This document shows positions 1 to 64,000 of a stretch of DNA of 64,000 nt, in pieces. The notes under the pieces are model-generated. The model was not told the DNA's origin and searched no databases. It saw only the letters and a program-made list of their open reading frames with translations. The DNA is from an uncultured Clostridia bacterium. Its GTDB lineage: Bacteria; Bacillota; Clostridia; Oscillospirales; Ruminococcaceae. The stretch spans positions 1,876-65,875 of the forward strand of contig CANRKB010000010.1 of the NCBI GenBank assembly GCA_947631115.1. Direction: 5' to 3'. The translations under genes and the position numbers were made by a program. Position 1 is the first letter of the stretch; every line of letters begins with the position of its first letter.

Positions 1-724
1 AAGCAACCGCCGCCAGCGCGAAGCCTGCCGCTCCCGCGCCCATTTCACTGTCAGCCGCGCATAATCCGAACAGTCCCGCAACGCCCGCCGTCAAAGCCGC
101 TTCAAGACTTTTCTCTGATAAGATGTACAAAAACACCGCGCCGAAAACAAGCCTGCCGATGTTTGCAAAAGGATAATCAAGCGCGCCCAGCGACAAAAAC
201 GCCAGCCCCGCGGCAACTCCGAAATGCGCCCTGACAGTGGGTTTTTTCAGGTCAATTCCTTTTTCCAACGCGCTTTCAAGCCTTACAATGCTTGCGGCAA
301 AGGCTCCCGCGCATACCGCCGCAACTGCCACCGCCAGAAAGTCCGCTGTGCTTTCAGCCAAAGTAACGCGCGAGAAAAAGCAAGCTCCCGCCGCCGCGAA
401 AAACCGTTCTACTGCGCGCACCGAAACGCGTTTCAGGTCGGGCAGCATTCTTGCGGCGAGGACAATCGCCATTGCCGCTATGCTGGTAAATGCGGCGGGA
501 AAGCCGTGTATGACCGCGCCTAAGATACCGCCCGCAAGGACGTACCATGTCTTTGCACCCGAAACTCCCGCAAGGAGCGCGTATGCCGCGGGCGCGGCGG
601 AAAGGTCTGAGGCTCCCGTTTCAAGGGCTATCCCCGCAAACACCCACACCGCTTTTTTCAGCGCAAAATCCTTCCATTCTTCCTTATTCCCCAAAGAAAA
701 CAGCCTTTTTGTTTTTTCCGTCAT
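1..724 (-). CDS. Polytopic membrane protein, N-terminal part only (runs off the window start); Gly/Ala-rich TM segments reminiscent of the SpoIIE membrane domain
   Basis: Absent from the ORF track because no stop lies inside the window. My minus-strand translation from ATG 724-722 (AAGGA SD upstream) reads MTEKTKRLFSLGNKEEWKDFALKKAVWVFAGIALETGASDLSAAPAAYALLAGVSGAKTWYVLAGGILGAVIHGFPAAFTSIAAMAIVLAARMLPDLKR... and stays open to position 1. The SpoIIE assignment is a guess from composition. Confidence 0.45.
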   Translation of the reverse strand, partial: MTEKTKRLFSLGNKEEWKDFALKKAVWVFAGIALETGASDLSAAPAAYALLAGVSGAKTWYVLAGGILGAVIHGFPAAFTSIAAMAIVLAARMLPDLKRVSVRAVERFFAAAGACFFSRVTLAESTADFLAVAVAAVCAGAFAASIVRLESALEKGIDLKKPTVRAHFGVAAGLAFLSLGALDYPFANIGRLVFGAVFLYILSEKSLEAALTAGVAGLFGLCAADSEMGAGAAGFALAAVA

Positions 725-756
725 TTTTTCTATCCTTTCAGCCTATTGACAATAAA

Positions 757-885
757 CAGCTTGTTTAAAAAGTCAAGTTTCAGACTGTAGAGAAAGTCCC
801 AGATGCTAGGAAGCGGTGCTGCGGCTAGGCTTTGTGCCTGCCGCAGTGCCGCTGACGCCGCAGATGGGGCTTTATATACAGTCTG
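757..885 (+). mobile_element. Family-1 MITE-like element, copy A (24-nt 5' extension + core)
   Basis: Core is CAGACTGTAGAGAAAGTCCC...GGGGCTTTATATACAGTCTG with central hairpin CTGCGGC-TAGGCTTTGTGCCT-GCCGCAG. Flanked by a perfect 6-bp direct repeat AATAAA (751-756 and 886-891). Nearly identical to copy C. Confidence 0.8.
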
Positions 886-1015
886 AATAAAGCCTTTGGA
901 TTTAAATATAGCATATCCCGCCCGAAAATGCTGTAGAAACCGCAGAGCGGATAGTAGGTTGTTTTGTTTAACGGGGGGATAAGGGCGGAGAATTCGTCGA
1001 ATTGCGGCGGACAGT

Positions 1016-1290
1016 GCAAAACCCCCTTCCCCTTCGGGGAAGGGGGCAGGGGGTTAGGGCGAGTAAACGTTATTTTAGAATAAATGACGTTTGAAAAGAA
1101 CAACAAATCGGCTTTTGTGCATTATATGCGGCAAACAACCTTTCGCCTTAAATTCTAACCTCTAACCTCTAACTTCTAACCTCTAAAAGGACAGGGCGTT
1201 AGGGCGAGTAAACGTTATTTTAGAATAAATGGCGTTTGAAAAGAACAACAAATAGGCTTTTGTGCGTAATATTCAGCAAACAATCTTTCG
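1016..1290 (+). repeat. Family-3 composite repeat: UUCG-capped G/C hairpin, two 93-bp direct repeats and CTAACCT-type heptamers
   Basis: Hairpin ACCCCCTTCCCC-TTCG-GGGGAAGGGGG at 1021-1046. Direct repeats 1053-1145 and 1198-1290 (GTTAGGGCGAGTAAACGTTATTTTAGAATAAATG...). Heptamers TTCTAACCTCTAACCTCTAACTTCTAACCTCTAA at 1153-1186. A related copy in reverse orientation lies at 15735-15808. Confidence 0.75.
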
Positions 1291-1413
1291 GCTATTGCTG
1301 TACACTTTACACTCTCCCCTGTATACCGATAAACTCCCCTGATAATAAACAATTGACAAATCCCAAAAACCGTGATATAATCAAATAAAGTAATTACATA
1401 AAAGGAGTTTATC

Positions 1414-1899
1414 ATGAGGGTCGACAAGACGAATTATTATCTGGACATTGCGCAGACGGTCGCTGAAAGAGGAACGTGCCTGAGAAGAAATTTCGGCGCG
1501 ATAATCGTAAAAAACGACAGCATTATCTCCACGGGCTACAACGGCGCGCCGCGCGGAAGAAAGAACTGCTGCGACGTCGGGGAGTGCACGCGCGAAAAGC
1601 TCGGAGTTCCGAGCGGTCAGAGGTATGAGCTTTGCCGTTCGGTACACGCCGAGGCTAATTGCATAATCTCCGCGCCGAGGACGGAAATGCTCGGGTCGGT
1701 GCTGTATCTTGCGTGCCTTGACGCAAAGAGCGGAGAGCTTACAGGAAACACCGAGCCTTGTTCCATGTGCAAAAGGCTGATTATAAACGCGGGCATTGAG
1801 CGCGTTTTTGTCCGCAACAACAAAGAAGAGTTCACCGAGTTTGTCGTAAACGACTGGATAGAAAACGACGCCAGCCTTAACGGAAGCAGCGGATATTGA
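1414..1899 (+). CDS. comEB: dCMP (deoxycytidylate) deaminase, ComEB type
   Basis: 161 aa. Zinc-deaminase motifs HAEANC and PCSMCKRLI. GGAG SD precedes the ATG. Confidence 0.9.
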   Translation: MRVDKTNYYLDIAQTVAERGTCLRRNFGAIIVKNDSIISTGYNGAPRGRKNCCDVGECTREKLGVPSGQRYELCRSVHAEANCIISAPRTEMLGSVLYLACLDAKSGELTGNTEPCSMCKRLIINAGIERVFVRNNKEEFTEFVVNDWIENDASLNGSSGY

Positions 1900-1935
1900 T
1901 AATGTACTTTTTCCTTTAAAGAAACACGATAACAC

Positions 1936-2113
1936 CAGTGTACAGTGTACAGTGTACAGTAGTCAGTTATGGAATCCGCCTTGCGGCGGATAATATTAGA
2001 TTGTTTTTAATTTAAAGGCACACAAAAAACCTTTTGACTTAATAACAATCTAAATAAAGTCCGCGCAAGCGGACACATTCTACTGTACACTGTACACTGT
2101 CCACTGTACACTG
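1936..2113. repeat. Family-2 palindromic element (full copy) with (GTGTACAG)n termini
   Basis: Left end is CAGTGTACAGTGTACAGTGTACAGT, right end is ACTGTACACTGTACACTGTCCACTGTACACTG (inverted). Each arm carries a GC hairpin: ATCCGCC-TTGC-GGCGGAT and GTCCGC-GCAA-GCGGAC. It fills the comEB-rsmA spacer. Confidence 0.75.
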
Positions 2114-2127
2114 CCGACAGGTGGATA

Positions 2128-2973
2128 ATGGACTTAACGAATATAAACATCATCAAGGGGCTTTTCGAGCGTCACGGCTTTTCATTCTCCAAGGCACTCG
2201 GGCAGAATTTCCTGATAAATCCCGCGGTATGCCCGAAAATTGCGGAAATGGGCGGGTGTAAAGAGGGCGTCTGCGCTATTGAGATAGGAACGGGCGTGGG
2301 CGTTCTTACGCAAGAACTTGCAAAGCGGTGCGACAAGGTAATAGCGATAGAGCTTGACGAAAGACTGAAACCTGTTTTAGCCGAAACGCTCGCGGAGTTT
2401 GACAATGTTGAAATAATTTTCGCGGACGTTATGCAGACCGACCTTAATGAAATTGTCGGAAAATTCGGCGGGAAAGACGTTGTAGTATGCGCAAATCTGC
2501 CGTATTATATCACTTCTCCCGTGATAATGAAGATACTCGAAAGCAGGCTTCGGATAAAGTCGCTTACCGTAATGGTACAGCGCGAGGCGGGCGACAGGAT
2601 TTGCGCCGCTCCCGGCACAAGGGAGAGCGGCGCGGTTTCGTATGCCGTGAGGTATTACAGCGAGCCGAAGCTGTTGTTTAGGGTCAACAGAGGGAGCTTT
2701 ATTCCGTCGCCGAATGTCGACAGCGAGGTAATAAAGCTGGAAATTACCGACAAGAACAAACTGCCGAATGATGTTGAAAAAATGCTGTTCAGGCTTATTC
2801 GCTCGGGATTTTCGCAGAGAAGAAAACAGTTATTGAACCCTCTTTCGGGGGAGCTTAAAATGTCAAAAGAGGAGCTTTGCGGAGTGTTTTCGGCTGTCGG
2901 AATAAAGCCTACGGCGCGCGCCGAGGAACTTAAGCTTGAAGATTATATAGAGCTGGCGAAAATGTTGTCTTGA
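2128..2973 (+). CDS. rsmA: 16S rRNA (adenine1518/1519-N6)-dimethyltransferase RsmA/KsgA
   Basis: 281 aa. LGQNFL motif, SAM-binding EIGTGVG, NLPYYITSP motif. Confidence 0.93.
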   Translation: MDLTNINIIKGLFERHGFSFSKALGQNFLINPAVCPKIAEMGGCKEGVCAIEIGTGVGVLTQELAKRCDKVIAIELDERLKPVLAETLAEFDNVEIIFADVMQTDLNEIVGKFGGKDVVVCANLPYYITSPVIMKILESRLRIKSLTVMVQREAGDRICAAPGTRESGAVSYAVRYYSEPKLLFRVNRGSFIPSPNVDSEVIKLEITDKNKLPNDVEKMLFRLIRSGFSQRRKQLLNPLSGELKMSKEELCGVFSAVGIKPTARAEELKLEDYIELAKMLS

Positions 2974-2974
2974 A

Positions 2975-3029
2975 TAAAAAATCCGCCATGAGCTGTGTTC
3001 CCACTAACAGCGCAAGGCGGATCTTTTTT
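2975..3029. terminator. Bidirectional hairpin terminator after rsmA
   Basis: AAAAAATCCGCC (2975-2987) ... GGCGGATCTTTTTT (3016-3029), with A-run and T-run flanks. Confidence 0.7.
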
Positions 3030-3052
3030 GCAAATATGTAGACCTCTTCTAC
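2975..3052 (-). ncRNA. Candidate small RNA 2 (degenerate paralogue of the antitoxin-like RNA)
   Basis: Perfect minus-strand TTGACA-N17-TATAAT (-35 3087-3082, -10 3064-3059). The predicted RNA starts with hairpin GUAGA-AGAGG-UCUAC and ends at the rsmA bidirectional terminator. Only weak complementarity to the toxin start region. Confidence 0.3.
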
Positions 3053-3104
3053 AGGTAAATTATATCACACTTTTTTCTTTTTGTCAATTATTTAACGACA
3101 TAAA

Positions 3105-3180
3105 AATCTGTCCCGCGTTGTACTGCAATACAGCGCGGGGCAAACTTTTTGCGGTTATGTAGATCTTTTCGGTTTTCTAC
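3105..3180 (-). ncRNA. Candidate antisense (antitoxin-like) small RNA 1
   Basis: Perfect minus-strand TTGACA-N17-TATAAT (-35 3215-3210, -10 3192-3187). The complement of 3151-3172 pairs with toxin mRNA 3314-3333 (9 + 10 bp). The complement of 3114-3140 is 27/27 complementary to the toxin terminator 3433-3459. It ends in hairpin + UUUUU. Confidence 0.5.
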
Positions 3181-3244
3181 AATTGTATTATAGCATATTA
3201 TTTTGCATTTGTCAATATTTTTTAGAAAAATTTTTAAAAAACAT

Positions 3245-3273
3245 TTGACGAAAGAAGTCGTTTGTTGTATAAT
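3245..3273 (+). promoter_or_regulatory. Sigma-A-type promoter of the small-peptide gene
   Basis: TTGACG (3245-3250), 17-nt spacer, TATAAT (3268-3273). Confidence 0.6.
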
Positions 3274-3319
3274 ATAGTTGCCGGTTCCCCGGAAGATCAG
3301 TACGGAAGGGGGTGCGGTT

Positions 3320-3403
3320 ATGAATCTTTTCGGCTTTTTGGTCTCCGTCTTAGCAAGTGTAGTGGCTTACTACATATGCAAATGGCTCGACGGAGATGAT
3401 TAA
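3320..3403 (+). CDS. 27-aa hydrophobic peptide, type I toxin candidate (Fst/Ldr-like shape)
   Basis: Too short for the ORF track. ATG 3320, TAA 3401-3403. Sequence MNLFGFLVSVLASVVAYYICKWLDGDD is one TM helix plus an acidic tail. SD GGAAGGGGG at 3304-3312. Own promoter and terminator. Confidence 0.55.
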   Translation: MNLFGFLVSVLASVVAYYICKWLDGDD

Positions 3404-3429
3404 CCGGCAGAGCCTTGGCAATAAGTCCG

Positions 3430-3467
3430 CCTCGCGTTGTACTGCAATACAGCGCGGGGTATTTTTT
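3430..3467 (+). terminator. Intrinsic terminator of the peptide gene
   Basis: CCTCGCGTTGTA-CTGCAA-TACAGCGCGGGG followed by TATTTTTT. A 27-nt core is duplicated at 3114-3140. Confidence 0.7.
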
Positions 3468-3478
3468 CGGAATTGCTC

Positions 3479-5443
3479 TTATTCCAGCTCAAACGCCCCC
3501 GTATACAGTCTATAATACTGCCCTTTCTCGGCTATCAGTTTATCATGCGAACCGCGCTCGATTATTCTGCCGTGGTCTAAAACCATTATAACGTCCGAAT
3601 TTCTGACGGTCGAAAGCCTGTGCGCAATTACAAAGACCGTTCTCCCTTTCATAAGCGCGTCCATTCCCGCCTGAACTATCGCTTCGGTGCGGGTATCTAT
3701 CGAGCTTGTCGCCTCGTCCAGTATCATAACCGGCGGGTCCGCAACCGCCGCTCTCGCTATCGAGATAAGCTGCCGCTGCCCCTGCGAAAGTCCGCTTCCG
3801 TCGCCGCGAAGTACCGTGTTATAACCCTCGGGCAGCATTCTTATAAAGGTGTCCGCATTTGCAAGCTTCGCCGCCGCTATACATTCCTCGTCCGTCGCGT
3901 CGGGTTTTCCATAGCGCAGATTGTCCATAACCGTACCCGTAAACAAATTTACGTCCTGCAATACCACGCCCAGCGAACGCCTTAAATCGCTCTTTTTTAT
4001 CTTGTTTACGTTTATCCCGTCATAGCGTATCTTTCCGTCGTCTATGTCATAGAAACGGTTTATAAGGTTCGTTATGGTCGTCTTGCCCGCGCCCGTAGCG
4101 CCGACAAACGCCACTTTCTGCCCCGGCTCGGCATAGATGTTTATATCCTGCAATACGAGCTTTTCGGGTACATATCCGAAGTCAACGTTATCCAGCACAA
4201 TGTCGCCTTTAAGCTCCTCGTATGTTACGGTGCCGTCGGCGGTATGCGGGTGTTTCCACGCCCACAAGCCCGTATGCTCGACGGTCTCGATAAGTTCGCC
4301 GTTCTCGCCGCGCTTTGCGTTTACGAGCGTTACATAGCCGTTGTCCGTTTCGCTCGGCTCGTCAATAAGCGCGAATATTCTTCCCGCGCCAGCCATTGCC
4401 ATAGCGACGGAGTTCAACTGCTGCGACACCTGACCTATAGGACCGATAAAGCTTCTCGAAAGCTGAAGGAATGAAGCAATAGCTCCGAGCGTCAGCGTAT
4501 TCACCGCAAAGCAAGCTACGTTCATAACTCCGTTTATCGCAAGATAACCGCCCACTATCGCCAGCACAACATACAGAAAATATCCCAGACAGTTGTTTAT
4601 CGGCATAAGAACGTTTGCATAAGCGTTTGCGCGGCAGGTGTTTTCGGAGAGGTCGAAGTTTCTTGTGTCAAAGCCCTCTTTCGATTTCTGTTCGCGGCAG
4701 AAGATCTTTATAACGCGCTGACCGTTTATCATCTCTTCTATATAGCCGTTCACTTTTGCCATCGAGCCTTGCTGGCGGATAAAATACGTTCCCGATTTCT
4801 TGGCGATAATCGCCGTTATGAAAAGTATTATCAGCAGGAAAACCAACACCGTCAGCGTCAGCCACAATGACAGCGAAAGCATTGAACAGAAAATCGAAAA
4901 CAGCGTTATTCCCGAAGAAATGACCTGCGGCAAAGACTGCGACAACATCTGCTGCATGGCGTCCGCGTCGTTTGTATAAAAACTCATAACGTCGCCGTGG
5001 GTGTGAGTGTCGAAGTATTTTATCGGAAGCGTCTGCATATGCGAGAACATTTCGTCGCGGATCTTTTTTAATACGCCTTGTGAAACGGTCGCCATTATCC
5101 TTGCCTGAATGAGAGAGCTTCCCGCTCCCGCAAGAAACAGCGCCGCCATGAGGATAATTGTCCTTAATAACCCCGAATAATCGGGAACGCCGCCGTTTTT
5201 ATGCACTTCTACAAGCGGAAGTATATAGTCGTCGATAAGCGTTTTTATAAACAGCGACGACGCAACGCTCGCTAAAGCGCTTACTATAATGCACACAACG
5301 ACAAGTATAAGCCTTTTTCTAAACGGCTTCATATAGCCGAAAAGCCGCTTTATGACCTTTTTGTCGAACTTCATCGGAACCCTCGCTCCGCGCGGCGGTC
5401 TGCCCTGTCTTACCGGCATTTTTTCTTCTTTCATGTCGCTCAT
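3479..5443 (-). CDS. ABC exporter, fused permease/ATPase subunit (multidrug/lipid exporter type)
   Basis: 654 aa. Six-TM N-terminal domain, Walker A GATGAGKTT, signature LSQGQRQ, Walker B ILDEATS. Start overlaps the upstream partner (ATGA). Confidence 0.9.
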   Translation of the reverse strand: MSDMKEEKMPVRQGRPPRGARVPMKFDKKVIKRLFGYMKPFRKRLILVVVCIIVSALASVASSLFIKTLIDDYILPLVEVHKNGGVPDYSGLLRTIILMAALFLAGAGSSLIQARIMATVSQGVLKKIRDEMFSHMQTLPIKYFDTHTHGDVMSFYTNDADAMQQMLSQSLPQVISSGITLFSIFCSMLSLSLWLTLTVLVFLLIILFITAIIAKKSGTYFIRQQGSMAKVNGYIEEMINGQRVIKIFCREQKSKEGFDTRNFDLSENTCRANAYANVLMPINNCLGYFLYVVLAIVGGYLAINGVMNVACFAVNTLTLGAIASFLQLSRSFIGPIGQVSQQLNSVAMAMAGAGRIFALIDEPSETDNGYVTLVNAKRGENGELIETVEHTGLWAWKHPHTADGTVTYEELKGDIVLDNVDFGYVPEKLVLQDINIYAEPGQKVAFVGATGAGKTTITNLINRFYDIDDGKIRYDGINVNKIKKSDLRRSLGVVLQDVNLFTGTVMDNLRYGKPDATDEECIAAAKLANADTFIRMLPEGYNTVLRGDGSGLSQGQRQLISIARAAVADPPVMILDEATSSIDTRTEAIVQAGMDALMKGRTVFVIAHRLSTVRNSDVIMVLDHGRIIERGSHDKLIAEKGQYYRLYTGAFELE

Positions 5444-7191
5444 TCTTCCGCCGCTCCTTTCGTCTGAGAATCGTATATCTCGCGGTAAATTCCCCCGCGC
5501 GCGTACAGCTCTTCGTGCGTTCCTATCTCGGAAATTCTGCCGTTGTCCATAATTATTATCCTGTCGGCGTCGCAGACCGACGAAACGCGCTGGGCTATGA
5601 TTATCTTTGTCGTATCGGGAATTTCCTCGCGGAAAGCCTTTCTTATCATTGCGTCGGTGTGGGTATCGACAGCCGAAGTCGAGTCGTCAAGAATAAGTAT
5701 CTTCGGCTTTTTAAGAAGCGCCCTCGCTATGCACAATCTCTGCTTCTGTCCGCCCGAAACGTTTGTTCCGCCCTGTTCAATATAGGTGTTGTATTTATCG
5801 GGGAACGTCTGAATAAATTCGTCCGCGCATGCCAGCTTGCACACCTTTTCAACTTCTTCGTCGGTTGCGTTTTCGTCGCCCCAGCGGATATTCTCTGCGA
5901 TCGTCCCCGAAAACAGCGTGTTTTTCTGAAGAACCATCGCGACGTTGTTTCTGAGCGCCTCAATGTTGTAGTCCTTTACGTTTTCCCCGCCGACAAGAAC
6001 TTCTCCCTCGTCCGCGTCGTAAAGCCTCGGTATCATTTGAACGAGCGTGGATTTTGAAGAACCCGTGCCGCCGATAATGCCGATAGTTTCGCCGCTCTTT
6101 ATCTTGAGGTCAATATCATTCAGCGCGGCTTTTTCGGAAGTCTTGAAGTATCTGAAACCTACGTTTTTAAATTCAATCGAGCCGTCCTTGACTTCAGTAA
6201 GATTGCGCTCGCCGTCGCGCAGGTCGCTCTTTTCGTTTAATACCTCGCAGACGCGGTCCGCGCTAGCCTTCGACATAGTGAGCATTACGAAGATCATCGA
6301 CAGCATCATAAGGCTCATAAGTATCTGCATTGTGTATGTAAACAGCTCCATAAGGCTGCCCGTGGTAAGTCCTAACGCCTCGTTATTGCCGCTTGCAACG
6401 ACCGCCTGCGCGCCGAGCCATGAAATGGCGATAATGCAAGTGTAAACGGAAATTTGCATAGCGGGTGCGTTGAATGCAACGGTCTTTTCGGCTTTGGTGA
6501 AGCGGTCGTAGATAAGCTTTGAAATTTTGCCGAACTTTCCTATTTCGTGATCCTCGCGGACAAAGCTCTTTACGACGCGTATTCCGCGCAGGTTTTCTTC
6601 AACAACGTTATTTAAATCGTCATAAGTCGTAAACACCTTTCTGAACATCGGGAAAGCCGTCTTGACGATAATTGCCAGCACAATAACAAGAAACGGTATT
6701 ACGCAAAGGAATATCATCGAAAGCTCTTTGCTTGCCCTGAAAGAGAATGTAAATGCGAAAATAAGCATTGCGGGCGCGCGGAAAACAATTCTCGTCAGCA
6801 TCTGAAACGACATCTGAACGTTTGTAACGTCTGTCGTAAGGCGCGTTACAAGGCTCGCGGGGGAAAACTTGTCAATGTTTGAAAAGCTGAAATTCTGGAT
6901 ATTGTAGTACATGTCGTGCCTTAAATTCCTGGAAAAATAAGACGAGGCGCGCGAAGCGGTATATCCCGCGATAACGCCGAAGCATAGCGCCGTGAGCGTT
7001 CTTATCAGAAGCTCAATTCCGTATCTTACGACCATGTCCATATTTCCGACGGTTATTCCGTCGTCAATAAGGTGCGCCATTGTGCTGGGAATCGACACCT
7101 CCACAAAGCTCTCGCAAAGTACGAAAATGGGCGTTAAAATTGCGGGCAGAAGCGCTTGCCTTACGCATTTCGCAAGTGTTTTAATCATCAT
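5440..7191 (-). CDS. ABC exporter, fused permease/ATPase subunit (heterodimer partner)
   Basis: 583 aa. Walker A GGTGSSKST, signature VSGGQKQR, Walker B ILDDSTS. Confidence 0.9.
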   Translation of the reverse strand: MMIKTLAKCVRQALLPAILTPIFVLCESFVEVSIPSTMAHLIDDGITVGNMDMVVRYGIELLIRTLTALCFGVIAGYTASRASSYFSRNLRHDMYYNIQNFSFSNIDKFSPASLVTRLTTDVTNVQMSFQMLTRIVFRAPAMLIFAFTFSFRASKELSMIFLCVIPFLVIVLAIIVKTAFPMFRKVFTTYDDLNNVVEENLRGIRVVKSFVREDHEIGKFGKISKLIYDRFTKAEKTVAFNAPAMQISVYTCIIAISWLGAQAVVASGNNEALGLTTGSLMELFTYTMQILMSLMMLSMIFVMLTMSKASADRVCEVLNEKSDLRDGERNLTEVKDGSIEFKNVGFRYFKTSEKAALNDIDLKIKSGETIGIIGGTGSSKSTLVQMIPRLYDADEGEVLVGGENVKDYNIEALRNNVAMVLQKNTLFSGTIAENIRWGDENATDEEVEKVCKLACADEFIQTFPDKYNTYIEQGGTNVSGGQKQRLCIARALLKKPKILILDDSTSAVDTHTDAMIRKAFREEIPDTTKIIIAQRVSSVCDADRIIIMDNGRISEIGTHEELYARGGIYREIYDSQTKGAAEE

Positions 7192-7672
7192 TTCCTCTTT
7201 TCTCAGCGCCTTTTCTTTCTCTGGCGGCGCTGTCTATATTTTTTTCGAGCCGGTCGAAATATTCGTTCAGCTGTTTAAGCTCGGCTTCGGAAAAACCCTT
7301 TACGAGCTTTTCTTCTATATCGTTTACCTCGCCGCGCATGGCTCTTCCCAGCTCGCGGGATTTTTCGGTAAGCACTATCTTTCTGAGCCTCGCGTCGTGC
7401 GACACAACGACCCTGCTTACAAGCTCCTTTTTCTCTAAGAGCGTCAGCATTTTCGACACGGTCGAACGCGTTATGCCGAATTTCTCCTCGAAGTCTTTCT
7501 GGAAAATATCGCGCTGTTCCTGCTCCGCTTCGTACAGATAGCCTATTATCCATTTGTTGGAGCAAGTAAGTTTATCCAGTTCTTCTTTAAGCTCCGAGTT
7601 CCCGTCAAGATAGCGCCTTATGGCGTTGCTTATCATTCTCAGCCTTAAGCCTACGCCCTTGTTGTTCTCCAA
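7181..7672 (-). CDS. MarR-family transcriptional regulator (first gene of the exporter operon)
   Basis: 163 aa. Winged-helix region ITRSTVSKMLTLLEKKELVSR. TTG start with GGGG SD. Overlaps the next gene by 11 nt. Confidence 0.8.
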   Translation of the reverse strand: MENNKGVGLRLRMISNAIRRYLDGNSELKEELDKLTCSNKWIIGYLYEAEQEQRDIFQKDFEEKFGITRSTVSKMLTLLEKKELVSRVVVSHDARLRKIVLTEKSRELGRAMRGEVNDIEEKLVKGFSEAELKQLNEYFDRLEKNIDSAARERKGAEKRGNDD

Positions 7673-7728
7673 GGAAATTCACCCCTTTACCTAAAATTCG
7701 TAATTCATCCCTCTTAAACCCCTGTTGG

Positions 7729-7942
7729 CAGTTTACAGTTTACAGTGTACAGTGTACAGTTATGGTATCCGCCTTGCGGCGGATATTATTCAGATTGTTA
7801 TCGGATTGAAACGTTTTCAAGCGCTGCCGTAAAAGTTTTGATCATGTACCTATTGACTTAAAAAAATCTAAATAACGCCCGCGACAGCAGGCACATTTTA
7901 CTGAATACTGTACACAGCGTTCAATGCATACACTGTCAACTG
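7729..7942. repeat. Family-2 palindromic element (full copy)
   Basis: CAGTTTACAGTTTACAGTGTACAGTGTACAGT ... hairpin ATCCGCC-TTGC-GGCGGAT ... hairpin GCCCGCGACAGCAGGC ... ACTGTACAC...CACTGTCAACTGAC. Collinear with 1936-2113. Confidence 0.7.
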
Positions 7943-8087
7943 ACTACGGCTTTAAACCTCTTCTAAATTTGTTGGATATTCCACATTATAATGCAAAATA
8001 AATAATTTGTCAATAAGTTTTTTGTGAAAAAATAATGAAACTTTATTCGGAATTTCACGGTAATTCCCGCATAGCGTCAAAAAACTA

Positions 8088-8116
8088 TTGAATTTTTCGT
8101 TGTATTGTGATATAAT
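8088..8116 (+). promoter_or_regulatory. Sigma-A-type promoter upstream of nfnAB
   Basis: TTGAAT (8088-8093), 17-nt spacer, TATAAT (8111-8116). Family-1 copy B starts at the next nucleotide. Confidence 0.55.
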
Positions 8117-8273
8117 TAGAATGTATAAAAGTCAAGTCTCAGACTGTAGAGAAAGTCCCAGATACGAGGAAGCGGTACTGCGGCTAGGCTTTGTGCCTGC
8201 CGCAGTAGGCCGCCGCATTATCCGCCTTCTGCGGATAACGCTACGAAGTAGATGGGGCTTTATATACAGTCTG
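8117..8273 (+). mobile_element. Family-1 MITE-like element, copy B (with hairpin module Y)
   Basis: Same termini and central hairpin as copy A, plus inserted hairpin TTATCCGC-CTTCT-GCGGATAA. No clean target duplication. Lies in the nfnA leader in sense orientation. Confidence 0.75.
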
Positions 8274-8301
8274 AATTATATGGGGAGGAGTTTATTTATT
8301 A

Positions 8302-9141
8302 ATGTATAAGATACTTAGGAAAAAAGAGCTTAATCCTACGGTCACACTTATGGATATTGAAGCGCCGCTTATCGCAAAGAAAGCAGAACCGGGACAGTTC
8401 GTCATTCTTCGCGTAAACGAAAACGGCGAGAGAATACCGCTGACCGTCGCTGACTATGACCGCGAAAAAGGTACGGTCACCATTATCTTCCAGATAGTAG
8501 GCGGAACGACCGAGCTTTTAAACCACAAAAACGAGGGCGAATACATTCAGGACTTTGTAGGTCCTTTGGGAAAGGCTACCGAAACGGAGGGGCTGAAAAA
8601 GGTCGCTGTTGTGGGCGGCGGCGTCGGGTGCGCTATTGCATATCCCGTAGCGAAGAAGCTCCATGACAACGGCTGCGAGGTACATTCGATAGTAGGCTTC
8701 AGAAACAAGGATCTTGTTATTCTCGAAGACGAATTCAAGGCGGCTTCTACCGAGCTTAAAATTATGACCGACGACGGCTCTTACGGAACAAAGGGTCTTG
8801 TAACAGACGCACTGAAAGCTCTTATAGAAGCGGGCAACAAATATGACGAGGTAATTGCGATAGGTCCCGTTATAATGATGAAGTTCGTCTGCAAGCTGAC
8901 GAAAGAATACGGCATAAAGACCGTTGTTTCCATGAACCCCATTATGATAGACGGCACGGGAATGTGCGGCGGCTGCAGGCTTACGGTCGGCGGGGAAACA
9001 AAGTTTGCCTGCGTAGACGGTCCCGATTTTGACGGACATCTTGTAGACTTTGACGAAGCGCTGGAGCGCGGGTCAATGTACCGCGAATTTGAGGCGAAAA
9101 AGCGCGAAGAGGTCTGCAATCTCTTTAAGGAGGTAAAGTAA
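8302..9141 (+). CDS. nfnA: NADH-dependent reduced ferredoxin:NADP+ oxidoreductase subunit A (FAD/[2Fe-2S] sulfide-dehydrogenase-like)
   Basis: 279 aa. Strongly resembles Thermotoga/Clostridium NfnA as I remember it (MxKIL.K..L.P...L..IEAP, DGTGMCGGCR...KFACVDGP). Confidence 0.85.
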   Translation: MYKILRKKELNPTVTLMDIEAPLIAKKAEPGQFVILRVNENGERIPLTVADYDREKGTVTIIFQIVGGTTELLNHKNEGEYIQDFVGPLGKATETEGLKKVAVVGGGVGCAIAYPVAKKLHDNGCEVHSIVGFRNKDLVILEDEFKAASTELKIMTDDGSYGTKGLVTDALKALIEAGNKYDEVIAIGPVIMMKFVCKLTKEYGIKTVVSMNPIMIDGTGMCGGCRLTVGGETKFACVDGPDFDGHLVDFDEALERGSMYREFEAKKREEVCNLFKEVK

Positions 9142-9142
9142 A

Positions 9143-10528
9143 ATGCCGAACATGAGCTTAAAGAAAAACGAAATGCCGACGCAAGAACCGAATGTCAGAA
9201 ACAAGAATTTCAGCGAGGTAGCTCTCGGCTATACCGAAGAACAGGCCGTTGACGAGGCGAACCGCTGCTTAAACTGCAAAAACAAGCCCTGCGTTTCGGG
9301 CTGCCCCGTGTCGATAGACATTCCCGCGTTTATTGCTAAGATACGCGAAAAGGATTTCGAGGGAGCTTATGATATTATTGCAAAGAGCAGTTCTCTGCCC
9401 GCTGTCTGCGGAAGAGTATGCCCGCAGGAAACCCAGTGCGAAAGCAAGTGCGTAAGAGGCATAAAGGGCGAGCCTGTCGCAATAGGCAGACTGGAGCGCT
9501 TTGTCGCAGACTATCACAACAAAAACTGTACAGAAGCTCCGAAAGCCCCCGAAAAGAACGGTCACAAGTGCGCTGTTATCGGCGCGGGTCCCAGCGGACT
9601 TACCTGCGCGGGCGACCTTGCGAAAATGGGATATGACGTTACGGTATTCGAGGCGCTTCACCTCGCGGGAGGAGTTCTCGTATACGGAATTCCCGAGTTC
9701 AGACTTCCGAAAGCTATCGTTGCACATGAAGTTGAAAATCTGAAAGCCCTCGGCGTTAAGATAGAAACAAATGTTGTTATAGGAAAGACAATTGAAGTTG
9801 ACGAGCTATTTGAAGAAGGCTATGAGGCAATTTTCATAGGCTCGGGCGCGGGACTTCCGAGATTTATGAACATACCCGGAGAAAACTTAAAGGGCGTATA
9901 TTCCGCGAACGAGTTTTTGACGCGCGTTAATCTTATGAAAGCCTACAAGGACGGCTCGGACACACCGATAAAGAAGAACACGAACGTTGCGGTTGTGGGC
10001 GGCGGAAACGTTGCAATGGACGCGGCGCGCTGCGCAAAACGTCTTGGCGCGGAAAACGTCTACATAGTATACCGCAGAGGACTCGAAGAAATGCCCGCGC
10101 GTAAAGAAGAAGTCGAGCATGCAATGGAAGAAGGCATTATCTTTAAAACGCTCAACAACCCCGTTGAGATACTCGGCGACGAGCATAAATTCGTTACGGG
10201 CATGAAGTGTATAGAAATGGAGCTTGGCGAGCCCGACGCAAGCGGCAGGCGCAGGCCCGTTGAAAAGCCCGATAGTGAGTTTACCATTGACGTTGACTGC
10301 GTGGTTATGTCGATAGGCACTTCTCCAAACCCGCTTATCAGAAACACAACGAAAGGTCTTGAAACCAACAAACACGGCTGTTTCATTGCCGACGAAAACG
10401 GACAGACCTCGCGCGAGGGCGTATTCGCGGGCGGCGACGCAGTAACGGGCGCGGCGACTGTTATTCTCGCAATGGGCGCGGGAAAGACAGCCGCAAAAGC
10501 AATGGACGAGTATATAAAGAACAAATAA
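9143..10528 (+). CDS. nfnB: NfnB / glutamate-synthase small-chain-like NADPH oxidoreductase
   Basis: 461 aa. Two Cys clusters (CLNCKNKPC, CPQETQCESKC), Rossmann motifs GAGPSG and VVGGGNVAMD. Lies 1 nt after nfnA. Confidence 0.88.
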   Translation: MPNMSLKKNEMPTQEPNVRNKNFSEVALGYTEEQAVDEANRCLNCKNKPCVSGCPVSIDIPAFIAKIREKDFEGAYDIIAKSSSLPAVCGRVCPQETQCESKCVRGIKGEPVAIGRLERFVADYHNKNCTEAPKAPEKNGHKCAVIGAGPSGLTCAGDLAKMGYDVTVFEALHLAGGVLVYGIPEFRLPKAIVAHEVENLKALGVKIETNVVIGKTIEVDELFEEGYEAIFIGSGAGLPRFMNIPGENLKGVYSANEFLTRVNLMKAYKDGSDTPIKKNTNVAVVGGGNVAMDAARCAKRLGAENVYIVYRRGLEEMPARKEEVEHAMEEGIIFKTLNNPVEILGDEHKFVTGMKCIEMELGEPDASGRRRPVEKPDSEFTIDVDCVVMSIGTSPNPLIRNTTKGLETNKHGCFIADENGQTSREGVFAGGDAVTGAATVILAMGAGKTAAKAMDEYIKNK

Positions 10529-10610
10529 TTTACAGAACAATAAGCGCTGTTTTAAAACAAACGGCGCTTAATGTTAAATACAATTAAACAAATTTAAAGG
10601 AGGACACACT

Positions 10611-12386
10611 ATGAAACTGAAGAAAATTGCCGCTTCAATGCTCGCGGCGACGGCAGCGCTTTCGGCGTTTGCGTGCTGTGCGTCTGCCGAAGAAGCAAAG
10701 GAGAGCAAGCTCTCTCTTCTGACCTCGGATCTAAAAGCCGAGCTGAAGTCGAACATTGTCTACATTGAGGGCTACGGTCTTATAGACATCACCGGCAAGA
10801 GCATTGATTCAAGCGAGAACAGTAACGCTGATGACGACGCGAATCTTGACGTTGACTTTGACGAGATAGGCTATATCAGCAAAGCTGACCTCAAAAACTG
10901 GCAGGAAACGGGCGAGCTTAAACTTACTACCCTGAAAGCAAATTTTGATACCACGGGCTTAAAGTGGGGAATGTTCAACGACGAGAACGGTTATGTTCAG
11001 CTTGTGAAAATGGAAAAACAGAAAGCCGAGGGCAGCGAAGAAGAAGAAAATGTTGTTACATACAGAGGGCTTTATAAAATCGAAAACGGCGAAATCAAAA
11101 AGTGCTGCGACCTTGATACTTTCTGGACAACTTCGAAATCAAGCGGCGTTTCTGTTGGCTGCTTGCAAGAATATGCTACAGTCCACTATACGGTGACAGA
11201 CAAAGACGAGGAAACAGGCGAAGTCAAAACGACCGAAACCGACCAAAAATACCTTGTCGGAATGAAATTGGTAATTACACAGCCCGACGGCACAAAGAAA
11301 GAAGCTACCATTGCAGAAGCTCCGCTTAAAGATATGACAGTTACCATTGACCGCACGGTTGAAAACTTCAACGAGGAAGAGTTCTTAAAGCAGCAATTTG
11401 ACGGGCTGTACTATTTCAGCGACGTTTATTATAATTTAACCGCTATGTCTGACTGCATCACATCGAGCCTTGTTCTTCAGAACAATTTTGGTTCTTTGAA
11501 TAACAACAATCTGGGTCTTGTAATATATGAGACTGACTTCGACGGAAACGTAAAAAAAGTTTATGAAACAAACTATGGGCAAACCGTAGCTAAACATTTA
11601 TCTGCATTGAACATCGGCGACAATTTTTATTGGTACGAAGCGGACGAACACAATCAGGGCATGTGGAGCAGGTTCTGTCTTTATAATACCGAGACCGAAG
11701 AGGTCACTTCCTTTGACTATGAATATGACGGATTTTCATTATTCGACCCGTATTATATGACAGACAGCGGCGTTATAATGGGCGAAGTATATACGATTTA
11801 CAAAGCCGACAATTCACACACAAACCTCGGCTATGCAATTTTCGATAATATTGAAGACTTTGCAAACTGGGAGAGCAAGACCTACTATGAAGACCTTCAT
11901 CGTTATACCTTTGACGAGGGCGACACAAAGCTTCTTCTGAAATTTGAGGACGCCGACGGCAAAATAGGCTATATGGACGAGAATGAAAATGTCCTCGCTT
12001 ATTTCGACGTTGCGGGCAGCTTTAAGGCTGAGCTTTACGCTCCCGTTGTAAAGGACGGAAAGGCTTTTCTTATTGACAAGGAAATGAACGAGGTTTCGAC
12101 AGAGATAGAAGCCGAAGACCTTTTTGCGATAGACGAGGATCTGTTTATTGCAATAAACGGCGACAAGACCTATCTTGTGACTTATACAACGGAAGTTGAA
12201 CCGTCCGAGAGTACCGACAGCGGTTCTTCGGACAGCGAAGTTTCTACGGACAGTGAATCTTCTTCGGACAGCGATTCAAGCGGCGCTGCATCTCCCGAAA
12301 CGGGCGCGGCGGGACTTCCCATAACGCTCGGCGTTGTTGCCATAGCAGGCGCGGCGGTAGTTGTTTCGAGGAAAAAGACGCGCTGA
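10611..12386 (+). CDS. Secreted, sortase-anchored surface protein
   Basis: 591 aa. Signal peptide MKLKKIAASMLAATAALSAFACCASA. Ser/Asp-rich linker. C-terminal SPETG + hydrophobic segment + RKKTR tail (LPXTG-like sorting signal). Confidence 0.75.
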   Translation: MKLKKIAASMLAATAALSAFACCASAEEAKESKLSLLTSDLKAELKSNIVYIEGYGLIDITGKSIDSSENSNADDDANLDVDFDEIGYISKADLKNWQETGELKLTTLKANFDTTGLKWGMFNDENGYVQLVKMEKQKAEGSEEEENVVTYRGLYKIENGEIKKCCDLDTFWTTSKSSGVSVGCLQEYATVHYTVTDKDEETGEVKTTETDQKYLVGMKLVITQPDGTKKEATIAEAPLKDMTVTIDRTVENFNEEEFLKQQFDGLYYFSDVYYNLTAMSDCITSSLVLQNNFGSLNNNNLGLVIYETDFDGNVKKVYETNYGQTVAKHLSALNIGDNFYWYEADEHNQGMWSRFCLYNTETEEVTSFDYEYDGFSLFDPYYMTDSGVIMGEVYTIYKADNSHTNLGYAIFDNIEDFANWESKTYYEDLHRYTFDEGDTKLLLKFEDADGKIGYMDENENVLAYFDVAGSFKAELYAPVVKDGKAFLIDKEMNEVSTEIEAEDLFAIDEDLFIAINGDKTYLVTYTTEVEPSESTDSGSSDSEVSTDSESSSDSDSSGAASPETGAAGLPITLGVVAIAGAAVVVSRKKTR

Positions 12387-12486
12387 TAATTGAGAACATT
12401 GAAGCTGTTCCGAGCGGCGAAGCGCTTTTCCGTTCAAACGACCTGACGGGCGGGCGCACGAAAGTTTTTTGAAAAGGGAGTCCAGA

Positions 12487-12656
12487 GGGGAAAAATTTTT
12501 TACAAAAAATTTTTCCCCTTTGGTCGCGGCGTAAGCCGCGAAACGGCGCTAGCTAAGCGCATCAGGTTAAATGCCTACGGCATTGAACCTGGGGTGCGGG
12601 GAAAACAAGAGTTTTCCCCGCATTGCCGTTTCAAAGCCATGCTTTGAAACGGCAAT
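12487..12656. repeat. Array of six consecutive unrelated hairpins
   Basis: Hairpins at 12487-12518, 12525-12540 (GUAA loop), 12546-12560, 12570-12584, 12596-12621 (11 bp), 12622-12656 (15 bp perfect). Confidence 0.7.
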
Positions 12657-12825
12657 CCTAAAAGAGGTTTTGAGCGTAAAGCCACCAAAAAATGGATTTA
12701 CGATGGAGCGGGAAAGAAAAAGTTTTAAGGCTATTGAAAAGTGATAAATGAGCGACCTTGTTGCTGATGTTGATTTATGCAGTAGGTATCCCCTATAAAA
12801 TTCACACAATTTTCACATTTTGTCC

Positions 12826-12854
12826 TTGACAAATACCCCACGGGGGTATATAAT
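12826..12854 (+). promoter_or_regulatory. csoR-copA promoter with embedded CsoR operator
   Basis: TTGACA (12826-12831), 17-nt spacer, TATAAT (12849-12854). The spacer is the palindrome ATACCCCACGGGGGTAT (12833-12849), matching the TACCC-N-GGGTA CsoR operator type known from Bacillus copZA. Confidence 0.8.
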
Positions 12855-12887
12855 ATACTCGTGAGCAGGAAAGCAAGAGGTGATAAA

Positions 12888-13187
12888 ATGCGCGAATGTG
12901 ATTGCAAAAAAAAGCGAAAAGACCGCTCGCCCGATGAATACAAAAGCCTTATAAACCGCCTGAACAGAATTTCGGGGCAGATAAACGGGATAAAGAAAAT
13001 GGTCGAGGAGAGCGCCTATTGCACCGACATCTTAATACAAGTCTCCGCGGTAAACTCCGCACTTAATTCCTTTAACAAGGCTTTGCTTTCCGAGCATATA
13101 AGGACGTGCGTTGCGGATAATATAAGAGAGGGCGACGACGAGATTGTCGAAGAACTTGTCGAAACGCTCAGAAAACTTATGAAATAG
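12888..13187 (+). CDS. csoR: CsoR-family copper-sensing repressor
   Basis: The ORF track starts at GTG 12861. ATG 12888 is preferred because of the AAGAGG SD at 12875-12880. DUF156-type sequence LINRLNRISGQINGIKKMVEE..YC.DILIQ.SAV..AL. Confidence 0.85.
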   Translation: MRECDCKKKRKDRSPDEYKSLINRLNRISGQINGIKKMVEESAYCTDILIQVSAVNSALNSFNKALLSEHIRTCVADNIREGDDEIVEELVETLRKLMK

Positions 13188-13196
13188 AGGAAAGAA

Positions 13197-15716
13197 ATGG
13201 TCTTGTACAATGTCACGGGAATGAGCTGCGCGGCTTGTTCCGCAAGAATTGAAAAAGCCGTAAGCGCTGTAAAAGGCGTTAAACAATGCTCGGTAAATCT
13301 TCTCACAAACTCAATGAGCGTTGAGGGGGGAGAAAGCGCCGACATAATAAGCGCGGTTGAAAAAGCGGGCTACGGCGCGGCGCTCAAGGATAAGCCCGCC
13401 GCAAAAGCCGCCGACGACAGCTCTCTTGAAGATAAAGAGTCCCCGAAAATTAAACGCAGACTTTTCTGGAGTCTGGGTTTTATGGTCGTTCTTTTGTATA
13501 TCTCAATGGGCGGCATGATGTGGGGCGCTCCGCTGCCGCCGTTTTTAGCTGACGATCATGTTTCCATGGCGATAGTTCAGCTTTTGCTTTCGGGCATTAT
13601 AATGGTTATAAACCAAAAGTTCTTTGTCAGTGGCTTTAAAGGCATTATCCACCGCGCGCCGAATATGGACACGCTCGTTGCGTTAGGCTCCGCCGCGGCA
13701 TTTGTCTACAGCGTCTATGCGACCTTTGTTATGTCAAACGCGCAGGCTGCGGGAAACCACGAGCTTGTTATGACGTATATGCACGAGCTGTATTTCGAAA
13801 GCGCAGGCACTATTCTTACGCTCATTACTCTCGGAAAATACCTCGAAGCCCGCTCTAAAGGCAGGACGACAGACGCCCTCAAAAGCCTTATAAAGCTTGC
13901 TCCGAAAACCGCCGTGCTTATAAAAGACGGGCAGGAAATTACCGTTCCGATTGAACAAGTAAAGGTCGGCGACGTTTTTGCCGTTAAGGCGGGAGAAAAT
14001 ATCCCGACCGACGCGGTAATAATCGAGGGAGAAACGTCCGTAAACGAAAGCGCTCTTACGGGCGAGAGCATTCCCGTAGACAAATCCGTAGGCGACGATG
14101 TTTCGGCTGCAACAATAAACCTTTCGGGGTATGTGCTCTGTAGGGCTACGCGCGTCGGAGAAGACACTTCCCTTTCGCAGATAATAAAAATGGTGAGCGA
14201 CGCTTCGGCTGCCAAAGCTCCTATTGCAAAAATAGCGGATAAGGTTTCGGGAGTGTTCGTGCCTGCGGTTATTTCAATTGCGCTTGTGACGATCGCGGTC
14301 TGGCTTATCGCGGGCAGCGGCGCGGGCTATGCGATAGAGCGCGGAATTTCCGTTCTCGTCATCTCCTGCCCCTGCGCTCTTGGACTTGCAACGCCCGTGG
14401 CGATTATGGTCGGAAGCGGAATGGGCGCGAAAAACGGGATTTTGTTTAAAACCGCCGTTTCACTTGAACAGGCGGGAAAAACCGAAATCGTCCTGCTCGA
14501 CAAGACAGGCACAATTACCAGCGGAGAACCTGCCGTTACGGATATAGTTCCCCTCGGCATTTCCGAAGACGAGCTTCTGAAAACCGCCTGCGCCCTTGAA
14601 AAGCGCAGCGAACACCCTCTCGCAAAGGCGATAGTAAACCTCGGAAACGAAAAGGGATATACCGCGGACGAACCCGAAAAGTTCGAGGTCTTAAAAGGCG
14701 CGGGAGTTTCGGCTGTAATAAACGGCGAAAAATATTCCGCGGGCAATTTAAAGCTCTGCGAGGGTATCTGCGATATTCCCGAAAGCATGCGCGAAAATGC
14801 CGACAGGCTCGCAAACGACGGGAAAACGCCGCTGTTTTTCTGTCGGGAAAAGTCGCTTTTGGGAATAATCGCCGTTGCGGACAAGATAAAGCCCGAAAGC
14901 CCCTCCGCCGTGTCCGAGCTTAAAAACATGGGAATTAAAACCGTTATGCTGACGGGCGACAACAGGCGCACCGCCGAAGCCGTCGGAAAACTCGCGGGAA
15001 TAGACGAGGTAATCGCCGAGGTTATGCCCGCAGACAAAGAAAGCGTCGTAAGGCGTTTTCAAAAGCTTGGAAAGGTCGCAATGGTCGGCGACGGCATAAA
15101 CGACGCGCCCGCTCTGACGCGCGCCGATACGGGAATAGCGATAGGCGCGGGAGCAGACGTAGCTGTAGACGCGGCGGACGTTGTATTGATGAAAAGCAGG
15201 CTTTCGGACGTTCCCGCGGCGATAAGGCTTTCGAGAAAAACTCTCCGCAACATAAGGCAGAACCTTTTCTGGGCGTTTTTCTACAACGTTATAGGAATAC
15301 CGCTCGCGGCGGGAGTGTGGATACCGCTTTTCGGCTGGAGATTAAACCCGATGTTCGGGGCGCTGGCGATGTCGCTTTCGAGCTTTTTCGTAGTGACAAA
15401 CGCTTTGCGGCTCAATTTCTGCAATATCTACGACCCGAAGCACGACAGGAAAATCAAAGCGAAACATTCGCTTGAAAATAAAAATGAAATTCAGGAGGAT
15501 AAGACAATGGAAGTTACAATGAAAATCGAAGGTATGATGTGCGGTCACTGCGAGGCGACCGTGAAAAAGGCGCTCGAAGCGGTAGACGGAGTAACAGAAG
15601 CCGCAGTTAGCCACGAAAACGGAACGGCTGTAGTTAAACTAAACGGAAACGTCGATAAAGAAATTCTCAAAAAAGCCGTTGAGGACAAGGACTATAAAGT
15701 GACTGATATTCAGTAA
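13197..15716 (+). CDS. copA: Copper-translocating P1B-type ATPase with N- and C-terminal HMA domains
   Basis: 839 aa. GMSCAACSARIE (N-terminal HMA), CPC, DKTGT, GDGINDAP, and C-terminal GMMCGHCEATV HMA domain. Confidence 0.93.
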   Translation: MVLYNVTGMSCAACSARIEKAVSAVKGVKQCSVNLLTNSMSVEGGESADIISAVEKAGYGAALKDKPAAKAADDSSLEDKESPKIKRRLFWSLGFMVVLLYISMGGMMWGAPLPPFLADDHVSMAIVQLLLSGIIMVINQKFFVSGFKGIIHRAPNMDTLVALGSAAAFVYSVYATFVMSNAQAAGNHELVMTYMHELYFESAGTILTLITLGKYLEARSKGRTTDALKSLIKLAPKTAVLIKDGQEITVPIEQVKVGDVFAVKAGENIPTDAVIIEGETSVNESALTGESIPVDKSVGDDVSAATINLSGYVLCRATRVGEDTSLSQIIKMVSDASAAKAPIAKIADKVSGVFVPAVISIALVTIAVWLIAGSGAGYAIERGISVLVISCPCALGLATPVAIMVGSGMGAKNGILFKTAVSLEQAGKTEIVLLDKTGTITSGEPAVTDIVPLGISEDELLKTACALEKRSEHPLAKAIVNLGNEKGYTADEPEKFEVLKGAGVSAVINGEKYSAGNLKLCEGICDIPESMRENADRLANDGKTPLFFCREKSLLGIIAVADKIKPESPSAVSELKNMGIKTVMLTGDNRRTAEAVGKLAGIDEVIAEVMPADKESVVRRFQKLGKVAMVGDGINDAPALTRADTGIAIGAGADVAVDAADVVLMKSRLSDVPAAIRLSRKTLRNIRQNLFWAFFYNVIGIPLAAGVWIPLFGWRLNPMFGALAMSLSSFFVVTNALRLNFCNIYDPKHDRKIKAKHSLENKNEIQEDKTMEVTMKIEGMMCGHCEATVKKALEAVDGVTEAAVSHENGTAVVKLNGNVDKEILKKAVEDKDYKVTDIQ

Positions 15717-15734
15717 ATGCGCGGCGGTTCTTGT

Positions 15735-15808
15735 CAAAAGGCATTTTCTGAAATAACGTTCATTCGCCCTAACCCCCTAACCCCCTTCCCCGAAGGGGAA
15801 GGGGGAAA
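15735..15808 (-). repeat. Family-3 repeat, reverse-orientation copy
   Basis: The reverse complement reads CCCCCTTCCCC-TTCG-GGGAAGGGGGTTAGGGGGTTAGGGCGAATGAACGTTATTTCAGAAAATG, collinear with 1021-1090. Confidence 0.7.
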
Positions 15809-15883
15809 AGAGCGGGGCGCACTGCGCGCGCAAAACGCTGTAAACGCGCGGTGGTTATTATGCTGTTCACTATAAACTTTTAA

Positions 15884-15947
15884 CTGTACACTGAACAAAA
15901 AGTACTGTCTGACTTGTATTATACTGTACACTATACACTGTATACTT
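15884..15947. repeat. Family-2 terminal-repeat remnant (CTGTACAC units)
   Basis: AACTGTACACTGAAC...ATACTGTACACTATACACTGTATAC. Confidence 0.5.
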
Positions 15948-15979
15948 GAAAGATCTGTCGACAAAGGAGTTGATATAAC

Positions 15980-18577
15980 ATGAATCCAAACAAGATGACC
16001 AAAAAGTCAATAGAAGCCGTTCAAGGCGCGCAGGACGTTTCGGTTTCCTATCAGAACAACTGCGTAGAGCAAATGCACTTGCTCTATGCGCTCTTAAACG
16101 ACGAGGGCGGACTTTGCCCGCAGATACTCACCAAAACGGGAGTTGACGCAAGCGGCGTAAGAACGGCGGCGCTTCGTTTTATCGAGGGCATGCCGCGCGT
16201 TTCGGGAAGCGGCAGAGAAGCGGGAAAGATCTATATTTCCCCCGACCTTGATAAGGCGTTTTCGGAAGCCGAAGCAATGGCGGAGAGAATGAAAGACGAT
16301 TATGTGTCTGTAGAACATCTGCTGATGGCGCTTATTGAAAAGGCTGACAGCGGCGTTTCGGGGATAATAAAGAGCTTCGGAATCGACAAAAACAAGCTCC
16401 TCAAAGCTCTTCAGGAAATACGCGGAAATCAGCGCGTCACTTCCCAAGACCCCGAGGACACCTATGACGTTCTTAGAAAATACGGACAGGATCTTGTCGA
16501 ACTTGCCCGCCAGAACAAGCTTGACCCCGTTATCGGGCGCGACAGCGAGATAAGAAACGTTATCCGCATACTGTCGCGAAAGACCAAAAACAACCCCTGT
16601 CTTATCGGCGAGCCGGGCGTAGGAAAAACGGCTATCGCCGAGGGGCTGGCGCTCAGAATAGTGCGCGGGGACGTTCCCTCAAACCTAAAGGACAGAAAGC
16701 TCTTTTCGCTCGATATGGGCGCGCTTATCGCGGGTGCTAAATATCAGGGAGAATTTGAGGAGCGCTTAAAGGCTGTCTTAAACGAGATAAAAAAGAGCGA
16801 GGGACAGATAATTCTCTTTATCGACGAGCTTCATCTTATTGTCGGAGCGGGAAAATCGAGCGGCGCAATGGACGCGGGAAACCTTTTAAAGCCCATGCTT
16901 GCGCGCGGAGAATTGCACTGTATAGGGGCTACAACTCTTGACGAGTATTCAAAGTACATCGAAAAAGATCCCGCGCTTGAACGCCGCTTCCAGAAAGTGC
17001 TTGTAGACGAGCCGACGGTTGAAGATACCGTTTCAATTCTGCGCGGACTTAAAGAAAGGTACGAAGTTTTTCACGGCGTTAAAATTCAGGACAACGCCAT
17101 AATTGCCGCCGCGACAATGTCCGACCGCTATATAACCGACAGATTTCTTCCCGACAAGGCTATAGACCTTATAGACGAAGCCTGCGCAATGATAAGAACG
17201 GAAATGGAGAGCATGCCCGCGGAGCTTGATGAAATTTCGAGGAGCATTCTGCAGCTTGAAATTGAGGAAACCGCGCTTAAAAAGGAAACCGACGCGCTGT
17301 CGCAGGAACATCTTGCGGAGCTTCAGAAAGAGCTTGCCGAAAAGCGCGAGAAGTTCTCCGCAATGAAAGCGAAGTGGGAAAACGAAAAGAACGCCATTTC
17401 CAAAGTACAAGACCTGCGCAAGGAAATCGAGCAGACAAACGCCGACATTGAAAAAGCAAAGCGCGAGTATAACATGAACAAAGCCGCCGAGCTTATGTAC
17501 GGAAAGCTCCCGAAATTGCAGGCGGATCTTAAAACCGAAGAAGAGCTTGCAGAACAGGCAAAGTCCGATTCGCTACTGCGCGACAAGGTAACGGACGACG
17601 AAATTGCGCTCATAATCGCCAGAAGAACGGGTATCCCCGTAGATAAGCTCGCAGAGGGCGAACGTGAAAAAATACTGCGCCTCTCCGACACTCTCCACAA
17701 ACGCGTTATGGGTCAGGACGAGGCTGTAGAGCGCGTAAGCGAAAGCATTATGCGTTCTAGAGCGGGAATAAACGATCCGAGAAAACCGCTGGGCTCGTTC
17801 TTGTTCTTAGGTCCTACGGGCGTAGGAAAAACGGAGCTTGCAAAGTCGCTCGCCGAAGCGCTGTTCGACGATGAGAAAAACCTCATTCGCCTTGACATGA
17901 GCGAGTATATGGAAAAGCACACGGTTTCGCGTCTTATCGGCGCGCCTCCCGGATATGTCGGATATGAAGAGGGCGGACAACTGACCGACGCCGTCCGCAG
18001 AAAACCTTATTCCGTGGTGCTTTTCGACGAGGTGGAAAAGGCTCACCCCGATGTGTTCAACGTTCTTTTGCAGGTGCTTGACGATGGAAGAATAACCGAC
18101 AGCCAAGGGCGGCTCATTGATTTCAAGAACACGATAATCATACTCACCTCGAATTTAGGCTCGCAGTTTATTCTTGAGGGCATTGACGAAAACGGCGAAA
18201 TAACCGAAGAAGCGAGGAATAATGTCGAAGCTTTGCTTAAACGCTCGTTCAGACCCGAATTTTTGAACAGGCTCGACGAGATAGTATTCTACAAACCGCT
18301 GTCAAAGGAAAATATCTTCGGCATAATCGACATTCAGGCGAACGACCTTGCAAAGCGCCTCAAAGAAAAACAGCTCGGTCTGGAGATAACCGAAGAAGCC
18401 AAGCAGTTTATCGTTGACGAGAGCTACGACCCCGCGTTCGGCGCAAGACCGCTAAAGCGCTATATGCAGCGCAATCTTGAAACCCTTATCGCAAAGGAAA
18501 TTCTGGAGAACAAACTCCACCAGGGCGATACGATAAAGGTCGGCACAATGGACGGAAAACTTGCTATTATCCGATAA
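15980..18577 (+). CDS. clpB: ATP-dependent chaperone ClpB
   Basis: 865 aa. Clp N domain, two AAA+ modules ([18 protein letters not shown]) and a long coiled-coil middle domain. Confidence 0.95.
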
Positions 18578-18583
18578 AACAAC

Positions 18584-18620
18584 AAAAGCGCTGTTCTTTG
18601 CGGACAGCGCTTTTTATTTT
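18584..18620. terminator. Bidirectional terminator between clpB and the convergent zinc-ribbon gene
   Basis: AAAAGCGCTGT-TCTTTGCGG-ACAGCGCTTTTTATTTT. Confidence 0.75.
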
Positions 18621-18629
18621 ATTCTAATT

Positions 18630-20231
18630 TTACTTGTTTATGCCCATTATGATTATTACAATTATTGCAATTATCAGCGCTATGACCGCCGCAGCAAACA
18701 ACCCCACGGGAACGCCTTTCTTCTGCGGTACGGGCGGCTGTTCAACGGTTTGAGCGGGTTCTTCCTTACTGACAGGCTCGTCGGGCTGAACAGCGGGAAC
18801 AGGCGCGACGGGCTGAACGGGAGTTATGGGCGGCGCGGGTGGTGCAGTCGGCGCAGTCGGTTCAACAAGCTGCTCTGTCGGCTGAGGAATAACGGGAGCT
18901 TCTTCAACTACGGTTTCTTCAGCTACTTGTTCTGTAATAGGTTCTTCAATTGCTTGCTCCGCAACCGGTTCTTCAACTTCTTGCTCCGCAACCGGTTCTT
19001 CAACTTCTTGCTCCGCAACCGGTTCTTCAACTGCCTGCTCCGCAACCGGTTCTTCAATTGCCTGCTCCACTACCGGTCCTTCAACTGCCTGCTCCGCAAC
19101 GGGTTCTTCAATTGCCTGCTCCGCAACCGGTTCTTCAACTGCCTGCTCCGCAACGGGTTCTTCAATTGCCTGCTCCGCAACGGGTTCTTCAACTTCTTGC
19201 TCCGCTACGGGTTCTTCAACTTCCTGCTCCGCAACCGGTTCTTCAACTGCCTGCTCCGCAACCGGTTCTTCAACTTCCTGCTCCGCAACCGGTTCTTCAA
19301 CTGCCTGCTCCGCTACGGGTTCTTCAACTTCCTGCTCCGCAACCGGTTCTTCAACTGCTTGCTCCGCAACCGGTTCTTCAACTTCCTGCTCCGCAACCGG
19401 TTCTTCAACTTCTTGCTCCGCAACCGGTTCTTCAACTTCCTGCTCCGCAACCGGTTCTTCAATTGCCTGCTCCGCAACGGGTTCTTCAACTGCCTGCTCC
19501 GCAACCGGTTCTTCAATTGCCTGCTCCGCTACGGGTTCTTCAACTTCTTTCTCCGCAACGGGTTCTTGTTCTTCAACTGCTTTTACAACAGGCTCATCAT
19601 AGACCGACGGCTGAATGTCGGGTTCAGCAGCAAGCGCCGCAAAGTTATCGGACATTCCAGCAAAAGTAACGGGTTCTACTGTAACAGGCTCGGCGGCTGC
19701 GGCTTTAGGCTGCTCAGGCATAGTCTGTTCGTTTTCAAGTGAAACATCGTCCATAGAGCCGCCAAGAAAACGATATGGGTCAAGTATAACGTCAAGCTCG
19801 GCGTTTTCTTCCATAGAACAACCGTCTATAACGGGGATGTTGTCCGTGATTTCAACGTTTTCCGCGCCGTCGCTCATTGAAAAGTTTTCAACGCGCATTT
19901 CGTCGCCCTTTTTCGGAGCTTTCTGACGCACGCGCCCCGTTGACAAATCGACCGCCTCAATAGTCGGAACTTGAAAACCCTCCGCGCCAAACGCGTTTAT
20001 TGCTCCCGAAACCGCCGAAACGGCTTCTTCGGAAAAGCTGTTCGTTCCGAAAAGATCCGCTTCGCCCAAAGCGCCGTAGGGCGCGTCGCTTCTGTCCAGC
20101 TCGGCAGGATCGGCAGTGTTCTGCTGTACGGGAGGCTTTTTCGGAAATCTTCCTACAGGCACCGGCGTGCCGCACTCCATACAGAACAAACTTCCGTCAA
20201 TCAGCTTTTTACCGCAATTTCCGCAAAACAT
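18630..20231 (-). CDS. Zinc-ribbon membrane protein with about 23 acidic nonapeptide repeats and a C-terminal TM anchor
   Basis: The track start at 20303 is the TTG of the -35 box. The real start is ATG 20231 (MFCGNCGKKL...CMECG) behind a GGGGGA SD. Repeats are EEPVAEQ(A/E)(V/I). The tail is GLFAAAVIALIIAIIVIIIMGINK. Confidence 0.8.
   Translation of the reverse strand: MFCGNCGKKLIDGSLFCMECGTPVPVGRFPKKPPVQQNTADPAELDRSDAPYGALGEADLFGTNSFSEEAVSAVSGAINAFGAEGFQVPTIEAVDLSTGRVRQKAPKKGDEMRVENFSMSDGAENVEITDNIPVIDGCSMEENAELDVILDPYRFLGGSMDDVSLENEQTMPEQPKAAAAEPVTVEPVTFAGMSDNFAALAAEPDIQPSVYDEPVVKAVEEQEPVAEKEVEEPVAEQAIEEPVAEQAVEEPVAEQAIEEPVAEQEVEEPVAEQEVEEPVAEQEVEEPVAEQAVEEPVAEQEVEEPVAEQAVEEPVAEQEVEEPVAEQAVEEPVAEQEVEEPVAEQEVEEPVAEQAIEEPVAEQAVEEPVAEQAIEEPVAEQAVEGPVVEQAIEEPVAEQAVEEPVAEQEVEEPVAEQEVEEPVAEQAIEEPITEQVAEETVVEEAPVIPQPTEQLVEPTAPTAPPAPPITPVQPVAPVPAVQPDEPVSKEEPAQTVEQPPVPQKKGVPVGLFAAAVIALIIAIIVIIIMGINK
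18938..19572 (-). repeat. 27-bp in-frame tandem repeat (about 23.5 units)
   Basis: Units of GGTTCTTCAA(C/T)T(G/T)C(C/T)TGCTCCGCAAC(C/G). They encode EEPVAEQAV/EEPVAEQEV/EEPVAEQAI on the minus strand. Confidence 0.9.
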
Positions 20232-20274
20232 ATGTATTCCCCCGTTACTGACAAAGCACAAAATTACTAATCTT

Positions 20275-20303
20275 ATTATACAATATTTAAAGCGTGATGT
20301 CAA
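20275..20303 (-). promoter_or_regulatory. Consensus promoter of the repeat-protein gene
   Basis: Minus strand TTGACA (20303-20298), 17 nt, TATAAT (20280-20275). Confidence 0.65.
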
Positions 20304-20423
20304 TTGAATTTATGAAAATTGTACAATTGATTAAAAGAACACGTCCGTTTTTGTGCTAATCCACTGAAAAAATCACCGCATAAGAACTTTCTTATGCGGT
20401 GATTTAATCATTTTGTTTATCAA

Positions 20424-21122
20424 TTACAGCCCTGCAAAGTACAACCCTGCGAAAATTCCCGCGGCAATTGCAAAGACCGCCGTTGAAACAAGGCACATCA
20501 TAAGATGAACAAACGTATATTTGCGCTCGGGTTCTTTCTTTGCTGAAATGTCGGGAACGTTGGAAACATCGGGAACGTTCGCCGTAGGTGCGGGCATAAC
20601 GGGCGTTTCAAGCTGTTTTCCCGTTGCGCTGTTTACGGTTTCATCGGGGCGCTCCGAAAGCGCCTGCCCTGAAACAGGCTGCATTGGTTGGATCGGAGTC
20701 TGCCCCAAAAGCTCTGTTGCCGCCTGCTCAAGGGGTTTAACAAGTTCAACCGGCTGAACCGGTTCAACCGCCTCTTCCGCTTTTTGAACAACGGGTTCGG
20801 AAATCTGCTGTTCAACCGCTTGTTCTATAAGATCAGTTGCCTGCTCAACGGGCTGCGTTTGTTGAACTCGTTGAACTTGTTCAACAGGTTCTTCCGCTTT
20901 TTGAATAACGGGTTCGGAGATCTGTTGTTCAACTTTTTCCTGCTCAACCGTCTGCCCCATAAGATTAGCCGCCGCCTGCTCGACAGGCTGAACTTGTTCA
21001 ACCGGCTGAACCGGCTCTACGGGTTGAGCGGGTCTTATAACGCTTCCCGAAACGGGTTTTCCGCAAAAGCTGCAAAATCTTGCGCTGTCGTTAAGTTGCT
21101 TTCCGCAATAAGAACAAAACAT
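20424..21122 (-). CDS. Zinc-ribbon membrane protein, P/Q/V/E-rich, C-terminal TM anchor (paralogous architecture)
   Basis: 232 aa. MFCSYCGKQL...CSFCGKPV. Degenerate repeats VEPVQPVEQ. Tail LMMCLVSTAVFAIAAGIFAGLYFAGL. Terminator at 20371-20410. Confidence 0.75.
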   Translation of the reverse strand: MFCSYCGKQLNDSARFCSFCGKPVSGSVIRPAQPVEPVQPVEQVQPVEQAAANLMGQTVEQEKVEQQISEPVIQKAEEPVEQVQRVQQTQPVEQATDLIEQAVEQQISEPVVQKAEEAVEPVQPVELVKPLEQAATELLGQTPIQPMQPVSGQALSERPDETVNSATGKQLETPVMPAPTANVPDVSNVPDISAKKEPERKYTFVHLMMCLVSTAVFAIAAGIFAGLYFAGL

Positions 21123-21145
21123 AATTTAAACCTTCCTTTAAAATC

Positions 21146-21958
21146 TTAAACCGAGACTTGCTCTTTGTTCTGAATGTTCCTGAAATAATCAAACAGATAC
21201 TGCTGGGCTACGCCCTCTATGCCTTTTGCACATTCGGGAAGTCCGCTTGGAAAATATTCGCTCATTATCCGCTTTATCCAAACGTCTTTCGGAAACGCGC
21301 CAAGCTTGTGAAACGCAAATAACAGCACGCAGTCCGCTACTTTATCCCCCACGCCCACTATGGTTTTAAGCTTTTCCCTTGCGGGATCGAGCGCCAGCGC
21401 GTCTATCTCCTCAAAGTTTATTTCCCCGCGGTTTATCTTTGAAACCGCGTCTGCTATATACCTTGCGCGAAAGCCCGCTCTCAGCTCCGCGAGGTCGCCC
21501 TCTTCAATGCCCCTCAAAGCTTCGGCTGTCGGAAAAGCATAGCCGCCCGCTATCTTCTCTCCGAACTTTTCGCAAAACCGCGAGATAATTCCCGAAATGC
21601 GGGGAATATTGTTGTTCTGGGAGATGATAAAACTAAGAAGCGTTTCAAACGGTTCCTGCTTTAAGATCCTTATGCCCCGCGATGCCCCGCAGGCTTTTTT
21701 CAGCGTTTCATCTTTTGAAAGCCGCGCTATGTATTCATTATAATCCGCATTAAGGTCGAAATACCCGCTATAGAATTTCTTTTCGGCTTTCGGCACGCCG
21801 TCAATTTCTACCGTGTCGCCTTTTTGAGTTACGGTCAGTTTCCGCCCGCGGACAATGCCCGTAAAATTCCCGCTTTCGTCCCCGCTCCAGCGGAAACACT
21901 GTCCGCAAAGAAAAGTGCGGGCGGGAGAAAGCTCGCTTATAGTTGTTATGATTTTCAA
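21146..21958 (-). CDS. ogg: 8-oxoguanine DNA glycosylase/AP lyase (Ogg, HhH-GPD)
   Basis: 270 aa. HhH-GPD region VGVGDKVADCVLLFAF..L.AFP.DVWI. Confidence 0.8.
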   Translation of the reverse strand: MKIITTISELSPARTFLCGQCFRWSGDESGNFTGIVRGRKLTVTQKGDTVEIDGVPKAEKKFYSGYFDLNADYNEYIARLSKDETLKKACGASRGIRILKQEPFETLLSFIISQNNNIPRISGIISRFCEKFGEKIAGGYAFPTAEALRGIEEGDLAELRAGFRARYIADAVSKINRGEINFEEIDALALDPAREKLKTIVGVGDKVADCVLLFAFHKLGAFPKDVWIKRIMSEYFPSGLPECAKGIEGVAQQYLFDYFRNIQNKEQVSV

Positions 21959-22085
21959 AATTTTTCAAAAACCCCTTGATTATTTACTTTAATTATAATA
22001 TAATTTTATTGGGATTTCAAGTGTTTTCTTGCTTTTTTCACCAACCCGACACAAAATTTTCTCTTACAAACGGAGGACAGGAAAA

Positions 22086-22805
22086 GTGAAAAAGAATATT
22101 CTTACTATCCGCGTAGACGACATCTTCGGGCAGAAATGCGGCTGCCCTATCTGCCTTACAAAAAAGATCTCCGAGGAAAACTCCTGCGAATATATTGCGG
22201 GATCGGCTATGATGACGCCCGAAATACGCATTGAAACAAACAAGCTGGGCTTTTGCGAAAGGCATTTCGACATGCTCCTTGAAACGGGCGCAAGGCTTCC
22301 TATTGCTCTTATACTAAGCACCCACCTCGACGAGATAGAAGCCAAAGCCTATGAAGCCGAGCCTGCTTTCGGAAAAAACGCCAAAGCCGAGCGCGGCGCG
22401 GAATTTGAAAAGAGTTGTTATGTCTGCTCGCGTATGAACGACGACCTCGACCGATTTTTACACGGAATGTTTAAAATGTACGCGGAGGACGAGAATTTCC
22501 GAAAGCTGTTTTCCGAGCAGGAATACATCTGCTTTCCGCATAGAAATCTTCTCTTAAACAACGCCCGAAAGTATCTCAAAAAGGACATGCTTAAACAGTT
22601 TTCACAAGAGACCGAGCGGCTCTCAAAGGAAAGGCTGAAACTTATAAGAAGCGGACTCGAAGAGCTTTGCAGGAGCTTTGACTACAGAAATGTCGGAAAG
22701 CCTCTTTCCGAAAACGCCGAAGTGTCTCCCGAAAACGCGGTTTGCTTTTTAACGGGAAGGCAGACGGAGAGCGAAATAAAGATAATGAAAGACAGAGAAG
22801 AATAA
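22086..22805 (+). CDS. Uncharacterised Cys-rich protein (CPIC and CYVC motifs)
   Basis: ORF is 22029-22805. GTG 22086 is preferred because of the GGAGGA SD. I could assign no confident family. Confidence 0.6.
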   Translation: MKKNILTIRVDDIFGQKCGCPICLTKKISEENSCEYIAGSAMMTPEIRIETNKLGFCERHFDMLLETGARLPIALILSTHLDEIEAKAYEAEPAFGKNAKAERGAEFEKSCYVCSRMNDDLDRFLHGMFKMYAEDENFRKLFSEQEYICFPHRNLLLNNARKYLKKDMLKQFSQETERLSKERLKLIRSGLEELCRSFDYRNVGKPLSENAEVSPENAVCFLTGRQTESEIKIMKDREE

Positions 22806-22822
22806 CTCTATCAGAGGTATTT

Positions 22823-23836
22823 ATGGATATATTAGCAATAGAAAGCTCCTGCGACGAAACTGCCGCGGCGGTTGTGCGCGACGGGCGGGAAATAATTTCC
22901 TCGGTCGTAGCAACGCAAATTGAAGAACACCGTCTATACGGCGGAGTTGTTCCCGAAATCGCTTCCAGGCGGCACTGCGAGAGCATTTGCGGAGTAGCGT
23001 CCGAGGCGCTCGAAAAAGCGGGAATGGCGGCGAAAGACGTTGACGCAATAGCGGTGTCGTTTGCGCCGGGGCTTGTGGGAGCGCTTCTTGTGGGAGTTAA
23101 TTTCGCAAAGGGACTTGCGTTTTCGCTCGGAAAACCGCTTATCCCCGTTCATCACATAAGAGGGCATATCGCGGCGAATTATCTCGCGCACAAAGAGCTT
23201 GAGCCGCCCTATATGTGCCTTGTCGTTTCGGGAAGTCACTCGCACATCGTAAAAGTAAAAAGCCACACCGAGTTTGAAACGCTCGGAAGAACTATAGACG
23301 ACGCGGCGGGAGAAGCCTTTGACAAAGCCGCGAGAGCTATGGGCTTTCCCTATCCCGGAGGGGTCTTTATCGACAGCGCCGCAAAGCTCGGCGACAGCTC
23401 GAAATATAAGCTCCCGCGTCCCCATACGCCTAATCCATATGATTTCAGCTTTTCGGGGCTTAAAACCGCCGTTTTAAACCTTATCCACAACACCGAACAG
23501 CGCGGAGAAGAAATTGACGTAAATTCTCTCTCGGCTTGCTTTCAAGAAACAGTGTGCGAAATGCTGACGGAAAAATTCATTTCCGCCGCAGTTGAAAACA
23601 GCTATAAGACAATCGCCGTAGCAGGCGGCGTCGCCGCAAACAGCGGACTGCGCTCGGCTTTGTCGAAAGCCGCCGAAGAACACGGTATGACGCTTTTCGC
23701 GCCGCCGCTGTCGCTTTGCGGAGACAATGCCGCGATGATAGGCTGTCAGGGGTATTATGAGTTTATGGCGGGAAATATTGCAAAGACTAACCTAAACGCT
23801 TATGCGACCATGCCGCTCGACGAGGTGGAATTCTGA
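22823..23836 (+). CDS. tsaD: tRNA N6-adenosine threonylcarbamoyltransferase TsaD
   Basis: Starts at MDILAIESSCDETAAAV (ATG 22823), not at the track's 22742. Has the GVVPE..SRRH motif. Confidence 0.93.
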   Translation: MDILAIESSCDETAAAVVRDGREIISSVVATQIEEHRLYGGVVPEIASRRHCESICGVASEALEKAGMAAKDVDAIAVSFAPGLVGALLVGVNFAKGLAFSLGKPLIPVHHIRGHIAANYLAHKELEPPYMCLVVSGSHSHIVKVKSHTEFETLGRTIDDAAGEAFDKAARAMGFPYPGGVFIDSAAKLGDSSKYKLPRPHTPNPYDFSFSGLKTAVLNLIHNTEQRGEEIDVNSLSACFQETVCEMLTEKFISAAVENSYKTIAVAGGVAANSGLRSALSKAAEEHGMTLFAPPLSLCGDNAAMIGCQGYYEFMAGNIAKTNLNAYATMPLDEVEF

Positions 23837-24348
23837 TGAAAAACATTGTGCTTATCGGAATGCCCGCGGCGGGAAAATCGACAATAGGCGTTCTGCTGGC
23901 AAAATCGCTGGGCTTTGAGTTTATCGACACCGACCTTATTATTCAAAAGCAAACGGGCAGGCTCTTGCAGGATATAATCGACAGCGACGGGCTTGACGCC
24001 TTTTGCATAGCCGAAGAACGCGCGATACTCTCGGTTTCGGAAACGGAAAACGCCGTTATCGCAACAGGCGGAAGCGCGGTCTACAGCAGAGAAGCCATGC
24101 TGTATCTAAAGAAAAACGGAGCTGTATATTATCTGTCGCTTCCGTCCGAGGAACTTCTACCGCGCCTTAAAAACATAAAAACGCGCGGCATAGCCATGCG
24201 CAAGGGTCAGAGCGTAGAAGAGGTCTTTAAAAACAGGCGCGCGCTTTACGAAGAATATTGCGATATTGAAGTCGATTGTCACAAAAAGACCGCCGAGGAA
24301 ACAGTAGCCGAGATAGCCGATTATCATAAAATGATAGGAGCAAAGTAA
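23836..24348 (+). CDS. aroK: Shikimate kinase
   Basis: 170 aa. GMPAAGKSTIG Walker A and the FIDTD motif. ATGA overlap with tsaD. Confidence 0.88.
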   Translation: MKNIVLIGMPAAGKSTIGVLLAKSLGFEFIDTDLIIQKQTGRLLQDIIDSDGLDAFCIAEERAILSVSETENAVIATGGSAVYSREAMLYLKKNGAVYYLSLPSEELLPRLKNIKTRGIAMRKGQSVEEVFKNRRALYEEYCDIEVDCHKKTAEETVAEIADYHKMIGAK

Positions 24349-24349
24349 A

Positions 24350-25414
24350 ATGTTCGAAGAGTTAACTACCGAAAACAACAAGCCCGCCGACCTGAGCGAA
24401 GGGTTTAAGTCGGTGAGCTTAAAGCTCGGCATTATGATAATAGTCATCTTCTGCGCGAGAGGAATTGCCGAGATAATTTTAAGTTTAGCCGCCGACGCGC
24501 TCGATAACGCCGAGATTACCACGGCTTATATTATAAGAACGCTTGTGTCCGTTTTATTTTTGAACGTTATTCCCATTGCGCTTACGCTTATTGTTTTCAA
24601 AAAGCCGATAAGCGAAGTCGGCAGAACGAGCTATAAAAAGCCCAAGTATTTCGGAAGCGCTCTCGGAACATTCCCCGCTCTTTATGCAGCGGGAATGGTG
24701 ACAAATCTCATCACCATGTTCATCTCTCAGTTTTTTAAACAAACGGACGTAAACGAGAGCTTCAATACCGCGAACAGTTTTGCCGCGCCGAATTTCACCT
24801 GCGGGCTGATATTGTTCTTTCAGATGGCGATACTTGCGCCGATAGTGGAGGAATTCTGGTTCAGAGGAATAGTCCTCGAAAGTATGCGCCCATACGGAAA
24901 CGGCGTTGCGATTTTCATTTCGGGGCTTTTGTTCGGGCTTACTCATGCGAATTTCGCGCAGTTCTTCTATGCCACCATTCTGGGAATTTGCCTGGGATAT
25001 ATCGCCGTTTCAACTAAAAGCGTCATTACAACGACCGTTCTCCACGCCATGTTCAACAGCGTCGCGGCGCTTCTGCTGCTGCTTATTACGGATAAGAGCG
25101 TGGGGGATTATATCCTTGCGACGGCGTCGGGCAGGCAGGCGGAGATAACTCCCGCGGTAGGAATTTATATCGGACTTATGGCGTTTATGGGCTTGCTTAT
25201 TGCAGTAGGGTTGTTTATGCTGATAGCAAAACTTACAAAGCTCAATAAATATCATGTTCCGAAAGTACAAGAGGAGCTTTCGCCCGCAAAACGCTGGGGG
25301 ATATTCTTTTCGAGCGTTACGGTAATAATCGGCTTTTTGCTTGCGGCGGACACCTTTACCTTTCAGTTTATACCGAACGGCATCTATAGCGTTCTTTCAA
25401 AGATTATAGGATAA
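24350..25414 (+). CDS. CPBP-family intramembrane glutamic endopeptidase (CAAX protease-like)
   Basis: 354 aa. [15 protein letters not shown] and HAMFN motifs. Multi-TM. Confidence 0.85.
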
Positions 25415-25448
25415 TTTATCAACACTTCCGAAAAGGAGGCATTTAACT

Positions 25449-26099
25449 ATGAGTGACAATAAAGGACTGAGCCTTAAGAAAAAAGGCTGGACAGACCCTC
25501 AGACGGGAGAATACTATCCCGGGGGAAACCCCAATGAAATAAGCAAAGCTGCCGCTTCTTCGCAGAACGGCGCGTTTTCAAATCAGACGGCGTTTCCCGA
25601 ATTTTCGCAGGCGCCGCATCCCGTTGAAAATAATCAAAATCAACCAAATCAGCAAGATCAATTCAATCAGCAAAAACAGTCTTCTTCCGCAAGCGTTCAT
25701 ATAGAGCGCAACGACAATATGAAATACTGCAAGTATTGCGGAAAGCTTATACACATGGACGCTGTCATCTGCACATACTGCGGGCGGCAGGTCGAAGTCC
25801 TCAAAACCGAGCCGAATTATGTCAACCAAACGACGACCGTTATTCATACGGCCGTTCCCGCAGACATAAGACCTCTTAACAGGGTGGTGAGCCTTATTCT
25901 TTGCATTGCCATGGGAGTGCTCGGCGTTCACCGCTTTTACGAGGGCAAAGTCGGGACAGGCTTTCTCTGGCTGTTTACGGGCGGAATGTTCGGCATAGGC
26001 TGGCTGGTTGATATGATAACTCTCGCGTGCCTTAAAAGCAACGATTATTACATCGCCAAAAACGGAAGCAGAATAGAACTTCCGCAATTGCCAAAATAA
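25449..26099 (+). CDS. Zinc-ribbon + TM2-domain membrane protein
   Basis: 216 aa. Q/N-rich N-terminus, CKYCGK...CTYCG, TM2-like [33 protein letters not shown]. Confidence 0.8.
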
Positions 26100-26257
26100 G
26101 GAAGTTGATATAAACTTGTTAAACTAAACCATAGTTTTTGGCGCATACGGGGAAAAATGTCGCTTTTGCATAAATCTTGAAAAAATATGTGAAAAGGCTT
26201 TACTTTTTGGGGAATTTCCTGTATAATATAAAGTGAGATAAAATAATAAAAAAGTAA

Positions 26258-26386
26258 CAGACTGTATATAAAGCCCCATCTGCGGCGTCAGCGGCACTGC
26301 GGCAGGCACAAAGCCTAGCCGCAGCACCGCTTCCTAGCATCTGTGGCTTTCTCTACAGTCTGAAATTAGACTTTTTATACAGACTG
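26258..26386 (-). mobile_element. Family-1 MITE-like element, copy C (inverted)
   Basis: The reverse complement is nearly identical to copy A, including the 24-nt extension. Flanked by the perfect 6-bp direct repeat AAGTAA (26252-26257 and 26387-26392). Confidence 0.8.
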
Positions 26387-26434
26387 AAGTAAGAATGACT
26401 AGATAATAGAACGAACTGTTTTTGGGAGTAACAT

Positions 26435-28204
26435 ATGACCTTTCAAGATGTGGTGTCAATGATCGCGGGATTATGCGTGTTTATGTTCGGAATGCACACG
26501 CTCTCCGCTTCGCTCGAAAAATTTGCAGGTGGCAGGATAGAAGACCTGCTCAATAAAATGACTTCAAACCCCATAAAAGGAGTGGCTCTCGGCGCGGCAG
26601 TAACGGCGCTTATACAGTCGTCGGCGGCTACCACCGTCATGATGGTAGGTTTTGTAAACTCGGGGCTTTTAAAGCTCTCCCAGGCGATAAGCGTTATTAT
26701 GGGCGCAAATATCGGAACGACCGCAACGGCGTGGCTTATGAGCCTTTCTTCGCTTGCGGGCAACGATGTTTCGGGAATAATGAACATTTTAAACTTCAAC
26801 ACCGTTATAACCGTTATCGCGCTTATCGGAATAATCCTCGCTATGTTTACAAAATCCGACAGGAAAAAGACCGTCGGAAATATACTCATGGGCTTTGCGC
26901 TTCTGATGTTCGGACTGAATATGATGTCCGCCGCTTCGGAAAAGCTAAAGGACGTTCCCGAATTTACGCAGTTTATGACGATGTTCTCAAACCCGATACT
27001 CGGAGTTATCGCGGGCGCGGTACTTACGGCGGTGCTGCAGTCGTCGTCCGTTTCGATAGGTATTTTACAGTCGGTCGCAAGCCAGACGGGAACTATCACA
27101 TATAAAATCGCGCTCCCCATTCTTCTCGGACAGAACATAGGCTCCTGCGTTACGGCGCTTATTTCGTCGATCGGCGCTAACAAAGCCGCAAAGCGCGTGG
27201 CGATAGTTCATCTTTATTTCAACGTTATCGGAACGGTCGTGTTCCTGGGGCTGTTCTATCTTATTACGGCGTTTATTGATATGCCGATAGTAAACGAACA
27301 GATAAACGCGGTTGGAATTGCCGTTATACACTCGCTGTTCAACATTTTGGCAACCGCGTTGTTCCTGCCTTTTACAAAACAGCTCGAAAAGCTGGCTTGC
27401 CTTACTATCCGCGACAGCAAGGACGACGAGGCGAAAATGCCGATACTGGACAAGCGTCTTCTTAATACTCCCGCAGTCGCAATCGAAGAATGTAAGAACG
27501 TCGCATATAAAATGGCTGAACTTACGCATAAAACGCTGCTTTCGGCGATAGACCTTGTGGGGAATTACGACTCCAAGACCGCCGCGGAAATTGTCGAGAA
27601 TGAAAACACCATAGACATATACGAGGACAAGATAGGCTCGTATATTCTCCAGGTCGCTTCCAAAGACCTGTCTGTAAACGACGGACAAGCCGTTTCAAAT
27701 CTGCTCCATACCATAGGCGACCTCGAGCGAATTTCCGATCATGCCGTAAACATAACCGAAGCCGCCGAAGAAATGCACGACAAGAAGATAAAGTTCTCTA
27801 AAGCCGCGGAAAACGAAATGGCGGTCATGACTGCCGCGCTCAAAGAGATACTCGATATGTCGCTCAGGGCGTTTTTAAACAACGACGTTGCATTGGCGAA
27901 AGAGGTAGAGCCGCTCGAAGACGTTATAGACGGGCTTAGAACGGAGCTTAAAAACCGCCATGTAGAGCGCCTGAAAACCGGAAAATGCACGATAGAACTC
28001 GGGTTTATCCTACAAGACTTGCTGACGAATTATGAGAGAGTTTCGGATCACTGCTCGAATATCGCGGTTTGTCTTATCCAGATAAAGGAAAACAGCCTCG
28101 ATACTCACGAGTATATAAACGAGCTGAAAAAGCTCGACAAGTCCGAGTTTATGGACGAGTTTAACGACTATCGCTCTAAGTACACGCTTCCCGAAAGGAG
28201 ATAA
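26435..28204 (+). CDS. Na+/phosphate symporter family protein with C-terminal PhoU-like domains
   Basis: 589 aa. Duplicated QSSSA(T/V) motifs in the TM part. C-terminal helical region with the ERI/VSDH motif twice. Confidence 0.85.
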   Translation: MTFQDVVSMIAGLCVFMFGMHTLSASLEKFAGGRIEDLLNKMTSNPIKGVALGAAVTALIQSSAATTVMMVGFVNSGLLKLSQAISVIMGANIGTTATAWLMSLSSLAGNDVSGIMNILNFNTVITVIALIGIILAMFTKSDRKKTVGNILMGFALLMFGLNMMSAASEKLKDVPEFTQFMTMFSNPILGVIAGAVLTAVLQSSSVSIGILQSVASQTGTITYKIALPILLGQNIGSCVTALISSIGANKAAKRVAIVHLYFNVIGTVVFLGLFYLITAFIDMPIVNEQINAVGIAVIHSLFNILATALFLPFTKQLEKLACLTIRDSKDDEAKMPILDKRLLNTPAVAIEECKNVAYKMAELTHKTLLSAIDLVGNYDSKTAAEIVENENTIDIYEDKIGSYILQVASKDLSVNDGQAVSNLLHTIGDLERISDHAVNITEAAEEMHDKKIKFSKAAENEMAVMTAALKEILDMSLRAFLNNDVALAKEVEPLEDVIDGLRTELKNRHVERLKTGKCTIELGFILQDLLTNYERVSDHCSNIAVCLIQIKENSLDTHEYINELKKLDKSEFMDEFNDYRSKYTLPERR

Positions 28205-28253
28205 GGGATTTACAGTATTTTTTCAATGAAATGTTGACAATAATCGAAAGGTG

Positions 28254-28330
28254 TCGTGTACAGTGTACAGTTTACAATGGACAGTATTCAGTAAAATGTA
28301 TCCGCTTCGCGGATAATATTTAGATTGTTT
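28254..28330. repeat. Family-2 solo half-element
   Basis: GTGTACAGTGTACAGTTTACAATGGACAGTATTCAGTAAAATGT-ATCCGC-TTCG-GCGGAT-AATATTTAGATTG. Matches the reverse complement of the right arm of 7729-7942, with a different but still pairing hairpin. Confidence 0.7.
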
Positions 28331-28340
28331 TGAAATTATA

Positions 28341-28378
28341 AGGGCGTAAACCGCCATAACGGGTTTACGCCCTTTTTA
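28341..28378. terminator. Bidirectional terminator between the convergent Na/Pi and dnaE genes
   Basis: AGGGCGTAAACC-GCCATAAC-GGGTTTACGCCCTTTTT. Confidence 0.75.
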
Positions 28379-28386
28379 TTGTCCGT

Positions 28387-31300
28387 TTACTTTACGACAA
28401 CATTTTCGCCGCCGAGAATGTCTTTTAGGCGCTTTAAAAGTTCCGCGCATATTCTGACTCCGCGAAGCCCGTTTATTCGCCTTACTTCGCGTTTATCGCG
28501 AAAGCATGCTCTTGCCGCAGAGATACCGCAATACTCGAAAAGAAGCGCCGTAATCCTAGGTATGCGCGGGTCGTTTTCATTCTCAAAATTGACATAAAGC
28601 GTTTTAGCGCGCCCCTCGGGGAGACTTTCTCCGCGCCTTATGCTGTTTACAATAAAGCTCGTTTTCCCGTCCTTCTTTTGTATTCTCCCGCTGAAATAGT
28701 ACACCTTCCCTACGGTGAGCCGCTCCGAAACCGAAAAAACGCTCGGAAATACAACCGCCGAAATTGTCCCGCTTTCGTCCTCAATATCCGCAAACGCCAT
28801 TTCCCCGCTCTTTGAAAAATGCGTCCTTACATTCTGCACAAGCCCCACTGCCGAAGCAAAAGCGCCGTCCCTCCGCTCTAGAGCGTCGGCTATGAACATA
28901 AAGTTCTCATGCCCGGGGGCGTTTTCCGCGCGCGACAGGTAAATACTCGCGGGGTGACACGAAACATAAAACCCGATCATCTCTGTTTCAAGACTGAGGA
29001 GCTTTGTTTTCGGAAATTCTTCCGATTTCGGAAAAGTAAACTTCGTTTGCGTTTCTTCGCTTCCGAGCAGGTCGAGCTGTCCGCTCTCCCGCCTGAAATT
29101 TTCCCGCGCCGCGTAGTTCATAAGCCCGTCTAAACCTAAAAGCATACTTGCCCTGCTAACGCCCAAGTTGTCCATAGCGCCGCATTTTATTAGCGCTTCG
29201 GTATATCTGCGGTTGTTTCCGAGAGCCTCTGTCCTAACGGCAAAATCTTCGGGAGAGGTATAAAGCCCGTTTGTGTCGCGCTCGTTTGCGGCTTCCTCGG
29301 AAAAGCCCCTGCCGAGGCTTTTTATCGCCGAAAGCCCGAATCTTATCGCGTTTCCCTCTACCACAAAATCCGCACAGCTTTTGTTTATATCGGGCGGGAG
29401 CAGTTTATATCCGCTCGCTTTTATGTCCGCGGCATATTCCGCGAGCTTTGAGTTATAGTCCTCAACGCTTGAGCATAGAGCGCTCATATACTCTTTGTAA
29501 TAATGACAGCGAAGAAAAGCCGTCTGATAAGCTACCGTGGCATAAGCCGCCGCATGGGATTTGTTAAATGCATAGCTCGAAAACTTTTCCATTTCGTCGA
29601 ATATCTCGTTTGCAATATCCTCGGGTACGCCGTTTTTTACCGCTCCGCAGTTTGTGTCGGTGCCATAAACGAACGCGTCATGTTCTTTTTCCATAACGCC
29701 GTGTTTTTTCTTTGACATCGCTCGCCTTACAAGGTCCGCTCTGCCGTATGAATACCCGCCTATCTCGCGGCATATCTGCATTACCTGCTCCTGGTATACT
29801 ATACAGCCGTATGTTACGGAGAGTATATTTTTTAGAAGCGGGTGTTTGTATTTTATCTCTTCGGGCTTTTTGTGGCGGTTTTCAATATACGCGGGAATTG
29901 AATCCATAGGTCCGGGGCGGTATAATGCAATTGCCGCAGTAAGGTCTTCTATAGACTGCGGTTTCAATCGCGCAATAACCGACGACATTCCGTCCGATTC
30001 AAGCTGAAACACGCCGCAGGTCTTTCCCTCTCCGAGCATTTTAAATGTTTTTTCGTCATTTTCGCTTATTTTCTTTATGTCAAAATTCGGCTCCGTTATA
30101 CGTATCTTTTCACAAGCCTTGTGAATGACCGTGAGATTTCTAAGCCCCAGAAAGTCCATTTTCAGCAGTCCGAGCCGTTCGAGCGCGGTCATGGTAAACT
30201 GCGTTTTTGCGCCGTCCGAGTTTACTTCTACGGGCGCATATTCTACGACAGGCTCGCGCGTTATAACTATCCCCGCCGCATGAACGGTAGTATGCCGCGG
30301 AAATCCCTCGATAAGCATAGCCGCGTCAATAAGCGTTTTTATCTCGCTGTCCGTTTCGTAGAGCGCTTTAAGCTCTCCGCGCTTTATTTCCTCCGAAAGC
30401 TGTGGATTTATGAGCGGCGGCACGGCTCTTGCGGCGGCGTCTATCTTGCGCTGTGGAATAGCAAGCGCCCGCCCCGCGTCGCGTATCGCCGCTTTTGATT
30501 TTAGGGTATCGAATGCGGCAATTTGCGCAACACACGGCGCGCCGTAACGCCTGCGGACATATTCTATGACCTCGCCCCTGCGCTCGTTGCAGAAGTCTAT
30601 ATCGAAATCGGGCATTGAAACGCGCTCGGGGTTTAAAAATCTCTCGAACAGAAGATTATAACGCAGCGGATCAATTTCCGTTATGCCCATGCAATACGCG
30701 CAAAGCGAACCCGCTCCGCTCCCTCTGCCGGGGCCTACGGGAATATCGTTCGTCTTTGCATAGCGCACAAAATCCCATACTATCAAAAAATAGTCCACAA
30801 AGCCCATTTTTTCGATTATCGAAAGCTCGTAATCAAGGCGGCTCTTTATCTCGTCCGTCACTTTGCCATAGCGCTTCTCCGCGCCTTTTTCACACAGCTT
30901 GCGAAAATACTCGGCGTTGTCCGAAACGCCGTCTTTTTTGAAAAACGGGAGCTTTGTAACTCCAAACTCAAATTTAAAATTGCATTTTTCGGCAATTTTT
31001 TCCGTTTGCGAAATCTCCTCGGCGGTGAAAAAGCGTTTCATTTCCTGTTCGCTTTTCAAATAATATTCGTCGTTTAAAAGCCCGCCGCTCGATTTATCGG
31101 AAAGCCTGCGGTTTTCTTTTATACATTCAAGGAGCTTTTGCGCCCTGCTCTGCGATTTTTCGACATAGTGAACATTGTTTGTGGGACAGGTTTTTATTTC
31201 CGTTGTTTCGGACAATGCCCGAAGTTCCCTGCAAAGCGCCGTTTCCTCGGCGGTATCGTGGCTGTTCAGTTCAAGATAAAAGTCCTCGCCGAATATCGAC

Positions 31301-31773
31301 CTATACCATTCGGCGCACTTTTTGGCTTCGGCAGTTCTTCCTTCCCGAATTAAGCGGGCAATTTCGCCCCTGTTCCCGCCAGAAAGCGCAATAAGCCCCT
31401 CTGCGTATTTTTCAATGCAGTCCTTATCCGACACAAATTCGCCCATTACCTCGACTTGCTCGGAGATAAGGCGGCAAAGGTTTTTATAACCCGTTTCATT
31501 TTTGCACAAAAGCGTAAGTCTGCTCGGCGCAGAAGACGCTTTCATAAATCTGCTGTTTTCGCTGACCCTTATTTCACAACCGATTATAGCTTTTATGCCG
31601 AGTTCTTCGCATATGTCGAAAAAGTCGATTGCGCCGTAGAGTGCGCCCGTGTCGGTTATCGCAAGCGCGGACATACCGAGCGCCTTTGCTTTTTCGCACA
31701 GCTCTCTGAGCCTGCAAGCTCCCTCAAGCAGGCTGTAACCCGTATGAACATTTAAATGGACAAATCCCGACAC
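28387..31773 (-). CDS. dnaE: DNA polymerase III alpha subunit, DnaE type
   Basis: 1128 aa. N-terminal PHP domain FVHLNVHTGYSLLEGA, a polymerase core, and an OB-fold C-terminus. Confidence 0.95.
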   Translation of the reverse strand: MSGFVHLNVHTGYSLLEGACRLRELCEKAKALGMSALAITDTGALYGAIDFFDICEELGIKAIIGCEIRVSENSRFMKASSAPSRLTLLCKNETGYKNLCRLISEQVEVMGEFVSDKDCIEKYAEGLIALSGGNRGEIARLIREGRTAEAKKCAEWYRSIFGEDFYLELNSHDTAEETALCRELRALSETTEIKTCPTNNVHYVEKSQSRAQKLLECIKENRRLSDKSSGGLLNDEYYLKSEQEMKRFFTAEEISQTEKIAEKCNFKFEFGVTKLPFFKKDGVSDNAEYFRKLCEKGAEKRYGKVTDEIKSRLDYELSIIEKMGFVDYFLIVWDFVRYAKTNDIPVGPGRGSGAGSLCAYCMGITEIDPLRYNLLFERFLNPERVSMPDFDIDFCNERRGEVIEYVRRRYGAPCVAQIAAFDTLKSKAAIRDAGRALAIPQRKIDAAARAVPPLINPQLSEEIKRGELKALYETDSEIKTLIDAAMLIEGFPRHTTVHAAGIVITREPVVEYAPVEVNSDGAKTQFTMTALERLGLLKMDFLGLRNLTVIHKACEKIRITEPNFDIKKISENDEKTFKMLGEGKTCGVFQLESDGMSSVIARLKPQSIEDLTAAIALYRPGPMDSIPAYIENRHKKPEEIKYKHPLLKNILSVTYGCIVYQEQVMQICREIGGYSYGRADLVRRAMSKKKHGVMEKEHDAFVYGTDTNCGAVKNGVPEDIANEIFDEMEKFSSYAFNKSHAAAYATVAYQTAFLRCHYYKEYMSALCSSVEDYNSKLAEYAADIKASGYKLLPPDINKSCADFVVEGNAIRFGLSAIKSLGRGFSEEAANERDTNGLYTSPEDFAVRTEALGNNRRYTEALIKCGAMDNLGVSRASMLLGLDGLMNYAARENFRRESGQLDLLGSEETQTKFTFPKSEEFPKTKLLSLETEMIGFYVSCHPASIYLSRAENAPGHENFMFIADALERRDGAFASAVGLVQNVRTHFSKSGEMAFADIEDESGTISAVVFPSVFSVSERLTVGKVYYFSGRIQKKDGKTSFIVNSIRRGESLPEGRAKTLYVNFENENDPRIPRITALLFEYCGISAARACFRDKREVRRINGLRGVRICAELLKRLKDILGGENVVVK

Positions 31774-31836
31774 AAAAACTCACCTCTTTTTTCGGACGGG
31801 GATTATATTAACTGCCCCATAAGCGGGAACTTAAAA

Positions 31837-32298
31837 TCAGTCAGTTTCAAACTCAAAAAGTTTTCGTTTTTTAGAGTGGTTGTCAATAGAGTAAATCGTT
31901 ATCCAAGTATAAGCGTCGGTATACTCATCGAATGTACAATCAATACCTGTATTTGCCTTGAACGCTTCAAGGTTTTCGTCATGCTCAACACTTATACAGA
32001 TTTCGACAGGAGAATTATCACAGCGTTTTTTTAATTTGAAATGAGGTATATAACTCTTTTCTTTTTCACCGCATGGGGTACAGAACATTCCGCTACACCC
32101 GTTGTATCTGCTGTCATAAATTGTATATTCTTTTCCGCATTTGGAACACTTTATTTTTACGGCTTCTTTTTTATCAAGATAGGATTCGTATACATCAAAC
32201 AAAGTACATTCACAAATACACTTTAAATTAAATGTTGTAAAATTATTTTTGTTTTTTTCCAAATATGCTATATCTCTTAAATAATTTGGAATAGGCAT
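31837..32298 (-). CDS. Orphan Cys-rich protein, low GC
   Basis: 153 aa. CSKCGK...CTPCG zinc-ribbon-like pair. AGGGGGA SD. Visibly AT-richer than dnaE and rpmF on either side. Confidence 0.6.
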   Translation of the reverse strand: MPIPNYLRDIAYLEKNKNNFTTFNLKCICECTLFDVYESYLDKKEAVKIKCSKCGKEYTIYDSRYNGCSGMFCTPCGEKEKSYIPHFKLKKRCDNSPVEICISVEHDENLEAFKANTGIDCTFDEYTDAYTWITIYSIDNHSKKRKLFEFETD

Positions 32299-32422
32299 TC
32301 TTATCCCCCTTTAGTAAATTCCGATTTACCGCAGTATTGAAATCGCTCTTTCTTATATCCCTACAGAAAAACGGGCTCGGCGAATTTCCGCCAAGCCCGT
32401 GATCCGGTCATCTTTAAAAAGA

Positions 32423-32608
32423 TCATTCAGCCTCTTTAGCAATAACAACCTTATTATTGTAATAACCGCAATTCCCGCAAACTCTGTGCGCGAGTTTAAG
32501 CTCGCCGCAGTTCCTGCATCTCGTAAAGTTCGGAGCATCTATCTTCCAAACAGCCGAACGTCTTTTATCACGTCTTGCGCGGGAAACCTTTCTCTTTGGT
32601 ACTGCCAT
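32423..32608 (-). CDS. rpmF: 50S ribosomal protein L32
   Basis: MAVPKRKVSRARRDKRR... with CRNCG...CGNCG zinc knuckles. Terminator at 32373-32400. Confidence 0.95.
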   Translation of the reverse strand: MAVPKRKVSRARRDKRRSAVWKIDAPNFTRCRNCGELKLAHRVCGNCGYYNNKVVIAKEAE

Positions 32609-32690
32609 TATCGTACACCCCCTCTAAGAAGTAAAGAAACAAGAAACAACATCTGTTCTTGCGATTTGTAACTTTCATCAAGTAAATACC

Positions 32691-32719
32691 ATTATATCAC
32701 ACAAAAACAGGTTTGTCAA
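32691..32719 (-). promoter_or_regulatory. Consensus promoter upstream of rpmF
   Basis: Minus strand TTGACA (32719-32714), 17 nt, TATAAT (32696-32691). Leader of about 80 nt. Confidence 0.65.
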
Positions 32720-32734
32720 GGGGTTTTAGAAAAT

Positions 32735-33139
32735 TTAACCGATAAATTTCTTTACGTTTTCGGGAAGCTCCGAATTGTCAGCGGAAATCGTCAGCGTAAT
32801 AGTGGTTTCGGGAGAGATAGCCGCGAGTCTGTCGAACATATCACCGAGCTTTGCATAATCTCTGCCTGTTATTTTAAGCGTTGCGTCTACAAAAATATCG
32901 GTGCAGTCGTGGTCTGAGGAAAGAATGCCCGCAACAAATCCGTAGAATGCGTCAATGCCCTCTACCGCATAGTCCTCAATATTTATAAGGCGAACTTTAT
33001 AGGTGATGTCGGTATTGAGCGAAGAACCTTTCTGAATAGCAACAACGTTTCCTTTTGACTGCTTTTCAGCCGCATGGATAGCGTCGATAAGGATCTTTGT
33101 CTTTCCCGAACCTCTTCTTCCTGTAATAATCTTGACCAT
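32735..33139 (-). CDS. Small (134 aa) P-loop protein of unknown function
   Basis: Walker A GRRGSGKT at residues 7-14. Possible Walker B DIFVDAT. No other domain recognised. Confidence 0.6.
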   Translation of the reverse strand: MVKIITGRRGSGKTKILIDAIHAAEKQSKGNVVAIQKGSSLNTDITYKVRLINIEDYAVEGIDAFYGFVAGILSSDHDCTDIFVDATLKITGRDYAKLGDMFDRLAAISPETTITLTISADNSELPENVKKFIG

Positions 33140-33164
33140 TGAATTATCCTCCGTGTATTAGTTA

Positions 33165-34505
33165 TTAAAGTCCAAGTTTCTTTTCAAGCTCCGCTTTCCT
33201 GTCCTCATAGCCGGGTTTTCCGAGGAGAGCGAACATGTTCTTCTTATAGCTTTCAACGCCGGGCTGGTTGAACGGATTTACTCCGAGCAGATAGCCGCTT
33301 ATCGCGCAAGCCTTTTCAAAGAAATAGATCATATATCCTAGCTCGTATTCGTTAAGCTCGGGAACTTCTATTACCATATTCGGAACGCCGCCTTCGGTAT
33401 GCGCGATAACAGTTCCCTCGAAAGCCTTTCTGTTTACAATGGACATATTCTGATTTGAAAGGAAGTTCAGTCCGTCTATGTTGTTGGGATCGTCATTCAG
33501 GAAAAGTTCCTTCTGCGGCTTTCCAAACTGAACGACTGTCTCAAACATAATTCTCGAACCGTCCTGGACAAACTGTCCGAGAGAATGAAGGTCTGTAGAG
33601 AACACCGCGCTCGACGGGTAAATTCCCTTTCCGTCCTTGCCCTCGCTCTCGCCGTAGAGCTGTTTCCACCATTCAGCCATCATCTGGAACGACGGCTCGT
33701 AGCTTATCAGCATTTCAACGCTCTTTCCTTTTTTATAGAGGATATTGCGGTAAGCGGCGTATTTATAGCAGTCGTTCTTTTCAAGGTCGCAGTCCTTATA
33801 CGCTTCTCTTGCGTCCTGAGCGCCCTTCATGAGCATATCGAGATCGCACCCAGCGCATGCTATCGGCAGAAGTCCTACCGCCGTAAGAACCGAGTATCTT
33901 CCGCCGACGTCGTCGGGAACGACAAACGTTTCATATCCCATTTTGTCGGAAAGCTCTTTAAGCGTACCGCGCGCCTTGTCGGTAGTAGCGTAAATTCTGC
34001 CCTTTGCGCCCTCCTCGCCGTATTTCTCGGTGAGCATATCTCTGAAAATTCTGAAAGCAAGCGCAGGCTCGGTAGTTGTACCGCTCTTGGAAATTATGTT
34101 TATTGAAAAATCCTTATCCTTTACGAGGGAGATAACCTCGCTGAGATAAGTAGGCGAAAGGCTGCACCCGACAAAATAAATTTCGGGAGTATCCTTTTTC
34201 ATAAGGTTATACATTGAGGACTTGAGGGCGTCAATTGCCGCTCTTGCGCCGAGGTAAGAACCGCCAATGCCGATAACAACGAGCGCCTGGCTGTCGCTTT
34301 TGATCTTCTCGGCAGCTTTTTTAATGCGCGCAAATTCCTCCTTGTCATAATCGACAGGCAGGTCTATCCAGCCGAGATAGTCGTTTCCCGCGCCCTGTCT
34401 GCTTTCGAGCGTGTCGTGAGCCGCTTTTACTTGTGCGGCGTACTGCTCGAGCTCGTGGTCTTTGATGAAACCGTTCAGATACTTGTCGTCAAGCTTCAGT
34501 GCCAT
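33165..34505 (-). CDS. pgi: Glucose-6-phosphate isomerase
   Basis: 446 aa. Firmicute-type PGI motifs ([15 protein letters not shown]). Confidence 0.93.
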
Positions 34506-34676
34506 TTAAAAAATTCTCCTTTCCGTTTGTGAACTTCGCCACAAACCTCCTGTCTATATTATATATTATTTCAATCTTTTTTTCAAGATTTTTTGCACGC
34601 CGTAAATGAATTTGGAGAATTATTACTATTTGACAGAGGAATTTTGTGGAATTTGCACAAAGCGCATAACGCTTTC

Positions 34677-34791
34677 AGAGATTAGGGAATAGAATTAGTT
34701 TCGAGCGGCGAACAACGTTTAACATCAAAACCACCTAACAGGCGGTTTTGGGGTTAACGTTGTTCGCCGCTCGAAACAGCTTCTAATCTCT
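34677..34791 (-). terminator. Nested long hairpin / terminator after mntR
   Basis: 25-bp perfect inverted repeat GTTTCGAGCGGCGAACAACGTT(T)AAC (34697-34722) / GTTAACGTTGTTCGCCGCTCGAAAC (34753-34777). It encloses the hairpin AAAACCACC-TAACA-GGCGGTTTT (34726-34749). Outer arms are AGAGATTAG / CTAATCTCT. Confidence 0.6.
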
Positions 34792-35172
34792 TGACCCCTT
34801 ACTGTGCTTTTCAATATACGCCTTTATCGCTGTAAAGCTCTCCGCCGAAAGGCAATGCTCCATTCTGCAGGCGTCCTCTTCCGCCGTTTCCTTCGGTATC
34901 CCGAGAGAAGTCAGCCACTCCGTAAACAACAAGTGCCTTTCATAGACCTTTTCCGCTATTTCAAGCCCCTTTTCCGTCAGCGTTATATATCCGCTCTTAT
35001 CGACCTCGATACACCCCTCGTTGCGAAGATTTTTCATCGCAACGCTCACCGACGGCTTTGTAAAATCCATCTCCGCGGCAATATCCACCGACCGCACATT
35101 TCCCTGCCTGTTGCGAAGAATAAGTATCGTTTCGAGATAGTTTTCCTTTGATTCCAAAATTCTGTCTTTCAT
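34783..35172 (-). CDS. mntR: DtxR/MntR-family metal-dependent transcriptional regulator
   Basis: Starts at MKDRILESKENYLETILIL (ATG 35172). The 62-codon upstream extension in the track overlaps the preceding gene. Confidence 0.85.
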   Translation of the reverse strand: MKDRILESKENYLETILILRNRQGNVRSVDIAAEMDFTKPSVSVAMKNLRNEGCIEVDKSGYITLTEKGLEIAEKVYERHLLFTEWLTSLGIPKETAEEDACRMEHCLSAESFTAIKAYIEKHSKGSRD

Positions 35173-35183
35173 AGCCTTTTCCT

Positions 35184-36128
35184 TTACATCCTGTTGTTGT
35201 TCAAGTCCAACATTCTCGCAATAACGCTCCCCTCGTAAACAATGGGGTATTCCCTCAAAGAAAATACCACGCCGCTTACGGGTGCGGTTATGACCTGAAC
35301 TTTCGTTCCCGTTATAGGAGTAACTATCTCTCCTATCGCGCTTCCCTCTTCCAGCCACATATTATGCTCCGCGGCGGGGATAAATATCCCGCTTCCTACG
35401 GAATGTACTACGTGTACGGCATTGTCCCTCGCCACAACGGGATTTGAAATGCCGTCTTCTTCGTCAGCCCATATCCCGAGATAGTTCATAATGTTAAAAA
35501 TACCGTGGAGTATCTGCTCGCAGTAAATAAGGTCAATTCTTCCGCCTACTCCCATTTCGACCGCAAGCGTCGGTACGCCTTCTTCTATAAGCGCTTCGGC
35601 AAGCGAACCGCCGCCCACCGCTCCGCTTTCGTGAAGCCAGATGAGGTCGGTGTTGAGCTTTCTGGCGTATTTAAGCAGACTGTCCGAGTTTTTCGGCGCA
35701 ATTCTCACCTGCGGTATCTCTCTTATAAACAGATTGCTTGCATGTATATCCACGCACAAGTCCGCGCCCTTTATGTCCTCTACTATCTTCTTTCCGATGT
35801 TCTCCGAGTTTGAACCCAAGTCCTCTCCCGCCGAAAACAGCTTGTTCATGTCCAGACCCGAAGTAGGGACAGCCCTGCTCACGCTTTCCATTCCCAGAGG
35901 ATTTATCGCGGGATAGATGTCGATTCGCCCTTTTAGGTTCTGCATTTTCTCGGTTATCGTCTTTACCAGCTTATAGCAGATATACTGCCCCTCCAGCTCG
36001 TCGCCGTGTATTCCCGTTACAACGGCAATTCTCTTATCGGTAGTCGGATTTACCGCGCAGAGCGAATTTTTCCTTATAACAAGCTCCTCGTCCACATTGA
36101 GCTTTATTGTTACAATATTTTCGATCAT
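35184..36128 (-). CDS. Succinylglutamate desuccinylase/aspartoacylase (AstE/AspA) family zinc hydrolase
   Basis: 314 aa. The GIHGDELEG zinc-binding motif is typical of this M14-like family. Confidence 0.75.
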   Translation of the reverse strand: MIENIVTIKLNVDEELVIRKNSLCAVNPTTDKRIAVVTGIHGDELEGQYICYKLVKTITEKMQNLKGRIDIYPAINPLGMESVSRAVPTSGLDMNKLFSAGEDLGSNSENIGKKIVEDIKGADLCVDIHASNLFIREIPQVRIAPKNSDSLLKYARKLNTDLIWLHESGAVGGGSLAEALIEEGVPTLAVEMGVGGRIDLIYCEQILHGIFNIMNYLGIWADEEDGISNPVVARDNAVHVVHSVGSGIFIPAAEHNMWLEEGSAIGEIVTPITGTKVQVITAPVSGVVFSLREYPIVYEGSVIARMLDLNNNRM

Positions 36129-36153
36129 AAGATACTCTCCAAAGTTTTAACCG

Positions 36154-39100
36154 TTATTCAACCGATTTAAGGGATTCAACCATGCCTATCTTTTTAAGCG
36201 TTCGCGTCATGATAAGATTTACCATAAGCGAAAAGCCTATAGTCACCAAAAATGCCCACAAGTATGAAAGCGGATGTATCACGCGCCCGAACATAACCTC
36301 GTCTATCTCCGCAGTCGTTATTACGAACATACAAAGCCAGTGTCCGAGGAGAAGTCCTACCGCGCCGCCCATAATTGACAGAACTATGTTTTCGCGGAAA
36401 ACATAGCTCGAAACCTCAACGTCATAAAAGCCTAAAACCTTTAGCGTCGCTATCTCGCGTATTCTCTCCGTAATATTGACGTTCGAGAGATTATAAAGCA
36501 CGACAAGCGCCAGCGCTCCCGCCGACACGATAAGCACTATCGTCACCAGGTCCATTATAGACAGCGTTTCCTTTATCGAAGAAAGCGACGTCGCATTCAT
36601 CATGACCGCGAGGATATTTTCATTTTTAAGCATTATCTCGCTGAACTTGTTTATTTCCTCGCTGTCCCCGCCCGTTATGCCGTTGTCAAAATAAACTATG
36701 TTGTATTTCGGCTTATCGCCGAAAATTTCTTCATACTGACTTCCGCTTATGTAAAGATAGTGGCTCGTATACTGCTCGGTTATCCCCGAAATTTTTACCT
36801 TTCGGGTTTTTCCGCCGCCTATGGAAAGCTCTATCTCGTCTCCGACCTTTGCTCCGAGGAGCTTTGCGGCCTTTTCGGTAATTACCGCGCCGCCGCTTAT
36901 GGACACTTTTTCACGCGATACGCGCTCGTGAATGTCCACAAAGCTTTCAAATATCTGCGTATCCTCGACCGCCGTTACATAACACTGGACCGTGTTATTT
37001 TCAAACTTCGTTTCATATTGCTTTATAAGCGCTCTTGTGTAAGTTGTGTCCGGATTATATCCCAGCATATCGTCATAGACGGTCTGAAGCTCGCTGTCGC
37101 CTGCGTCCTCGTCATAAGCCACATATCCGCTGTATTTGTATATGCTCTTATACTGCAGGTCTACAATGTCCGAAATGGAGTCTTTAAGTCCGAAGCCCGT
37201 CAGCGAAAGCGCCGTGCAGCCCGCAATTCCAACCACTGTCATAAACATTCTGCGTTTATATCTGAAAAGGTTTCGCCCGCTTATCTTCGCAAAGAAATTC
37301 ATTCTGTCCCAGATAAACGAAATTTTTTCGAGCAATATGCGCTTTCCCGCTTTCGGCGCTTTCGGGCGCATAAGAGAAGCGGGGGTTTCGCCGAGCGCTT
37401 TTCGGCAGCTGAAATATACCGTAATCGCAATCGCGGCAGTCATAGAGCCTACGGAGAAAATTATGTTGTCGGGCGCGAACAGGAAAACAAAGTCGGTTAT
37501 GTTATACATCATCGAATATGCATACATAATTACCCACGGAAACAGCACGCACCCGAAAAACGCGCCTCCTATCCCTCCGACAAGCGCGCCCAATACGGCG
37601 TATATCATATAGTGCCTTACAATAGCCCCGCTCGAATAGCCGAGGGCTTTCAATGTCCCTATCTGAGTCCGCTGTTCTTCTACCATTCTCGACATTGTCG
37701 TAAGACACACAAGTCCCGCCACAAGCAGGAAAAATATCGGGAAAATAGTGGAGATCTTGTTTATTCTCTCCGCGTTGGACTCATATTCGGCATAGCCTAC
37801 GTTGTCCTCTCGGTCGAATAAATACCATTCGGCGCTCCCTGCGTCGGCGAGCTTTTGTTTTGCGTCGGCTATTTCCTTTTCCGCGTCGTCTATCTTCTCG
37901 TTGTATTCCTTTACGCCGTCTTCGTACTCTTTAAGACCGTCGGCGTATTTTACTTTCGCGTCCTCTATTTCCTTTAAGCCGTCCTCGTATTCCTTGAGTC
38001 CGTCGTTGTATTTTTCCTTTGCGTCGGCTATTTCTTTCGCGCCGTCTTCGTATTTCTTTACGCCTTGTTCGTATTCGGCTTTTTTCGCGGAAAATTCGGC
38101 ATATCCCTCGTTATACTGCTTTTCGGCGTCGGAAAGTTTCTTTTCGTTTTCGTTGTATTCATTTAAGCCGCTTTCATAAAGCGCACGGTTTTCGTCTACC
38201 TGCTTCTGCCCGTCGGCAAGGGCTTTTTCGCCCTCAATAAGCATTTGCTCCTGCCCGTCCAGCTGAGCTTTTCCCGCGTCAAGCTGAGCCTTGTTTTCGG
38301 CGAGGAGCTGTTTTGCTGCTTCAAACTGCGCTCTATACTCCGCCGTGGCTTCTTTTCCGAACATCTGTTCCGCGGCTAAGAGCTGTTCTTCTTGTGATTT
38401 TAATTCCGCTTCTGCGCTTTCATACTGCGCGAGGTTTTCGTTAAACTCCGCTTTTGCCGCTTCAAGAGCAGCCCTGCCCTCTTCGAGCTGTATTTTGTTT
38501 TCATCGAGCTGCGCTTGCGCTTCATCGAGCTGCTTTTTTGAATCGTCAAGAACTTTCTTTCCGTCCTCTAATTCTTTCTTTCCGTCGTTAAGCTCTTTCA
38601 GCGCGTCGTCAAGCTGCTTTTGCGCGTCGTCGAGCTGAACTTTTCCGTCGTCAAGTTCTTTCTTCGCGTCGGCAAGTTCTTTTTCTCCGTCCTCAATTTC
38701 TTTCCTGCCGTCGTCTAGCTCTTTCTTCGCGTCAACAAGCTCCTTTTCTCCGTCCTCTATTTCCTTTTTGCCGTCGTCAAGTTCTTTCTTCGCGTCGGCA
38801 AGCTCTTTTTCTCCGTCGATTTTCGCCTGTTCAAGCTCCTCTTCTCCGTCAGCTATCTCCTGTCTTGCTTCTCCGAGGACTTCGTCCGTTCTTATCTCGC
38901 TTCGTTTTACGCCCAGTTCTTCGAGCTTATCCACCAGCTCGTCGCGCAGGCTCTTGTATTCGTCCGAATAGCTCTTTTCGCTTTTAAGTTTATCAGAAGT
39001 TGCGTATATCTCCGTATAAACGTCCTGCGTAAAATCCTTTTCGTCTACTATCATAAACGCGTCTATAGAGCCGTCGCCGATATTTGTGCTTCCTCTTTGC

Positions 39101-39642
39101 GTTATAGAAATAAACATCGGCGTATTATACAAGCCCACGACCGTATATTCTTTTTTGGAAAGCGGGAATTCGTCCGCTTCGGTAAGGTCCTCGAGGGTTA
39201 TCTTTTCTCCAACATTCGCAACTCCCGACTTCACGAAATTGCAGCTTATCAGACATTCTCCCTCGTTTTGGATATTCCTGCCCTCGACAATATCTATCTT
39301 ATTTATATCTTCATTCTGCGCCGAGTATACGCGCGTCAGATATTCATGTTCTTTATTATGTAGCGAGAGGTCGGTGTACTTAGATGTATAAACTCCGTCA
39401 ATGCCGTCTGTCTCCAAAAGCGCCTCTTTGTCGCCGTCAGTCAGCCCGAAAGACGACAGCACCCTTATATCAAACAGACAGTTTTCGTCATAAAAATTGT
39501 CCGCAGATGTTTTCATGTCGTCGCAGGTCGCCCTTACGCCGCTGAAAAAACCGACGCCTATTGCGCATATAAGCAAGATCGAAAAAAATCGGTTCTTTGT
39601 TTTTGAAATCTCGCGAAATGTATTCTTGTTAAATGCTTTCAA
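36154..39642 (-). CDS. ABC transporter permease with two FtsX-type modules and a large coiled-coil extracytoplasmic insert
   Basis: 1162 aa. N-terminal TM, then about 430 aa of ELADAKKELDDGKKEIEDGEK-type repeats, then FtsX-like TM bundles in the middle and at the C-terminus. Confidence 0.85.
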   Translation of the reverse strand: MKAFNKNTFREISKTKNRFFSILLICAIGVGFFSGVRATCDDMKTSADNFYDENCLFDIRVLSSFGLTDGDKEALLETDGIDGVYTSKYTDLSLHNKEHEYLTRVYSAQNEDINKIDIVEGRNIQNEGECLISCNFVKSGVANVGEKITLEDLTEADEFPLSKKEYTVVGLYNTPMFISITQRGSTNIGDGSIDAFMIVDEKDFTQDVYTEIYATSDKLKSEKSYSDEYKSLRDELVDKLEELGVKRSEIRTDEVLGEARQEIADGEEELEQAKIDGEKELADAKKELDDGKKEIEDGEKELVDAKKELDDGRKEIEDGEKELADAKKELDDGKVQLDDAQKQLDDALKELNDGKKELEDGKKVLDDSKKQLDEAQAQLDENKIQLEEGRAALEAAKAEFNENLAQYESAEAELKSQEEQLLAAEQMFGKEATAEYRAQFEAAKQLLAENKAQLDAGKAQLDGQEQMLIEGEKALADGQKQVDENRALYESGLNEYNENEKKLSDAEKQYNEGYAEFSAKKAEYEQGVKKYEDGAKEIADAKEKYNDGLKEYEDGLKEIEDAKVKYADGLKEYEDGVKEYNEKIDDAEKEIADAKQKLADAGSAEWYLFDREDNVGYAEYESNAERINKISTIFPIFFLLVAGLVCLTTMSRMVEEQRTQIGTLKALGYSSGAIVRHYMIYAVLGALVGGIGGAFFGCVLFPWVIMYAYSMMYNITDFVFLFAPDNIIFSVGSMTAAIAITVYFSCRKALGETPASLMRPKAPKAGKRILLEKISFIWDRMNFFAKISGRNLFRYKRRMFMTVVGIAGCTALSLTGFGLKDSISDIVDLQYKSIYKYSGYVAYDEDAGDSELQTVYDDMLGYNPDTTYTRALIKQYETKFENNTVQCYVTAVEDTQIFESFVDIHERVSREKVSISGGAVITEKAAKLLGAKVGDEIELSIGGGKTRKVKISGITEQYTSHYLYISGSQYEEIFGDKPKYNIVYFDNGITGGDSEEINKFSEIMLKNENILAVMMNATSLSSIKETLSIMDLVTIVLIVSAGALALVVLYNLSNVNITERIREIATLKVLGFYDVEVSSYVFRENIVLSIMGGAVGLLLGHWLCMFVITTAEIDEVMFGRVIHPLSYLWAFLVTIGFSLMVNLIMTRTLKKIGMVESLKSVE

Positions 39643-39672
39643 GCTACCACCTAATCTAATTCTACAGGATAA

Positions 39673-40377
39673 TTACCACTCTATTTCTTCTACCGGGGTC
39701 GGCTTTTCGTTTATGCGAATGCTGTTGACCTTGCTGTTTTTTATCTTTATCACTCTGTCAGCCATAGGGGTAATGGCGGTGTTGTGGGTTACGAGAATGA
39801 CCGTCATTCCGTCCTTTCGGCAGGTGTCCTGAAGCAGCTTTAATATTATCTTTCCCGTATTATAGTCCAGCGCGCCCGTCGGCTCGTCGCACAAAAGCAG
39901 CTTCGGCTTTTTCGCGAGCGCTCTCGCAATAGACACTCTCTGCTGTTCTCCTCCCGAAAGCTGGGCGGGAAAGTTGTTTATTCTTTCTCCAAGCCCCACT
40001 TTTTCGAGTATCTCGACCGCGGGTATGTAGTCCTTGTTTGTCTGCCCCGCTATTTCGACATTTTCCTTTGCCGTGAGATTTGGAAGTAAATTGTAAAACT
40101 GGAAGATAAATCCAACTTCATATCTTCTGTAGAGCGTCAGTTGCTTTCGGTTATAGCCGCTTATCCTCGCGCCGTCAACGGAAATAATCCCCTCGTCGCA
40201 GCTGTCCATGCCGCCGAGCATATTCAAAACCGTTGTCTTTCCCGAACCCGAAGGTCCGACAATAACGGCAAGCTCGCCTTTTTCTATATCAAAGGTCATA
40301 CCATCGGAAGCGTTTATCGTGACTTCTCCGACCTGATAACGCTTGTAGACGTCTTTAAGTGAAACAAATGATGCCAT
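39673..40377 (-). CDS. ABC transporter ATP-binding protein (MacB/LolD-like)
   Basis: 234 aa. [30 protein letters not shown]. Confidence 0.92.
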
Positions 40378-40438
40378 AGATCCTCCAAGCTGCGGTTTAA
40401 ATTGCGGAGCTTCCGAAGAAGCTCCGAAACTTTAATAG

Positions 40439-41719
40439 TTAAACTTCAATCTTGCTTTTTCCGCCCATATAAGGTCTTAACACTTCGGGTATATTTACCG
40501 ACCCGTCCGCATTGAGGTTGTTCTCCAAAAACGCTATTAACATTCTGGGAGGCGCAACGCAGGTGTTGTTGAGGGTGTGCGCGAAATAATTTCCGTCCTT
40601 GCCCTTTATGCGGATTTTAAGTCTTCTTGCCTGAGCGTCACCGAGGTTAGAGCAGGAGCCTACCTCGAAATACTTCTTCTGTCTGGGCGACCATGCCTCG
40701 ACGTCATAGCTCTTGACTTTAAGATCAGCCAGATCTCCCGAGCAGCATTCGATCGTCCTTACGGGAATATCCATCGAGCGGAACAGATCGACCGTATTCT
40801 GCCAGAGCTTGTCAAACCACATGGGAGAATCCTCGGGCTTGCAGACAACTATCATTTCCTGCTTTTCAAACTGGTGGATACGGTAAACGCCGCGCTCCTC
40901 TATGCCGTGAGCGCCCTTTTCTTTTCTGAAGCAGGGAGAATAGCTCGTGAGGGTATACGGGAGCTTTTCTTCGTCAAGGATCGTATCAATAAACTTTCCT
41001 ATCATCGAATGTTCGCTCGTTCCGATAAGATATAGGTCTTCTCCCTCTATCTTGTACATCATGGCGTCCATTTCCGCAAAGCTCATAACTCCTGTGACAA
41101 CGTTGCTTCTTATCATATAAGGCGGTATGCAATAGGTAAACCCTCTGTTTATCATAAAGTCTCTCGCATATGAAAGCACCGCGGAATGAAGCCTTGCGAT
41201 GTCGCCCATCAGATAATAAAAGCCGTTTCCCGCAACTTTTCTCGCCGCGTCAAGGTCAATGCCATTTAGCTTTTCCATTATCTCGCTGTGATACGGTATC
41301 TCAAAATCGGGAACAACAGGCTCTCCGTATTTCGTGATTTCAACGTTCTCGCTGTCGTCTTTTCCTATGGGAACAGACGGGTCAATGATGTTCGGAATTG
41401 TCATCATTATCTTCGTTATTCTCTCGGAAAGCTCTGCCTGCTTTGCTTCAAGCTGTTTCTGCTCTTCGGTAAACTCCGCTATTTTCGCCTTTGCCTTTTC
41501 GGCTTCGTCCTTCATGCCCTTTGCCATAAAGCCGCCGATTTCCTTTGAAATGCGGTTTCTGTCGGCTCTGAGCTGTTCCATTTGCTGAATGGTCTTTCTG
41601 TTTTCAACGTCAAGTTCAATTACCTCGTCTACGAGCGGGAGCTTTGCGTCCTGAAATTTCTTTTTGATGTTTTCCTTTACAAGCTCGGGGTTTTCTCTAA
41701 TCAGTTTAATGTCTATCAT
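40439..41719 (-). CDS. serS: Seryl-tRNA synthetase
   Basis: 426 aa. N-terminal coiled-coil arm, then class II motifs. The ATG overlaps the spo0J stop (ATGA at 41719-41716). Confidence 0.95.
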   Translation of the reverse strand: MIDIKLIRENPELVKENIKKKFQDAKLPLVDEVIELDVENRKTIQQMEQLRADRNRISKEIGGFMAKGMKDEAEKAKAKIAEFTEEQKQLEAKQAELSERITKIMMTIPNIIDPSVPIGKDDSENVEITKYGEPVVPDFEIPYHSEIMEKLNGIDLDAARKVAGNGFYYLMGDIARLHSAVLSYARDFMINRGFTYCIPPYMIRSNVVTGVMSFAEMDAMMYKIEGEDLYLIGTSEHSMIGKFIDTILDEEKLPYTLTSYSPCFRKEKGAHGIEERGVYRIHQFEKQEMIVVCKPEDSPMWFDKLWQNTVDLFRSMDIPVRTIECCSGDLADLKVKSYDVEAWSPRQKKYFEVGSCSNLGDAQARRLKIRIKGKDGNYFAHTLNNTCVAPPRMLIAFLENNLNADGSVNIPEVLRPYMGGKSKIEV

Positions 41720-42585
41720 TTTTCATTGTCCTCCATAAAAAATCTTTCTATAATTTTGCTTAAAAATTCCTTATCGGAAAATTCGATCTGCAGCACGTTT
41801 ACTTTCTTGCCCTCGTTTATTCTTACCCTTGTTTCGAGAATATCCGAAAGGCTGGCTTCTACTTCCGTATAATAAGTCGGCTTTTGCTTTATCTGCTTTT
41901 TCTTTTTCTGCGCCGCCTGAAGATTTTCAAAATTCTTAACGTAGTTTTCAAGTTCTCTTACGGACATGTTGTCCTTTGCCGCAAGCTTTGCCGCTATGAC
42001 AATGTTGCTTTCGTCCTTTAAGCCTTTAAGCACCTTGCAGTGTCCAGTAGAAATTTTCCCGTCAGCAAGAAGCCTTTTAACTTCATCGGGAAGCGCCAAC
42101 AGCCCTACGCTGTTTGCAATCGATGAGCGCGCTTTTCCGAGCGCCTTTGCGAGCTGCTCCTGCGTCATTGAATATTCATCAAGCAGCGTCTTATATCCCA
42201 TAGCTTCTTCAACGGGATTTAAGTTTTCGCGCTGCAGGTTTTCAATAAGAGAGATCTGCGCCGCCTGTTCTTCGGAAAGGTCGTCGCGTATAAGCGCGGG
42301 AACTTCCGAAAGCCCCGCCATTTTCGCCGCGCGCCAGCGCCTTTCTCCCGCAATTATCTTATAGCTCCCGACAGATGTAGACCGCACAAGAATGGGCTGT
42401 AATATGCCGTGTTCTTTAATTGAGTCTGCTAACTGTTTCAGGTTCTCGCTGTCGAAAGACTTTCGCGGCTGGTTTTTGTTCGGCTCAATGTCGCTTATTC
42501 TGAGCGTAACAGCGCCGTCCTCGCCGTCTATGTCGTTGTCAAAAAGCAGATCGTCAAAGCTGCTCTCGGTCTTTCTTCCCATCAA
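41716..42585 (-). CDS. spo0J: ParB/Spo0J chromosome-partitioning protein
   Basis: 289 aa. ParB box GERRWRAAKMAG and HTH region. Confidence 0.9.
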   Translation of the reverse strand: MMGRKTESSFDDLLFDNDIDGEDGAVTLRISDIEPNKNQPRKSFDSENLKQLADSIKEHGILQPILVRSTSVGSYKIIAGERRWRAAKMAGLSEVPALIRDDLSEEQAAQISLIENLQRENLNPVEEAMGYKTLLDEYSMTQEQLAKALGKARSSIANSVGLLALPDEVKRLLADGKISTGHCKVLKGLKDESNIVIAAKLAAKDNMSVRELENYVKNFENLQAAQKKKKQIKQKPTYYTEVEASLSDILETRVRINEGKKVNVLQIEFSDKEFLSKIIERFFMEDNEK

Positions 42586-43370
42586 TTGCCCTCCTTTTCA
42601 CGCTGCCTGCATTTCATAAGTATTTCCTTTGACAGTCTTATATACGCGTCCGCGCCCTTTGAGGTCTTGTCGAAATAGATTATGGGTTCTCCGTGGCTCT
42701 GCGCCTCGGAAATGCGGACGTTGCGCGGAATCTCCGCTCTAAATATCATGTCCTTTTTAAAGCTCTTTCTGATTTCGTTCTTTATTTCAACGCTCGAAAC
42801 AAGCCTCTTGTCAAGCATTGTAAACACAATTCCCATTATGTTTATGTCGGGATTGAATTTCAGCCTTACTTTCTTTATCGTCACCATAAGCTGCGCCAAG
42901 CCCTCAAGCGAAAAATGTTCGCACGTCATCGGCACTATTATCGTGTCGCACGCCGCCAATACATTCACCGCAAGTATTCCGAGCGACGGCAGGCTGTCAA
43001 TAAGCACAATGTCGTATTTATCCTTTACCTGAAGCGCGATTTTTCTAAGCTGCAGGTTTTTCTGCTCCATTTGCGTAAGAAGCGGCTCGGCGTTGCAGAG
43101 CTTGCTTGTCGCCGGCAGGATCGAAACGTTTTTAAATTTCGTCTGAATTATGGCTTTTTCGGGTCTTATTTCTCCCGTTATCACATCGTAAACGGTATAT
43201 TGAAGCGACTTTTTTTCGACGCCGAAACCTGTTGTAGAATTTCCCTGCGGGTCGAAATCAATGAGCAAAACTTTTCTTCCTAGCGCTCCCAGCCCCGCGG
43301 CAATATTTACGGTCGTAGTCGTTTTTCCGACGCCGCCTTTCTGGTTTACGACTCCTATAACAATTCCCAA
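42582..43370 (-). CDS. soj: ParA/Soj chromosome-partitioning ATPase
   Basis: 262 aa. Deviant Walker A NQKGGVGKTT. Confidence 0.92.
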   Translation of the reverse strand: MGIVIGVVNQKGGVGKTTTTVNIAAGLGALGRKVLLIDFDPQGNSTTGFGVEKKSLQYTVYDVITGEIRPEKAIIQTKFKNVSILPATSKLCNAEPLLTQMEQKNLQLRKIALQVKDKYDIVLIDSLPSLGILAVNVLAACDTIIVPMTCEHFSLEGLAQLMVTIKKVRLKFNPDINIMGIVFTMLDKRLVSSVEIKNEIRKSFKKDMIFRAEIPRNVRISEAQSHGEPIIYFDKTSKGADAYIRLSKEILMKCRQREKEGN

Positions 43371-43531
43371 TCTGTTTCCCCTTTTCCTTGATTACTTTAA
43401 TGCAATACTATCACCTTTTCATTATATCACACTTCTTGTCAAAAATAAAGGGCTTTTTTCTATTTTCGTAAAATTTTATATATAAAGATGTTGCCATAGG
43501 GAATATTTGTTTATATTTTATTGTCGGCTAT

Positions 43532-43547
43532 TGTTCCACGTAGAACA
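43532..43547. promoter_or_regulatory. parS-like site 1
   Basis: TGTTCCACGTAGAACA. 15/16 match to the palindrome TGTTCCACGTGGAACA and 14/16 to the Bacillus consensus TGTTNCACGTGAAACA. Confidence 0.7.
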
Positions 43548-43581
43548 TTTCAATAGAGAAAAAGCAATTTTCATCGGACGA

Positions 43582-43597
43582 TGTTCCCCGTGGAACA
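43582..43597. promoter_or_regulatory. parS-like site 2
   Basis: TGTTCCCCGTGGAACA, exactly 50 bp after site 1. Confidence 0.7.
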
Positions 43598-43631
43598 TTT
43601 ATGTCGGGAATTTGAGTTCAATGTCGAAAAT

Positions 43632-43647
43632 TGTTCCATGTGGAACA
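43632..43647. promoter_or_regulatory. parS-like site 3
   Basis: TGTTCCATGTGGAACA, exactly 50 bp after site 2. Confidence 0.7.
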
Positions 43648-43703
43648 ATTATAAAACCAAGGCGCAAAAAGCGCCGTTCAATTATAGAACAGCGCCTTTT
43701 ATA

Positions 43704-44519
43704 TTAACAAATGTTTATTGGAAACTTTATCGTATATTCATAATACTTTTCGGACTTGCTCTCTGACATCTCACATGGAATTTTGTCGTCCTTTATGCGT
43801 TTCAACAGCGCGTTCAGCGAGTTTAAATACAACCTCGGCGGCGCGATGATTACGGGCTTTTTGCGCGGTTTGCGGCGCTTTTCGGAGCATCCCGAAATAA
43901 TTTCGTTTACGTATTCCTCTGTCTGCTGCAGGTCTAACTTTTTCGAGATAACCGTTTCAATTGCCTTTGCCCTTAATGTTTCATCATCTATCCGAACGAT
44001 TGCGCGCGCCTGCCTTTCCGACAACTCCCCCGACAAAAGCAAATTCTGTTCTTTCTCGCCGAACCTCAAAAGCCGCAGTTTATTCGCTATGGTAGACTGG
44101 GCTTTTCCGAGCTTTTCCGCCGCTTGCTCCTGCGTAAGCCCGTAAATGCTGACGAGCTTTTCAATCGCCTTAGCTTCTTCAAAATAGTTGAGGTCCTTTC
44201 GCTGAATATTTTCAATTAGCGCCAACACCGCCGACTTTTCCTCGTCTACTTCTTTTATTATACACGGAACTTCGTTCATTTCCGCAAGCTTCGCCGCGCG
44301 AAACCGCCTTTCTCCGCTAATTATCTCATACCCCGCGCCTATCTTTCGGACAATGATAGGCTGTAAAATTCCGTTTTCCTTTATGCTGTCGGAAAGGGAT
44401 CTTAATGCTTCTTCATTAAATTCCTTTCGCGGCTGGCTTCTGTTCGGAACAATAATTCCGATGTTTATCATCACTATATAGCCCGCGTTCTTTTCCTTTT
44501 GTTTAAACAGTCCGTTCAT
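43704..44519 (-). CDS. noc: ParB-paralogue, nucleoid-occlusion protein Noc-like
   Basis: 271 aa. ParB box GERRFRAAKLA. Position between rsmG and soj as in Bacillus. Short amphipathic-looking N-terminus MNGLFKQKEK. Confidence 0.75.
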   Translation of the reverse strand: MNGLFKQKEKNAGYIVMINIGIIVPNRSQPRKEFNEEALRSLSDSIKENGILQPIIVRKIGAGYEIISGERRFRAAKLAEMNEVPCIIKEVDEEKSAVLALIENIQRKDLNYFEEAKAIEKLVSIYGLTQEQAAEKLGKAQSTIANKLRLLRFGEKEQNLLLSGELSERQARAIVRIDDETLRAKAIETVISKKLDLQQTEEYVNEIISGCSEKRRKPRKKPVIIAPPRLYLNSLNALLKRIKDDKIPCEMSESKSEKYYEYTIKFPINIC

Positions 44520-44617
44520 AATACTTCCTCCTTTGCTAAAATTTTAGCATAACGGGGAAATAATTTCCAGAGGAAATTGTCGCGCAATATTGACATTTCC
44601 CGACAGCAAAAGCCGCA

Positions 44618-45331
44618 TTACAGAGGCTTTTTCTTTATATTAGCGGAATTTCGGGGATATTTTGTCGGCGTTTGCCGAACTTTTTTTATAATAACGAGCC
44701 GTCGTCCGTCGCCGTTTGGAAGGGTGTAATCCACCGTTTTTTCAATCTTCCCTCCGAGAATATCTATTGCCTTTTTCGCGGGCTTTATGTCCTCGTTTGT
44801 TGATTTAAGCGCAATGAAATAGCCCCCAACCTTTATAAAAGGTATACAATATTCCGCAAGGGTCGGGAGTGCGGCGACTGCCCTTGCACAAGCAAAATCG
44901 AATTCTTCACGGCGTGTTCTTCCAAGTTCTTCCCCTCTTGCGTGAATTATTTCGGCTTTTATTCCTACAAGCTCGCACGCCTTTTCCAGATACACGCAAC
45001 GCTTCTCTAAACTGTCTACAAGCACCGCTTTAAGGTCGTTTCTCAAAATAACCAGCGGCAGGGACGGAAACCCCGCACCCGTGCCAACGTCAATAATGCT
45101 CGAATTTTTCGGAATATCAAGCAATGTAAACGGCAGAACGCTGTCTATAAAATGCTTTGTTACAACTTCCGAAAACTCGGTTATTGCCGTGAGGTTTACG
45201 TTTTTGTTGTACTCAAGCATGTAGTCATTAAGCTTTAAAAGCTTCTCCGACTGCACGTCTGAAAGCGTTATCCCCGCTTTTAAAAATTCCTCGATAATAA
45301 ACTTTACTCTATCCATTGTTTTTCCCCGCAA
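44618..45331 (-). CDS. rsmG: 16S rRNA (guanine527-N7)-methyltransferase RsmG (GidB)
   Basis: 237 aa. SAM motif DVGTGAGFP. The true start may be MDRVKF (45316). Confidence 0.9.
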
Positions 45332-47180
45332 GCCAGATAAGCAAAACCGAAACGTCCGCGGGATTTACTCCGGAAATTCTTCCCGCCTGACCGATATTAA
45401 GCGGTTTGTGCTTATTCAGCTTTTCCTGCGCTTCGAGCCTTAATCCTTTGATCGTTTTATAATCAACGTCTGCGGGAAGCAGTTTCTTTTCCAGCTTCCG
45501 CATTTTTTCTACCTGCTCCTGCTGAATTTTTATATATCCCGAATACTTTAGCTCCGTTTCAATTCTGTTTACAAGCGCAACTTTAAGTTTCGGTCTGTCC
45601 TTATCGATTTCCGCAAAGTCGTTATACGAAAGCTGAGGGCGCTTTAAAAGCTCATAAAGTTTAACTCCCGCAGTTATAGGAGAAGTTTCCTTTTCTTCGA
45701 GCAGCTTGTTTACTTCCTCCGTCGGGCGGATAGTTACGCTCTTTATCCTTTTAAGTTCTGCTTCGAGCGCTTCGCAGTCCTTTTTAAACCGTTCAAATCT
45801 TTCGTCCGATACAAGCCCCACTTCGTGACCTATAGGAAGCAGCCTTTCGGGAGCGTTGTCCTGCCTTAAAAGCAGACGGAATTCGCTCCTCGAAGTCATC
45901 ATTCTGTAAGGCTCGGAACAGCCCTTTGTCACAAGATCGTCAATCAGCGTTCCGATATAGCTCGATGCCCTGTCTAAAATAAGCGGTTCTCTGCCTTGAA
46001 TTTTGAGCGCGGCGTTTATTCCCGCGACAAGCCCCTGCGCCGCTGCCTCTTCATACCCGGAGGTACAGTTAAACTGCCCCGCGCCGTAAAGTCCGCTTAT
46101 GTTCTTGAATTCCAGCGTCGGCAGAAGCTCCAGCGGGTCGCAGCAGTCGTATTCGATTGCATACGCGGGGCGCATTATCTCAACATGTTCAAGCCCCTTT
46201 ATCGTCCTCAGAAACTTTATCTGAACGTCCTCGGGCAGCGAGCTTGACATTCCCTGTAAATAACACTCGTCAGTATCAAGCCCCATAGGCTCTACAAAAA
46301 GCTGGTGGCGCTCCTTGTCCTTAAATCTTACGATCTTGTCCTCAATGCTCGGACAGTATCTCGGACCTATCCCCTCGATTACTCCCGAATAAAGCGGCGA
46401 ACGGTCGAGATTTGCTAAAATCACCTTATGCGTTTCGGCGTTTGTGTAGGTTACATAACAGTCGGCCTTGTTCTCCATTTCCGCTTCATTATCGAACGAA
46501 AACGGCATAATTTCCTCATCGCCGCTTTGCTTTTCCATTACCGAAAAATCCACCGAACGGCGGTGAACTCTCGCAGGCGTGCCTGTCTTAAACCTCCTCA
46601 TCGAAACTCCGAGCTTTCTAAGACATTCCGTAAGTTCCGTTGACGGCAGGACATTATCAGGCCCCGCCGCATAGTTAAGCTCGCCTATGTGAATTTTACC
46701 GTTAAGATAAGTACCGGTAGTTATAATCGCGGCTTTGCAGGGATAAAACGCTCCGAGCTTTGTCCTTATGCCCGTTATTTTTCCGTCGGAAACTTCGACC
46801 GCCGTAACTTCTCCCTGTTTAATAAACAGGTTTTTTGTCTGTTCGAGCGCGCTTTTCATATACCCGTGGTATTTTACTCTGTCGCTCTGAACTCTAAGAC
46901 TATGAACGGCGGGGCCTTTTCCGCGGTTCAGTATCCGCGACTGTATAAAAGTAGCGTCCGCCGCTTTTCCCATTTCGCCGCCGAGCGAATCTATTTCGCA
47001 GACTATCTGCCCTTTCGCCGAGCCGCCTATACAGGGGTTGCAAGGCATATTCGCTATACAGTCGAGCGACAGCGTAAACACCGCCGTTTTCAGTCCCAGT
47101 CTCGCCGCGGCAAGCGCCGCTTCGCAGCCCGCATGCCCCGCGCCTATAACGCAAACGTCATATTCTTCAAGAGTGTACAT
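45309..47180 (-). CDS. mnmG: tRNA uridine 5-carboxymethylaminomethyl modification enzyme MnmG (GidA)
   Basis: 623 aa. FAD motif [12 protein letters not shown]. Confidence 0.95.
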
Positions 47181-47182
47181 TA

Positions 47183-47821
47183 TTATTCCTCGTTTAGTTT
47201 TATCGGTATTCTTATAACCGTTTTCAGCCTTTCTGCAGCAGTCTTTCTCGGATCTGAAAGGTAAATTTCATGGTGTCGGCGAATGTCCGTAATATCAAAA
47301 ACATACCCGTTCTGCCCCGCAAATTCTTTCATATCCGCAACTGTTTTCGGCTCGTCGTCATAGCTCCCTATGTGCATACGCTGAACGCAAAGTCCTTCTT
47401 CTACCGTCAGAAACCCGACCTTTGAAAAGTCCGTCTTTTTCTTTCGTTCAGCTTCATCTACCGCCCACTTAAATTCATCTTCAGTCACAAAATTGGGAAG
47501 CCTTATGCATGAAATAAACTCAAAATCTTCCTTTTTTGAATAGTCGATTTCTCCTTTATCTCCCTGTTTCCAGAAGCCTTCGAGCGGCGGCACTACATAG
47601 TCGAAATACCCGTCTATCTTATGGTCTCCCATTTTGCTCATCTTTATTGTAAAAGCAATCCCGTATAAAAGCCCTATAGACTGTTTATATTCGCCGTTTT
47701 CCGCATTAGGGTCGCCCTTTCCGCATACGGCGATATAGTTCATTTTCGGAACTTCTATAAGCGCGGGCTTGTTTTTAGGCATATAAAATTCTTTATATTC
47801 CTTTTTAAAATCAAAAGCCAT
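47183..47821 (-). CDS. GyrI-like small-molecule-binding domain protein
   Basis: 212 aa. Pattern PPLEGFW ... [11 protein letters not shown] is typical of this family as I remember it. Confidence 0.7.
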
Positions 47822-47840
47822 AATAAACTCCTAATTAATG

Positions 47841-47995
47841 TAGACTGTAGAGAAAGTCCCAGATACCGCATTGAACGCTTCGCGTACAACGCTGAAGCGT
47901 GGCTGCGGCTAGGCTTTGTGCCTGCCGCATGTTACCGTGTTATCCGTCTCTGACGGATAACCATACGAAGTAGATGGGGCTTTATCTACAGTCTG
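47841..47995 (+). mobile_element. Family-1 MITE-like element, copy D (core only, modules X and Y)
   Basis: TAGACTGTAGAGAAAGTCCC...GGGGCTTTATCTACAGTCTG. Flanked by a perfect 6-bp direct repeat TTAATG (47835-47840 and 47996-48001). Confidence 0.8.
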
Positions 47996-47999
47996 TTAA

Positions 48000-48015
48000 T
48001 GTTCCATGTAGAACA
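48000..48015. promoter_or_regulatory. parS-like site 4
   Basis: TGTTCCATGTAGAACA (14/16 to the palindrome). Overlaps the right target duplication of copy D by 2 nt. Confidence 0.55.
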
Positions 48016-48058
48016 TTTACACTAATTTTCCCGAACGCTGCCGCTCGGGAAAATGTTT

Positions 48059-50692
48059 TTATTCATTCGGTTCTTCGCCGTTATCCTCTTCCGAATCTTC
48101 TTCATCATCGGGCGCAGGCTCGTCGGGTTCTACGACCTCCGCTGCGTCCTCCGCAAGCGAAGCCGCAACTTCTTCGTCCGTTGCCTTTTCGACTTCCTCG
48201 GTCTGCTCGTCCTCGTCATGAGCAGTGCGGGTGAATGTAACTAGCCTGTCGTTTTCTCCAAGTCTCATTACATGAACGCCCGAAGCCGTTCTTCCCATAA
48301 CTCTTAGGTCGTTTGCGCGAATTCTTATTATAACGCCGTCCGCGCTTATAAGAATAACGTCGTCGTCGGGACCCAATGTCTTTATGCCGATAACGTGTCC
48401 TTTTTCATCGTTTACGGGATAGTTTTTAAGTCCCAGACCGCCTCTGTTCTGCAGACGATAGCTCGTCACCGCGCATCTTCTTCCCATTCCTCTGTCTGTA
48501 ACCGTGAGGATCGTCGCGCTTTCGTCAAAGATCTTTGTCGCTCCGACGACATAGTCGTCCCCGCGGAAACGAATAGCTCTGACGCCTCGCGCAATTCTTC
48601 CCATTGAGCGGACGATTTTCTCGTCAAAGCGTATAGCCGCGCCGTTATGCGTAGCGACAATGACCGTACAGTCGCCCTCTGTCAAAAATCCCGCCGCAAT
48701 TTCGTCGTTTTCATTTAAGGCTATCGCTCTTAAACCGCCCTTTCTGATGTTCTTAAATTCCGAAAGGCGCGTTTTCTTTACAAGTCCGTTTTTAGTTATG
48801 CATATAAAGTATTTATTATCCGCAAAGTCCTTTGTCGTCATCATCGCCGCGACTTTCTCGTCTTCAGCCAGCTGAAGCAGATTTACAATGTTCATACCTC
48901 TTGACTGGCGGCTTCCCTCGGGTATCTGATAACATTTCAGCCTGAACATATTTCCCTTGTTTGTTATAAAAAGAATGTTCTCGTGCGTAGAAGAAATGAA
49001 CATACTGTCCACAAAATCGTCGTCGCGCTGTTTCATTCCCGAAACTCCGCGTCCGCCGCGCTTCTGGATATTGTAGACCTCAACGGGCTGGCGCTTTATA
49101 TAGCCCATGTTCGTAAATGTCACGACGTCGTCCTCTTCGGGTATAAGGTCTTCTATATCGACCTCTCCGCTTACAGGCTCAATAGCCGTACGGCGCTCGT
49201 CCGAATATTTCTTCTTTATTTCCGAAAGCTCTTCTCCGACGAGGTGGCGCATTTTCGATTCGTCCGAAAGCAGTTCTTCGAGGTTTTTGATTATCTCGCG
49301 CTTCTGTAAAAGCTCGTCCTCAACCTTGCTCTTTTCCATTCCCGTAAGCGAGCCTAAAGTCATTTTAACTATAGCGTCCGCCTGCGCCTCTGAAAGCGAA
49401 TAAGTATGCTCGCTGAATAATCCCGTTTGTGAAACGTCAATGCCCGTAAAGCGTTCAATAAGGCGCTCTTTGCCCTCCTGAACGGTCTTTGAGCTTCTGA
49501 GAATGGCAATAACTTCATCAATAAAGTCGATCGCTATCATCAGTCCCTCGAGAATATGCGCTCTTTCTCTTGCCTTTTCGAGATCGTATTTCGTTCTTCT
49601 TGTAACAACGTCTATCTGATGATTGAGATAATGCTCGAGCATTTCTTTAAGCGTAAGCGTTTTCGGCTCGCCGTTTACGAGAGCTATCATAATAACGCCT
49701 ACGGTATCCTGAAGTTGTGTATAAGAATACAGCTTATTAAGCACTACCTCTGCGTTTGCGTCGCGTTTAAGCTCAATAACTATCCTCATTCCGTCGCGGT
49801 CGGATTCGTCGCGCACAACGGAAATCCCGTCTATTCTCTTATCGCGGACAAGTTCGCCGATATTTGCGAGCATACGCGCCTTATTTACCATATACGGAAT
49901 TTCGCTTATAATAATGCGCGTATGAGAAGATTCTTCGACAATTTCCGCTTTGCCTCTTAAAATTATCTTTCCGCGCCCCGTATAATACGCGCTCCTTATG
50001 CCGCTGTAGCCCATAATAATGCCGCCTGTGGGGAAATCGGGACCTTTTATGCAGGTCATAAGTTCTTCTATAGAAATGTCGGGATTTTCTATCAGAAGCT
50101 GTATAGCGTCGACCACTTCCCCCAGATTATGAGGCGGGATATTTGTCGCCATACCTACGGCTATTCCGTTTGAGCCGTTGCAAAGAAGATTCGGAAAACG
50201 CGAGGGAAGAACTACGGGTTCAAGAAGCTTATCGTCATAGTTAGTCTTGAAATCAACGACATTTTTGTTTATATCCGACACCATCTCGTTTGAAATTTTC
50301 GACAAACGAGCCTCTGTATAACGGTAAGCCGCGGGCGGATCGCCGTCTACCGAGCCGAAGTTTCCGTGACCGTCAATAAGCGGATAGCGCATTGAAAACG
50401 TCTGCGCAAGCCTTACCAGCGCGTCGTATACGGAAGCGTCGCCGTGGGGATGATACTTACCCAGAACTTCTCCGACAGTATACGCGCACTTTCTGAAAGG
50501 CTTGTCCGAGGTGTTTCCCGCGTCGTTCATTGTGTATATTATCCTGCGGTGAACGGGTTTAAAGCCGTCTCTGACGTCGGGAAGCGCTCTCGCCGTTATG
50601 ACCGCCATAGAATATTCAATAAACGAATATTTCATTGTTTCTTCAAGATCTATATCATGAAGTTTTTCAAGACTAAAATCTACTTCTCCCAT
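48059..50692 (-). CDS. gyrA: DNA gyrase subunit A with acidic C-terminal tail
   Basis: 877 aa. Active-site region AAYRYTE, GyrA box, beta-pinwheel CTD, and a tail rich in D/E. Confidence 0.96.
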
Positions 50693-50737
50693 TTATCCTC
50701 CCATTATACCGTTAAGAGTTTAACCTACTTTTATTAC

Positions 50738-51280
50738 TTATACAAACTCTTCTTTTGTCATCTCTGTCAAATAAGAACGCACCTTTTCCTGAACTTCTTC
50801 CGAAAGACAGCGCTTCGGAAAGCAATATATCTGCTGTCTGTTATAAACAATATAAAGCGAAATGTTGTCCTCCGAAAAATTAAGCAGGTCGTCCTTGAAT
50901 TTAAATACCGACTTTATCGGAGTAGGCTCTTTTAATTCTGCTTCGTCTTCTTCTGTATCCTTTTCTTCCGACTCTTTTTTCTCGGAAATTTCTTCTTTCG
51001 GCTTTATTATCGTTTCAATTTCAATTCTTTTTTTATAAATCGTACAGCAATATTCTTCGGGATTCATCTTACTGAGCGTTTTAATTATGCTCTTTCTCAC
51101 TCTCTTTTTAGCCGTCAGATGAAAAACAAGCCCGAACAGACATAATGCCACCGCTATATAAAGCACGACATTTGTCGGATTGAATACGATCGCCGCTATT
51201 CCCGCCGCCATAACCAAAGAATACGCAATTGTAAACAAAACGCCGCGCTTAGAAGAAAACTTCTTCTGAAACATCTTCAT
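50738..51280 (-). CDS. YcxB-like two-TM membrane protein (start uncertain)
   Basis: 180 aa from ATG 51280. The frame stays open 37 codons further upstream behind a GAGGAG SD (51402-51397), with no ATG/GTG/TTG in between. Confidence 0.55.
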   Translation of the reverse strand: MKMFQKKFSSKRGVLFTIAYSLVMAAGIAAIVFNPTNVVLYIAVALCLFGLVFHLTAKKRVRKSIIKTLSKMNPEEYCCTIYKKRIEIETIIKPKEEISEKKESEEKDTEEDEAELKEPTPIKSVFKFKDDLLNFSEDNISLYIVYNRQQIYCFPKRCLSEEVQEKVRSYLTEMTKEEFV

Positions 51281-51401
51281 AGCCGCGTCTGTTTCTTCAA
51301 GAGAATTGTCATAAGTAAAACTTACTATCGGCAGATTATTTTTCTCATGTTCTTCCTTTTGCAGGTCGGGTAAAAGTCCGTTAATAGCAGATCACTCCTC
51401 T

Positions 51402-51439
51402 GTTGACAGTTGACGGTGTACAATATACAGTGTACAGTA
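51402..51439. repeat. Family-2 terminal-repeat remnant
   Basis: GTTGACAGTTGACGGTGTACAATATACAGTGTACAGT. Matches the right end of 7729-7942 in reverse. Confidence 0.55.
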
Positions 51440-51506
51440 ATTTTGTTTTGTACCGAAAACTTTATTAAAATGGTAAAGTATGCAAGTAATTCGGCACATT
51501 GATACC

Positions 51507-53495
51507 TTATATGTCCAGATCTTCCGCTAAACTTGCGTTCTGCTCGATAAATCTGCGGCGCGGCTCTACCTTGTCGCCCATAAGAATAGTCATAATCTCG
51601 TCAGCTTTTGCCGCGTCCTCAACGGAAACTCTGAGCATTGTCCTTGTTTCGGGGTTCATGGTTGTTTCCCAAAGTTGAGAGGGATCCATTTCGCCCAGAC
51701 CTTTATATCTCTGAACGTCTACTTTTCCCTTTTCTCCTCCGCCAAGCTCGGCGATATAATTATCTCTCTCATCATCGGAAAACGCATAGCGCACCTGTTT
51801 TCCCTTTGACACCTTAAACAGCGGCGGCTGTGCAATATAAACATGACCGTGTTCAAGCAGCGGGCGCATAAACCTGAAGAAAAACGTCAGCATAAGCGTT
51901 CTTATATGCAAACCGTCTACATCGGCATCCGCCATTATTATAACTCTGCCGTAGCGCAGCTTCGTTATATCAAAATCCTCGGCGATTCCCGTTCCGAGGG
52001 CTTTAACCACCGGCAGCAGCTTGTCGTTGTTATAAACCTTGTCCGCTCTCGCTTTTTCGACGTTCAGCATCTTTCCCCAGAGCGACAGTATAGCCTGAAA
52101 ACGCCTGTCTCTTCCCTCTTTTGCAGAGCCTCCCGCCGAATCTCCCTCGACAATGTATATTTCGGTGTGAGTAGGGTCGGAATCCGAACAATCGGCGAGT
52201 TTTCCCGGCAGACCGTTCGAGTCCATAATGGACTTTCTTTTTGCCTCCATTGCACGCTTTGCGGCGTCGCGCGCAGCCTGGGAGTTTATAGCCTTGTTCA
52301 TTATTATCTGCGCGGTTTCGGGATGTTCTTCAAAATAATAAGTAAGCTGCTCTGTTATTACTTTATAGACCGCGGGCTGAACTTCGGGATTTCCGAGTTT
52401 TCCTTTTGTCTGCCCCTCAAACTCGCATTCGTGGCACTTAACGGAAATAATCGCGTTAATTGCTTCTCTTATCGCTTCTCCGCTTATAGGAGTAAACGCC
52501 TTTTCTTCTTCTCCCTTTTTCGCGTTCTTTTTCTTTACTTTATTCTTCTCGGCGTTTTCCTTATATTGCTTTGTATAGTCGTTTATAACCTTATTCAGCG
52601 CGCGCTTAAAACCGAGCTCGTGCATACCGCCCTCGCCCGTATGGATATTGTTCGCAAAAGAACGGAAAACCTCGCTGTTGAAATCCGTCGTATACTGAAA
52701 AGCCGCTTCAATCTGAACATCATTCGCCGTTCCCTTTAAATAAATGATGTCGGGGTGGAGTACATCCGCGTCGCGCTTTTTATTGAGCCATTCAATATAG
52801 GAGCAAATTCCGCCCTCAAAGCAAAACTCATCGTTTTGTAAGTTATTTTCATCTCTCAGGTCATGCAGCTTTATCTTCAGTCCCGCGTTCAGAAACGCTT
52901 CTTCTCTCAGTCTTTCCTGAAGCGTATCATAACTGAAAACAACTGTATGGAAAATTTCAGCGTCGGGCTTGAATGTAACGGTCGTTCCCGTATGGTCGGT
53001 CTGTCCGATTATCTTTATTTCCTCGTCGTATTGACCTCTGTCAAAGTGCTGAAAATGAATATTCTCTCCGTCGTGAATTTCAACTTCCAGCCATTCCGAA
53101 AGCGCATTTACGACAGAAGCGCCGACTCCGTGAAGTCCGCCCGAAACCTTATAAACGTCGTTGTCGAATTTTCCTCCCGCATGAAGCACGGTAAAAACAA
53201 GCGTCGCGGCGGAAATACCCTCCGAATGGTTAATTCCCGTAGGAACGCCGCGTCCGTTGTCTATAACTCTTATCACATTGTCGGGAAGTATAGAAACGTC
53301 TATTTCCGTACAAAATCCCGCCAAAGCCTCGTCTATGGCGTTGTCGACAATTTCATACACGAGGTGATGAAGTCCGCTTTCACCTGTAGAACCTATATAC
53401 ATTCCCGGGCGTTTTCTTACAGGATCTAGACCCTTTAAGACCTTTATTTCGTCCGCGCCATAGTTTATTTCCGTCAAATTTTCGTTTTCAGCCAT
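51507..53495 (-). CDS. gyrB: DNA gyrase subunit B
   Basis: 662 aa. GHKL ATPase motifs, Toprim EGDSAGG, PLKGK-type motif. Confidence 0.96.
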   Translation of the reverse strand: MAENENLTEINYGADEIKVLKGLDPVRKRPGMYIGSTGESGLHHLVYEIVDNAIDEALAGFCTEIDVSILPDNVIRVIDNGRGVPTGINHSEGISAATLVFTVLHAGGKFDNDVYKVSGGLHGVGASVVNALSEWLEVEIHDGENIHFQHFDRGQYDEEIKIIGQTDHTGTTVTFKPDAEIFHTVVFSYDTLQERLREEAFLNAGLKIKLHDLRDENNLQNDEFCFEGGICSYIEWLNKKRDADVLHPDIIYLKGTANDVQIEAAFQYTTDFNSEVFRSFANNIHTGEGGMHELGFKRALNKVINDYTKQYKENAEKNKVKKKNAKKGEEEKAFTPISGEAIREAINAIISVKCHECEFEGQTKGKLGNPEVQPAVYKVITEQLTYYFEEHPETAQIIMNKAINSQAARDAAKRAMEAKRKSIMDSNGLPGKLADCSDSDPTHTEIYIVEGDSAGGSAKEGRDRRFQAILSLWGKMLNVEKARADKVYNNDKLLPVVKALGTGIAEDFDITKLRYGRVIIMADADVDGLHIRTLMLTFFFRFMRPLLEHGHVYIAQPPLFKVSKGKQVRYAFSDDERDNYIAELGGGEKGKVDVQRYKGLGEMDPSQLWETTMNPETRTMLRVSVEDAAKADEIMTILMGDKVEPRRRFIEQNASLAEDLDI

Positions 53496-53750
53496 TTAGC
53501 AACTTATCCTCCCCATATATACAAAACAAAACTCTCCGTAAATCATATATTATATATAGTATACCACAAAACCGTTCATTTTTCAAGACTTTTAGCATTT
53601 TTTAAGCCGTTTTTTATAAAAAAATTCCGCAAAATTTTCATGGCTACTGTCCTGAAAAATTTAAGCGGAATTATTTTAATTATTTCGATTTGTATAAAAT
53701 TTAAATTATCATACTATAAGTATAGCTCAATAATTTTATACACAACTCGT

Positions 53751-53990
53751 TTATTTTTTTAAAGTTCTTCTGTTTATCGTCAGATTTGAAACGTTTGAAA
53801 TATAGGTTTTATCATCGGTAATTATAAAACTCTTCGGCATATCATTAGAAATATATACTATTTGTTTATTTTTCTGGCAGTTATTCAGATAGTCAACAGT
53901 CGTCCTGCTGACCGAGCAGGCTTCTATATCAAAAATTCCTATAACGTCTTTTGATTTAACGGTAACTTCTCCCCCGAGATATAAAAACAT
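53751..53990 (-). CDS. remB: DUF370 / RemB-like small protein
   Basis: 79 aa. Sits between recF and gyrB exactly as yaaB/remB does in Bacillus. Has the GIFD motif region. Confidence 0.7.
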   Translation of the reverse strand: MFLYLGGEVTVKSKDVIGIFDIEACSVSRTTVDYLNNCQKNKQIVYISNDMPKSFIITDDKTYISNVSNLTINRRTLKK

Positions 53991-53998
53991 AACTTCTC

Positions 53999-55129
53999 CT
54001 AAAAACTATTTTCATAAAACTTTCCGTTTACAACGTTCCATATTTTACCATAATTCAATTTTGAAAGGTCATCTATATTACAGCAAGTAATAAAAATCTG
54101 ATTATTTTCAATATGTTTAATAATAAAGTCGCGTCTTATATTATCCAGCTCGCTCAAAACATCGTCTAAAATCACCACGGGATCGGTTTTATTCTTTCGG
54201 CGTATAATTTCTGCCTCGGAGAGTTTTAACGCAAGAGCGACGCTTCTGAGCTGTCCCTGAGAGGCAAAATCTCTGACGGGCATTCCGTTTATGAAAAAAT
54301 TTACGTCGTCGCGGTGAACTCCCGACAAAGTATAACCAAGTTTACTTTCTGCTTCTACATTTTTTGACAAAGTTTCCATATATTTACTATACAGCTTGTC
54401 TTTTTCTTTAAAATTTATACTATCAGTTTTAAAAACAGAACTCAAATATTCCATAGTGAGTTTCTCGGAATTGTCCGTAAGATCCGAATAAATATCCGAG
54501 GCGCACGTTTTCAGAAAATTAAAGTACTTCAGTCTGCCATATGTTACGTTAATTCCTTCCGCAGCAAGTATCTCATCCCAAGGCTGAAGATAATCAGAAA
54601 GTAATTTTCTGTCAAACGAGCCGTCCGAAAGGATATTGTTTCTCTGTTTAAGGGCTTTGTTATACCTCGACAGTTTTTCAAAATGGGTCTTTGTCTGCAT
54701 AAGCGCCACATCGTCGAGATAATCCCTTCTCAAATCGGGAGAACCTTTAATTAAATTTAAGTGTTCCGGTATAAAAACGACATATTTTAACACTCCGTAT
54801 AGTTGTGCGGCGTCTTTCATCTTTATATCGTTAAAAGTTATTCTGACAATATTTTTACAAATAGTATAATTTATTACATTTTCACGTTTTGTATTATCAT
54901 CACGAAAAAAAAGCCGAATATTGACCTCGGCTTTTGGATCATTTGTAGGAATAAACTGGGAAAAACGCGCTTTGCGAAAACTTCCTCCCAGACATACGGA
55001 GATAGCCTCGCAGAGATTTGTTTTTCCCTGAGCGTTGTTTCCGACAAAAATATTAAGTTTTTTGTCAAAAGACAACTCCGCTTCGCTTATGTTGCGAAAA
55101 TTTTTCAGATATATCTTTGTAAGATACAT
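53999..55129 (-). CDS. recF: DNA replication and repair protein RecF
   Basis: 376 aa. Walker A GNNAQGKTN, signature GQLRSVALALKLSE, Walker B VVILDDVLSELD. Confidence 0.93.
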   Translation of the reverse strand: MYLTKIYLKNFRNISEAELSFDKKLNIFVGNNAQGKTNLCEAISVCLGGSFRKARFSQFIPTNDPKAEVNIRLFFRDDNTKRENVINYTICKNIVRITFNDIKMKDAAQLYGVLKYVVFIPEHLNLIKGSPDLRRDYLDDVALMQTKTHFEKLSRYNKALKQRNNILSDGSFDRKLLSDYLQPWDEILAAEGINVTYGRLKYFNFLKTCASDIYSDLTDNSEKLTMEYLSSVFKTDSINFKEKDKLYSKYMETLSKNVEAESKLGYTLSGVHRDDVNFFINGMPVRDFASQGQLRSVALALKLSEAEIIRRKNKTDPVVILDDVLSELDNIRRDFIIKHIENNQIFITCCNIDDLSKLNYGKIWNVVNGKFYENSF

Positions 55130-55389
55130 TATTCAGCTGATTCCTCATCTGACGTTCCGTCGTAAACTATCTTGTACTTTTTGTTCTTATACTCAATAAT
55201 ATCTCCCGGCTTTATCTTCTTGCCGCGTTTTGTACAACAAATGCCGTTTACGTTAAACTCGCCGAGATCTATAAGAATCTTGGCTTTTGCTCCTGTTTCG
55301 GTAAATCCCGCAAATTTTACAAGCTGATCGAGCTTTATAAAAGGCGTCGTTATTTTTAATTCTTCCATTTTATCCATCCTTTTCTTCAA
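55129..55389 (-). CDS. yaaA: S4-domain RNA-binding protein YaaA/RlbA
   Basis: 86 aa. Position between dnaN and recF. S4-like IKLDQLVKFAG... Confidence 0.8.
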   Translation of the reverse strand: MKKRMDKMEELKITTPFIKLDQLVKFAGFTETGAKAKILIDLGEFNVNGICCTKRGKKIKPGDIIEYKNKKYKIVYDGTSDEESAE

Positions 55390-55414
55390 ATTTATTTTAT
55401 TCTTATAATTATTT

Positions 55415-55595
55415 TAGACTATATAAAAGTCCTGATTCAGACTGTAGAGAAAGTCCCAGATACCGCATTGAACGCTACGCGTACAACGCTGAAGAAGTCC
55501 TGCGGCTAGGCTTTGTGCCTGCCGCTGGGAGCTTCCGCATTATCCGCCAAAGGCGGATAACGCTACGACGTAGATGGGGCTTTCTCTACAGTCTG
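55415..55595 (+). mobile_element. Family-1 MITE-like element, copy E (extension + modules X and Y)
   Basis: The core has a fully paired terminal stem (GGGGCTTTCTCTACAGTCTG). It ends 3 nt from the dnaN stop codon (55599-55601). No clean target duplication. Confidence 0.75.
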
Positions 55596-55598
55596 AAT

Positions 55599-56699
55599 TT
55601 ATCTTAACCTCATCGGTACCAGCAAGAACGTAAATGTTCTCTTTTCTTTAGGTACTATCAGAATATGAGAAGTAGAAGATCCCGTAAAGATTATCTTAGC
55701 TTCTTCCGTATCGCAGGCGCGAAAAGCGTCAAGCAAAAACTTTACGTTAAATCCTATCGTTATAGGCTCGCCGTTATATTTTATATTTATCTTGTCGTTT
55801 ATTTTTCCCAAAGCCGACGAGCAAGAAACAGCAAGACTGTCTTCCCCAAACTCGCACCTGAGCGGCATTCTGTTCTTTTCATTTATAACAAGAAGCGCTC
55901 TGTCGAGCATTTCAACTATCTGAGAACATTTAACTTCCGCAAAAACGCTTTCATCGCAGTTCATAAACTTTCTGTAATCAAGAAAATCTCCGTTTATAAG
56001 TCTGGAGATCATTATATATTTTCCGACTTCAAACGAAACTTGATTTTTTTCTATACTTACAGTAACTTTATCATCTTTATTGTCAGAAAGTATATGTGTA
56101 AGTTCTTCAAGCGTCTTGCTCGGAACTATAAATTCCATATCTTCATACTGAAGTTCTTCCTGTCTTAAAGCCACTCTGACCGTATCTGTCGCCGCAACGT
56201 TCAGAACGTTATCCTTTATTTCAAACTTACAGCCCATAAACGCGGGTTTTGTATCAACTGTAGCGCACGCATATTTCGTCTGATTTATCATGCTTTTAAG
56301 AACAGGCTGCGAAACCGTAAATCCGTTTCCCGAGCTTATTTCCGGAATAGTGGGATATTCGTCCGAGCGGGCGCAGCTTATGGCAAATTCAACGGACGCG
56401 CAGGAGATCTTTACTTCTTTGCCCTCTGTAATATCAAATGTTATCATTCCCTCCGGCATTTTTCTTGTAATATCGCAAAGAGTTCTTGCATTTATAACGG
56501 CGCTTCCGTTTTCCGAACCCGAAACTTCTACTTCCGTTCTTATTCCTATTTCAAGGTTATAACCCGTTATAACAAGAGTATTGCCCGAAAGTTCAAGAAG
56601 CAAACCCTCCAAGGCGGGAATAGTCGACTTAGAACTTGCGGCTTTAGCCGTTGTCTGAAATGCGTCGAGTATAACAGCATTTGAACATGAAAATTTCAT
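55599..56699 (-). CDS. dnaN: DNA polymerase III beta sliding clamp
   Basis: 366 aa. Three-domain clamp length. Position downstream of dnaA. Confidence 0.93.
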   Translation of the reverse strand: MKFSCSNAVILDAFQTTAKAASSKSTIPALEGLLLELSGNTLVITGYNLEIGIRTEVEVSGSENGSAVINARTLCDITRKMPEGMITFDITEGKEVKISCASVEFAISCARSDEYPTIPEISSGNGFTVSQPVLKSMINQTKYACATVDTKPAFMGCKFEIKDNVLNVAATDTVRVALRQEELQYEDMEFIVPSKTLEELTHILSDNKDDKVTVSIEKNQVSFEVGKYIMISRLINGDFLDYRKFMNCDESVFAEVKCSQIVEMLDRALLVINEKNRMPLRCEFGEDSLAVSCSSALGKINDKINIKYNGEPITIGFNVKFLLDAFRACDTEEAKIIFTGSSTSHILIVPKEKRTFTFLLVPMRLR

Positions 56700-56911
56700 C
56701 GTTTTTCTCCTCGGTCATTTTTCATTTTTTATTATTATTTTTTTAATAATAATAATAAGGGCTGTTTAAACAGTTGAAAACGCATTTTGTATTTTTACAA
56801 AAGCATTTTCAAAAGTAAGTTTTTAATTTTTTATGTTAAAAAAGAGTTAAAACATTCTAATAACTTTTTTATAAGTAAGATGTAAGAATTGAAAATAAAT
56901 ACGAACTTTAA
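56700..56911. other. oriC part 2 (dnaA-dnaN spacer): AT-rich candidate unwinding region
   Basis: ATTATTATTTTTTTAATAATAATAATAA (56731-58), GGGC, then GTTGAAAAC (56773-81). ATTGAAAAT at 56888-96. Confidence 0.55.
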
Positions 56912-58270
56912 TTACTGGTTTGTTTTTATATTCTTTATTATATCTTCAACTATCGAACGAAAGCCGCTGTCGTGTTCCATTTCTTCTTTAACGGACTTTA
57001 TCGCATATACTACCGTCGAATGATCTCTTCCGTTAAATTCCTGACCTATACTTTCATAAGGAAGCCCCGTTACTTCCTGTATAACGTAAATGGCTACCTT
57101 TCTTGCCTGAGAAATATTTGCCGTTCTTCTCTGAGAGCGCATTTCTTCGGGCTCTATGCTGTATATCTTGCTGACCTCGTTTATTATCTTATCTACCGTA
57201 ATTGGTATGGGCTGATGATCGGTAACTATATCCTTTATAACGTTTTGCGCTACCGTTATGGACGGCTTTACCTGAGAAACGACATAAAGCGCGTTAAGCT
57301 TTGTAACAACGCCCTCTATCTGGCGTATATTGCTTTTAAGCTTCGTAGCTATATAATCTATAACGTCGTCCGTTATCATGAAATTTAAAAGCTCGGCTTT
57401 TCTTTGTATAATTGCGAGCCTTGTTTCATACTCGGGCGGTTTTATATCGGCTATAAGACCCGAACTGAACCTTGTTTTAAGTCTGTCCGAAATGGATTTT
57501 ATTTCCTTTGCGGGACGGTCCGAGGTAAGTACGATGATCTTATTCTGATTATAAAGCTCGTTAAATATATGGAAGAACTTTTCTTCCGTCTGCTCTTTTC
57601 CGGCGATAAACTGTATATCGTCTATAAGAAGCGCGTCCGCTCCGCGATATTTGTCGTCAAATTGTTCTACGGTGTTATTTGCAATTGAATGAAGAAACTC
57701 GTTTGTAAAAGTCTCGGCGGGGATATAGATAATATTTATACCGGGATAATTTTTCTGCATTTCAAATTTAATAGCCGAAAGCAGATGAGTTTTACCGAGT
57801 CCCGAATCTCCATAGATAAACAGAGGATTATATCTTTCATGCTGTTTTTTTGAAACGGATCTCGCCGCAGCGAAAGCTAAGTTATTTGACGGACCGACAA
57901 TAAAATTATCGAATGTATAAGTAATTTTTTTGTCGATAACTTCGGCGGCTTCGTTTATATTATCGGATTTTATTATTTCGGATATAACGGGTTTTTTTGA
58001 AGAAAGGTTACTGTCTACGATTATTTCGACTTTCATCGGAACGCCCAGAACATTTTTAAGCTGTTCTTCTATTCTCACCAGCCAGAGTTCAATAAGCGTA
58101 TCTTTTTGAAATTCCGTTTCGGCGGCAAGCACAAATGTCGTTCCGTCCATCTTTACGGGAACAAGCGGATCAAGCCACAACGCTCTCGCCGAATCTGACA
58201 GATCGTTATATTCTTCCATACAATTATCTACAACGCGTTTATAAATATCGGACAGAGAAGATAAACTCAT
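56912..58270 (-). CDS. dnaA: Chromosomal replication initiator DnaA
   Basis: 452 aa. AAA+ Walker A GDSGLGKTH and a C-terminal DNA-binding domain ...GRDHSTVVYA... Confidence 0.96.
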   Translation of the reverse strand: MSLSSLSDIYKRVVDNCMEEYNDLSDSARALWLDPLVPVKMDGTTFVLAAETEFQKDTLIELWLVRIEEQLKNVLGVPMKVEIIVDSNLSSKKPVISEIIKSDNINEAAEVIDKKITYTFDNFIVGPSNNLAFAAARSVSKKQHERYNPLFIYGDSGLGKTHLLSAIKFEMQKNYPGINIIYIPAETFTNEFLHSIANNTVEQFDDKYRGADALLIDDIQFIAGKEQTEEKFFHIFNELYNQNKIIVLTSDRPAKEIKSISDRLKTRFSSGLIADIKPPEYETRLAIIQRKAELLNFMITDDVIDYIATKLKSNIRQIEGVVTKLNALYVVSQVKPSITVAQNVIKDIVTDHQPIPITVDKIINEVSKIYSIEPEEMRSQRRTANISQARKVAIYVIQEVTGLPYESIGQEFNGRDHSTVVYAIKSVKEEMEHDSGFRSIVEDIIKNIKTNQ

Positions 58271-58935
58271 TTTTATTCACCATTTCTTTTAAAACATATT
58301 TTCACTTATAATAATTATACCACAAACCGATATAATTTGCAAGGAAAAAAAACTATGATAAAATAACCGTTAATATGTGTAAAATAAACAAAAAACGATT
58401 TTTCATTAGGTAACTGATTTTTATAATAACTTAATTTTAGTTTAATTAACTATAATCAAAAATATTTAACAAAGTTATGTTTAAAAACAAATTTTTGAAT
58501 ATACAGATTGAAAAATTTTATTTTTGGTTGAAAACTCGGTTGAAAATGTGAAAAAGTCATTTAAAATAAACAGATTATTTCTGATATGAGTATAGAATAA
58601 AATTCATTTTGTTTTTTTATGAATTTTTTATTACAATCTGTAAATTTTCTATTCGGCATTAGAATGGGATTTATTTTTTAGTTAATTTATTATTGTTGAA
58701 AACCCGTTTTTATTTTAAAAAATTTTTTAAAAATTAAAAACTATTAAACAAAAAAAGGTAATTGAAAATAAAAAATGTTGAAAACTTGGTTGAAAATGTT
58801 AAAATTTCTTTTTAAATAAAGGTAATTTAAAAAAATGAATTTGTTTAAAATCATGTTGAAATTATTGGTGATTTACTGTTTAAAAAATTTTTTTAAACAT
58901 TTTAGTGTTTAATGTTGAAAGGAAAAATAGTTGAT
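58271..58935. other. oriC part 1 (upstream of dnaA): very AT-rich with a reiterated GTTGAAAA(C/T) motif
   Basis: Same-orientation copies at 58527, 58539, 58695, 58777, 58789, plus variants at 58855 and 58914. The 31-bp unit 58526-58556 recurs at 58776-58806. Confidence 0.7.
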
Positions 58936-59030
58936 TAAGGCAAGAGATAAAATAAAGAGGACAGATCTTAAAACTCCGTCCTCTTCTTTTGATAGTCAAA
59001 TAACTTTATCTTCAAAACAACTTTTGACTT

Positions 59031-59086
59031 CTTACCTCTTACATCTAACCTCTTACATCTAAAGGGGGAACGTTTTGTTCCCCCTT
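59031..59086 (-). terminator. rny terminator hairpin preceded by CTTACCT/CTAACCT heptamers (family-3-related)
   Basis: AAGGGGGAAC-GTTTT-GTTCCCCCTT (59062-59086). Heptamers at 59031-59061 resemble 1153-1186. Confidence 0.5.
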
Positions 59087-59096
59087 AAAAATTATC

Positions 59097-60701
59097 TTAC
59101 TTTGCGTAATCAATAGCTCTGCTTTCGCGGATCATATTGACTTTGACCTGACCCGGATAATCCATTTCATCTTCGATGCGCTTTGCTATATCGTGAGCTA
59201 AGACTTTCATGTCGTCGTCGTTTATCTGTTCGGGCTTTACCATTATGCGGACTTCTCTGCCTGCCTGGATAGCGTATGAGCTTTCAACGCCGCTGTACGA
59301 ATTACAGATCTCCTCGAGCTTTTCAAGGCGCTTAATATAGTTCTCATAGTTCTCCGAACGCGCGCCGGGTCTTGCCGCGCTTATAGCGTCGGCAGCCTGC
59401 ACAAGACAAGCTATAACGGTCTTACACTCGACGTCGCCGTGATGAGCTTCTATCGCGTGTATAACTTCGGGGCTTTCCTTGTACTTTTTGCACACGTCAA
59501 CGCCTATCTGAACATGCGACCCCTCAATTTCATGGTCAAGCGACTTTCCTATGTCGTGGAGCAGTCCCGCGCGTCTCGCAAGCGCCGCGTCAACTCCGAG
59601 CTCGCTCGCCATTATTCCCGCAAGATGAGCAACTTCTATAGAATGGTTCAGAACGTTCTGTCTGAAAGAAGTACGGTATTTTAATCTTCCTATAAGCTTT
59701 ATAAGCTCGTGGTTAAGACCGTTTACGTTTGTTTCAAGAACAGCCCTCTGTCCCTCCTGCTTTATGCGGACTTCAACTTCTTTACGCGCCTTTTCGACAG
59801 TTTCTTCAATTCTCGCGGGGTGTATTCTTCCGTCCTGAATAAGCCTTTCAAGAGATATTCTCGCTATTTCTCTCCTTACCTGATCGAATGAAGAAAGCGT
59901 TATTGCCTCGGGCGTATCATCGATTATAAGGTCGACGCCCGTCAAAGTTTCGAGCGCTCTTATGTTTCTTCCCTCTCGTCCGATTATTCTGCCTTTCATC
60001 TCGTCATTCGGAATAGCGACTACCGAGACTGCCGATTCGGACACGGTATCCGCCGCCAGCCTTGAAATAGCCAGAGCAATATATTCTCTTGCTTTTTCGT
60101 CGGACTCGTCCTTTAACTGCTGTTCATAATACGATATTTTCAATGCTTTTTCGTGGTTAAGCTCAGTATCAAGCATTTTGAGCAAATGATCCTTCGCCTG
60201 ATCTACCGTAAATCCCGATATTCTTTCAAGAATATCCATCTGGCTTGCTTTGAGCTGTTCAGCCTCGGCAATCTTCTCGTCAGCTTTTTTGTGCTTTTGA
60301 TGGAGTTGTTCTTCCAGCTTTTCCATCTTGTCGTTTTTCTTATCGAGATTTTCCTCTTTCTGAGCTATTCTGCGCTCCGAACGAGAAATTTCGCCTCTGC
60401 GCTCTTTAAGTTCTTTTTCTGCGTCGGCTTTAAGTCTGCTTATCTCTTTTTCGGCGTCTGTACGCATAGCGTATATTTCGTCTTTTGCCTCGACGAGAGC
60501 AGTCTTTTTCATGGCTTCGGCTTTTTCGCCCGCTTCTTCGATGATCCTTGCCGATTCTTTTTCCGCAGACTCAAACTGAGCCTCGGCGGTCTTTATGCGG
60601 TGTTTTATACCCTGCTTAAAACAGATAAAACCGCTCGCGACCGCGCCGACAACCAATGCCGCTACGCCTATCAGCAGAGCGACATAAATTTCGACTTGCA
60701 T
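59097..60701 (-). CDS. rny: Ribonuclease Y
   Basis: 534 aa. N-terminal TM, coiled coil, KH domain ([12 protein letters not shown]), HD domain (HDIGK). Confidence 0.95.
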
Positions 60702-61247
60702 TATCGTTTCCCCTCCACAAATTTTTTAGTACGCACAAAAAGTGCGCTTAAAATTTGGCGGAGAACATACAATTTTCCTCTTGCAGCATATTGTCACATA
60801 AATATTCTATAATCCGTAAAAAACATTATTTACACATGACAATAACCAGTGCAATACCTCCACTCAATATCTATTTGTTTTTAGTCCCGTTCAAAAGGTA
60901 AATATATATCGGAAAATTTGTCGGCGCTGATTTTGGGCTTTCAGTACAGCCCGAGACTTATATAAAGTTTTTTATTTCGTTTCGACAAATCCATTTTGGG
61001 CGATTGCATACCAATACAACGACCCGTTTTTTATGCCGTTTATTTTTTACGGTATTTTAAGAGTGCCTTTTGAAAAGTCCAATATTTGAACGGCTAAGCT
61101 AATGAGCCGTAAAAAAGAATAGAAATGTAGTAATAAGGAGATAACTCCGTAAATCATACATTCAGCCGCCATAACGTTATAATAAACAAAGCGTCATAAA
61201 CGTCAAGGACAGTCCGCAATATGTTTGATTGCAAACAGTCTGCTTTC

Positions 61248-61276
61248 ATTGTACAACAAATTAAACGAAATGTCAA
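61248..61276 (-). promoter_or_regulatory. Near-consensus promoter facing rny, about 540 nt upstream of its start
   Basis: Minus strand TTGACA (61276-61271), 17 nt, TACAAT (61253-61248). Confidence 0.5.
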
Positions 61277-61349
61277 GTGTGCAATTGAATTTTTTCATAT
61301 ATTTTGAAAAAATTTTTAAACAGTTTTACAAAAAAGCGTATAAAAACTA

Positions 61350-61378
61350 TTGAAAATGACTTTATACAATGCTATAAT
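61350..61378 (+). promoter_or_regulatory. pyrE promoter
   Basis: TTGAAA (61350-55), 17 nt, TATAAT (61373-78). Confidence 0.55.
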
Positions 61379-61467
61379 AAAATTGTCGGACAGTTAAGAG
61401 ATTATTTTAATAATCAAACTGTATATTATATTTTATCGGCAGACTAAAGTAAAAGGAGTAAATGAAC

Positions 61468-62130
61468 ATGAACTATAAAGAAAGCTTTATAAAATTTATG
61501 GCGGACAGCGGGGTGCTTCGTTTCGGGGACTTTACTCTTAAAAGCGGAAGAAAAGCTCCTTATTTTATAAACTGCGGAAACTATAAAACCGGAATGCAGC
61601 TTGCGCGTCTGGGCGAATATTATGCCGAATGTATAAAAGAACACGACTTAAAACCCGATGTTCTGTTCGGTCCGGCATACAAGGGCATACCGCTTTCGGT
61701 CGCTGCCTGCACTGCGCTTTACAACAAATACGGCATGGACGTGAATTATTGCTTTGACAGAAAAGAAGTAAAAGACCACGGCGAAGGCGGAATGTTTGTC
61801 GGAAAAGAGCTTTCCGACGGCGACAAGGTCGTTATAATAGAGGACGTTATGACGTCGGGAAAGGCTCTGCGTGAGGTCTTGCCGAAGATAAAAGGCGCGG
61901 CGGATATAAATATCGAGGGCATGATAATAACCGTAGACCGCATGGAAAAGGCTATTGACTCCGAAAAGTCGGCTGTCAGAGAAGCATACGACGAGTTCGG
62001 CGTTAAGGTTTTCTCTATCGTAAACATAAACGACATTATAGAAGCTCTTGAAAACGGCGTTGTCGCAGGGCGCGAGTTTGTTCCGAAAATGAAAGAATAC
62101 CGCGAAATGTACGGAGCTTCGGACTTCTGA
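61468..62130 (+). CDS. pyrE: Orotate phosphoribosyltransferase
   Basis: The track starts at ATG 61462. The second ATG at 61468 has better spacing from the GGAG at 61455-58. PRPP motif VVIIEDVMTSG. Confidence 0.92.
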   Translation: MNYKESFIKFMADSGVLRFGDFTLKSGRKAPYFINCGNYKTGMQLARLGEYYAECIKEHDLKPDVLFGPAYKGIPLSVAACTALYNKYGMDVNYCFDRKEVKDHGEGGMFVGKELSDGDKVVIIEDVMTSGKALREVLPKIKGAADINIEGMIITVDRMEKAIDSEKSAVREAYDEFGVKVFSIVNINDIIEALENGVVAGREFVPKMKEYREMYGASDF

Positions 62131-62149
62131 CAGATACGCATAATTATTA

Positions 62150-62195
62150 CAGGCGCTGCGAAGGGCATAATGCCGCTCGCAGCGCCTGATTTTGT
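62150..62195 (+). terminator. pyrE terminator
   Basis: CAGGCGCTGCGA ... TCGCAGCGCCTG followed by ATTTTGTATTT. Confidence 0.7.
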
Positions 62196-62235
62196 ATTTA
62201 AGAAAAAGGTAACCCCCGTGTGATGGGGGCTGCTT

Positions 62236-62592
62236 TTATATTGCCTGTTTTTCTATCGGGAAAGGATCGTCTTTGTCGGAGTGAGCTTCCGCCCATTTTA
62301 CAAGCTCGTTTGTGGCTATTCTGGTGATCTTTCCGTCTTCCTTGATTTCTTCAATGTCTTCCTTGATTTCGGAAATGTCATTTTGCATCTCGGAAATGTC
62401 ATTTTGCATCTCGGAAATTTTTCCTTCAACATTATCCAGTCGTCCTTCAACATTATCCAGTCGTCCTTCAACATTATACAGTCGCCCTTCAATTTTATCC
62501 AGACGTCCGTCCATTTTATCCAGTCGCTGATTTATGGGATTGATTTCCTCTTTCATTAATAAACGAATTTGTTCAAGATCGTCTTTTGTCAT
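62236..62592 (-). CDS. Small coiled-coil protein with heptad (21-bp) tandem repeats
   Basis: Preferred start is MTKDDLEQ (ATG 62592, GGAGG SD). Repeats GRLD(K/N)(I/V)E x5 and ISEMQND x2. Confidence 0.6.
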   Translation of the reverse strand: MTKDDLEQIRLLMKEEINPINQRLDKMDGRLDKIEGRLYNVEGRLDNVEGRLDNVEGKISEMQNDISEMQNDISEIKEDIEEIKEDGKITRIATNELVKWAEAHSDKDDPFPIEKQAI

Positions 62593-62775
62593 TTTAACAA
62601 CCTCCAAAAAATTACTAATCTTGTTTCTATTATAATACATAAAAAATCTGTTGTCAAGATTTTTTTAAAATATATTTCATTCTCAAATTGTGTACAAAAT
62701 CACTGATAAAGCCCCGCAGCAGACGGGGCTTTACAGTTCGTACATTATTTTGCGAATAGGCAATATCCGGGAAAA

Positions 62776-62994
62776 TTACTTTTTCACGAAAAGTCCGCCT
62801 ATCTTATCGGCAATACCGCCGAGGTCAACTTTTGCTTTTACGCCGTCTACCAGACCTTTTATCTGGTCGTCGGGGAGATCAACTCCTACAACGTCCTCAA
62901 CTGCCTTTACGGGTTCACTCTTGAACTTGTCCGCAAAATCCTTGTCGTTTTTGACTTTGTCTACAATTTCGTCAATTTTCGCCTTAATGTCCAT
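62776..62994 (-). CDS. Small acidic/lysine-rich protein of unknown function
   Basis: Preferred start is MDIKAKIDEIV (ATG 62994, AGGAGG SD). 72 aa. Confidence 0.55.
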   Translation of the reverse strand: MDIKAKIDEIVDKVKNDKDFADKFKSEPVKAVEDVVGVDLPDDQIKGLVDGVKAKVDLGGIADKIGGLFVKK

Positions 62995-63058
62995 TTTCAG
63001 ATCCTCCTGTTTTTTATATATCAACGGGCGTTATTGCCCGTTGTTCTTAAAATAATGT

Positions 63059-64000
63059 TCAGCTTCTGTCAGCCAGAGCCTCAGCCGATTTTTTCAGCGC
63101 GCTTTTTCCCGCGTCGAGAATGTTCATAAGATAAAAGCTGTCCTCTCTGTAACTGCGCTCAAGCTGCAATTTTTCCAGGTTTACATATGCTACGACTACC
63201 GCTCCGCAGACTGCGGCTAAATTTGCCGCGCGGACGGTGTTTTCCGAAAGGTCGGCGGTTATCATGATTATTATCGACTGTTCTCCGGCACGCAGATCTT
63301 CCGAAAGAGCGTTTATTCCCAAACTTTCGGGAGAGGGCGATATTTCAGCCATTGTTTCATACAGAAACTCGAAATCCGTCGGGTTTCTTACGGTCAAAGA
63401 ACCGTTTATATCGGTATCTCCGTAATCGACGCGCGTCAGAATATCTTCGTTTACAAACGCTCTTGTTATTGCGAGAGAGGTTTCTATTATTGTGTCGGTG
63501 AAAAGTAAAACGTCTTTTTTATCCTGACAGCTCTTAAAGTCGCAGATAACTCTCGCTTTCCTTTCGTTTATGCTTTCATATTCTTTTATCATAATCTCGT
63601 CGGATTTTGCGGTAAGCTTCCAGTGAACATACTGCATAAGGTCGCCGTCGCGATAATCGCGTACATGGGAAAAATCTTCTTTTTCGGAGTTTTTGCTGAT
63701 CGTTTTTGAAACCGTAGTATTCCCGCTTGAATGTGTGTTTATATCTTCAAGCATAAATCTTCTCGGAAAAAAGATCATTTGTGTATTTCTGTTTCCGCTT
63801 TTTGAAAAACGTATTATTCTGAGCGGGTCCACAACATATATTTTCCTTATTTCAGCCTTATAGCGGCCTCTGTATTTGTGCCTGCAATTAACGGCGAGAG
63901 TTGTTTGTCCGAAAGGCTGAAGCGTGGTGAATATACGTCTTTCGCAGAACAAGCCTTTGTTTGCGTCGGGAATAAAACAAAGCATTTCTATCGGTATTAA
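63059..64000 (-). CDS. DUF58-family protein (vWA-like), probably 5'-truncated by the window edge
   Basis: DYRDGDLMQYVHWKLTAKSDEIMIKEYE matches the DUF58 signature. The frame stays open from ATG 63985 up to position 64000. Confidence 0.7.
   Translation of the reverse strand, partial: LIPIEMLCFIPDANKGLFCERRIFTTLQPFGQTTLAVNCRHKYRGRYKAEIRKIYVVDPLRIIRFSKSGNRNTQMIFFPRRFMLEDINTHSSGNTTVSKTISKNSEKEDFSHVRDYRDGDLMQYVHWKLTAKSDEIMIKEYESINERKARVICDFKSCQDKKDVLLFTDTIIETSLAITRAFVNEDILTRVDYGDTDINGSLTVRNPTDFEFLYETMAEISPSPESLGINALSEDLRAGEQSIIIMITADLSENTVRAANLAAVCGAVVVAYVNLEKLQLERSYREDSFYLMNILDAGKSALKKSAEALADRS

What the first reader, a model, noticed from the sequence alone, without database searches (positions are those of the whole stretch)
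2975..3470. Type I toxin-antitoxin-like module with a divergent, trans-encoded antisense RNA that matches both ends of the toxin mRNA
Seen directly: a 27-codon ORF (3320-3403, MNLFGFLVSVLASVVAYYICKWLDGDD) encodes one hydrophobic helix plus an acidic tail. It has its own TTGACG-N17-TATAAT promoter, a strong SD and a hairpin/T-run terminator. About 130 bp upstream, a perfect TTGACA-N17-TATAAT promoter on the opposite strand would make an RNA of about 75 nt. Its 5' hairpin loop (complement of 3151-3172) pairs with toxin mRNA 3314-3333. That pairing is 9 bp over GCGGUUAUG including the start codon, plus 10 bp over codons 2-5, separated by a 1x3 internal loop. Its 3' hairpin (complement of 3114-3140) is 27/27 complementary to the toxin terminator hairpin 3433-3459, so the loops CUGCAA and UUGCAG could kiss. 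A two-site interaction at the start region and the terminator is the logic of the enterococcal par/Fst RNA I-RNA II pair. Here, however, the antisense gene is a separate upstream unit rather than an overlapping transcript. A second, degenerate copy of the RNA gene (promoter 3059-3087) sits next to it. No annotation pipeline would call a 27-aa ORF or these RNAs.
Basis: partly seen in the sequence, partly recalled or inferred. Interest (0 to 1): 0.72.

Follow-up and report, generated by a model that had tools for sequence, protein, structure and literature searches.

The report
Head-to-head par-like toxin–antisense RNA module
A 27-residue membrane peptide gene and a small antisense RNA gene just upstream form a toxin-antitoxin pair of the enterococcal par/Fst type, from a large unannotated family of gut Firmicutes; here, unusually, the RNA gene sits upstream in the opposite direction instead of overlapping the toxin's 3' end.

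Summary
The 27-aa ORF (3320-3403) belongs to a very large, unannotated peptide family with the core S-[VI]-x-A-S-V-V-A-Y-Y-I-C-K-W-L-D-G-D. Confirmed relatives number at least 561 in species-representative genomes, at least 524 in metagenomes and 90 in viral contigs, and 13 lie on plasmids.

In 160 of 180 complete loci the layout is the classic par/Fst one. The toxin is followed by a hairpin, then a direct repeat of the toxin's start region, then a promoter on the opposite strand. Cognate RNA/start-region duplexes average -36 kcal/mol, against -15 for non-cognate pairs.

The window is one of four loci, in two independent lineages, where the RNA gene lies upstream and divergent. It does not overlap the toxin gene and carries its own copy of the terminator. 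Where the duplicated terminators have drifted (L041, L044, L077, L063), the loops stay identical while the stems differ. This argues for selection on loop-loop pairing.

sRNA-B (3100-3180, minus strand) is the cognate antitoxin (-32.2 kcal/mol at the start region; 27/27 at the terminator). sRNA-A (2972-3052) is a degenerate paralogue.

This is a new variant of a known kind. Nothing has been shown experimentally.

The parts
3245..3273 (+). Toxin promoter TTGACG-N17-TATAAT. The predicted transcription start is near 3280, giving a 5' UTR of about 40 nt.
   Evidence: 11/12 match. In the family the modal 5' UTR length is 40-42 nt, and 122 of 124 loci have a + strand promoter.
3280..3468 (+). Predicted toxin mRNA (RNA I equivalent), about 190 nt: 5' UTR, Shine-Dalgarno sequence, ORF, 3' UTR and terminator.
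   Evidence: Boundaries are inferred. MFE is -71.3 kcal/mol. In that fold the 5' end pairs with the region just after the stop codon. The anti-SD/SD helix and the coding-region hairpins are conserved in 45 family mRNAs.
3305..3315 (+). Shine-Dalgarno region GGAAGGGGGTG.
   Evidence: Sequence. A-GG(G/A)GG-T is conserved at this position across the family.
3320..3403 (+). Toxin ORF of 27 aa, MNLFGFLVSVLASVVAYYICKWLDGDD. It has one hydrophobic helix, a conserved Trp and an acidic tail.
   Evidence: Searches show the family conservation. Variation in the nucleotide alignment falls at third codon positions. No gene was called here in six metagenome copies of the locus.
3313..3340 (+). Target of sRNA-B on the toxin mRNA. 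Block a is 3313-3322 and includes the AUG. Block b is 3324-3333, covering codons 2-5. A further 6 bp follow.
   Evidence: -32.2 kcal/mol; best non-self target in 64 kb.
3429..3467 (+). Toxin terminator hairpin with loop CUGCAA and a U-run. It lies 19 nt before the convergent ABC transporter gene, whose annotated span starts at 3479.
   Evidence: (-21.3 kcal/mol) and for the neighbouring ORF.
3187..3215 (-). sRNA-B promoter, a perfect TTGACA-N17-TATAAT with a TG extension.
   Evidence: 12/12. TTGACAAA and TGnTATAAT are invariant in the alignment with relatives L054, L095, L056 and L063.
3100..3180 (-). sRNA-B, the predicted antitoxin (RNA II equivalent), about 80 nt. It has a 5' stem GUAGA/UCUAC with a 12-nt recognition loop, a single-stranded anti-start linker, and a 3' terminator hairpin with loop UUGCAG.
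   Evidence: Fold. Homologous architecture in convergent relatives.
3150..3176 (-). Anti-start-region segment of sRNA-B. On the + strand it is a direct repeat of the toxin start region.
3109..3142 (-). sRNA-B terminator hairpin. The core 3114-3140 is identical on the + strand to toxin terminator 3433-3459, so the two RNAs are fully complementary there.
3059..3087 (-). sRNA-A promoter, a perfect TTGACA-N17-TATAAT with a TG extension.
   Evidence: (12/12).
2972..3052 (-). sRNA-A, a degenerate paralogue of sRNA-B. It has the same 5' stem, but the recognition loop is cut to 5 nt. Its terminator differs and is shared with the end of rsmA (hairpin 2977-3027).
   Evidence: Its duplex with the toxin start region is -16.6 to -21.8 kcal/mol, close to the non-cognate range. 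It has no outstanding target in the window.
3214..3245 (.). AT-rich palindromic spacer between the two divergent -35 boxes.
   Evidence: inverted repeats I3 and I4. Its function is unknown.

Best explanation
This is a chromosomal type I toxin-antitoxin module that works like par/Fst.

The + strand mRNA (about 3280-3468) encodes a 27-aa membrane peptide. The peptide is presumed toxic when made in excess.

The divergently transcribed sRNA-B (about 3180-3100, minus strand) is the antitoxin. Its terminator loop (UUGCAG) is complementary to the toxin terminator loop (CUGCAA). Its 5' recognition loop and linker pair with the start codon and codons 2-5 of the toxin mRNA. Pairing there would block ribosome binding and may also change mRNA stability.

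The layout most likely arose from a tandem array of canonical units (toxin, terminator, then RNA gene on the opposite strand). The upstream toxin and the downstream RNA gene were then lost. What remains is terminator copy, RNA gene, then toxin. sRNA-A is a decayed extra copy.

Shown here:
- the sequence features in the window;
- conservation of the peptide family;
- the canonical architecture in relatives;
- co-variation of each RNA with its own toxin start region;
- loop conservation in duplicated terminators.

Inferred, not shown:
- transcription from the three promoters;
- toxicity of the peptide;
- the order of binding (loop first, then start region);
- the biological role.
For: 1. The peptide family is real. 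There are 36 protein hits, at least 561 genome loci, at least 524 metagenome loci, 90 viral-contig loci and 13 plasmids. Ten residues are invariant, including the W-L-D motif.

2. The canonical par layout is found in 107/124 and 53/56 complete loci. All 107 have a hairpin between the stop codon and the repeat. All 107 have a minus-strand promoter, at least 9/12 in 105 of them, and its -10 box ends 10 nt from the repeat in 61.

3. Cognate RNA/start-region duplexes average -36.0 +/- 4.6 kcal/mol, against -15.4 +/- 4.8 for non-cognate pairs. The cognate partner is the best partner in 62 of 69 loci. The window pair scores -32.2, against a mean of -10.6 with other toxins.

4. The window's RNA units share promoter, start site, 5' stem, linker and terminator tail with the convergent RNA genes of its nearest relatives.

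5. Four loci have separate terminators. In each, the loop is identical between the toxin and RNA copies although the stems differ. In L044 the only shared block is the 7-nt loop.

6. The toxin ORF and promoter are intact. Only 19 nt separate its terminator from the next gene, so sRNA-B is the only candidate antitoxin.

7. The toxin mRNA has a conserved anti-SD/SD helix and conserved coding-region hairpins with compensatory changes.
Against: - There are no expression or toxicity data.
- No Rfam family matches.
- No Pfam or NCBIfam Fst hit reaches significance.
- The 27/27 terminator identity in the window could simply reflect a recent duplication or gene conversion.
- The minus-strand terminator of sRNA-B has only five U's, starting 5 nt after the core stem, and the simple scan did not call it.
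- By my inspection, neither terminator loop carries a YUNR U-turn motif.
- The duplex z-score for the start region is moderate (-4.6), and one shuffle of 300 did as well.
Confidence: 0.78

Rival explanations
1. Single-site model. sRNA-B represses the toxin only through the start-region pairing. The terminator match is a passive leftover of the duplication that created the layout and plays no part in recognition.
For: In the window the identity extends beyond the hairpin: 33 of 37 nt including 10 nt of 3' UTR (family D2). That is what a recent duplication would give. By my inspection there is no YUNR motif in either loop. The divergent Gram-negative systems (TisB/IstR-1, ShoB/OhsC, Zor/Orz, DinQ/AgrB) have a non-overlapping antisense RNA located 5' of the mRNA (PMC8594479).
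Against: In L041, L044, L077 and L063 the two terminators have diverged in their stems but keep identical loops. Neutral drift would not be expected to give this. In par the terminator loops are where complex formation starts (PMC7472228).
Confidence: 0.2
2. Relic model. The module is a decaying remnant of a tandem array. The RNA genes or the toxin gene are no longer expressed or functional.
For: sRNA-A is clearly degenerate. Only 4 of 180 loci have this layout. The + strand of the sRNA-B unit carries a disrupted toxin start, ATG-TAG.
Against: All three promoters are at or near consensus. The toxin keeps every invariant residue. The sRNA-B duplex lies in the cognate range. The locus is identical in six further metagenome contigs, although these are probably the same strain. 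The divergent layout persists in three diverged loci of another lineage.
Confidence: 0.08
3. The peptide is not a toxin. It is a small membrane protein with another role, for example modulating the adjacent ABC exporter, and its synthesis is tuned by an antisense RNA.
For: The ORF lies tail-to-tail with two ABC_membrane/ABC_tran genes. No toxicity data exist for any member. Chromosomal par homologues have unclear functions (PMC7472228).
Against: The genomic context is not conserved. Members sit on small plasmids of 2.4-9 kb, in viral contigs and in many chromosomal sites. That pattern fits an autonomous addiction or stress module rather than a partner of one transporter. The regulatory architecture is that of par.
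Confidence: 0.06

Closest known systems
par (Fst / RNA I - RNA II) of Enterococcus faecalis pAD1 and its homologues (SprA1/SprA1AS, Fst-Sm/srSm)
   Same: - A small hydrophobic peptide with a conserved Trp after the helix and a charged (here acidic) tail.
- An antisense RNA of about 80 nt, against about 40 nt quoted for RNA II of pAD1 (PMC7472228) and 65-75 nt seen for S. pneumoniae and other par homologues (PMC2887945).
- Two regions of complementarity: the terminator stem-loops, and two direct-repeat blocks that cover the start codon.
- An intramolecular helix that sequesters the SD sequence.
- Most relatives of the window's toxin have the exact par layout (PMC7472228).
   Different: - In the window the RNA gene is upstream, divergent and non-overlapping, with its own terminator copy. 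par has convergent promoters and a shared bidirectional terminator.
- The toxin gives no significant hit to the Fst profiles.
- The motif is S-x-x-x-S rather than P/D/S/T-x-x-x-G in most members.
- There is no YUNR motif in the loops.
Divergent, non-overlapping type I systems of Gram-negative bacteria: TisB/IstR-1, ShoB/OhsC, ZorO/OrzO, DinQ/AgrB
   Same: The antisense RNA gene lies 5' of the toxin gene and does not overlap it, so the RNA is encoded in trans (PMC8594479; PMC2887945). From my own knowledge, not checked here: dinQ has two tandem RNA paralogues (agrA and agrB), of which one is the active antitoxin. That resembles sRNA-A and sRNA-B.
   Different: - The toxins are unrelated.
- Those families are confined to Gram-negative bacteria (PMC8594479).
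- None of the papers read here describes a terminator-terminator contact for them.
- The window's module is a rearranged 3'-type (par-like) system.
Clostridioides difficile type I toxins (NCBIfam NF047374; CD0956.2/RCd10 and relatives)
   Same: There is weak similarity over the hydrophobic N-terminal 16-20 residues. It is seen in 55 of 58 family members, with best E = 1.4e-4, and in phrog_738. These toxins occur in Clostridia and on mobile elements.
   Different: - All scores are far below the curated cut-off (19.5 against 60 bits).
- The C. difficile toxins are 30-56 aa with a lysine-rich tail.
- Their toxin and antitoxin genes overlap in convergent orientation in the characterized pairs (PMC6563280).

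Membership tests
Ldr/Fst toxin superfamily | [quoted passage not shown] | tested here: met
   Residues 1-20 are hydrophobic, then K21-W22-L23-D24-G-D-D. W22, L23 and D24 are invariant in 58 distinct members.
Ldr/Fst toxin superfamily | P/D/S/T-XXX-G(C) motif inside the helix (PMC7472228). | tested here: inconclusive
   S9 is invariant. Position 13 is S in most members and G in a few, for example SVLAG and SVMAG. The 9-residue spacing from position 13 to W22 matches Fst and PepA1 as I remember their sequences, which I did not verify here.
Ldr/Fst toxin superfamily | Significant match to the curated Fst or Ldr profiles (NCBIfam NF033608, Pfam Ldr_toxin PF13940, and any Pfam Fst model). | tested here: not met
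   No Pfam Fst-family model appears among the matches at E up to 10. Ldr_toxin matches 1 of 58 members at E = 0.17. NF033608 matches 2 of 58 at E = 0.17. A profile search of PDB sequences gave no Fst or PepA1 hit.
par-type locus (RNA I / RNA II) | Convergent promoters with a shared bidirectional terminator. | tested here: not met
   In the window the RNA promoter (3215-3187) lies upstream of the toxin and faces away from it, and there are two separate hairpins. Relatives do meet the feature: 160 of 180 complete loci have the repeat and the RNA promoter downstream and convergent.
par-type locus (RNA I / RNA II) | Direct repeats (DRa/DRb) that make the 5' part of the RNA complementary to the toxin translation initiation region. 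| tested here: met
   Two 10-nt blocks flank a 1x3 loop, one covering the AUG and the other codons 2-5, at -32.2 kcal/mol. The same two-block pattern occurs in relatives, for example L023 and L168. Cognate pairing is specific.
par-type locus (RNA I / RNA II) | Complementary terminator stem-loops that could start the interaction. | tested here: met
   The match is 27/27 with loops CUGCAA and UUGCAG. The loops are kept identical in four loci whose stems have drifted.
par-type locus (RNA I / RNA II) | [quoted passage not shown] | tested here: not met
   By inspection, neither CUGCAA nor UUGCAG with its closing pairs contains Y-U-N-R. The review notes that not all par homologues have this motif (PMC7472228). 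The loop CUGGCAC of L044 and L077 does contain CUGG.
par-type locus (RNA I / RNA II) | Intramolecular structures in the toxin mRNA that sequester the SD sequence and the 5' end. | tested here: inconclusive
   Across 45 mRNAs the anti-SD/SD helix is 86% paired, with C-G changed to U-A in 8. The 5' end pairs with the post-stop segment with visible compensatory changes, but cognate (-11.7) is only weakly better than non-cognate (-9.1). In the window's own MFE fold the SD region pairs elsewhere.
Any type I toxin-antitoxin system | The peptide is toxic on overexpression and the RNA neutralizes it. | not testable with these tools
   This needs experiments. No paper in the searched library contains the core peptide motif.
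C. difficile type I toxin family (NF047374) | Score at or above the curated cut-off (60 bits). | tested here: not met
   The window peptide scores 19.5 bits at E = 9.6e-4. The best family member reaches E = 1.4e-4.

The most novel reading that the evidence does not exclude
The par-type antitoxin RNA is a self-contained module that acts in trans and can be moved away from its toxin gene. Once moved, complementarity is no longer enforced by overlap, yet selection alone keeps both contact sites matched: the terminator loop and the start region. The four relocated or split loci (the window, the L041/L044/L077 lineage and L063) would then be natural compensatory-mutation experiments for the kissing-loop-first mechanism. 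The window would also be the first Gram-positive type I system with a 5'-located, non-overlapping antitoxin, within a major unannotated toxin family of gut Firmicutes plasmids and chromosomes.
Probability: 0.55. Interest if true: 0.62.

Novelty: new variant of a known kind. Interest (0 to 1): 0.55.

Why it matters
1. It exposes a very abundant toxin family. Members are found in gut Lachnospiraceae and Oscillospiraceae, in Negativicutes and on Lactobacillales plasmids. The family has no Pfam, NCBIfam or Rfam model. No gene is listed under the match in the PLSDB gene tables of the 13 plasmids that carry it, although those tables are incomplete.

2. Type I systems in the Gram-positive families listed in the T1TAdb paper have a 3'-overlapping antisense RNA (PMC8594479). 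A head-to-head, non-overlapping version shows that this layout is not obligatory. Annotation tools that assume a 3' overlap would miss it.

3. When the two terminators are separate copies, their complementarity is free to decay. It is retained in the loops only. That is comparative evidence for the loop-loop initiation step, which was worked out biochemically for pAD1 par.

4. Small cryptic plasmids of gut anaerobes carry the family. Knowing their addiction module could help plasmid curing and vector design.

Tried and rejected
- **Rfam.** The region at E up to 10 and the whole window at gathering thresholds gave only chance hits such as mir-9261 and rli28.
- **Curated protein and RNA libraries.** Pfam, NCBIfam, PHROGs and PDB-sequence searches gave no significant assignment.
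- **Query length limits.** The 27-aa peptide was too short for the search for related loci and the search for homologous proteins. I used the 41-aa open frame from TTG 3278 instead.
- **My recollection of par-EF0409.** I remembered it as divergently transcribed. The review contradicts this: it shows a bidirectional terminator between RNA II and RNA I (PMC7472228). I dropped the idea.
- **Genome-wide repeat.** The hairpin has only two copies in 64 kb, and the hairpins differ between loci. This speaks against a common intergenic repeat within the 64 kb. The rest of the source genome could not be scanned.
- **sRNA-A as a second antitoxin or a regulator of another gene in the window.** Its duplex with the toxin is near the non-cognate range, and no other target stands out.
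- **5'-3' helix of the toxin mRNA.** RNAalifold on the MAFFT alignment did not recover it, because the post-stop region is not aligned in structural register. I report it only as suggestive.
- **Further divergent loci.** L089 and L173 were scored as divergent by the automatic rule but are convergent on inspection.
- **Phage genomes.** tblastn against GenBank phages found nothing, although IMG/VR contigs do carry the family.
- **Papers not available.** Weaver 2009 (PMC2863291) is not held. The Fozo 2010 supplements are not held, so I could not check whether their Clostridium bolteae 'Ldr/Fst-like' sequence belongs to this family.
Full report
**1. Observation**

I read 2700-3800 directly. The ORF 3320-3403 encodes MNLFGFLVSVLASVVAYYICKWLDGDD. 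It is preceded by GGAAGGGGGTG.

The consensus scan gives these sites:
- a + strand promoter TTGACG-N17-TATAAT at 3245-3273;
- + strand terminators at 3429-3460 (then ATTTTTT) and 3109-3142;
- two perfect 12/12 minus-strand promoters with a TG extension, at 3215-3187 and 3087-3059.

There are five promoter-like sites in 651 bp, against 1.7 +/- 1.2 in shuffles.

The 27-mer at 3114-3140 recurs exactly at 3433-3459 and nowhere else in the 64 kb. TGCGGTTATG (3150-3159 and 3313-3322) and ATCTTTTCGG (3163-3172 and 3324-3333) are direct repeats on the + strand. A minus-strand RNA from the 3215-3187 promoter would therefore be complementary to the toxin mRNA at the start codon, at codons 2-5 and at the terminator.

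Duplex energies are -32.2 kcal/mol at the start region (10+10+6 bp; z = -4.6) and -65.7 at the terminator (z = -11.5). In a scan of the whole window, the toxin start region is the best non-self partner of the RNA's 5' part.

A second unit of about 125 bp (hairpin, repeat-like segment, promoter) lies at 2977-3093. Only block b lies in the 5' hairpin loop, while block a lies in the linker. The RNA is about 80 nt.

**2. The peptide is a real and very common gene**

The 27-aa query was too short for the protein tools. I therefore used the 41-aa open frame from TTG 3278. This returned 36 proteins with a nearly invariant core, S[VI]xASVVAYYICKWLDGD. Many were called from spurious upstream starts, whose 'translation' (QKGG, TERGG) is really the conserved Shine-Dalgarno region.

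Scans with the pattern YYICKWL(D) gave these counts:

| Collection | Pattern stretches | Confirmed relatives |
|---|---|---|
| IMG/VR viral contigs | 156 | 90 |

The hosts are mainly Lachnospiraceae, Oscillospiraceae and other Clostridia. Dialister and Selenomonas also carry it.

tblastn finds the family on 13 plasmids, with no gene listed under the match in the PLSDB gene tables (which are incomplete). They include:
- a 5.6-kb Waltera intestinalis plasmid;
- a 6.9-kb Mediterraneibacter gnavus plasmid;
- 7.5-9-kb Aerococcus plasmids;
- the 2.4-kb Streptococcus pluranimalium pSP28;
- a Ligilactobacillus salivarius megaplasmid.

One toxin allele (MSIFSSFLLSVLASVVAYYICKWLDGDK) sits on contigs of about 5-7 kb assigned to many genera. 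It is identical to the allele on the Waltera plasmid.

In 58 distinct trimmed peptides, F6, S9 and Y17-D24 are invariant. In the nucleotide alignment, variation falls at third codon positions. No gene was called here in six other metagenome copies of the window's locus. Their intergenic region is identical to the window's.

**3. The family has the par architecture**

For every complete, non-redundant locus I searched 270 nt upstream and 220 nt downstream for a same-strand copy of the toxin start region (-14 to +26).

In 107 of 124 genome and metagenome loci the best copy lies downstream, starting 51-104 nt (median 85) after the stop codon. Reverse-complement controls scored 6.5-6.8 on average, against 12.5 for the downstream direct repeat. 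In viral contigs the figure is 53 of 56.

All 107 loci have a hairpin (below -10 kcal/mol) between the stop codon and the repeat. All 107 also have a sigma-70-like promoter on the opposite strand just beyond the repeat. It scores at least 9/12 in 105 loci, and its -10 box ends exactly 10 nt from the repeat in 61. The wrong-strand control gave only 43 loci, nearly all at 8/12.

Read by eye, these loci have A-run, hairpin and T-run bidirectional terminators. They also have two repeat blocks separated by a short unmatched stretch. Examples are L023, L167 (Waltera plasmid), L168 (Aerococcus) and L169.

This is the organization described for par of pAD1 and its homologues: convergent promoters, a bidirectional terminator, DRa/DRb over the initiation region, and an SD-sequestering stem (PMC7472228).

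The interaction co-varies. Cognate RNA 5' parts pair with their own toxin start regions at -36.0 +/- 4.6 kcal/mol. Non-cognate pairs give -15.4 +/- 4.8. The cognate partner is the single best of 69 in 62 cases.

The toxin mRNAs also share structure. An anti-SD/SD helix is 86% paired, with C-G changed to U-A in 8 sequences. Two coding-region hairpins are 95-98% paired and carry compensatory changes. The observed covariation score exceeded all 500 shuffles and all slid registers. These hairpins lie in a very conserved coding stretch, so this is supportive evidence only.

**4. What is special about the window**

Only the window and L041, L044 and L077 have the repeat upstream. L089 and L173 were scored as divergent by the automatic rule but are convergent on inspection. 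In the four true cases the RNA gene is divergent, does not overlap the toxin gene, and ends at its own hairpin.

The window's nearest relatives by mRNA and 5' UTR identity are L063, L095, L054 and L056 (Oscillospiraceae-type). All four are convergent. The nearest relatives of L044 are L084, L051 and L010, also convergent. The relocation therefore happened at least twice.

The window's two RNA units align with the convergent RNA genes of L054, L095, L056 and L063 along their whole length. Shared elements are TTGACAAA, TGnTATAAT, a start at GUAGA, a 5' stem GUAGA/UCUAC enclosing a variable recognition loop, an anti-start linker (ACAUAACCGCA in the window, ACACAUGUAUGCAC in L054), an A-rich spacer and a terminator with a CAGAUU tail. 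sRNA-B is thus an orthologue of the family's RNA II placed on the other side of the toxin gene.

A simple route is a tandem array followed by loss of the upstream toxin and the downstream RNA gene. Tandem arrays exist in L010, L064, L072, L074 and L079. Three observations in the window fit this route:
- The repeat extends 10 nt into the 3' UTR, 33/37 over 3104-3140 and 3423-3459.
- Only 19 nt separate the toxin terminator from the next gene.
- The + strand of the sRNA-B unit still reads as a broken toxin start, ATG-TAG-ATC-TTT-TCG.

**5. Evidence for the second (terminator) contact**

In the canonical layout, terminator complementarity is automatic. In split layouts it is not. L063 is convergent but has two separate hairpins. 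In L041, L044, L077 and L063 the toxin and RNA hairpins differ in their stems yet share the loop:

| Locus | Shared loop | Note |
|---|---|---|
| L041 | CUGCAA | |
| L044 | CUGGCAC | the 7-nt loop is the only shared block |
| L077 | CUGGCA(C) | |
| L063 | GUGGCAC | |

This is the pattern expected if loop-loop pairing is selected. The 27/27 identity in the window is compatible with that, but also with a recent duplication. I therefore keep a single-site rival at about 0.2.

**6. sRNA-A**

sRNA-A has a perfect promoter, the 5' stem and a good terminator, which is shared with the end of rsmA. Its recognition loop is reduced to 5 nt. Its duplex with the toxin start region is -16.6 to -21.8 kcal/mol, against a non-cognate mean of -15 to -17. 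It has no outstanding target in the window. I regard it as a decayed paralogue. An orphan antitoxin role cannot be excluded.

**7. Comparison with what is known**

In mechanism and ancestry the locus is par-like.

The toxin meets the Ldr/Fst superfamily signature of Fozo et al.: a helix, a conserved Trp and a charged tail (PMC2887945). It has S-xxx-S/G where Fst has P/D/S/T-xxx-G.

It gives no significant hit to curated profiles:
- Fst or Ldr profiles: E = 0.17 at best, in 1-2 of 58 members.
- PDB sequences: no Fst or PepA1 hit.
- C. difficile type I toxin model NF047374: weak but consistent similarity to the N-terminal region in 55 of 58 members, all below the cut-off.
- phrog_738: weak hits to all four peptides tested.

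I therefore do not file the toxin as an Fst member. It is a new clade at best.

For the Gram-positive families listed in the T1TAdb paper, the antisense RNA lies 3' of the mRNA and overlaps it. [quoted passage not shown] The window combines the par two-site logic with that Gram-negative-style layout.

No paper in the searched library contains the core peptide motif. [quoted passage not shown] These may belong to this family, but I could not check.

**8. Verdict**

It should be reframed: the module is a rare, rearranged member of a large, unannotated, otherwise canonical par-like family.

Novelty is 'new variant of a known kind'. Interest is moderate to good. The family's abundance and the natural test of the loop-loop step are the valuable parts. 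All functional claims (transcription, toxicity, rescue, order of binding, biological role) are inferred and need experiments.

Noticed in passing
L162:1186-1450: The toxin start region (GTATCAGATGGATATAATCACATC) does not match the downstream antisense repeat. That repeat is the one belonging to the Waltera-plasmid-type toxin (GTGCCACAATGAGCACTTTCGTCTTTCTT). This looks like a recombinant, non-cognate pair.
   Followed up: no
L043:2528-2644 and L047:1398-1514: The toxin ORF carries a C-terminal extension (…DGDRKHININMLNK). In L047 a 15-nt copy of the start region lies downstream in inverted orientation. The locus appears to be rearranged or interrupted.
   Followed up: no
L063:2534-2802: This locus is convergent but does not overlap. 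The toxin and the RNA gene each have their own terminator hairpin, and both share the loop GUGGCAC. It may be an intermediate between the canonical and the divergent layouts.
   Followed up: partly
window 3358-3395 and the aligned positions of 45 family mRNAs (alignment A3, columns 80-128): Hairpins inside the coding region (GCAAGUGUAGU/ACUACAUAUGC and CUCCGUC/GACGGAG) are 95-98% paired and show compensatory synonymous changes. Part of the extreme peptide conservation may reflect RNA structure.
   Followed up: partly
window 3214-3245: An AT-rich palindrome (AATATTTTTTAGAAA / TTTTTAAAAAACATT) lies exactly between the -35 boxes of the divergent sRNA-B and toxin promoters. It could be a UP element or a regulator binding site.
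   Followed up: no
L011, L034, L060, L085 (genome contigs): Family members occur on short contigs or MAG contigs labelled Bifidobacterium catenulatum, Streptomyces cinnamoneus (542 bp), Bacteroidaceae and Paludibacteraceae. Mis-binned or contaminating small plasmids seem more likely than true hosts.
   Followed up: no
L010, L064, L072, L074, L079: Two toxin genes of the family lie in tandem within about 0.5-1.5 kb. Each has its own antisense unit. This is the arrangement from which the window's layout could derive.
   Followed up: partly
window 3479-7191 (minus strand): Two adjacent ABC exporter genes (ABC_membrane plus ABC_tran, 654 and 583 aa) end 19 nt from the toxin terminator, which probably terminates both transcription units. 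The Fst/Ldr review mentions a genetically linked ABC transporter that affects recovery from Fst-EF0409 (PMC7472228). This is probably a coincidence.
   Followed up: no
window 3157-3236 (+ strand): The + strand of the sRNA-B unit reads ATG-TAG and then, in a shifted frame, VDLFGFLQLYY…. This resembles the toxin N-terminus (tblastn E = 0.077) and looks like a relic of a duplicated toxin 5' end.
   Followed up: yes
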